Part shown: positions 1-4,814 of the stretch, in pieces
Position numbering within the stretch: position 1 is the stretch's first letter
How the letters are laid out: each line of letters opens with the position of its first letter
IMG/VR virus record: IMGVR_UViG_2778261560_000010
Length of the DNA stretch: 4,814 bases
Source: a virus
Taxonomy: Duplodnaviria; Heunggongvirae; Uroviricota; Caudoviricetes
Direction: 5' to 3' (one strand)
Notes under the pieces: model-generated
What the model was told of the DNA's origin: nothing
Database searches by the model: none
Seen by the model: only the letters and a program-made list of their open reading frames with translations
Position numbers and translations under genes: made by a program

Positions 1-561
1 ATGCTGATTGGCTATATACGCGTATCAACAAATGACCAGAACACAGGTTTACAAAGAAATGCGCTGGAATGTGCAGGATGTGAGCTGATTTTTGAAGATA
101 AAATGAGCGGAAAAACAACGCAGCGGCCGGGACTGAAGCGGGCACTGAAGAAACTAAAACCCGGTGACACGCTGATGGTCTGGAAACTGGACAGGCTGGG
201 GCGCAGTATGCGCCACCTTGTTGCGCTGACAGATGAATTACAGCAACAGGGGATAAATTTTCGTAGTCTTACTGACAACATTGATACGTCAACCCCCATG
301 GGGCGCTTCTTTTTTCACATAATGGGTGCGCTGGCAGAAATGGAGCGTGAATTGATTGTCGAACGGACACGGGCTGGTCTTGCAGCTGCCCGTGAAAGGG
401 GACGAACCGGCGGCAGACCCCGCCGTCTCACGCAGGAACAATACGAGCAGGTCGGGCGTTTACTGGCCGGGGGTGTCAGCCGAAGACAGGTGGCACTTAT
501 TTTTGATATCGGCCTTTCAACCCTTTATCGTTATTATCCTGCGAGCGTTTCGGAAAAATAA
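1..561 (+). CDS. gin: Serine DNA invertase of the Gin/Cin/Pin/Hin family (N-terminal resolvase catalytic domain, C-terminal helix-turn-helix)
   Basis: 186-aa ORF beginning MLIGYIRVSTNDQ, with the conserved catalytic serine at residue 9 (codon 25-27) in the YxRVST(N/D)xQ motif. LDRLGRS and GRFFFH(I/V)MGALAEMERELI blocks and a C-terminal HTH segment (RRQVALIFDIGLSTLYR) closely resemble my recollection of Mu Gin and Salmonella Hin. TAA stop at 559-561. The gin symbol is chosen because com/mom lie downstream, as in Mu. Confidence 0.9.
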   Translation: MLIGYIRVSTNDQNTGLQRNALECAGCELIFEDKMSGKTTQRPGLKRALKKLKPGDTLMVWKLDRLGRSMRHLVALTDELQQQGINFRSLTDNIDTSTPMGRFFFHIMGALAEMERELIVERTRAGLAAARERGRTGGRPRRLTQEQYEQVGRLLAGGVSRRQVALIFDIGLSTLYRYYPASVSEK

Positions 562-651
562 GACGCTCCCTTTGTTGGGCCTTTACTGAATTAACGCAAA
601 ATGGCGTTTATCGGTCTGTGGATATGATAATTCTGTTTATTCAGGAACAGG

Positions 652-2709
652 ATGAATATTATGACGTCCAAATGGGTTCAACTATCATCAATGCCCGGAA
701 ACTTTACCGTTAAAGTTTCCGGTGGTACAGCGGCATTTCTTGAGGCTCCCTTTCCTCCGGCTGAAACGAAAGGAGGAATGACATTTGCTGACTGTCTCAT
801 CAGTTTTAATACACGGGATTGCCTGTGGGTAAGGCCAGTATCCGGTGATCCGAACGTGGAAATTACCGGAGCGGGTATTGGTGCTGTCATTCCGTTAAGT
901 GCTGATGTTGCCGGTACTACTGAACCGTCAGACTGGGATAATGCTGAAACACATACCCGTCCGGCAGGAAATGAAACGGCTTCCAGCTCCCCTTCCTGGT
1001 ATTACGTGATTGTTATAGCCGGTCAGTCCAATGCTTCATCTTATGGTGAAGGGTTGCCCCTGCCGGATTCTTATGATCGTCCTGATCCACGTATTATGCA
1101 GCTGGCACGCAGGAATACACAAACCCCCGGAGGTATTCCCTGCAAATACAATGAAATCATTCCAGCAGATCACTGCCTTCATGATGTTCAGAATATGAGT
1201 CTGCTGAACCATCCAAAAGCAGACCTGAAAAAAGGGCAGTATGGTTGTGTGGGTCAGGGACTTCATATTGCGAAAAAAGTATTACCGGTGATTCCTGCTG
1301 ATGCCGGGATTTTACTGGTTCCCTGTGCCCGTGGCGGCTCTGCTTTTACAACCGGCGCAGTTGGCTCATTCGATCCGGCAAGTGGTGCAGCCGAGGCGTC
1401 ACTACGCTGGGGAGTGGATACCCCACTGTATCAGGATCTTGTCAGTCGAACGAAAGCGGCACTTGAGGCGAATCCAAAGAATGTGCTGTTATCTGTCGTA
1501 TGGATTCAGGGGGAAGGAGACCTTAAAGCGACCCCGGCCCAGCATGGTGCCCAGTTTACTGCGATGGTGAAAAAATTCCGTGCGGATCTTGGTGCTTTCT
1601 CCGGTCAGTGTATTGGTGGTTCATCAGACAGTGTGCCGTGGTTATGTGGTGACACAACCTATGACTGGAAAGAGAAGAACCCGGCGGCATATGAAACCAT
1701 TTATAGCGGATATAAAAACCGGGCTTCCGAGAACATTCACTTTGTTCCACTGATGCACGATGAGTTCGGTAATAAAACCGCGACCAACCTGCCGGAGCAC
1801 GACCCGGATATCGCTTCTGCCGGGTATTATGGTGCGGAATCACGGGGAGATGGCAACTGGACAACAGCATCCAGGGCAACCCATTTTAGCTCCTGGGCGC
1901 GCCGTTTTCTGGTCTCAGATCGTTTTGCATCAGCAATTCTTAAATATGCAGGTCTGACCTCTGCATTTATTGCCGGTGTGGCCCCTGATGGTGAAGCTCT
2001 GCCTCAGCCCGCGCCGGGTGGAAAACCGGAAGCGCCGACAGGTAGTCAGCCAGGAAGCAGTGAGTCCCCCCAGCCGACATCCCCGTCACTCCGTACGCTG
2101 CTTTCACTTAAAGCATCAGCAGGAGAAGCCCCGGCTCAGGGATGGAAAATTACAGATGGTACAATCCAGCTGACGGACGAAGGTAAAGCGCTGACCGTAT
2201 CCAAACAAAGCGGAAAAACCTGGTCACTTACCCATGCGACCAGTGCTGCCGGAGAACTGTTGCAGCATGGTGGTCAGTTGACCTGTAAATTCCGTCTGTC
2301 AGGTGAAGTAAAAGAAGGCCAGTTTGCTCTGGGTATTTACCTCCACACCGATACGGTCCCGGAAGGTGTAACCATGAGTGGTACAGGCACACCGTTCCTG
2401 ATGGCGTATTATCTCCAGACAACAGGCGGCCAGTTAAATCTGATGCACCATAAAACAGGGGGGAATACGAAACTGGGATCATTTGGAGCCTACAATAACC
2501 AGTGGCATACACTTGTCCTGAAGTTTACTGCGGGAAGTGCCCAGGTAACGCCTGTGCTGGATGGCACTCCGGGCCAGGCATTCCAGATGGTGAAAGATGC
2601 ACTTTCCCCTGCCAAAGATACGCTGACACTGACAGATGTCACCAAAGGGGCAACTTATGGCGTGTCTTTTGAGAGCGTTGTCCTTGAGGTTAATACCCCT
2701 GCGGCATAA
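652..2709 (+). CDS. Multidomain carbohydrate esterase: N-terminal ~115-aa domain, central SGNH/sialate-O-acetylesterase-like domain, Pro-rich linker, C-terminal lectin/LamG-like beta-sandwich domain; NanS-p-like prophage cargo protein
   Basis: Long 685-aa ORF with an AGGA Shine-Dalgarno at 643-646, 5 nt before the ATG at 652 (alternative in-frame ATG at 661). SGNH block I VIVIAGQSNASSYGEG, putative nucleophile Ser126 at codon 1027-1029. Further SGNH-like blocks PCARGGSAF and VVWIQGEGD. Low-complexity Pro/Ser linker PQPAPGGKPEAPTGSQPGSSESPQPTSPS around 1990-2090. The C-terminal ~200 aa is rich in beta-strand-type residues (NQWHTLVLKF). Assignment is motif-based only. Confidence 0.75.
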   Translation: MNIMTSKWVQLSSMPGNFTVKVSGGTAAFLEAPFPPAETKGGMTFADCLISFNTRDCLWVRPVSGDPNVEITGAGIGAVIPLSADVAGTTEPSDWDNAETHTRPAGNETASSSPSWYYVIVIAGQSNASSYGEGLPLPDSYDRPDPRIMQLARRNTQTPGGIPCKYNEIIPADHCLHDVQNMSLLNHPKADLKKGQYGCVGQGLHIAKKVLPVIPADAGILLVPCARGGSAFTTGAVGSFDPASGAAEASLRWGVDTPLYQDLVSRTKAALEANPKNVLLSVVWIQGEGDLKATPAQHGAQFTAMVKKFRADLGAFSGQCIGGSSDSVPWLCGDTTYDWKEKNPAAYETIYSGYKNRASENIHFVPLMHDEFGNKTATNLPEHDPDIASAGYYGAESRGDGNWTTASRATHFSSWARRFLVSDRFASAILKYAGLTSAFIAGVAPDGEALPQPAPGGKPEAPTGSQPGSSESPQPTSPSLRTLLSLKASAGEAPAQGWKITDGTIQLTDEGKALTVSKQSGKTWSLTHATSAAGELLQHGGQLTCKFRLSGEVKEGQFALGIYLHTDTVPEGVTMSGTGTPFLMAYYLQTTGGQLNLMHHKTGGNTKLGSFGAYNNQWHTLVLKFTAGSAQVTPVLDGTPGQAFQMVKDALSPAKDTLTLTDVTKGATYGVSFESVVLEVNTPAA

Positions 2710-2766
2710 TCGTGACGGCCGGGAATTTATCCGGCTGTAACATCAGTTAATAAGAGTGAGGCTTAT

Positions 2767-2946
2767 ATGACATATATAAACGTCTGCCTGCTGTATTTCT
2801 GCACGGTGGTTTGTTGTCTGTTGCTTGTCAGCGGTGGTTATAAAATTATTCGCAATTATTTTCGAAATAAAATTGATGCAGCTGCCGAGGAAAAGATAAA
2901 AAGCGGTGCTGTAATGCCGCAGCCGAAAGACTCCGGTCAGATTTAA
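2767..2946 (+). CDS. Small hydrophobic (single-pass membrane?) protein, 59 aa, unknown function; absent from the supplied ORF track
   Basis: ATG at 2767 preceded by GTGAGG (2756-2761) with a 5-nt spacer; TAA at 2944-2946. My translation: MTYINVCLLYFCTVVCCLLLVSGGYKIIRNYFRNKIDAAAEEKIKSGAVMPQPKDSGQI, i.e. an N-terminal hydrophobic Cys-rich helix followed by a charged tail. Sits 57 nt after the esterase stop and 35 nt before the next ORF, on the same strand. Confidence 0.4.
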   Translation: MTYINVCLLYFCTVVCCLLLVSGGYKIIRNYFRNKIDAAAEEKIKSGAVMPQPKDSGQI

Positions 2947-2981
2947 TTTTTTGTGAACCAGAAAAGGAAAGGAGAATATTC

Positions 2982-3227
2982 ATGCCAGAGATTAAAGGCA
3001 CGGTTACTGAAGAGCTTGTCAAACAGGCACTTTATTCTGAAGAAGTGAACCGCGTGCTGAAGGCGCAGGTTCGCAAGGATTTTGAGGCACAAATCGACGC
3101 ATATGTTGATGAAGTGCTGGCCCGAATGGTTGGTCGTTCTCCGGCTGAAAACAGCACGGAAAATGAGCCTCAACCCGTAGAGCAACCAGAGCCGGTTCAG
3201 CCCGGAACTGACGGTACTATGATGTAA
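2982..3227 (+). CDS. Hypothetical small acidic protein, 81 aa (helical N-terminal half, Pro/Glu-rich tail)
   Basis: Strong RBS AAGGAAAGGAGA (GGAG at 2971-2974) 7 nt before the ATG at 2982. Protein-like composition. Followed by a GC-rich hairpin at 3237-3256. The antisense ORF 2943..3314 looks like low-complexity junk by comparison. Confidence 0.55.
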   Translation: MPEIKGTVTEELVKQALYSEEVNRVLKAQVRKDFEAQIDAYVDEVLARMVGRSPAENSTENEPQPVEQPEPVQPGTDGTMM

Positions 3228-3236
3228 CAATACCGA

Positions 3237-3267
3237 CCGGCAGGTTTCCCTGCCGGGTGAATTTGTT
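3237..3267. terminator. Candidate bidirectional intrinsic terminator between convergent small ORFs
   Basis: Perfect 8-bp GC-rich inverted repeat CCGGCAGG (3237-3244), loop TTTC, CCTGCCGG (3249-3256), followed on the + strand by GTGAATTTGTT. Lies between the stop of the + strand ORF (3227) and the stop of the minus-strand ORF (3266). The U-tract is imperfect. Confidence 0.35.
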
Positions 3268-3436
3268 AATGCACGTTTTGTGTATTTTCCCTCCGGGGAG
3301 AACAGGCAGGACATATCAGCATCCTGAAACAGGAAGCATTTTTTGGTTTGTATGTCTTGCCATTTTGAGATCGAGAACGGCGATAGATGAGCTGTAAGGG
3401 AGTCTTACAGGCAGGGCAAACAGGCTCTTTATCCAT
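3266..3436 (-). CDS. Putative small zinc-ribbon protein, 56 aa (two CPAC motifs), unknown function
   Basis: Minus-strand ORF; I place the start at the ATG at 3434-3436 because it has a perfect AAGGAG Shine-Dalgarno 9 nt upstream on the minus strand (revcomp of 3446-3451). The track's 64-aa version begins at an upstream ATG (3460) lacking an SD. Translation MDKEPVCPACKTPLQLIYRRSRSQNGKTYKPKNASCFRMLICPACSPRRENTQNVH contains CxxC...CxxC. Stop at 3266-3268. Confidence 0.35.
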   Translation of the reverse strand: MDKEPVCPACKTPLQLIYRRSRSQNGKTYKPKNASCFRMLICPACSPRRENTQNVH

Positions 3437-3512
3437 GATAAAGATCTCCTTTTTATGCATCTCTGCTTTACAGGAGACCGGGGAATATCATAGGATACGC
3501 CACGAGCTCAGA

Positions 3513-3672
3513 GTGAAGCATTGATGCTGTTTTTTACAGATTGACCCAGAATAGTTCGCGCTATCTGAGTCGCCATTTATGTAGTCCCGAAGTAAAGCAT
3601 TGATGCAAACTTGTCTAAATCGGCCCAGCATAGTTCCAGCTATGCTGGGTCTCCCTTTTATGTAGTATCCTG
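3513..3672. repeat. Two tandem imperfect direct repeats of ~79-81 bp (roughly 70% identical by eye)
   Basis: Unit A 3513-3591 and unit B 3592-3672 share GT(G/A)AAGCATTGATGC, a CCCAG.ATAGTTC..GCTAT core and TTTATGTAGT. Unit B carries a perfect 10-bp inverted repeat CCCAGCATAG (3624-3633), loop TTCCAG, CTATGCTGGG (3640-3649), followed by TCTCCCTTTTAT; the unit A copy is degenerate. Both units contain the small dyad GCAT-TG-ATGC. Confidence 0.55.
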
Positions 3673-3699
3673 TTGATTTGAAACATACTACATATACGC

Positions 3700-3922
3700 G
3701 CGATCCTACCTTCACTGGATAAAAAGTCAATAAAATGATCATTTTATGATCGTTTTCACCACCTAAGTCTTCGTTTTCTTTAAGTAAATAATCACCGCCC
3801 TGAATCATTGTTGATGACTTTTAAATCTATTTGTTGTATCAATTAAACAAATCGAATCGATCGTTTTTGTCGATCGATTGCATGAAAAAGGCATCAACAA
3901 CAAAGCAGGAGGTTATGCGGCC
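3700..3922 (+). promoter_or_regulatory. com-mom upstream regulatory region with clustered Dam (GATC) sites; candidate methylation-sensitive promoter region
   Basis: Five GATC sites in ~180 bp, at 3702, 3737, 3748, 3859 and 3872, against roughly ten in the 2-kb esterase gene. Two lie in direct repeats AATGATCATTTT / TATGATCGTTTT (3734-3756); two lie in a perfect 9-bp inverted repeat AATCGATCG (3855-3863), 7-nt spacer, CGATCGATT (3871-3879). Candidate weak sigma70 hexamers are ATGACT (3814-3819) / 17 bp / TATCAA (3837-3842), or alternatively a -10 like TAAATAAT (3785-3792) with a poor -35. com RBS CAGGAGG at 3906-3912. Confidence 0.5.
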
Positions 3923-4123
3923 ATGTATCGAAACATACGGTGCCGACACTGCAATAAGCTACTGGCACGGGCCAGTTTCAGTTATCTGGAAGTAAAATGT
4001 CCGCGCTGTAAAACCCTCAATCAAATCACATCTCCGAGCGCCACAGAGCACCCCACATACACAAGGAAATCCTGTCGTGGGGAACAAAAAGCAAGTTACA
4101 TCCCGTATCATCAGCACGCCTGA
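3923..4123 (+). CDS. com: Com-like zinc-finger translational activator of mom
   Basis: 66-aa ORF from the ATG at 3923, with CAGGAGG 10 nt upstream. [31 protein letters not shown] has the C-x2-C-x15-C-x2-C spacing and resembles Mu Com as I recall it (MKSIRCKNCNKLL...IRCPRCK). The track's 81-aa version starts at a TTG at 3878 inside the GATC palindrome, which I consider an artefact. Overlaps the next ORF by 47 nt. Confidence 0.8.
4051..4082 (+). promoter_or_regulatory. Candidate mRNA stem-loop sequestering the mom Shine-Dalgarno and GTG start (putative target of Com-dependent translational activation)
   Basis: CCCCAC (4051-4056) is the exact reverse complement of GTGGGG (4077-4082), which contains the mom GTG start. 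The 20-nt intervening sequence carries the SD-like AAGGAAA (4063-4069). Consistent with the known Mu mechanism in which Com binding unmasks the mom translation start. Confidence 0.4.
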
Positions 4124-4814
4124 ACTTATTCGCTATAACGACAATATCGTTGGTTATGGCTCCCGTGAGTTACGGGTTGAGACAATAAGTTGCTGGCTGG
4201 CCCGACTGGTCATCGTCAATAAACATTACAGCCACCGTTTCGTAAATAATTCATACCTTCATCTGGGCATATTTTCAGAACGGGAACTTGTTGGCGTAAT
4301 GCAATGGGGTTACGCCCTTAACCCAAACAGTGGTGCACGCGTCGTAACGGGTACGCAGAACCGAGAATATATGGAGCTGAACCGGCTATGGCTGCATGAC
4401 TGTATGCCGAGAAACTCCGAATCAAGGGCGATCAGTTACGCGCTCAAGCTAATCAGGCAGCTTTATCCGCAGGTGCAGTGGGTTCAGTCGTTTGCAGATG
4501 AGCGTTGTGGCTGTCTTGGTGTCGTGTATCAGGCAAGCAATTTTGATTATGTAGGCAGCCATGAATCAACATTCTATGAACTTGATGGCGAGTGGTATCA
4601 CGAGATTTGCAGGAATGCCATTAAACGAGGCGGACAACGAGGTGAACATCTGAGGGCTAATATCGACAGAGCCAGTGTGCATAAGTTCCAACAGTTTCGT
4701 TACATCCGGTTTCTGAACAAGAGGGCCAGAAAACGCCTCAACACAAAGCTATTCAAAGTCCAGCCTTACCCAAAACCACAAACAGTTAAAACTGGTTTGA
4801 AAGAGAGTGAATGA
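4077..4814 (+). CDS. mom: Mom-like DNA modification protein (adenine N6-acetamido/carbamoylmethyl modification enzyme of Mu-like phages)
   Basis: 245-aa [34 protein letters not shown]..., resembling Mu Mom as I recall it. Start is a GTG at 4077, the first possible start after the in-frame stop at 3993-3995, with AAGGAAA 7 nt upstream. Begins inside the 3' end of com, as in Mu. TGA stop at 4812-4814, the last bases of the window. Confidence 0.85.

Follow-up and report, generated by a model that had tools for sequence, protein, structure and literature searches.

The interval between the invertase gene gin and the com–mom operon of a Mu-like prophage very probably carries an accessory operon of lambdoid or Shiga toxin (Stx) phage kind, in which an esterase gene is followed by genes for DUF1378 and DUF826 proteins, at the gin/com locus of the Sp18 lineage. 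We analysed a viral stretch of 4,814 nucleotides (IMGVR_UViG_2778261560_000010; hereafter the window), in which 3,361 bp separate the gin stop codon from the com ATG, compared with 94 bp in Mu (AF083977). The three cargo genes are closely spaced on one strand, and the core of the com–mom control region follows, unchanged, after a terminator (Table 1).

A lambdoid gene block at the gin/com locus

The large separation of gin and com reported in the first-pass annotation is confirmed, as are the parts listed within it: the esterase open reading frame (ORF), two small plus-strand ORFs, a minus-strand CPAC...CPAC ORF, tandem repeats (two copies of about 80 bp, 74% identical) and an AT-rich stretch (GC content of 0.357 over 3601–3900). 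Its gin, com and mom assignments are borne out by Pfam and by identity to Mu (Gin, 75% of amino acids; Com, 45%; Mom, 79%), and com and mom overlap by 47 nt, an overlap also found in Mu. Nucleotide similarity to Mu gin stops at position 528 and the final ~11 codons of gin in the window diverge, so we place the left junction at about 529–561.

Table 1. Features of the window, with the evidence for each
Feature	Positions	Strand	Evidence or remarks
gin, G-segment serine invertase; left flank (phage backbone)	1–561	+	Pfam Resolvase 4.9e-51, HTH_7
gin–esterase spacer	562–660	+	GATAAT 626–631; AGGA ribosome-binding site 643–646 (direct reading)
NanS-p-type sialate O-acetylesterase, 685 aa	652–2709	+	Pfam SASA, DUF6645; PDB; phrog_143
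DUF1378 small protein, 59 aa, hydrophobic N-terminal segment	2767–2946	+	Pfam DUF1378 9.2e-24; phrog_494
DUF826 small protein, 81 aa	2982–3227	+	Pfam DUF826 3.1e-15; phrog_311
GC-rich hairpin directly 3′ of DUF826 stop, terminator-like, weak T-tract	3237–3256	+	Inverted repeat
Putative orphan CPAC...CPAC zinc-ribbon ORF, 64 aa	3266–3460	−	'Type A' content of variable slot
ORF of 106 aa	3488–3808	−	N-terminal part of PGAP 'frameshifted hypothetical protein'; ECs_4996 in Sakai
Direct repeat of ~80 bp, two copies	3512–3590, 3591–3670	+	Repeat search
Intrinsic terminator, perfect 13-bp hairpin and T-run, repeat copy 2	3622–3651	+	Top scan match
AT-rich com–mom control region (backbone)	3690–3922	+	GATC sites, dyad, com ribosome-binding site
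com, zinc-ribbon translational activator of mom (backbone)	3923–4123	+	Pfam Zn_ribbon_Com 2e-12
mom, DNA adenine modification enzyme (backbone)	4077–4814	+	Pfam Mom 3.9e-77

The esterase (probable conserved start, ATG 661) consists of a β-barrel (residues ~8–81) with a linker to ~107, a SASA/SGNH catalytic domain (108–432; Pfam SASA, 1.6e-13; PDB 3PT5 NanS, 3.6e-110), a Pro/Ser linker and a jelly-roll domain (481–685; Pfam DUF6645, 6.3e-26; residues 481–682 match PDB 6YP6 NanS-p, 1.2e-42). The match to phrog_143 (1.5e-273) and the alignment, in which the catalytic motifs GQSN, RGGS and QGE and the block V His are kept, agree with these assignments. By its domain matches, the predicted enzyme belongs to the NanS-p family, combining a NanS-type SGNH catalytic domain with the NanS-p C-terminal jelly-roll. 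Lambdoid NanS-p alleles that have been tested de-O-acetylate Neu5,9Ac2 and mucin sialic acids (reviewed in PMC8065619), a reaction that the window enzyme would likewise catalyse on Neu5,9Ac2 and mucin sialoglycans.

The two small plus-strand ORFs belong to the Pfam families DUF1378 and DUF826, and together with the esterase they form the block that lambdoid prophages typically carry from Q/stx to the holin gene (PMC10462455). In a lambdoid prophage of EDL933, DUF1378 follows the esterase and DUF826 precedes the holin, positions as in the window; the trio also occurs in unchanged order in an Stx1 phage and in phage 434. Judged by these matches, the cargo is a known three-gene block of Shiga-toxin-type (lambdoid) phages with the esterase first. 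The first-pass annotation had recognised none of the small components and had considered the module possibly undescribed; as most of the cargo is in fact recognisable, that reading was only partly right.

Lambdoid and Stx NanS-p proteins (933W L0105/z1466; phi24B vb_24B_21/gp84) share with the window esterase the SASA/SGNH domain, the C-terminal lectin-like jelly-roll (DUF6645; PDB 6YP6), the downstream DUF1378 and DUF826 genes and the presence of several recombining alleles per genome. They differ in carrying DUF1737 at the N terminus, where the window esterase has an unrelated β-barrel and linker, and in lying after Q/stx and before the holin gene, whereas the window gene lies at gin/com in a transposable Mu-like myovirus and cannot be under Q antitermination.

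The same genes lie between gin and com in prophage Sp18 of Escherichia coli O157:H7 Sakai (ECs_4992–ECs_4998), one of the comparators proposed in the first-pass annotation, but not in Mu, D108 or SfMu, nor in UMNF18-type and A35-type prophages. Relative to Mu-type prophages, the description of the interval as accessory DNA with the operon-plus-terminator look of a moron thus stands. The gin–com gap is 98–127 bp in 10 Mu-type IMG/VR loci and 3,285–3,735 bp in Sp18-type loci, and in IMG/VR all 18 loci whose Mom is close carry the esterase, whereas none of 40 with a Mu-type Mom does. Among E. coli Mu-like prophages, the cassette layout is a fixed trait of the Sp18 lineage; com–mom at ≥95% identity occurs in 225 of 5,426 complete E. 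coli genomes (about 4%). 'Insertion' is a relative term here; loss of the cassette from Mu-type phages is an equal possibility. The suggested comparison of GC content found no difference between the cargo (0.45–0.58) and gin and mom (0.45–0.54), and hence no sign of foreign origin.

Like lambdoid morons in the sense of Hendrix and Juhala, the cassette consists of extra genes between genes that are adjacent in relatives, would form one transcription unit with terminator-like hairpins at its end (3237–3256 and 3622–3651) and would have an accessory function that is non-essential to the phage. Unlike them, it does not occur sporadically but is fixed throughout a lineage, has the base composition of its flanks and shows no promoter match in 562–651.

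Sp18 is the named member of the lineage of the window and has the same gene order, DUF826, spacer type and com–mom, yet the alleles differ: the esterases are 97% identical in the N-terminal domain, 68% in the catalytic domain and 40% in the C-terminal domain, and the DUF1378 proteins are 59% identical. In the window, moreover, the 80-bp terminator unit is present twice and the minus-strand ORF is broken. Against the phage 434 esterase, identity is 68% in the catalytic domain and 62% in the C-terminal domain, with none in the N-terminal domain; the catalytic domain of the window allele is ~63–68% identical to any other allele examined. Recombination with lambdoid alleles probably exchanges the catalytic and C-terminal domains. 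Single genomes contain as many as 10 NanS-p-like places. Three contigs (L032, L027 and L064) are recombinants, and in some contigs, L032 and L064 among them, Mu-like and lambdoid DNA are joined via the common cassette, which suggests that the cassette may mediate genome rearrangements. We found no published description of a Mu-borne esterase cassette.

The N-terminal domain and the role of the esterase

Neither the window esterase nor three further Mu-borne esterases match DUF1737 at E ≤ 1, whereas lambdoid copies score 2e-15 to 3e-15; aligned identity is 16–18%. On sequence comparison, DUF1737 is replaced in the Mu-borne esterases by a rare, undescribed β-barrel of ~75 residues, modelled with a pLDDT of 84–91, and a linker predicted to be disordered. 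Wherever flanking sequence exists, IMG/VR loci with this domain have Mu-type tail genes upstream (34 of 34), as does a Salmonella relative of 27% identity; the domain was found only downstream of such genes. As DUF1737 anchors gp84 of phi24B to its capsid, the barrel in its place is probably adapted to the Mu-type particle or to a partner specific to Mu.

Because direct reading of the sequence reveals no export signal or signal peptide, the esterase would act either once phage induction has lysed the cell or while attached to the virion. The somewhat likelier of two tentative readings is that of a pure lysogenic-conversion moron, whose expression in the prophage state would come from gin read-through or from a weak dedicated promoter, through which the host gains carbon from O-acetylated sialic acids and in which the N-terminal domain has no role in the particle. 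The gin gene, expressed in Mu lysogens, immediately precedes the cassette on the same strand, terminators delimit the cassette, and the number of NanS-p-like places per genome suggests dosage or host benefit. NanS-p enzymes also support growth on Neu5,9Ac2 (PMC8065619). However, without an export signal, release of the esterase would need lysis, and the strict tie of the N-terminal domain to phage type is left unexplained. Nor was a promoter found: the scan gave no convincing σ70 or Mu late-promoter match in 562–651, the spacer upstream of the esterase has no motif in common with the regions upstream of Sp18 lys or I, and no promoter could be assigned by either approach to the esterase–DUF1378–DUF826 operon.

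The second reading makes the esterase a virion component, a possibility we consider slightly less likely overall. The barrel would dock on the head or tail of a Mu-type particle, which would bind or deacetylate mucin or O-acetylated glycans of the host surface. The gp84 protein of phi24B decorates the capsid and is anchored there via DUF1737 (bioRxiv 10.64898/2026.04.10.717836). The demonstration of DUF1737 as the phi24B capsid anchor has come only just now, coinciding with the domain swap described here. Also consistent with a place on the virion, the N-terminal domain alone tracks phage type, the other domains being shuffled, the linker after the barrel is disordered, and the gene is a neighbour of the tail-fibre and invertible-segment genes and shares the strand of the late genes. 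The best fold matches in BFVD are small uncharacterised phage proteins, although these are weak and the matches as a whole are generic; against this placement, moreover, no paralogous anchor domain was found in other Sp18 proteins, and no Mu late-promoter motif lies upstream of the esterase. More speculative still is the generalization that NanS-p proteins are modular virion-display enzymes, with constant catalytic and lectin domains and N-terminal adaptors interchanged according to particle type (DUF1737 for phi24B-type capsids, the new barrel for Mu-type myoviruses).

The spacer and the com–mom control region

The hairpin directly after DUF826 (fold energy, −18.9 kcal/mol; z, −3.3) is followed, ~400 bp further downstream, by a strong terminator hairpin (−23.3 kcal/mol; z, −5.8). 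The latter has at least three alleles with different stems in which pairing is kept. It lies in the second copy of the repeat; the hairpin of the first copy is degenerate. The two copies emerge from a repeat search but are not reported by TRF, and alignment to relatives indicates that most have a single copy. Both terminators would keep transcription of the inserted operon from running into the tightly controlled com–mom operon.

Between DUF826 and com lies a slot that in relatives holds unrelated orphan small ORFs and is followed by the conserved plus-strand terminator, a feature that looks new. The minus-strand ORFs are doubtful as genes. Searches of Pfam, PHROGs, NCBIfam and PADLOC gave no above-threshold match for the zinc-ribbon ORF, in which only two substitutions, both synonymous, were seen. 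The longer ORF (3488–3808) is probably not a gene, given that its homologues shift frame between relatives and its variable sites are spread over codon positions (9:9:11) with no coding signature; its sole match is phrog_26524, of function not known. That the real novelty is the spacer (3228–3827), as a small zinc-ribbon regulator, a small RNA ending at 3622–3651 or a defence or toxin cassette to which the esterase block is a mere neighbour, is improbable: the alternative ORF sets, the compensatory terminator alleles, 98.5–100% conservation of 3228–3500 among Sp18-type variants and promoter-like sites (plus strand, 3467–3496; minus strand, 3730–3703) speak for it, but those sites are no commoner than in shuffled sequence, the spacer has no Rfam match or Pfam, PHROG, NCBIfam or PADLOC family, and its long minus-strand ORF lacks a coding signature.

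The first-pass annotation had treated 562–3922 as cargo throughout. This holds for all but the final ~95–130 bp (about 3790/3828–3922), which, on alignment, are conserved com–mom control region. CI5 and M1 are homologous again from 3828 onwards, and the core (3828–3881) is nearly invariant across lineages. GATC sites (3702, 3737, 3748, 3859 and 3872) number five in 3690–3890 against about 0.8 expected, and the control region also contains a dyad (ATTTGTT-N10-AACAAAT, 3829–3852) and the com ribosome-binding site (3908–3913). The window resembles the β region of Mu, D108 and SfMu in its gin–com–mom order, com–mom overlap, GATC cluster upstream of com and phage right end after mom. The GATC core aligns to the cluster at the 3′ end of Mu gin; in Mu this cluster overlaps the end of gin, whereas in the window it no longer does. 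The control region also differs from that of Mu, and no TTAT-N6-ATAA C-box was seen in the window.

A lambdoid cassette in Mu-like prophages

Three points look new in the accessory operon that we favour: the Mu-type N-terminal domain, the variable slot and the Mu-like/lambdoid hybrids. With NanS-p enzymes, bacteria can exploit the O-acetylated sialic acids of gut mucus, and, to our knowledge, work on phage-borne nanS-p has so far been confined to lambdoid prophages. The lambdoid esterase cassette is carried throughout a lineage of active, transposable Mu-like prophages, Sp18-type included, and this lineage has to be taken into account when nanS-p genes are counted and their spread is modelled. 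Unrelated prophage families also share homology along the cassette. The exchange of DUF1737 for the Mu-type domain offers a direct way to ask whether NanS-p enzymes are displayed on virions in general. If they are, Sp18-type particles would carry an enzyme directed at mucin or sialoglycans, and recombination at the cassette, as in L032 and L064, would swap adaptors between unrelated phage families.

The gin–com interval in Mu-like prophages

The window corresponds to the right end of a Mu-like prophage. In E. coli chromosomes, copies 98.6% identical to it form the ends of complete prophages of the Mu type, downstream of genes for the portal, head, sheath, tape measure, baseplate and invertible tail fibres. 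The com and mom genes overlap by 47 nt, and they also overlap in Mu. The first-pass annotation was correct that extra DNA lies between gin and com–mom, because the gin stop and the com start are separated by 3361 bp, compared with 94 bp in phage Mu, and nucleotide similarity to Mu is confined to positions 2–528 and 4146–4774.

Features of the window and the evidence for each
Feature	Position	Strand	Evidence or content
gin (serine invertase)	1–561	+	Pfam Resolvase 4.9e-51, HTH_7; 75% identity to Mu Gin
Esterase	652–2709	+	Pfam SASA carbohydrate-esterase and DUF6645 domains
DUF1378	2767–2946	+	Pfam
DUF826	2982–3227	+	Pfam
GC-rich hairpin after DUF826 stop	3237–3256		−18.9 kcal/mol, z −3.3
Variable slot	3257–3480		
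Minus-strand ORF	3488–3808	−	Part of ECs_4996 and of a PGAP 'frameshifted hypothetical'
Hairpin and T-run of 80-bp unit	3622–3651	+	−23.3 kcal/mol, z −5.8
AT-rich stretch	3690–3922		Five GATC sites
Near-invariant core	3828–3881		Aligns to Mu GATC cluster
Perfect dyad	3829–3852		ATTTGTT-N10-AACAAAT
com	3923–4123	+	Pfam Zn_ribbon_Com 2e-12; 45% identity to Mu Com
mom	4077–4814	+	Pfam Mom 3.9e-77; 79% identity to Mu Mom

The same layout is present in Sp18, the Mu-like prophage of O157:H7 Sakai (invertase ECs_4992, cargo ECs_4993–4995, minus-strand ECs_4996 and com–mom ECs_4997/4998), where the cargo genes are annotated merely as hypothetical proteins. The major head protein of Sp18 is ECs_4974, and packaging of Sp18 DNA has been reported (PMC2669165). 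Further examples of the layout are O157 strain 7409, SCU-171, CI5 and M1, together with a Mu-like phage that has inserted into Stx phages; of 5426 complete E. coli genomes, 225 contain com–mom at ≥95% identity. A Mom profile search of IMG/VR yielded 80 loci, and the esterase was counted in those whose sequence extends 4.5 kb or more upstream of mom. All 18 loci with a Mom at least 90% identical to that of the window carry the esterase (gin–com distance 3285–3735 bp), compared with 0 of 40 with a Mu-type Mom (69–83% identity; 98–127 bp where gin is present). The block is therefore a lineage feature, fixed in one lineage and missing from the classical Mu group. As the first-pass annotation supposed, it is absent from Mu; it is also absent from D108, SfMu and the UMNF18-type and A35-type prophages that we compared, but Sp18, which had been grouped with these phages for comparison, carries it. 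GC content gives no hint as to whether the Sp18-type lineage gained the block or Mu lost it.

Several relatives vary around gin. The gene is frameshifted in the STEC2017-197 prophage (L002 20001–20491), which also has a PGAP 'tRNA-OTHER' between its head morphogenesis genes (3845–3924, minus strand). The CI5 and M1 prophages (L007, L010) are without gin, the esterase lying directly 3′ of a tail-fibre assembly gene. A Salmonella Mu-like prophage (L014 9426–9910) has extra ORFs of 58 and 87 amino acids between gin and the esterase, with no Pfam match on record, and in strain 48 (NZ_CP166879.1 2142430–2149705) the gin–com interval is ~2.5 kb longer and contains an IS682 (IS66-family) insertion.

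Cargo genes and the mosaic esterase

The esterase, DUF1378 and DUF826 genes lie on one strand with gaps of 57 and 35 nt, and therefore form an apparent operon. Residues 108–432 of the esterase match the structure of E. coli NanS/YjhS (PDB 3PT5, 3.6e-110) and residues 481–682 match the solved C-terminal domain of NanS-p (PDB 6YP6, 1.2e-42), the phage sialate O-acetylesterase of lambdoid and Stx prophages; SGNH-type motifs are retained (GQSN, RGGS, QGE and the block V histidine). The ATG at 652 (MNIM...) is peculiar to the window allele; relatives begin at the counterpart of ATG 661 (MTSKW...), the probable true start. An EDL933 lambdoid prophage carries the trio in identical order, flanked by the Q antiterminator on one side and the holin on the other, and a published survey of Stx phages places ORFs of the DUF826 and DUF1378 families between nanS-p and S (PMC10462455). 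In Stx1 phages (downstream of stx1) and phage 434, we found the esterase alone. [quoted passage not shown] Recent capture of the window allele from a known E. coli lambdoid prophage was rejected, as the nearest lambdoid alleles reach at most ~68% nucleotide identity.

Upstream of the esterase (562–651), there is no match to a sigma-70-like promoter and no motif in common with the upstream regions of Sp18 lys or I, or with Mu Pmom; a TTAT-N6-ATAA late-promoter motif was also sought and not found. This leaves two possible timings: late, or in the prophage through transcription that continues from gin.

Whereas lambdoid NanS-p proteins have DUF1737 at the N terminus, the Mu-borne esterases lack it (four of four tested) and instead have an unrelated N-terminal region of ~105 residues. 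The window esterase is 97% identical to the Sp18 type in this N-domain, 68% in the catalytic domain and 40% in the C-terminal domain; the respective values are 57%, 63% and 41% for the CI5/M1 type and none, 67–68% and 62% for the phage 434/Stx1 type. The N-domain tracks the phage backbone, and the remaining domains behave as exchangeable alleles. The N-domain is rare: a search of 1.84 billion representative proteins gave 5 matches, and one of 5.8 billion proteins gave 8, all of them short and from E. coli, Shigella or Salmonella. GTDB species-representative genomes gave no match. Mu-type baseplate and tail-fibre genes lie upstream in 34 of 34 N-domain loci in IMG/VR, wherever the flank is available, and a Salmonella relative (27% identity) is also located 3′ of gin in a Mu-like prophage.

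AlphaFold modelling from a six-sequence alignment predicts a β-barrel for residues 8–81 (pLDDT 84–91) followed by a disordered linker; a single-sequence model of the full-length esterase reached a pLDDT of 32. Fold searches with the N-domain model returned generic small barrels alone, and therefore provide no function, and no other Sp18 protein shares the domain as a paralogue that might serve as an anchor. In phi24B, the NanS-p protein gp84 is a capsid decoration protein that is held via DUF1737 (bioRxiv 10.64898/2026.04.10.717836, a 2026 preprint), which makes the replacement of this domain notable: by analogy, a phage-type-specific swap at the DUF1737 position would be expected of a virion adaptor.

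The DUF826–com spacer and the mom control region

Between DUF826 and an ~80-bp unit lies a slot of variable content (L015 9580–10070, L029 9670–10110, L028 9540–10000 and L007 6428–6733 in other prophages). The window and Sp18 have a minus-strand 64-amino-acid CPAC...CPAC ORF here, and other relatives have two different small ORFs or a single ORF of 97–101 amino acids, making at least three unrelated sets of orphan small ORFs. No Pfam, PHROG, NCBIfam or PADLOC family was assigned to any of the slot ORFs. A defence system was rejected, with zero PADLOC matches to the ORFs of the interval and of the alternative slot contents, and an Rfam scan of the window (E ≤ 1) gave no match.

The window has two ~80-bp units that are 74% identical; most relatives have one, and two occur in 8 of 32 loci. 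At least three alleles of the hairpin that the unit carries (3622–3651) differ in stem sequence with pairing kept, which argues for a selected intrinsic terminator. Such a terminator would shield com–mom from read-through originating in the cargo operon; expression of Mom is tightly controlled in Mu. The overlapping minus-strand ORF (106 amino acids, or 154 in its longer form) is unlikely to be a real gene, as its frame shifts between relatives and its variable sites fall 9:9:11 by codon position, with no third-position bias; we regard it as non-coding. A mobile or REP-like element was likewise rejected for 3228–3830, a segment confined to this prophage setting and present at a median of one site per genome.

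Judging by the alignment of its core, the AT-rich stretch is the mom control region, which has been displaced from the gin 3′ end. The dyad lies just 5′ of two core GATC sites, is invariant across lineages and is found only at com, with none upstream of other late genes in the STEC2017-197 prophage; it may be the binding site of a late activator of the Sp18 lineage. In some Sp18-type prophages (L001 10086–11138; L019, L024 and L042), com is followed not by mom but by a gene for a 350-amino-acid C5-cytosine DNA methyltransferase (PHROG DNA methyltransferase, 5.5e-86). The DNA-modification gene 3′ of com appears to be exchangeable.

Mu-like and lambdoid hybrids

Some loci join the two phage types through the cassette. 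L032 and L027 have Mu-type tail genes and an esterase with the Mu-type N-domain joined to a lambdoid DUF1378–DUF826–holin–lysis region, and L064 has lambdoid early genes and a DUF1737 N-domain joined to a Mu-type catalytic domain, DUF1378, DUF826 and com–mom. In all three contigs, the joint falls within the esterase cassette. L032 (1–10874) and L064 (1–7738) come from one genome (IMG taxon 2617270962). Although an assembly chimera is possible, their roughly reciprocal structures, and the termination of L032 in a reversed Mu right end, suggest an inversion in which a Mu-like prophage recombined with a lambdoid cassette close by.

In the literature searched, no paper mentions 'nanS-p' together with 'Mu-like' and none names ECs4993, ECs4994 or ECs4996; the NanS-p reviews and surveys consulted place copies in lambdoid, Stx or unspecified non-Stx prophages only. 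The cargo itself is an established module, carried here by a host phage for which it is unreported. What is new is the alternative N-terminal domain of the esterase, the variable slot between DUF826 and com, and the hybrids of Mu-like and lambdoid DNA.

Follow-up and report, generated by a model that had tools for sequence, protein, structure and literature searches.

A NanS-p-family esterase with a lineage-specific N-terminal domain between gin and com of Mu-like prophages

A 4,814-nucleotide stretch of caudoviral DNA (IMG/VR record IMGVR_UViG_2778261560_000010; hereafter the window) carries a long open reading frame (ORF) for a putative sialate O-acetylesterase amid genes of Mu type. In the literature searched, nanS-p copies were tied to lambdoid prophages (Stx and non-Stx), never to Mu-like phages. 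The locus raises the questions of which esterase is encoded, how firmly it belongs to its surroundings and what its N-terminus may do. The explanation that we favour, with a probability of roughly three in four, is that of a three-domain NanS-p-family esterase in a cassette fixed between gin and com, the N-terminal domain of which is bound to the phage backbone, with core, C-terminal domain and the DUF1378 gene being exchanged. The common Sp18-type Mu-like prophages hold a further, uncharacterised nanS-p copy not yet counted. Features are listed in Table 1.

The ORF is single and uninterrupted and yields 685 aa when read from the ATG at 652. The conserved start is the ATG at 661 (MTSKWVQ...), giving 682 aa, and Sakai Sp18 has CTG at the position of ATG 652; Ser126 in the numbering used here therefore becomes Ser123 in the probable 682-aa product. 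An earlier note on this DNA had proposed an SGNH hydrolase of the SASA (NanS/NanS-p) type, which was borne out by Pfam SASA (51.3 bits, cut-off 24.8; E 1.6e-13) and by the E. coli NanS/YjhS structure PDB 3PT5, which aligns with residues 108-432 (E 3.6e-110). The motifs lie at residues 124-127 (GQSN, with Ser126), 228-230 (GGS), 286-290 (QGEGD) and 408-411 (block-IV RATH). A single-sequence AlphaFold2 model of the full-length protein had a mean pLDDT of 32, too low for its triad geometry to be read. Catalytic residues were assigned by direct sequence alignment to 3PT5, in which Ser126 (AGQSNA; codon 1027-1029) and His411 (HFSS; codon 1882-1884) pair with chain residues 30 and 312. These counterparts correspond to Ser19 and His301 in NanS numbering, with a constant offset of 11 residues between chain and NanS numbers. 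As AGQSNA and R-x-x-H-F-S-S are in register with 3PT5, Ser126 and His411 are regarded as the catalytic pair, and the earlier placement of Ser126 on the catalytic serine holds. Among the proteins collected, blocks I-IV are intact in 22 of 26 of Mu type and in all 31 of DUF1737 type. Core identity amounts to 68% with the 933W-type NanS-p core and to 66-68% with characterised or solved relatives; NCBIfam offered no model for the esterase. Judged by homology, the ORF is a prophage-borne SGNH/SASA esterase of NanS/NanS-p type with three domains.

Table 1. Features of the window, with positions counted from its first nucleotide.
Feature	Positions	Strand	Basis
Serine DNA invertase of gin type; bounds the slot on the left	1..561	+	Resolvase and HTH_7 domains; 99.5% identical to Sakai ECs_4992
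CGCAAAA box and -10-like TATGAT/GATAAT without -35, upstream of the esterase	594..631	+	Conserved among five aligned upstream regions
Esterase ORF, NanS-p-family sialate O-acetylesterase, Mu-type variant	652..2709	+	ORF; Pfam SASA and DUF6645; PDB 3PT5 and 6YP6; conserved start
N-terminal domain (residues 1-84) in place of DUF1737; small barrel, predicted as all-beta	652..903	+	
First linker, residues 85-115, predicted disordered, ends ...ETASSSPSW before the core	904..996	+	
SGNH/SASA esterase core, residues 116-435	997..1956	+	3PT5 alignment, blocks I-IV
Pro/Ser-rich interdomain linker, residues 436-480	1957..2091	+	Pro content; aligned to neither solved structure
C-terminal lectin-like jelly-roll, residues 481-685, DUF6645	2092..2706	+	6YP6; Pfam DUF6645
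DUF1378 gene (small membrane protein) that accompanies the esterase	2767..2946	+	Pfam PF07125, E 9e-24; 19-aa hydrophobic window, mean 2.46
DUF826 small protein, third cassette gene	2982..3227	+	Pfam PF05696, E 3e-15
Two ORFs, jointly a homologue of the 154-aa Sakai ECs_4996 broken by a frameshift	3266..3808	-	
Terminator-like hairpin, 13-bp stem and T-rich tail, between cassette and com	3622..3651	+	Consensus scan only
com, activates translation of mom; bounds the slot on the right	3923..4123	+	Pfam Zn_ribbon_Com, E 3e-12; start as in RefSeq H3
mom DNA-modification gene, last of the prophage	4077..4814	+	Pfam Mom, E 3.9e-77

The architecture expected for a NanS-p protein was found only in part. 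Core, Pro-rich linker (10 Pro among the 36 residues 444-479) and lectin-like C-terminal beta-sandwich are as previously proposed, the last being homologous to the solved NanS-p C-terminal domain PDB 6YP6 (residues 481-682; E 1.2e-42, 39% identity) and recognised by Pfam DUF6645 (91.2 bits, cut-off 27; E 6e-26). Of the four aromatics suggested to form its sugar site (PMC10462455), three persist here (F558, Y563, Y587) and the fourth falls into an alignment gap. The closest C-terminal domain type (58-62%) belongs to DUF1737-bearing NanS-p proteins of ~617 aa. Holding glycans is the most likely role of this domain, and the jelly-roll on its Pro-rich linker would tether the enzyme to them.

The match to NanS-p is incomplete because the N-terminal domain is not DUF1737 (PF08410), which the earlier note had named among the families to scan for. 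A Pfam scan of residues 1-105 gave no match even at E<=1, whereas the DUF1737 model scored 7.7e-20 on the N-terminus of the 933W-type NanS-p of ArgO145, used as positive control, and BLASTP homology to that type starts at residue 106 only. In addition, the published DUF1737 fold is a helix with three strands (bioRxiv 10.64898/2026.04.10.717836), while AlphaFold2 gave a confident all-beta domain of ~80 aa, with pLDDT <50 from residue 84 onward. The first linker is only weakly similar to its 933W-type counterpart, which holds an SISSP motif; an SSSP motif precedes the core here. Fold searches with the N-domain model returned generic cupin/jelly-roll similarity and nothing more specific. Searches of 5.8 billion clustered proteins (word index) and 1.84 billion representatives (full HMMER), together with a profile search, retrieved nothing but pieces of these esterases and a single Salmonella relative. 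Unlike for DUF1737, no stand-alone N-domain was detected, nor one fused otherwise; 50% clusters represented by DUF1737-type proteins may conceal full-length members. Every occurrence of the domain seen here lay in an esterase of a Mu-like prophage, from E. coli, Salmonella or, judged by source names, Shigella.

The gene is a mosaic. DNA identity to another allele (L002) is ~98% up to about position 1000 of the window, 60-75% or undetectable from there to 2967, and then 97%. While the N-domain stays constant, core, C-terminal domain and DUF1378 have been swapped jointly from allele to allele. No recent lambdoid source was found for the window's core and C-terminal domain: the best match among phage DNA is ~67% identical, and the best protein matches reach 68% (core) and 62% (C-terminal domain). 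In a Salmonella Mu-like prophage the N-domain is fused to the start of an esterase downstream of gin, after which the contig ends. Compared with this truncated gene, which provides 33 core residues only, identity is 29% in the N-domain and 64% in those core residues, and baseplate and tail proteins of the two are 24-39% identical. These identities place the N-domain with the Mu-like backbone: it has diverged from its Salmonella counterpart about as far as baseplate and tail proteins have. Comparison with the L007 allele gave pN 0.24 and pS 0.80 for the N-domain, and pN lies far below pS in all three domains.

That the element is Mu-like, as the earlier note had it, is confirmed by the gin-type invertase upstream and by com and mom downstream; near-identical genomes hold a complete Mu-type head, tail and baseplate gene set upstream. 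In Sp18 the major head protein is ECs_4974 and the late activator ECs_4961. The context is, however, not the unusual one it had been thought to be. The order esterase-DUF1378-DUF826 between gin and com was found in H3/L001, Sakai Sp18, P0019 (1937 collection blocks), P0053 and P0092, and on the P0105 contig, which stops just past DUF826, the Mu-type genes upstream and the cassette recur. ECs_4993 has been in Sakai Sp18 since 2001, and the N-domain subtype occurs in 204 of 5426 complete E. coli genomes (~4%), mostly from STEC and cattle/human sources; the window's own allele is present in only 46 of the 5426. Among 232 genomes with the same gin/com type none had gin abutting com; in phage Mu the gap between both genes measures only 94 bp. 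The cassette is fixed in the Sakai Sp18-type Mu-like lineage and was present in every Sp18-type prophage examined. Integrase-adjacent truncated copies (H145-H149) turned out to belong to a rearranged Mu-like prophage and form no context of their own. Some copies have frameshifts in adjacent genes, namely in the ECs_4996 homologue (window) and in gin (H3), and some esterase loci contain IS insertions. The ECs_4996 homologue matched no Pfam or PADLOC family, no PADLOC defence model matched the esterase, DUF1378 or DUF826 either, and Rfam detected no RNA family within the window.

As the gene sits between gin and com, not between stx/Q and holin, Q antitermination from pR' does not apply. Sp18-type prophages are moreover induced spontaneously and not by mitomycin C (PMC2669165), so that, also being without Q/pR' control, the gene must be expressed differently from the lambdoid copies. 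Positions 594-631 are a candidate activator-dependent promoter by consensus match, from which the esterase would be expressed. The Mu C-protein box TTAT-N6-ATAA, present in Mu Pmom, had three one-mismatch matches against 1.8 expected, none of them relevantly placed upstream of esterase or com. Once made, the enzyme would de-O-acetylate mucin sialic acids that carry a 9-O-acetyl group (Neu5,9Ac2), with Ser126 as nucleophile and His411 as general base. Neu5,9Ac2 of gut mucin is the substrate predicted by homology: the NanS-p enzymes known from EDL933 and O104:H4 are active as esterases on Neu5,9Ac2 and allow growth on it (review PMC8065619), and a lysogen may likewise benefit by growing on acetylated sialic acid. 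The substrate range could differ, since core (66-68%) and C-terminal domain (about 40-60%) are only partly identical to those of characterised or solved relatives.

The first 50 residues contain no hydrophobic stretch of signal-peptide type (best 12-aa Kyte-Doolittle mean 0.98), in agreement with the previous statement that a signal peptide is lacking. The accompanying view that release depends on phage lysis is doubtful in general, as a preprint places the phi24B NanS-p (gp84) on the virion, anchored to the capsid by DUF1737 (bioRxiv 10.64898/2026.04.10.717836). Because the replaced DUF1737 has this function, the N-domain may be a lineage-specific (Mu-type) adaptor for virion attachment or oligomerisation. 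A soluble moron that never enters the virion, its N-domain serving oligomerisation or as an extra carbohydrate-binding module, is a real possibility, if one to which we give less than even odds. The enzyme would then be made in lysogens or set free when cells lyse spontaneously, the route originally suggested for NanS-p. This suits the missing signal peptide, the lack of stand-alone N-domain homologues that would point to a general decoration protein, and a location next to mom at the very right end, a typical accessory slot absent from Mu. This is countered by the strict tie of the N-domain to Mu-like backbones, with a divergence from Salmonella about that of structural proteins, by a cassette never missing in the lineage, which is unusual for dispensable cargo, and by the proven role of the replaced domain as capsid anchor.

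More specifically, and by analogy with phi24B, the N-domain might itself be a Mu-type virion anchor, so that a swap of the anchor alone would re-target the esterase-plus-lectin payload to an unrelated, contractile-tailed transposable phage; this we consider rather unlikely as it stands. The payload is the one shown by podoviral Stx phages on T=9 capsids through DUF1737. If true, mucin-binding and mucin-deacetylating display would be a trait portable across phage morphotypes in gut E. coli, with the anchor locked to its lineage and the payload freely traded between co-resident prophages. The clean replacement of DUF1737 by a Mu-lineage domain offers a direct handle on the role of NanS-p N-terminal domains.

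It is improbable, in our estimation, that the enzyme targets O-acetylated glycans of the bacterial surface (O-antigen or capsule, e.g., O-acetylated polysialic acid) and not host mucin. It would then either be borne on tail or baseplate via the N-domain and aid adsorption, or change the lysogen surface so as to block superinfection. Such a role was raised for NanS-p in a review (PMC8065619). The gene directly follows the tail-fibre/invertase module, but gin stands between it and the tail operon; tailspikes and fibres typically combine a constant N-domain with catalytic and binding modules open to exchange, yet a trimeric beta-helix or fibre-like region is absent. PHROG 25867 'tail protein' matches residues 211-315 (E 1e-6), though this and the supporting fold matches are all weak. 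The core, furthermore, is 60-70% identical to enzymes acting on free and mucin-bound Neu5,9Ac2, and the phi24B equivalent is located on the capsid, not the tail. That the gene is a decaying, non-functional remnant of recombination with a lambdoid prophage, for which the frameshifted neighbours and IS insertions could be adduced, can practically be dismissed, as it is contradicted by an intact ORF of 685 codons under purifying selection (pN far below pS) with every catalytic block present and conservation in hundreds of genomes.

We thus return to the three-domain NanS-p-family esterase and its place among known systems. NanS belongs to the chromosomal sialic acid regulon. Throughout its core of 320 residues the window protein has the catalytic fold of this enzyme (YjhS, 3PT5), but NanS is a single domain (solved chain 337 residues), whereas the window protein comprises three domains within 685 aa and is encoded inside a prophage. 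Esterase tailspikes such as G7C gp63.1 and the Vi-phage acetyl esterases, cited as an analogy (PMC8065619), are likewise phage enzymes of SGNH type with a lineage-specific N-module and exchangeable distal modules; the likeness is functional only, as they show no sequence match to the window protein, which is without fibre or beta-helix. Virion decoration of the phi24B gp84 type, with a capsid-binding N-domain, presence in virions and proteolytic processing, is likewise compared by analogy only.

A close counterpart is ECs_4993 of E. coli O157:H7 Sakai Sp18, which occupies the same slot with the same flanking genes and has an N-domain 97% identical, but differs in core (67%) and C-terminal domain (39%): Sp18 has a phi24B-like C-terminal type, whereas that of the window is nearer to the ~617-aa DUF1737-bearing type. 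ECs_4993 is annotated as 'hypothetical protein'; to relatives PGAP assigns the name 'DUF6645 domain-containing protein' or that of 'sialate O-acetylesterase'. With the NanS-p of Stx phages (933W z1466/L0105; phi24B vb_24B_21 = gp84) the window protein has in common the homologous SASA/SGNH core, the lectin-like C-terminal domain, Pro/Ser-rich linkers, the missing signal peptide and a prophage location. Identity to the 933W-type NanS-p of ArgO145 is 53% over window-protein residues 106-682, with only 39% between the window allele and the 6YP6 domain, and in the Stx2a phage ArgO145 the same neighbours follow the esterase (DUF1378 53%, DUF826 47% identity). The Stx-phage proteins, however, carry the capsid-binding DUF1737 where the window protein carries an unrelated beta-barrel, and their genes lie between stx/Q and holin of lambdoid phages, whereas the gene described here is flanked by gin and com in a Mu-like prophage of myovirus type.

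The earlier note had placed the esterase in a Mu-like element, and this was borne out by its surroundings. By megablast, 37 complete E. coli genomes, mainly Shiga-toxin producers from human and cattle sources, contain the whole window with 98-99% identity, and in the best-matching genome the 20 kb upstream hold a complete Mu-type set of portal, head, sheath, tube, tape-measure and baseplate genes together with an invertible tail-fibre segment. Thus, the window is the right end of a Mu-like prophage.

Genes and open reading frames of the window (4814 bases), with strand and basis of assignment
Feature	Position	Strand	Basis
gin-type serine invertase	1-561	+	gene calls and domain matches
esterase ORF, 685 aa	652-2709	+	gene calls and domain matches
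DUF1378 gene	2767-2946	+	gene calls and domain matches
DUF826 gene	2982-3227	+	gene calls and domain matches
two ORFs	3266-3460 and 3488-3808	minus	gene calls
com	3923-4123	+	gene calls and domain matches
mom	4077-4814	+	gene calls and domain matches

The gin gene is intact in the window, yet annotated as frameshifted in H3 (20001-20491 of locus L001), the closest complete genome, whose annotation also has a minus-strand 'tRNA-OTHER' (3845-3924) amid Mu-type head genes. Between the otherwise collinear prophages of loci L018 and L019 the tail-fibre assembly gene (3331-3881) is oppositely oriented, which fits an active gin-invertible segment. The minus-strand ORFs of 64 and 106 aa (3266-3808) jointly match ECs_4996, which is intact with 154 aa in Sakai and ends in a zinc-ribbon-like CxxC...CxxC pattern; the homologue is frameshifted in both the window and H3 and gave no family match in Pfam or PADLOC.

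The motifs by which an SGNH hydrolase had been recognised lie precisely where they were claimed in the 685-aa protein, GQSN at residues 124-127 (Ser126), GGS at 228-230 and QGEGD at 286-290, and a block-IV RATH follows at 408-411. Pfam returned SASA on residues 119-315 (E 1.6e-13, 51.3 bits, cut-off 24.8), and in a search of solved structures NanS/YjhS (3PT5) aligned with residues 108-432 (E 3.6e-110), with Ser126 within AGQSNA and His411 within HFSS in register with chain residues 30 and 312. Given a constant tag offset of 11 in that chain, we take these to be the catalytic Ser19 and His301 of NanS, as had been expected for Ser126. Judged from sequence, the family call (NanS/NanS-p type) is correct. 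By homology to NanS and to those NanS-p enzymes that have been tested (PMC8065619; PMC8319020), the core would hydrolyse O-acetyl esters of sialic acid such as Neu5,9Ac2, deacetylation of which would yield Neu5Ac, catabolisable by E. coli.

The Pro-rich linker (10 prolines among the 36 residues 444-479) and the lack of a signal peptide were likewise confirmed, no signal-peptide-like hydrophobic stretch being found in the esterase. The postulated lectin-like beta-sandwich corresponds to 6YP6, a structure deposited as 'NanS-p', which matches residues 481-682 (E 1.2e-42, 39% identity), and to DUF6645 on residues 537-647 (Pfam, E 6e-26); by homology, it would bind glycans. The sugar-binding aromatics proposed for the phi24B protein, Y510, Y515, Y540 and F611 (Pascal et al., PMC10462455), fall on Y, Y, Y and F of the 6YP6 chain at an offset of 422; the window protein has F558, Y563 and Y587 at the first three positions and a gap at the fourth. 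Its C-terminal domain shares about 40% identity with the phi24B/933W type, and its nearest counterparts in the homologue collection (58-62%) are those of DUF1737-bearing NanS-p proteins of about 617 aa. Each C-terminal type was found with each N-terminal class, and hence the domains are shuffled.

It is at the N-terminus that the NanS-p architecture of the earlier note, sound for core, linker and C-terminal domain, gave way. Residues 1-105 had no Pfam match even at E<=1, while for the N-terminus of a positive control, the 933W-type esterase from phage ArgO145, the DUF1737 model gave 7.7e-20; in BLASTP against this control protein, residues 106-682 aligned (53% identity) and 1-105 were left without a partner. 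The 120 listed homologues fall into two clean N-terminal classes: among these matches, those covering 97-99% of the query start with M(T/S)(S/D)S(K/Q)W... and are without PF08410 (DUF1737), whereas most of those covering 84% have it and start with M.FKHYDVVRAA... or MTSKNFALITAM.... In the N-terminal domain (N-domain), residues 9-81 were predicted as all-beta (AlphaFold2 from a six-sequence alignment; pLDDT 85-91 over 10-70), with a disordered linker from residue 84, unlike DUF1737, whose published fold has one helix and three strands. The N-domain is under purifying selection, since pN is below pS against both the L007 allele (0.24 and 0.80) and the Sakai prophage Sp18 (0.009 and 0.071).

The Mu-like setting had been regarded as unusual, which was not upheld. 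For all proteins of the N-domain class whose context was inspected, the gene sits at the right-hand end of a Mu-like prophage, with gin or the invertible tail-fibre segment on its 5' side. The E. coli loci of three such proteins (P0019, P0053, P0092) read gin, esterase, DUF1378, DUF826, com, followed by either mom or a cytosine methylase; 1937 blocks of the collection list P0019, whose prophages occupy several chromosomal sites, which fits a transposable phage. On the contig of a fourth (P0105), upstream Mu-type genes and the cassette are present, no invertase gene was called and the contig ends just past DUF826. The Sp18 copy, ECs_4993, has carried the annotation 'hypothetical protein' from the 2001 genome onwards; Sp18 itself was considered intact and inducible spontaneously, but not by mitomycin C (PMC2669165). 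In a divergent Mu-like prophage of Salmonella enterica the N-domain is fused to an esterase start 3' of gin, where the contig ends. The two DUF1737-class contexts examined were lambdoid late regions adjoining stx and holin. In phage Mu, the gap between gin and com is only 94 bp. A synthetic gin|com junction query detected gin or com of the window type in 232 complete genomes, in none of which they adjoined, and 204 of 5426 complete genomes carry N-domain DNA of the window subtype; we conclude that the esterase-DUF1378-DUF826 cassette is a fixed component of the Sp18-type lineage.

Two deposits of about 93 kb, LC727881 and LC727895 (L002), named 'Stx-converting phage', contain a complete Mu-like phage inside the Stx phage, bounded by a 4-bp repeat annotated as insertion duplication. 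Each therefore has a Mu-type esterase, and LC727881 also has a second esterase match. Locus L010 (NZ_CP023673, 8260-16000) is a single Mu-like prophage, split and rearranged. Its esterase is broken in two, the 5' portion (together with gin) being inverted with respect to the 3' portion and about 4 kb away from it, and the junction holds an integrase fragment and IS66 elements.

Comparison with L002, a second Mu-like phage inserted in an Stx2c phage, revealed about 98% DNA identity from gin through esterase codon ~117, an abrupt fall to 60-75% where the core begins, no detectable identity across the C-terminal domain and 97% again from the start of DUF826. Hence core, C-terminal domain and DUF1378 form the exchanged block, and the N-domain is constant in front of it. 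The block of the window occurs in only 46 genomes and is roughly equidistant from all other alleles (core 66-68%, synonymous sites saturated); no recent lambdoid donor was found by phage DNA and protein comparison. Between the Salmonella prophage and the window lineage, identity is 29% for the N-domain and 24-39% for baseplate and tail proteins, compared with 64% over the first 33 core residues. Judged from this truncated gene, the N-domain has diverged similarly to the phage backbone, the catalytic core being far more conserved.

Regulation must differ from that of lambdoid copies, because the Mu-like setting is without the Q/pR' system. Candidate promoter elements 5' of the esterase (594-631) are a CGCAAAA box and a good -10-like TATGAT/GATAAT without a -35, box and -10 being kept across E. 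coli variants with differing flanks; a strong hairpin 3' of the cassette (3622-3651) is a further candidate element. An inverted repeat AACGC-N6-GCGTT lies at 593-608. Within 652-663, the ATG at 652 is CTG in Sp18 and that at 661 (MTSKWVQ...), with AGG(A) about 8 nt 5' of it, is common to all variants; the product probably has 682 aa, whereas the PGAP annotation gives 685 aa for some genomes. Just 5' of com (3855-3880), a GATC cluster (AATCGATCG...CGATCGATT) resembles the Dam/OxyR-controlled one of Mu Pmom, whereas the window does not retain the Mu C-box TTATGCCCCAATAA upstream of com. In L002 (7429-8481), L007 (11792-12844) and L018 (8474-9526), prophages otherwise very similar to mom-bearing ones, a 350-aa C5-cytosine DNA methylase (PF00145, E 2e-42) stands behind com in place of mom and overlaps the com end as mom does, so that the slot under Com control is apparently filled by another DNA-modification enzyme.

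Until recently, lysis was the usual assumption for NanS-p release. A 2026 preprint describes NanS-p of phi24B, gp84, as a virion protein whose DUF1737 forms hexamers on the central hexons of a T=9 capsid and which is cleaved at linkers with SSP motifs (bioRxiv 10.64898/2026.04.10.717836). In Mu-type proteins exactly this capsid anchor is replaced, and an SSSP motif stands just before the core, from which we tentatively infer that the N-domain may be a lineage-specific adaptor. It might attach the esterase to the Mu-type virion, which we consider the most interesting option; the plain alternative to virion attachment is an oligomerisation or extra binding module.

The sequence has long been public, named 'sialate O-acetylesterase' or 'DUF6645 domain-containing protein' by the NCBI pipeline. 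Full-text searches found no link between NanS-p and Mu-like phages, ECs4993 or the N-domain, and Pascal et al. (PMC10462455) mention 'non-Stx prophages' with nothing further on prophage type; the domain replacement, the strict tie to Mu-like backbones and the fixed slot thus appear undescribed so far. As an enzyme the protein is ordinary, and its value lies in a testable contrast for the newly proposed virion-anchoring by NanS-p N-terminal domains. In its core with the catalytic residues, its C-terminal domain and its prophage origin it agrees with NanS-p, but it has neither DUF1737 at the N-terminus nor a place in a lambdoid late region, and we would class it as a Mu-type NanS-p variant, not among the standard members.

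Follow-up and report, generated by a model that had tools for sequence, protein, structure and literature searches.

The DNA analysed here, a stretch of 4,814 nucleotides referred to below as the window, belongs to a Mu-like E. coli prophage and forms its right end. The window opens with the invertase gene gin, which lies 3' of the tail-fibre genes and is listed in RefSeq as 'recombinase family protein', and closes with com and mom, which overlap in the same arrangement as in Mu (Table 1). The gin-to-com spacing is 94 bp in Mu, whereas here about 3.3 kb of extra DNA, bounded by gin on the left and com on the right, carries a NanS-p-type esterase gene, two small genes (ORF59 and ORF81, with 59 and 81 codons respectively) and a decayed region. 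The decayed gene, a 106-aa fragment of which matches phrog_26524 (E 5e-35), occupies most of the gap between ORF81 and com and is likewise extra relative to Mu. Searches for tRNAs and Rfam families gave no matches in the window, and no lysis gene is found within 8 kb on either side of the small-gene pair in the Mu-like prophage.

Table 1. Genes and sequence features of the window; positions count from its first nucleotide.
Feature	Position	Strand	Evidence
gin (Gin/Cin-type serine DNA invertase, Mu-like prophage)	1..561	+	Pfam Resolvase E 5e-51 plus HTH_7
NanS-p-type carbohydrate (sialate O-acetyl) esterase, 685 aa	652..2709	+	Pfam SASA, DUF6645; phrog_143
Stem-loop	2712..2741	+	RNA fold -17.5 kcal/mol, z = -2.1
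Shine-Dalgarno GAGG, 5 nt 5' of ORF59 ATG	2758..2761	+	Read from sequence
ORF59, DUF1378 family, 59 aa, ATG start	2767..2946	+	Pfam PF07125, phrog_494, alignments, AF2, dN/dS
Shine-Dalgarno AAGGAG, 7 nt 5' of ORF81 ATG	2969..2974	+	Read from sequence
ORF81, DUF826 family, 81 aa, ATG start	2982..3227	+	Pfam PF05696, phrog_311, alignments, AF2, dN/dS
GC-rich 8-bp stem-loop CCGGCAGG-TTTC-CCTGCCGG, 10 nt past ORF81 stop codon	3237..3256	+	RNA fold
Decayed frameshifted gene	3266..3808	-	RefSeq 'hypothetical protein, frameshifted'; phrog_26524
com (translational activator of mom)	3923..4123	+	Pfam Zn_ribbon_Com E 2e-12; annotation
mom (DNA modification gene)	4077..4814	+	Pfam Mom E 4e-77; Mu layout

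The esterase matches the Pfam families SASA (E 2e-13) and DUF6645 (E 6e-26) as well as phrog_143 (E 1e-273), and is 51-56% identical to the NanS-p esterases of lambdoid phages. Residues 1-123 have no Pfam match to DUF1737, a domain that is present in the esterases of VT2-Sakai and of locus L115.

The initial annotation described ORF59 and ORF81 as two plus-strand reading frames with good Shine-Dalgarno sites and short intercistronic gaps, and suggested that they form an operon with the esterase. The frames and ribosome-binding sites are present as described, and the gaps are 57 nt from the esterase stop codon to ORF59 and 35 nt from the ORF59 stop codon to ORF81. The plus strand shows no promoter-like site between positions 700 and 3460, and no sigma-70-like site beyond chance was detected upstream of either ORF59 or the esterase. 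The hairpin that follows the ORF81 stop codon has a folding energy of -25.7 kcal/mol (z = -5.1; none of 200 shuffled sequences was equally stable) and a weak U-tract, and probably closes the transcription unit of esterase, ORF59 and ORF81 at its 3' end. The stem-loop between the esterase and ORF59 is moderately stable, has no U-tract and probably does not act as a full terminator. The stretch free of plus-strand promoters, the hairpin behind ORF81 and a gene order that recurs in other phages all argue that the three genes probably share one transcription unit. No terminator was detected in the window between gin and this unit. Since the unit follows gin in this way, read-through from gin, and with it expression in the lysogen, is possible in the Mu-like context.

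Both small genes belong to families that are already catalogued. ORF59 aligns with Pfam DUF1378 (PF07125) at 83.8 bits (E 9e-24), its residues 1-48 on positions 1-48 of the 59 in the profile, and with phrog_494 (E 4e-29). ORF81 aligns through residues 1-52 with Pfam DUF826 (PF05696) at 56.5 bits (E 3e-15) and with phrog_311 (E 5e-30). The curated Pfam gathering cut-off is 25 bits for each family. The initial annotation, which recognised no family and recommended such profile searches, had called the pair unannotated. That holds for the gene track with which it was supplied; RefSeq annotates both, as WP_000221106.1 'DUF1378 family protein' and WP_001114107.1 'DUF826 domain-containing protein'. 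The exact sequence of ORF59 occurs in at least 1000 public contigs, and so does that of ORF81.

The membrane-like character first ascribed to the 59-aa product agrees with its hydropathy. A hydrophobic stretch spans residues 4-22 (Kyte-Doolittle mean 2.46), the C-terminal flank of this segment carries 4 K/R in 15 residues, and the pI is 8.8. AF2 models a single helix over residues 2-45 with a mean pLDDT of 61, which is moderate confidence only. The predicted architecture starts with a transmembrane segment at about residues 4-24, continues with a basic juxtamembrane helix of conserved sequence (SGGYKxIRNY..KIDAxA) and ends in a tail that varies. These are the traits of the DUF1378 class, whose members have about 50-70 aa, an N-terminal hydrophobic helix and a core of the form SGGYK(I/V)IRNY..K(I)DAxA. 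In the family alignments G23, G24, Y25, I36, A40 and K43 are invariant, and S22, K26, I28, R29, Y31, K35 and D37 are kept in at least 90% of sequences. From its sequence ORF59 is predicted to be a single-pass inner-membrane protein with its N-terminus out and its C-terminus in. One source labels it 'TRAP transporter small permease', which is annotation noise that no family search backs.

ORF81 is acidic, as first described, with a pI of 4.4, a net charge of -8 and no hydrophobic segments. AF2 places helices at residues 10-17 and 20-50, with pLDDT above 90 for 20-50 and below 50 for 56-81. The conserved N-terminal region of about 50 residues in the DUF826 alignments, M-P/S-E-I-K..VT..VK.AL.S..V...LK.Q.R, is present in ORF81 and predicted to be helical. 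The tail is disordered and Pro/Glu-rich and ends in a conserved hydrophobic tip, ..PGTDxTMM. The protein is predicted to be soluble and cytoplasmic, with a long helix and a disordered tail. Solved-structure and fold searches gave no significant match, and the fold search is uninformative because the query is a lone helix. Several annotations and family candidates were discarded. The 'head completion protein' label that DUF826 bears in PhiR12 phage records finds no backing in any family search and is annotation noise. Two large proteins returned by an exhaustive search (P0191, P0205) are repeat-driven false positives. YbcW and YnfO of K-12, considered as possible family members, were rejected; YnfO is a DUF3950 protein, and neither profile matches DLP12 or Qin.

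Both genes evolve under purifying selection. The median dN/dS is 0.13 for the DUF1378 core and 0.135 for the DUF826 core, and differences at third codon positions are in excess in each. When the comparison is confined to alleles of the Mu-like context, pN/pS comes to 0.26 (DUF1378) and 0.16 (DUF826). The initial annotation had named absence of a synonymous-site pattern as a result that would speak against genuine genes; the pattern is there. Both reading frames are genuine genes, conserved among phages.

The conservation of the pair across related prophages, for which the initial annotation had asked, is extensive. The order esterase, DUF1378, DUF826 on one strand is kept in about 75 viral contigs and in more than 300 phage records. 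The contigs are split between lambdoid backbones, where the holin gene S and then R follow, and Mu-like backbones, where the block lies between gin and com mom. In more than 300 lambdoid phages, mostly Shiga-toxin phages, it lies in the late operon, with the antiterminator gene Q (or stx) on one side and the holin gene S on the other; the same block is found in VT2-Sakai, PhiR12_4 and Citrobacter prophages, and it stands upstream of several different holin families. Phage records number 309 for DUF1378 and 307 for DUF826, with near-identical organism breakdowns, and the pair is confined to the genera Escherichia, Shigella, Citrobacter and Cedecea. The window shows that a Mu-like prophage has taken up the esterase-DUF1378-DUF826 block, which now lies between gin and com/mom.

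The pair is a tightly linked but optional two-gene module directly 3' of the NanS-p-type esterase. An obligate accessory of the esterase is ruled out: among 74 esterase-anchored IMG/VR loci, 71 have an unrelated spacer of about 400 nt in place of the pair, and about 40 of the 347 esterase-bearing phage records lack it. The spacer was checked as a decayed copy of the pair and is not one. The architecture DUF1737-SASA-DUF6645 is common to esterases that have the pair and esterases that lack it. Either small gene can also stand alone. Intact DUF1378 without DUF826 was found at 8 or more loci (L055-L059, L100-L102) and DUF826 without DUF1378 at 7 or more (L095, L096, L103-105, L193, L195). Solo copies of either gene often lie at the edge of the lysis cassette; solo DUF1378 overlaps the Rz stop codon in L058 and L059, and solo DUF826 is directly 3' of Rz/Rz1 in L103-105, L193 and L195. 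The presence or absence of the pair is polymorphic at three accessory-gene sites, namely between Q and S, after Rz, and at the Mu right end after the tail fibres.

This distribution argues against two functions that the initial annotation had proposed by resemblance. The pair is very probably not a toxin/antidote system and ORF59 very probably not the holin of its phage, because the module is optional and each gene occurs alone in other phages, often at a lysis-cassette edge; the esterase, too, is independent of the pair. Toxin and antidote would be expected to pair obligately, and here each gene is found intact without the other. PADLOC found no defence match in the window, and the Pfam and NCBIfam searches returned only the two DUF families or noise, with no toxin, antitoxin or defence family. 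What stands of the holin proposal is the generic shape, a small protein with one transmembrane segment and a charged hydrophilic C-terminus, which is not diagnostic. Neither Pfam (E up to 1) nor PHROGs gave a holin family for ORF59, and the only lysis-related match was to an Rz-like spanin at a non-significant E of 0.21. The lambdoid relatives have a recognised holin of their own beside the pair (S in VT2-Sakai and PhiR12_4, Phage_holin_2_1 or Phage_holin_2_3 elsewhere), and the Mu-like prophage has none of the lysis genes close by.

A literature search returned no experiment or paper that assigns a function to DUF1378 or DUF826. The explanation favoured here, with somewhat more confidence than doubt, is that these two catalogued families form an optional module encoding a late, membrane-associated accessory complex. 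The three genes would be co-transcribed and expressed during lytic growth. The single helix of ORF59 would enter the inner membrane, leaving 3-4 N-terminal residues in the periplasm and the conserved basic amphipathic helix on the cytoplasmic face. ORF59 may then recruit ORF81 to that face through helix-helix contacts and charge complementarity. The one apparent natural DUF1378::DUF826 fusion, P0197, was rejected as evidence that the two proteins interact; it is an assembly artefact, on a contig full of frameshifted genes. The complex would be an accessory that the phage can do without and that modulates a late event linked to the membrane.

The best single guess, put forward tentatively and at less than even odds, is that this event is lysis and release, of which the complex would set the timing or the efficiency. 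Several observations count against it. The holin families that accompany the pair are several and unrelated, the pair lies far from lysis genes in Mu-like prophages, and it is missing from phages that have the same S21-type pinholin. Lysis-cassette edges are also generic hot spots for the insertion of accessory genes. A role with the neighbouring sugar-active enzyme is a less likely identity for the event, as is a host-directed or exclusion role, and the rest of the probability falls to other events.

The enzyme role can be framed as a reading in its own right, in which the pair, or at least DUF826, tethers, times, chaperones or helps to process the NanS-p esterase before release. In the sampled loci of both backbones the long-tailed DUF826 and its DUF1378 partner are always directly 3' of the esterase, and the Mu-like phage acquired all three genes together. 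A mosaic exchange between the window (1720-2967) and locus L004 swapped the C-terminal half of the esterase and DUF1378 as a block. Short solo DUF826 genes adjoin a phrog_4603 protein, 'alpha-2,3-sialyltransferase', in two gene orders and once adjoin a GT25 glycosyltransferase. In addition, the phi24B virion study reports that gp84, a NanS-p esterase that decorates the capsid, is virion-bound and proteolytically processed (bioRxiv 10.64898/2026.04.10.717836); however, the passages searched in it do not mention either small protein. The esterase, moreover, very often occurs without the pair and with the same domain architecture, solo DUF1378 and several solo DUF826 genes have no sugar-active neighbour, and the sialyltransferase is so named by PHROG only, its Pfam match being below the cut-off. 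Linkage alone can explain the adjacency. The chances that the pair serves the esterase in this manner appear low.

Equally doubtful is that the pair acts on the host, with DUF1378 behaving like other small single-pass regulators of the inner membrane and binding a conserved host membrane protein through its invariant transmembrane and juxtamembrane core and DUF826 serving as a cytoplasmic cofactor. Such a moron could block the entry of superinfecting phage DNA, or could alter a transporter, a protease or the division machinery. The transmembrane core is conserved far beyond the needs of a simple anchor, and the polymorphism at accessory-gene sites in three backbones, the narrow range of host genera and the possible expression in a lysogen behind gin are all consistent with it. 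However, no promoter of its own was detected, and the lambdoid region is late and induction-dependent, a poor fit to exclusion expressed from a prophage. Neither protein is similar to any defence or exclusion family.

That DUF1378 is a holin- or viroporin-like permeabilising peptide restrained by DUF826, a reading near to the holin-like and toxin/antidote proposals of the initial annotation, is improbable. ORF59 is small, with one transmembrane segment and a charged C-terminal tail, and its conserved membrane segment carries polar and small residues (Y, C, T, S, G); DUF1378 adjoins lysis genes in the lambdoids, and the charge of ORF81 is complementary. But both genes persist as solo copies, a recognised holin is present in every lambdoid context, and no holin, toxin-antitoxin or defence model matches. 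Finally, chance reading frames in non-coding DNA 3' of the esterase, a reading to which the shortness of both frames and the size of ORF59 below common gene-calling thresholds might lend colour, are refuted by the conservation pattern, with curated family matches, dN/dS of about 0.13, Shine-Dalgarno sites and occurrence in two backbones and several genera.

The closest known counterpart of the window is the block of Shiga-toxin phages such as 933W and VT2-Sakai. DUF1378 and DUF826 reading frames between nanS-p and S of Stx-converting lambdoid phages have been mentioned before, and nanS-p expression in lambdoid phages rises by 1-2.4 logs with mitomycin C (PMC10462455). The Stx-phage block has the same Pfam and PHROG families in the same order and on the same strand, 3' of a SASA/DUF6645 esterase, and in both settings the genes are separate cistrons, each with its own ribosome-binding site. 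The window differs in its Mu-like, myovirus-type backbone, in the gin-com/mom site in place of the Q-S site and in having no adjacent lysis genes. Unlike the Stx-phage esterases, its esterase is without the capsid-binding DUF1737 N-terminus. Relative to the Stx-phage copies ORF59 is 44-59% identical and ORF81 37-50% identical.

The finding is sound but ordinary, as the families and the pair were already known, and it does not overturn current understanding. It adds that the pair is a discrete and optional unit, each gene of which occurs solo elsewhere and on which the esterase does not depend, and that the whole esterase block moved into Mu-like prophages with its capsid-binding domain replaced. 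Its importance is modest: in most Shiga-toxin phages sequenced so far these genes neighbour stx and the lysis genes, they occur in thousands of E. coli contigs and they are under clear purifying selection, and a role in lysis timing or esterase handling, if true, would bear on toxin release from STEC. A stronger claim, that the pair is a dedicated membrane-tethered partner of phage sialic-acid-active enzymes (the NanS-p esterase and, in other phages, the sialyltransferase-like protein) or else a holin-independent lysis-timing device, is rather improbable. If it were true, the pair would influence how and at what time STEC cells release esterase, virions and Shiga toxin, and in its capture by Mu-like prophages together with the esterase a functional unit of three genes would have spread, without mere hitch-hiking.

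Three further systems offer partial parallels. In phage T4, RI and RIII are a membrane-anchored antiholin and a small cytoplasmic cofactor that control the timing of lysis. The likeness would be one of mechanism only, a dispensable small pair, one member membrane-anchored and the other soluble and cytoplasmic, acting late. The working domain of RI is periplasmic, whereas that of DUF1378 is predicted to be cytoplasmic, and there is no sequence or family relation; unlike RI/RIII, DUF1378 and DUF826 accompany several unrelated holin families and also occur far from lysis genes. HK97 gp15 and T4 Imm are small inner-membrane superinfection-exclusion morons whose genes are active in the prophage or early during infection. 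They resemble the pair as small inner-membrane phage proteins that lie at accessory-gene sites with presence/absence polymorphism. They differ from it in that there is no homology, no separate promoter was found for the pair, and its lambdoid copies sit in an induction-dependent late operon. Host regulators of the AcrZ, MgrB and SgrT type are single-pass membrane proteins of about 50-60 aa that bind a larger membrane protein. They are chromosomal, not phage-borne, and unrelated in sequence to DUF1378, and what they have in common with ORF59 is the length of about 50-60 aa and one transmembrane helix of conserved sequence.

The two small reading frames downstream of the NanS-p-type esterase, ORF59 and ORF81, belong to the Pfam families DUF1378 (83.8 bits) and DUF826 (56.5 bits), the cut-off being 25 for each. 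The initial annotation had placed both frames exactly. Its description was also confirmed: the Shine-Dalgarno sequences are good (GAGG 5 nt before ORF59, AAGGAG 7 nt before ORF81), gaps of 57 and 35 nt separate the cistrons, a single strongly hydrophobic segment (residues 4-22, mean Kyte-Doolittle 2.46) is present in the 59-aa product, and the 81-aa product is acidic (pI 4.4, net charge -8). The pair had been called unannotated and without a recognised family. Both genes are in fact already catalogued and annotated, as "DUF1378 family protein" and "DUF826 domain-containing protein" in RefSeq and as phrog_494 and phrog_311 in PHROGs, neither with an annotated function. At least 1000 public contigs carry the exact ORF59 sequence, and at least 1000 the exact ORF81 sequence. 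One public source names the exact ORF59 [quoted passage not shown], and GenBank records of PhiR12 phages name the DUF826 homologue "head completion protein"; both names were rejected, being backed by no family search.

Conservation of the coding pattern, on which the initial annotation had staked the reality of the frames, was found in both genes. Pairwise comparison of distinct alleles from related loci gave a median dN/dS of 0.129 over 218 pairs of DUF1378 cores and 0.135 over 169 pairs of DUF826 cores; in both, third codon positions differ two to three times as often as the others. For the alleles from the Mu-like context only, pN/pS is 0.26 (DUF1378) and 0.16 (DUF826).

The window is the right end of an E. 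coli Mu-like prophage. In one RefSeq genome, Mu-type baseplate and tail-fibre genes lie immediately upstream of a 98.5% identical copy, and beyond mom comes host DNA. Copies spanning 80% or more of the window were found in 37 of the 5426 complete E. coli genomes searched, those listed at full length being ~98% identical. As the gin-com spacing in phage Mu is 94 bp, this prophage has ~3.3 kb of extra DNA there, consisting of the esterase, ORF59, ORF81 and ~650 nt of decayed or non-coding sequence.

Positions and properties of features in the window
Feature	Position	Strand	Basis or property
Gin/Cin-type invertase	1-561		Pfam
Esterase, 685 aa, SASA + DUF6645	652-2709	+	Pfam
Hairpin after esterase stop codon		+	modest, without U-tract, z = -2.1
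ORF59, 59 aa	2767-2946	+	DUF1378
ORF81, 81 aa	2982-3227	+	DUF826
GC-rich strong hairpin after ORF81 stop codon	3237-3256		-25.7 kcal/mol, z = -5.1
Frameshifted gene remnant	3266-3808	minus	RefSeq: hypothetical protein, frameshifted
Two tandem unit copies, 79 nt apart	3512-3670
Second hairpin of tandem unit	3622-3651		-23.3 kcal/mol, z = -4.3; very stable, terminator-like
Two TCGATCG palindromes (GATC sites)	3850-3885		~40-70 nt 5' of com
Com	3923-4123		Pfam
Mom	4077-4814		Pfam

The simplest reading of the sequence is a single esterase-ORF59-ORF81 transcription unit. The operon proposed in the initial annotation is thus reasonable, as no sigma-70-like site beyond chance was found on the plus strand from 700 to 3460 and the strong hairpin follows ORF81. 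In Stx phages mitomycin C raises nanS-p transcription 1-2.4 logs, in step with stx2a (PMC10462455), which makes the lambdoid copies of the pair late genes. In the window no terminator was detected between gin and the unit downstream of it, so the unit may be expressed at a low level in the Mu-like lysogen.

ORF59 is predicted to span the inner membrane once, as a bitopic protein, with its basic helix in the cytoplasm. The N-out/C-in orientation follows from the positive-inside rule, the N-terminus being uncharged and four Lys/Arg lying within 15 residues past the helix. Its AlphaFold2 model is one unbroken helix, residues 2-45, of moderate confidence (mean pLDDT 61). Alignments of DUF1378 proteins, whose identity is otherwise 40-60%, show hardly any change in the transmembrane helix and in the juxtamembrane motif L-x-SGGYK-x-IRNY...K-I-D-A-x-A, and free variation in the C-terminal tail. 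ORF81 shows no hydrophobic segment by hydropathy; the prediction is an acidic helix in the cytoplasm, followed by a disordered tail. The conserved part of DUF826 is the first ~50 residues, modelled by AlphaFold2 as a short helix and then one long helix (20-50, pLDDT above 90); the remainder is a disordered tail rich in Pro/Glu, and most long forms keep a hydrophobic tip (..TMM, ..TML, ..LMQQ) at the extreme C-terminus. Neither profile matched a solved structure, and a fold search with the DUF826 model gave nothing significant, as expected of a lone helix.

The two genes are tightly paired. In a curated phage collection searched at the protein level, there are 309 records with DUF1378 and 307 with DUF826, and the two sets come from almost the same spread of organisms, mainly Stx-converting lambdoid phages. 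VT2-Sakai, PhiR12_4 and Citrobacter prophages have the order Q (- stx) - esterase - DUF1378 - DUF826 - holin S - R - Rz. HMM and BLAST scoring of the neighbours at 85 viral-contig loci found esterase, DUF1378 and DUF826 in this order, on a single strand, in essentially all. The loci are split about evenly between a lambdoid backbone, in which S and R come next, and a Mu-like one, in which the genes lie between gin and com/mom. Both families are small and limited to Enterobacteriaceae; the named DUF1378 matches are all from Escherichia or Shigella and a few Citrobacter and Cedecea. Out of 1.84 billion representatives, an exhaustive profile search gave only 40 DUF826 matches at E up to 0.001, two of them repeat-driven false positives. 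An apparent DUF1378::DUF826 fusion (P0197) carries no weight as evidence, since frameshifts riddle the assembly that it comes from.

The pair is optional, and it is not needed by the esterase. At 71 of 74 informative IMG/VR loci anchored on the esterase, drawn from the best 80 of 553 matches by similarity to the window esterase (a sample in which one clade is over-represented), the esterase is followed by ~400 nt and an S21-type pinholin, with neither DUF1378 nor DUF826; the absence was confirmed on raw translations. The spacer is unrelated to the pair, save for the last 72 nt before S. The curated set has the esterase in 347 records and the pair in about 308, and the DUF1737-SASA-DUF6645 architecture is common to esterases with and without the pair. 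Among esterase-carrying records, the pair is present in 124/124 that are Stx2a-converting and only 26/47 that are Stx1a-converting, a difference that may be a lineage effect.

Each gene also occurs alone. Solo DUF1378 is found as the last lysis-cassette gene, with an ATG that overlaps the stop codon of Rz (L058, L059), between tail-fibre genes and a Dam-type methyltransferase in other Mu-like prophages (L056, L057, L100-102, two of them Cedecea), and amid tail genes (L055). Solo DUF826 is a short, tail-less form, immediately 3' of Rz/Rz1 (L103-105, L193, L195) or further downstream, ahead of the terminase (L096); DUF1378 is absent from these six loci. L103-L105, on E. coli-type contigs, look like a satellite or degraded element (DUF927 primase, SSB, PerC, AlpA, Hok), in which the short DUF826 (5001-5186) comes after an Rz/Rz1-like remnant and before a 192-aa protein without a family match. 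Elsewhere it is linked, in two gene orders (L193 4306-6944 and L195 1460-4098; L096 2898-4901), to a conserved gene set: a 178-180-aa phrog_4603 protein labelled "alpha-2,3-sialyltransferase" (Pfam MptE-like match below cut-off), a 287-aa phrog_6804 protein without annotated function, and a Methyltransf_23 methyltransferase. Counting the esterase context, DUF826 would twice adjoin putative sialic-acid-type enzymes.

The esterase itself differs at its N-terminus. The first ~105 residues (window 652-1020, residues 1-123) matched neither DUF1737, by which lambdoid NanS-p esterases bind the capsid, nor any other Pfam family and have only weak PHROGs matches, to families without annotated function. 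A 2026 preprint shows that the esterase of phi24B decorates the capsid in processed form, held there through its DUF1737 N-terminus (bioRxiv 10.64898/2026.04.10.717836). The lack of DUF1737 here would suit a virion of another kind. On entry of the block into the Mu-like phage, the domain for capsid anchoring was apparently exchanged for another, possibly one suited to that virion. L004 is a Mu-like prophage inside the Stx1a phage LC727895.1. Its alignment with the window is sharply mosaic: identity is 86% over 1-1719 and 96-97% over 2968-4093, and 1720-2967, with the esterase C-terminal half and DUF1378, is barely alignable (ORF81 100% identical, ORF59 59%). A block with these two, ending in the ORF59-ORF81 intergenic region, was exchanged between the two Mu-like prophages.

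ORF59 and ORF81 would form a small complex at the cytoplasmic face of the membrane, made in lytic growth and serving as a dispensable accessory. Tentatively, it may modulate the timing of lysis or release: the pair or its members recur at both edges of the lysis cassette, and membrane location and late expression suit such a role, but the holins downstream belong to several unrelated families, the pair is missing from otherwise similar phages and its position in Mu-like phages is unlinked. A partnership with the neighbouring sugar-active enzyme is rather unlikely, even though in the loci sampled the long DUF826 form never lacked an upstream esterase, DUF1378 was swapped as one block with the C-terminal half of the esterase, and solo DUF826 lies beside the phrog_4603 protein in two gene orders. 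A host-directed or exclusion role is similarly doubtful, and the remaining probability falls to something not yet considered. The initial annotation was sound as an observation, and its specific functional suggestions mostly found no support. ORF59 as a holin was rejected: it matched no holin family, in lambdoid phages a recognised holin gene always adjoins, and within 8 kb of the Mu-like copy there is no lysis gene. A toxin/antidote pair should leave neither partner alone and intact, whereas each is found so, and no toxin-antitoxin or defence model matched.

The closest known counterparts are the homologous ORFs between nanS-p and S of Stx phages, mentioned in passing and without function (PMC10462455). 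The literature searched contained no functional data for DUF1378 or DUF826 and nothing linking the NanS-p block to Mu-like phages. T4 RI/RIII, HK97 gp15 and host small membrane regulators may offer mechanistic leads, not family membership. The significance is modest; the gene pair is very widespread and lies next to stx.

The space between the pair and com is occupied by the gene remnant, of which a 106-aa fragment matches phrog_26524 (E 5e-35) and a 64-aa fragment has two CPAC motifs and a zinc ribbon-like look. Each tandem unit consists of a conserved leader, AGTrAAGCATTGATGC, an inverted repeat and the motif CCwTTTATGTAGT; Rfam and tRNA searches gave no match. The Mu mom promoter has a control region with Dam methylation and OxyR, which the TCGATCG palindromes recall. 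In a deletion variant of the Mu-like prophage (P0090, a protein cluster from 2 contigs), DUF826 residues 1-35 are joined in frame to a small ORF just 5' of com (window 3831-3995), the deletion taking out the remaining ORF81 and the non-coding stretch.

Follow-up and report, generated by a model that had tools for sequence, protein, structure and literature searches.

Organization of the prophage end

The window (i.e., the whole stretch of 4,814 bp analysed here) covers the right end of a Mu-like prophage, which is of E. coli type. Its genes and features are, in the order of their position:

1-561: Gin-type serine invertase gene (gin; Pfam)
652-2709, plus strand: SASA/DUF6645 esterase gene, 685 aa (Pfam), cargo
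2767-2946, plus strand: DUF1378 gene (Pfam), cargo
2982-3227, plus strand: DUF826 gene (PF05696, 3.1e-15), the convergent neighbour, with its stop codon at 3225-3227
3237-3256: GC-rich hairpin of 8 bp that separates the convergent stop codons, candidate bidirectional terminator
3266-3436, minus strand: probable coding sequence of a basic four-cysteine zinc-ribbon protein of 56 aa (ATG 3436-3434, stop 3268-3266)
3426-3478, minus strand: predicted closed translation-initiation region (-16.9 kcal/mol, z -2.7)
3446-3451, minus strand: Shine-Dalgarno motif AAGGAG, 9 nt before the ATG
3488-3808, minus strand: ORF of 106 aa (match to phrog_26524, 5.4e-35), the N-terminal part in the PGAP and PHROGs models
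3512-3675: two tandem leader units (different alleles, spacing around 79 nt) with hairpins at 3543-3571 and 3622-3651
3659-3694, minus strand: 5'-terminal leader hairpin, TATGTAGTAT paired with ATACTACATA around a 16-nt loop; its 7-bp core is kept in Salmonella
3703-3730, minus strand: sigma-70-like promoter, TTGACT-16 nt-TAGGAT, directed toward the zinc-ribbon gene
3923-4123, plus strand: com (Zn_ribbon_Com, 3.3e-12), divergent from the zinc-ribbon gene
4077-4814, plus strand: mom (Mom, 3.9e-77), downstream of com

In phage Mu, the zinc-ribbon region is absent. Since only 94 nt separate the gin stop from the com start in Mu, the part of the window from 562 to around 3800 is accessory DNA. The stretch 2700-3950 corresponds with 97.7% identity to prophages in many Shiga-toxin-producing E. 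coli and is also matched by a Mu-like element that two Stx phages carry as an insertion; apart from this element, cultured phages yielded no DNA or protein match.

The zinc-ribbon gene is divergent from com in four genome arrangements, among which its downstream neighbour changes:

Window: com-mom; DUF826 gene downstream of the zinc-ribbon gene
L017/L018: com-dcm or com-mom; three small ORFs downstream of the zinc-ribbon gene
L035: a convergent ORF of 130 aa downstream of the zinc-ribbon gene
L036: an extra ORF of 60 aa between the zinc-ribbon gene and com; a convergent esterase gene downstream

The constant partner across these arrangements is the com-led modification cassette, together with a shared spacer that contains a GATC cluster.

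The 56-codon frame and the convergent hairpin

Read from its first ATG, the minus-strand ORF extends from 3266 to 3460 and comprises 64 aa; from the ATG at 3436, which is served by the Shine-Dalgarno motif, the protein is MDKEPVCPACKTPLQLIYRRSRSQNGKTYKPKNASCFRMLICPACSPRRENTQNVH (56 aa). The two CPAC knuckles contain Cys7/Cys10 and Cys42/Cys45, respectively, and Cys36 is an additional cysteine. Both AAGGAG and its spacing of 9 nt are identical in every E. coli and Salmonella allele examined. The minus-strand ORF, the Shine-Dalgarno motif and the two CPAC motifs named in the original prediction are all present in the sequence, and its expectation that two CxxC pairs and a consensus ribosome-binding site are unlikely to coincide by chance is borne out: when the window was shuffled 300 times, ORFs of 40-120 aa showing the pattern CxxC-x10-40-CxxC appeared at a rate of 0.01 per window, and none of them had a Shine-Dalgarno motif as well.

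Concerning the hairpin at 3237-3256, CCGGCAGG-TTTC-CCTGCCGG, folding energies of -17.8 kcal/mol for the minus-strand RNA and of -17.1 kcal/mol for the plus-strand RNA were obtained (z around -3.7). It is situated 9 nt from the zinc-ribbon stop, for which a distance of 10 nt had been given previously, and likewise 9 nt from the DUF826 stop; both stop codons lie within a 20-nt imperfect palindrome. A terminator scan requiring 5 T in 8 positions found no qualifying U-tract on either strand (tails GTGAATTTGTTA on the plus strand and TCGGTATTGTTA on the minus strand), i.e., the hairpin is left uncalled because its T-runs are weak. At the corresponding place, the Salmonella homologue possesses a canonical terminator. 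Regarding the proposal that the two convergent genes share a hairpin terminator, the hairpin is real and placed symmetrically between the two stop codons, but a convincing U-tract is present on neither strand; a shared bidirectional terminator at this place appears plausible from the sequence. That the hairpin might be a mobile or repeated element was considered and rejected, its other exact occurrences being in unrelated contexts.

Homologues, selection and allele variation

An exhaustive phmmer (HMMER) search of 1.84 billion representative proteins returned near-identical entries from E. coli and one single distant protein, P0036, from Salmonella enterica (E 2.7e-7; 59 member sequences). P0036, MDKEARLCPSCHEQMTPIFRGSFTRKGKTYRPKKAASFPIWLCPKCSPAEESH, has a length of 53 aa and 47% identity to the window protein; the MDKE start, both CPxC pairs, GKTYxPK and LCPxCSP are kept, and Cys36 of the window is replaced by Ser. 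Its gene stands alone, begins with the same succession of AAGGAG, 9 nt and ATG as in the window, and is followed, from 8 nt past TAA TAA, by the canonical terminator (9-bp stem, TTTTTCT). It is located in Mu-like prophages at a distance of 390 nt from com and in divergent orientation, which is also the orientation in L035 and L036. No copies beyond the E. coli type and the Salmonella type were seen in two scans that covered each species by one genome, in one scan of metagenomes or in four of viral sequences, and scans of cultured phages and plasmids added no further types of homologue; within these scans, the family was found in Mu-like prophages of E. coli and Salmonella only. The small ORF itself is predicted by few gene callers and is represented by 3-5 database proteins.

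Substitutions were counted in all frames. In the E. coli alleles, the unique substitutions comprise 7 synonymous and 4 non-synonymous changes in the 56-codon frame, with one more non-synonymous change from a metagenome contig, as compared with 2-3 synonymous and 8-9 non-synonymous changes in the five remaining frames; the scarcity of non-synonymous changes in the 56-codon frame has a binomial P of 0.0037. In the Salmonella branch, the ratio is 9/7 in frame and 1/15 and 4/12 out of frame. Taken together, both branches exhibit 16 synonymous and 12 non-synonymous changes in the 56-codon frame and 1-5 synonymous changes in other frames (P around 2e-5), a value to be read in the light of a small evolutionary sample with alleles that may be linked by descent, because the family is tiny. 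Between the E. coli and the Salmonella branch, identity at the three codon positions amounts to 0.62/0.73/0.40. At the level of sequence comparison, this pattern demonstrates purifying selection on the 56-codon frame. The homologous ORFs searched for in related prophages, as the original prediction had suggested, are conserved at the same position, and this conservation, together with the coding-type substitutions, upholds its view of a zinc-ribbon protein gene rather than random antisense sequence.

The most frequent variant is an insertion of G directly after ATGGAT (ATGGATGAAAGAG), which is a derived state: 139 of the 202 E. coli records match the +G allele over a region of 253-254 nt around the ORF, and the insertion is absent from the Salmonella branch and from 61 E. 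coli records. Through it, the ATG next to the Shine-Dalgarno motif loses the frame, which can still be opened from another ATG at a spacing of 13 nt. Across the remainder of the ORF, the +G allele exhibits only synonymous changes. Furthermore, Cys7 is changed to Tyr in one lineage, frameshifts in an A-run occur in two alleles (pO177A1 and one Salmonella contig), and one allele (L038) is a 5'-truncated remnant. Because alleles with Cys7Tyr, with A-run frameshifts and with a truncation occur, the gene seems to be dispensable in some prophages.

One could go further and regard the gene as functional in an ancestor and as a decaying, dispensable remnant in present-day E. coli prophages, the intact copy in the window being without a current role. 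Besides the damaged alleles just listed and the majority held by the +G start-site allele, the degraded condition of many of the host prophages themselves (e.g., by an IS1 insertion) would fit such a decay. Against it stand the E. coli substitutions, which even on their own are still biased toward synonymous changes (7 versus 4-5), the in-frame ATG retained by the +G allele together with the purely synonymous changes in the rest of its ORF, and the retention of Shine-Dalgarno motif, promoter and hairpin. A remnant without a current role is consequently considered improbable here.

Protein fold and possible function

The AlphaFold2 (AF2) model of the window protein has a pLDDT of 79 and contains four short beta strands (15-19, 22-24, 27-29 and 37-41) between the knuckles. 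Two CxxC knuckles, a spacer of beta-hairpin type and conserved cysteines, by which a zinc ribbon is recognized, are all found, both pairs also in P0036. The window protein is basic (pI 9.8), with 11 K+R versus 3 D+E and a net charge of around +8.

The profile search that had been proposed as a check of the 56-aa sequence did not assign it to a family: in Pfam, NCBIfam and PHROGs, only zinc-knuckle matches below threshold were obtained. The window protein reached 16.8 bits (E 0.0067) for Trm112p-like (PF03966), the cut-off being 22, and 12.7 bits for Zn_ribbon_TFIIB (PF13453), both below the gathering threshold; P0036 reached 21.2 bits against the cut-off of 22 for the latter model, over the first knuckle only. 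Neither the window protein nor P0036 had a match in PADLOC-DB, and every match in the structural searches was non-significant. Paralogy with Com was rejected, with no match to PF10122 at E <= 1 and an hhalign probability of 16% over 9 columns.

The CPxC...CPxC arrangement suggests that the protein binds zinc, and the net charge of around +8 that it binds nucleic acid. From its charge, its size and its linkage to com only, it may be proposed to act as a regulator, for which no family or fold match gave support. Alternatively, it might take part as an effector in conflicts between phage and host or between phages (e.g., in Lar-type restriction alleviation or superinfection exclusion), i.e., a moron of lysogenic conversion and not a regulator. 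This reading could draw on the moron-like architecture, on the adjoining anti-restriction DNA-modification cassette, on a neighbourhood of variable cargo and on a divergence faster than that of Com (47% versus around 70% identity), and the matches in BFVD include restriction-alleviation labels, although these are weak, with E above 2. Pfam, however, provides no match at E <= 1 to Lar or any other anti-restriction family, and neither PADLOC nor the structural comparisons, non-significant throughout, lend it support. We regard an effector of this kind as unlikely.

Promoter-like site and structured leader

The promoter-like site at 3730-3703 has a counterpart at the same position and spacing in Salmonella (L017), where it reads TTGACT-16-TAAGAT. 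In L035, the upstream DNA is unrelated, yet TTGACG-16-TATAAT is found at that spot, just before the conserved ATATGTAGT. Over the whole region, promoter-like sites are about as numerous as in shuffled sequence (2 versus 2.3).

The leader between this site and the gene has a length of around 260 nt in the window and of around 180 nt in relatives with a single unit. Relatives usually possess one unit of around 80 nt, and the window contains 79 nt extra when set against the E. coli relatives; in two Salmonella-type contigs, the units were doubled independently. Among nine alleles of the hairpin unit, all fold (-10 to -23 kcal/mol), and their stems differ by compensatory changes. With respect to the strand on which the unit acts, its G-U pairs and folding energies are inconsistent between alleles, and its plus-strand copy scored terminator-like; the unit may act in the leader RNA, or else terminate plus-strand transcription and so shield com-mom. 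The covariance models of Rfam 15 gave no match at E <= 1 over 2900-4100.

Concerning the translation start, the Shine-Dalgarno motif is situated within a 7-bp stem (3472-3478 paired with 3444-3450), and the AUG occupies a 3-nt loop closed by a perfect stem of 8 bp (3426-3433 / 3437-3444, 100% complementary). According to this predicted fold, both would be occluded by the leader hairpins. As the sequence is nearly invariant between the two branches, the stems around Shine-Dalgarno motif and AUG offer no covariation test. An action of Com on the leader through an RNA motif shared with the start region of mom was also considered and discarded, as nothing beyond 8-mers is shared.

The upstream ORF and the public annotation

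In public annotation, the same DNA is presented differently; this labelling, the 1-nt insertion at the start codon of most E. coli copies and the Mu-like com-mom context had escaped the original prediction. PGAP lists 3266-3808 on the minus strand as a "frameshifted" pseudogene in most genomes and elsewhere, e.g., in O26 RM10386, as an intact CDS of 154 aa (WP_115801860.1), in which the zinc ribbon forms the last 55 residues behind an upstream part of around 100 aa. Between alleles, the predicted long products do not agree in the frame used for the zinc-ribbon DNA: the commonest of them, P0013 (135 aa; a member of phrog_26524), uses another frame, P0005 (153 aa) switches the frame midway, and P0008 (154 aa; 205 member sequences) is an in-frame fusion, which results from the +G insertion in one allele background. 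In the upstream part, 5 synonymous and 9 non-synonymous changes were counted, the same as in other frames, and two frame-breaking indel events occurred within 141 nt. An equivalent of the 106-aa ORF is absent in Salmonella. Lacking coding bias, interrupted by frame-breaking indels and without a Salmonella equivalent, the 106-aa ORF was rejected as a real gene, and its region is judged, from these sequence properties, to be non-coding leader and regulatory DNA.

It is accordingly very unlikely that a 154-aa protein exists with the zinc ribbon as its C-terminal domain and that the window contains a frameshifted pseudogene copy of it, broken by the 79-nt duplication. Such a protein would agree with the PGAP calls (intact in O26 RM10386, "frameshifted" elsewhere), with the 205 member sequences of the fused form P0008, with the match of the upstream ORF to phrog_26524 at 5.4e-35, and with the frequency of the +G allele (139/202 E. 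coli records, the in-frame status of the upstream part having been checked in L003 only). The fusion, however, depends on the single derived G, which is found neither in the Salmonella branch nor in 61 E. coli records; P0013, P0005 and P0008 use the zinc-ribbon DNA in different frames; and the upstream part, devoid of coding bias and containing frame-breaking indels, holds the conserved promoter and the hairpins, whose compensatory changes rewrite the supposed peptide. In Salmonella, where no such ORF exists, the gene starts at MDKE with the same Shine-Dalgarno motif. We conclude from these comparisons that the small frame is the selected coding unit, the long ORFs being artefacts of an open leader.

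That the 56-codon frame is itself open by chance, in a spacer rich in conserved hairpins whose conserved elements are RNA or DNA signals only, would suit the very few gene callers that predict it (3-5 database proteins), but is hardly credible given coding-type substitutions specific to this frame, four cysteines and other motifs kept at 47% protein identity with third codon positions 40% identical, conservation of ORF start, Shine-Dalgarno motif and stop-proximal hairpin, and the failure of shuffles ever to produce such an ORF.

These results imply a correction of annotation: around 200 complete E. coli genomes label this DNA as a 154-aa hypothetical protein or as a frameshifted pseudogene, and the DNA underlying the family phrog_26524 is most likely leader. 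The product under selection is a zinc-ribbon protein of around 6.5 kDa.

A probable small, separately transcribed prophage gene

Taking the evidence together, the ORF at 3266-3436 on the minus strand is probably (at roughly 0.7) a genuine small gene with a transcript of its own, located in a Mu-like prophage; it would encode a 56-aa basic four-cysteine zinc-ribbon protein and constitute a moron-like unit. The gene would be driven by its own sigma-70-type promoter at 3730-3703, and the leader hairpins, by burying the Shine-Dalgarno motif and placing the AUG in a 3-nt loop, would hold translation down. The protein could then act as a regulator tied to the neighbouring DNA-modification cassette (com-mom/dcm) or to lysogenic conversion, and the hairpin at 3237-3256 might stop both convergent transcripts.

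With Dam/OxyR, C, Fis, Com and momP2, the mom control region serves as a classic example of gene silencing in layers; to our knowledge, its divergent transcription has not been assigned a function. Beyond the preferred reading of a small moron-like gene, one might speculate that the zinc-ribbon protein is a third, hitherto unrecognized component of the com-mom/com-dcm cassette of enterobacterial Mu-like prophages, i.e., a nucleic-acid-binding regulator with a momP2-like divergent promoter and leader-controlled translation that has been inherited together with com in no fewer than four genome arrangements. The idea is considered unlikely; if true, a further layer would be added to the regulation, already multi-layered, of a modification enzyme that is toxic.

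This is a modest find, and its family is narrow. It offers, though, a testable candidate for an additional player beside the mom control region, and, as small zinc-ribbon proteins of prophages are under-annotated, each verified case aids the discovery of small proteins.

Comparison with known systems

In lambdoid phages, morons are reportedly (Juhala, Hendrix and colleagues) independent units of promoter, ORF and terminator inserted between phage operons. The unit in the window resembles them in that it consists of a small ORF preceded by a promoter-like site of sigma-70 type and followed, past its stop, by a hairpin, and in that it is oriented opposite to the flanking phage genes, in DNA absent from Mu. 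It differs from them in its hairpin, which has no clear U-tract, and in a long structured leader that seems to close the unit's own ribosome-binding site and is not a defining character of morons.

Com of phage Mu (PF10122) is a zinc-ribbon translational activator of mom. Both Com and the window protein are small, basic four-cysteine zinc-ribbon proteins encoded in the same regulatory neighbourhood, and RNA hairpins that occlude a translation start adjoin both genes (as predicted for the window gene); in the Com/mom system, an RNA hairpin occludes the translation start (PMC3378877). They differ as follows: a sequence relationship is lacking (hhalign 16% over a single 9-residue knuckle), the knuckles are spaced by 31 residues in the window protein, whereas the spacing is around 15 in Com, and the leader in the window has no motif in common with the translation-initiation region of mom.

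The Ogr/Delta-type proteins of P2 and P4 are small zinc-finger transcription activators of phages. They too are small four-cysteine phage proteins of a similar size class, whereas the window protein has no Pfam, NCBIfam or PHROG match, and the position and orientation of its gene are unlike those of a late-gene activator.

Concerning the promoter, Mu possesses with momP2 a leftward promoter that overlaps Pmom and, in the absence of C, competes with it for RNA polymerase (PMC3378877). The site in the window is equally a leftward promoter-like site in the mom regulatory region that faces away from com-mom. Unlike momP2, which overlaps Pmom and to which no gene product is attributed, it is some 190 nt away from the com ATG, with a conserved protein-coding gene downstream of it; by analogy, it might be regarded as a more distant counterpart of momP2.

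Leader unit of the zinc-ribbon gene

Between the predicted promoter and the Shine-Dalgarno sequence of the minus-strand zinc-ribbon gene (56 aa; 3266..3436) lies a segment of about 80 nt, here termed the leader unit, which bears a hairpin:

Window 3622-3651 and 3543-3571: leader-unit hairpin
L017 (Salmonella locus) 5870-5895: leader-unit hairpin

Compensatory changes preserve this hairpin in nine alleles of differing sequence, which fold at -10 to -23 kcal/mol. In minus-strand orientation it falls within the zinc-ribbon leader; read on the plus strand, it precedes TCTCCCTTTTAT and is scored as terminator-like, such that it could, as a putative plus-strand terminator, insulate com-mom against read-through.

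The leader unit is tandemly doubled in the window (3512-3675, spacing 79 nt). The two copies represent different alleles, one like that of UTAK-15 and the other like that of Stx2c-Mu, which suggests that the doubling arose when two Mu-like prophages recombined unequally. Two Salmonella-type contigs (L030 and L032) possess leader units doubled independently.

Start-site variant

Window 3434-3436; L003 (E. coli O26 RM10386) 1539-2003: locations for the start-site variant, a +G immediately 3' of ATGGAT

Of 202 E. coli records from complete genomes, 139 have the +G. It changes the AUG hairpin of the zinc-ribbon gene and, in some backgrounds, joins the leader ORF (106 aa, judged non-coding) to the zinc ribbon. 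The PGAP reference protein WP_115801860.1 is such a fusion arising from +G, and since PGAP takes it as reference, alleles of the ancestral type are labelled "frameshifted".

Neighbouring modules

Window 652-3227: esterase (SASA + DUF6645), DUF1378 and DUF826, between gin and com
Plasmid pO177A1 (L006) 452-1146: IS1 element, inserted between DUF1378 and DUF826
L017 6362-7274: three same-strand ORFs (100, 81 and 122 aa) downstream of the Salmonella zinc-ribbon gene

The esterase/DUF1378/DUF826 cassette of the window is typical of Stx/lambdoid phages (nanS-p-like), and hence a cargo module common to unrelated phage types. At the related locus L036, a related 754-aa esterase directly adjoins the zinc-ribbon gene in convergent orientation. 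In pO177A1, the zinc-ribbon ORF is frameshifted at an A-run, and together with the IS1 insertion this is a case of whole-region decay.

Pfam yielded no family for the three L017 ORFs; with PADLOC, the 122-aa product weakly matched PD-T4-7 (E 0.0025). In L036, a homologue of the 81-aa protein's C-terminal portion is situated upstream, instead of downstream, of the zinc-ribbon gene; modules around this gene are thus shuffled.

The com-mom region

L005 2273-3253; L017 4398-5450; L036 1-1149: com followed by a DNA cytosine methyltransferase, no mom
Window 3799-3922: com-mom control region
Window 3855-3879: GATC cluster, perfect 9-nt inverted repeat

Behind com, a DNA cytosine methyltransferase replaces mom in some related prophages; the Com-controlled slot thus takes differing DNA-modification enzymes. 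The GATC cluster of the window is flanked on both sides by a 24-nt inverted repeat (3799-3822 / 3886-3909, 79% complementary). The control regions of the window and of Mu are not alike: the GATC cluster is situated just ~45-65 nt upstream of the com ATG in the window, whereas this distance amounts to ~95-130 nt in Mu.

Follow-up and report, generated by a model that had tools for sequence, protein, structure and literature searches.

A GATC palindrome upstream of com-mom in a Mu-like E. coli prophage as the probable half of a two-part, Dam-sensitive OxyR operator

Which of the GATC sites that precede com and mom at the right end of a Mu-like E. coli prophage belong to a control region, and how does this region lie with respect to the promoter? 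Mom renders phage DNA resistant to many restriction enzymes, and the control of Mu mom is a classic of methylation-dependent regulation. The role of Dam and OxyR in this control is textbook knowledge (PMC3378877, PMC4461284, PMC2909390), and untimely expression of mom is toxic (PMC3378877). The window, i.e. the whole stretch of 4814 bases analyzed here, is the right end of such a prophage. An initial annotation had described five GATC upstream of com as one cluster predicting Mu-type control, and had pointed out within it a perfect palindrome, considered as distinctive and possibly located in the 5' leader. The genes of the window and the ribosome-binding site of com are as follows:

1-561: Gin-type invertase.
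652-2709: SASA-esterase/DUF6645 protein of 685 aa, followed by two small DUF genes (DUF1378, DUF826).
3907-3912, + strand: Shine-Dalgarno AGGAGG of com, 10 nt 5' of the ATG at 3923.
3923-4123, + strand: com, zinc-ribbon translational regulator of 66 aa (Pfam Zn_ribbon_Com E 2e-12; PHROG gpCom E 5.7e-13).
4077-4814, + strand: mom, 245 aa, matching the full profile of Pfam Mom (E 3.9e-77) and overlapping com by 47 nt.

The two Pfam matches establish the com-mom assignment of the initial annotation, and mom is about 72% identical to Mu mom at the DNA level. From 3240 to its end, the window shows 95-99% identity to 210 E. coli records. This prophage type, the Sp18 type of O157, was found in 232 of 5426 complete E. 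coli genomes, O157:H7 and O111 strains among them; in the O157 strain N8B7-2 the region terminates a 38-kb Mu-like prophage located in the hyf operon. The SASA/DUF6645 gene, DUF1378 and DUF826 sit between the invertase and com, whereas in Mu com follows gin by at most 95 bp; this block looks like a cargo ('moron') cassette.

The five GATC upstream of com are located at 3702, 3737, 3748, 3859 and 3872. An enrichment over the whole window was rejected, as 17 GATC are observed vs 17.1 expected. Five GATC in some 180-bp stretch of the window arise in 3.9% of dinucleotide shuffles and in 3.0% of random placements, and a local shuffle of the 181 bp holding the five sites gives P 0.003. The concentration of five sites in about 180 bp is real and, by density alone, suggestive, being only marginally unusual (scan-corrected P about 0.03-0.04). 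These five sites are two separate things, a palindromic pair and three upstream sites, and it is the comparison across loci, not GATC density, that makes the palindromic element credible. The elements of the pair and its surroundings are the following:

3829-3843: OxyR-like half-site 1, ATTTGTTGTATCAAT, 7/10 matches, 31 bp upstream of half-site 2, without GATC.
3844-3859: 16-bp spacer separating the half-sites, in which substitutions are tolerated.
3855-3879: perfect palindrome AATCGATCG-N7-CGATCGATT, with two conserved Dam sites (3859-3862 and 3872-3875) 13 bp apart.
3860-3874: OxyR-like half-site 2, ATCGTTTTTGTCGAT, 7/10 matches to the consensus ATAGnTnnnAnCTAT, with a GATC at both ends.

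The palindrome is as perfect as described initially: its 9-nt arms (AATCGATCG at 3855-3863, CGATCGATT at 3871-3879) are 100% complementary, with 7 nt between them. The half-sites were scored against the OxyR dimer consensus in the Toledano form ATAGnTnnnAnCTAT; the form printed in the P22 gtr paper is ATAGxTxxxAxCATAT (PMC2909390). The 7+7 pair at a 31-bp offset is the best-scoring combination in the whole window, with geometry and score as in Mu. A score of 14/20 is reached by about 20% of shuffles of the 695-nt region and is not significant alone, so the operator model was tested by comparison across loci. In the window the partner half-site carries no third GATC (none at -18/-19 or -31 from the pair), and there is a single GATC pair, without the second pair of a gtr-type arrangement of four GATC. 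A further OxyR-like 15-mer without GATC, also with 7/10 matches, begins at 3807 and lies 22 bp from half-site 1, not 31-32. At the RNA level, an Rfam search matched no family and the predicted fold of 3845-3925 is ordinary (z -1.33). Two structures were tried and rejected: an inverted repeat (3799-3822 / 3886-3909) that might have masked the com Shine-Dalgarno, of which the 5' arm is in DNA missing from sister haplotypes and is partly (TTG)n/(CAA)n, and a hairpin TTGcATG..CATCAA following the palindrome which, as judged by eye, is not kept as a conserved RNA structure in all haplotypes (e.g. L034).

For the comparison across loci we collected 101 mom loci from genomes and viral contigs, together with 80 metagenomic Com loci. 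Of the 101 mom loci, 65 carry two GATC exactly 13 bp apart ahead of com/mom. When 14-15 representatives less than 80% identical are anchored on this pair, the conserved core is ATCGATCnnTnnnnnCGATCGATT, which agrees with the OxyR consensus at positions 1, 2, 4, 6, 12, 14 and 15. In 14 lineages with less than 80% identity, the score for a second half-site has its only sharp maximum at offset -31 (mean 5.50), the mean at 60 other offsets being about 2.7. Exceptions are loci L017 and L052, which peak at -32 (scores 6 and 8), and L006, where the arrangement is inverted, with a 9/10 partner half-site at +31 and an extra GATC also at +31. Extra GATC follow the same geometry: in 19 lineages (17 mom lineages, agn43 and the window itself) they occur solely at -18/-19 (11), -31 (4), +31 (1) and -63 (1) from the pair, positions that correspond to the ends of the partner or of a further half-site. 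Of the 19 lineages, 15 have a GATC at -18/-19 or -31; no extra GATC is present in the window, in L023 (a sister haplotype) or in L048. Most Com loci of non-enteric sources are without any GATC in the 140 nt upstream, which indicates that the element tracks Dam/OxyR hosts rather than Com.

Three other arrangements were observed among these loci. In L049 (IMG/VR 2861014001_000003, about 1219-1298), GATC at -63, -31, 0 and +13 relative to the pair mark three successive OxyR-like half-sites 31-32 bp apart, an arrangement that resembles the phase-variable gtr switch with its three half-sites. Four non-enteric mom loci (L010, L011, L014 and L097) have in common, in place of the GATC sites, a conserved dyad CCACAGTGA..CACTGTGAACCA..CCAAGGC about 60-100 nt upstream of com, with a GC-rich hairpin after it; it may be an activator or regulator site of that group. 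Finally, in a second E. coli/Shigella group of Mu-like phages (L061-L090, Com beginning MDSVRCKNC), GATC1 and GATC2 are 18 bp apart, at about -98/-80 from com, and the half-site ATAGTTTATGACGAT has 8/10 matches; the third site is now a decayed CATC, and the number of operator GATC thus differs between lineages.

Conservation within the prophage type was analyzed on 11 distinct haplotypes representing 27 loci. In 3829-3922, 18 positions are variable, all of them outside the 30 positions that make up the half-sites (hypergeometric P 4e-4, a value that is indicative only and overstates independence, because the haplotypes are related). The spacer varies at 3845, 3848, 3850 and 3854; with 17 more loci (15 metagenomic and two from E. 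coli genomes, 44 in total) one spacer position, 3852, is added and the half-sites are still invariant. An apparent variation at 3829-3834 was dismissed as an end-gap artefact of L023.

Alignment with the Mu mom promoter region, as had been suggested initially, matches the palindromic pair with GATC2/GATC3 of Mu in spacing and flanks. Half-site 2 and its flanks are identical to the agn43 (flu) site of E. coli at 21 of 25 bases. From these matches to the Mu and agn43 sites the palindrome is a homolog of a known operator; rather than a distinctive element, it is the conserved core of that operator. We consider it probable that the palindrome represents half of a two-part Dam-sensitive OxyR operator (3829-3843 + 3860-3874) placed before com-mom and overlapping the -35/spacer region of the promoter. 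What is seen in the sequences is the homology, the geometry of the site and its conservation; that OxyR binds there, that methylation affects this binding, and where the promoter lies are predictions.

The three upstream GATC have a different context. They lie 111-157 bp from the palindromic pair, and their neighbourhood includes the following feature:

3703-3730, - strand: leftward sigma-70-like promoter, TTGACT-16-TAGGAT, its -10 overlapped by the GATC at 3702.

The GATC at 3737 and 3748 are just upstream of the -35 of this promoter, which is kept with a different spacer in two relatives (TTGACT-16-TAAGAT in L048; TTGACG-16-TATAAT, with no GATC, in L049). A single extended region of Dam control over com-mom made up of all five GATC, as implied by the cluster of the initial annotation, agrees with the local density (five in 181 bp, local shuffle P 0.003) and with the counterparts of 3702 and 3737 present in L048. 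Yet the scan-corrected significance is only about 0.03-0.04, the spacings of 35 and 11 bp within the trio fit no OxyR half-site, and its three sites are placed at the leftward promoter, which is conserved, one in the -10 and two shortly before the -35. Moreover the trio is not kept in sister haplotypes whose operator is the same: L023 and L038 have unrelated DNA at this place and L027 is without the first site; the trio is also missing in L049. We therefore regard a single five-site control region as very unlikely. Mu-type Dam/OxyR control is retained for the palindromic pair, with its 13-bp spacing, its flanks and its half-site partner 31 bp upstream, and not for the trio. The GATC at 3702, 3737 and 3748 are outside the conserved operator and appear, from their position, to belong to a divergent transcription unit.

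Several features were observed on the side of this leftward promoter. A unit of about 79 bp stands in tandem at 3512-3590 and 3591-3670, the two copies having diverged (74%); in O157 relatives it is single. Within the second copy, a T-rich tail comes after a perfect hairpin CCCAGCATAG/CTATGCTGGG (3624-3649). L048 and L049 carry this unit as well, with stem changes that compensate each other (CCCGGTAG/CTACCGGG), a sign that its structure may be conserved, as a terminator or an RNA; the unit has no Rfam match. The leftward promoter (3730 to 3703) points through a conserved stem formed by ATGTAGTAT (3660-3668) and ATACTACAT (3685-3693) and through the hairpin unit. Further downstream on the minus strand is a small zinc-ribbon ORF (MDKEPVCPACK..., within 3266-3460) with its own AGGAG Shine-Dalgarno. 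In RefSeq the whole 3266-3730 stretch is a frameshifted pseudogene, and PHROG and Pfam give only weak matches.

The position of the operator relative to the com-mom promoter was then considered. In the window 49 nt separate the end of the operator from the com ATG, vs 76 nt in Mu, i.e. it is 27 nt closer, so it would overlap the RNA-polymerase binding region. This is a property of a whole clade, composed of the window type, L048, L049, L050, the Edwardsiella locus L004 and the metagenomic loci L149-L155, in which 51-57 nt separate the second GATC from the start codon vs 76-83 in Mu-type loci. In this clade, -10 hexamers with 5/6 matches are found 8-10 nt after the second GATC: TATACT in L048 and L049, TATAGT in L050, TATCAT in L149 and L155. 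They stand at index 24-26 from the first GATC (each P 0.03-0.06 in a 16-position window), so that the hexamers of three independent lineages coincide within 2 nt; L004 carries TGnTAGATT, and overall the -10 elements of the relatives are at index 24-31. From this position the palindrome would lie over the -35/spacer, the operator at about -66..-21, and the start is predicted about 27-30 nt upstream of the ATG, compared with 23 nt in Mu.

The promoter position rests on these relatives, because the window itself has no acceptable -10 and its candidates score no higher than the shuffle median. Specifically, no -10 of the form xAxxxT is present between the palindrome and the Shine-Dalgarno in the window or in the O157 haplotype. 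When the 170 nt preceding com were scanned with a sigma-70 weight matrix in 16 loci, nothing in the window exceeded the shuffle median; the same scan fails to recover the real, activator-dependent Mu promoter and is hence uninformative. Two weak candidates and a variable segment can be listed:

3867-3872 and 3892-3897, + strand: candidate promoter TTGTCG, 19-bp spacer, CATCAA, scoring below the shuffle median.
3814-3819 and 3837-3842, + strand: alternative candidate ATGACT, 17 bp, TATCAA, scoring 5.0.
3880-3892, + strand: hypervariable 13-bp segment, with 10 of 13 columns varying among the 11 haplotypes at constant length.

The CATCAA of the first candidate is TATCAT in haplotypes L027 and L034, where the score is 8.6; the second scores 6.3 in L023/L038, for a shuffle median of 7.9. 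Whichever of the candidate starts is considered (about 3849, 3896 or 3904), the operator would fall within -75..+25, inside the polymerase footprint.

The second candidate corresponds to the leader position of the palindrome proposed initially, in a form similar to agn43. With a -35 at 3814-3819, a -10 at 3837-3842 and +1 near 3849, the palindrome would be at about +6..+30 and OxyR, covering -20..+25, would block initiation or early elongation. In line with this are the agn43 OxyR site itself (about -12..+35, its GATC pair being part of the leader), the -35/17/-10 arrangement common to both upstream-sequence subtypes (that of the window and that of L023/L038), and the window being without a usable -10 downstream of the palindrome. 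We nevertheless find it unlikely: TATCAA is without the conserved T at position 6 and scores 5.0-6.3, below the shuffle median, the leader would be 74 nt long vs 23 nt in Mu, and its predicted fold is the ordinary one given above (z -1.33). In addition the candidate is absent from L048, L049, L050, L004 and L149, which have a good -10 downstream of the pair. With 5/6 hexamers 8-10 nt past the second GATC in three related lineages, a leader position is not favoured, and most likely the operator overlaps the -35/spacer region.

The hypervariable segment 3880-3892 coincides with the -10 hexamer position of the related lineages, and is flanked by the invariant operator and the invariant Shine-Dalgarno region. 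Its variability may mean that selection on how strongly the promoter drives a toxic gene is relaxed or diversifying. It could also mean that the promoter has decayed, the operator being a conserved relic and com-mom silent or transcribed by read-through only. Besides the 10 of 13 variable columns, the missing xAxxxT in the window and in the O157 type and the toxicity of untimely mom (PMC3378877) go in this direction. Com and mom are however intact, in a region 95-99% conserved in 210 E. coli records, the invariance of the half-sites and of the Shine-Dalgarno argues for ongoing selection on the control region, and the promoter of Mu itself is likewise unrecognisable by consensus. A decayed promoter thus appears doubtful, and slightly more so than the leader position.

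In Mu a site for the activator C lies between operator and promoter. The 27 nt missing relative to Mu hold the C site TTATgccccaATAA there, so there is no room for a Mu-type C site and, on this alignment, the Mu arrangement cannot apply to the window. The motif TTAT-N6-ATAA was not found upstream of com, and is absent too from the related O157 prophage. The latter encodes, at 10964-11389 of locus L003, a C ortholog (39% identity to Mu C, 27% to Mor) that matches the PHROG family 'late transcriptional activator'. Its promoters Plys and PI share a 22-nt box, CTGAWATYCCGCAAARCCYGCC, located 38 nt before a TAYGCT -10 (30 nt for the CCGCAAA core); in the O157 prophage the box occurs solely at Plys and PI, with nothing similar near com. 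A 10-mer, CCGCCCTGAA (3795-3804), obtained by local alignment of Plys/PI with 3780-3922, was rejected as a C site, being variable among haplotypes and absent in L023/L038. Relatives of the L023/L038 type have, about 150 bp upstream of com, different DNA with a divergent gene on the minus strand, and on this strand CCGCAAAGC is found, a match to the core of the late-promoter box that the type has at Plys/PI.

It could be imagined that the palindrome itself binds a phage protein, either a C-type late activator or another regulator, instead of the host OxyR: it is a perfect dyad at about the distance of Mu C from the likely start, and no separate C site is detectable. The dyad is however the same in Mu, whose C site lies downstream of the PvuI (CGATCG) sites (PMC3378877), and it is present in agn43, which has no phage activator. 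It is also kept across phages with differing C proteins (39% identity to Mu C), and in the O157 prophage Plys and PI are preceded by the unrelated box CTGAWATYCCGCAAARCCYGCC. This is the least probable of the readings considered, and we hold it for highly improbable.

For the OxyR operator, the following mechanism can be proposed. In unmethylated or newly replicated DNA, reduced OxyR would bind the two half-sites 31 bp apart, and when bound would hold the toxic mom off; methylation of both GATC at the ends of half-site 2 would block this binding. As the operator would cover the -35/spacer of a weak promoter with its -10 at about 3880-3897, repression would take place by direct occlusion of the polymerase, as for the OxyR position of agn43 and OxyR(BC) of gtr, and not from upstream of a C site.

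What appears new is the variant layout: two GATC only, an operator that would abut or overlap the core promoter, no room for a Mu-type C site, and a hypervariable -10 segment. We found in the literature no description of the mom promoter/operator of the Sp18 type and no methylome data for its sites. A further step, which we put forward as a speculation, is that in this clade (the E. coli Sp18 type, Edwardsiella and related loci) the operator moved onto the core promoter and displaced the C site. Mom would then be mainly under an agn43/gtr-like switch, possibly phase-variable in lysogens, and not strictly late and C-dependent, and the hypervariable -10 would be a sign that the level at which a toxic gene is expressed is still under selection. 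If the operator does lie on the core promoter without an activator site, one OxyR/Dam module would have been redeployed between an activator-dependent form (Mu) and an occlusion-type form (agn43, gtr), with a possible epigenetic heterogeneity of mom expression among lysogens. If the promoter is merely weak and C-dependent, the element is an ordinary homolog of a well-known one.

The closest known system is 'region I' of the mom promoter of phage Mu, in which methylation of the GATC by Dam keeps OxyR (MomR) off. In Mu (NC_000929), the sequence before com is cgacGATCgaatcaattaaatcGATCggtaatacaGATCgattatgccccaataacc. As for 3859/3872 in the window, GATC2 and GATC3 are 13 bp apart with flanks AATCGATCG..GATCGATT (dyad AATCGATCG-N7-aGATCGATT), and the half-sites ATAGAAAACGACGAT and ATCGGTAATACAGAT score 7+7/20 at a distance of 31 bp. 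The two PvuI (CGATCG) sites of Mu are 18 bp apart with the C site downstream, in agreement with the fragment sizes of PMC3378877. The mom reverse primer of PMC3378877 is stated there to anneal downstream of +56, which places the Mu +1 at position 2277 of locus L002. It follows that the Mu GATC are at -87, -69 and -56, the half-sites at -99..-54 and the com ATG at +23. These positions agree with the Mu footprints, which we take to be -104 to -46 for OxyR and -55 to -28 for C. The differences are that half-site 1 of Mu bears a third GATC at its 3' end, where the window has none, and that downstream of the operator (-99..-54) Mu has the C site TTATgccccaATAA, then a T6 run and a -10 TAAGAT, whereas the window has neither C site, nor T6 run beside a -10, nor TAAGAT.

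The second comparison concerns agn43 (flu), whose dyad in K-12 is ATCGATCG-tttatat-CGATCGAT. Its regulatory region reads ATAGAATAAAACGAT, then 32 bp, then ATCGTTTATATCGAT, with GATC 19 and 13 bp apart. Besides the identity of half-site 2 and its flanks, agn43 and the window share a two-part site, a 13-bp GATC pair and, as predicted for the window, an operator that overlaps the RNA-polymerase binding region instead of standing upstream of an activator site. In contrast to the window, agn43 has three GATC, a 32-bp offset and 8+8 consensus matches. There the site covers about -12..+35 relative to the start of a sigma-70 promoter and acts as a heritable ON/OFF switch for a surface protein of the host.

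The third is the gtr switch of Salmonella P22, in which each 13-bp GATC pair is contained within a single OxyR half-site and half-sites are 32 bp apart (PMC2909390). GATC1/2 are at -110/-97 and GATC3/4 at -46/-33, over the promoter, and methylation of a single GATC pair abolishes OxyR binding, even on one-pair probes (PMC2909390). Gtr, like opvAB, shares with the window the 13-bp GATC pair in a single OxyR half-site and half-sites spaced for reduced OxyR. It differs by its four GATC in two pairs and its three half-sites, so that OxyR can take either of two alternative positions, one activating and the other repressing. In the window there is a single pair, with one clear partner half-site; the relative L049 may be closer to gtr.
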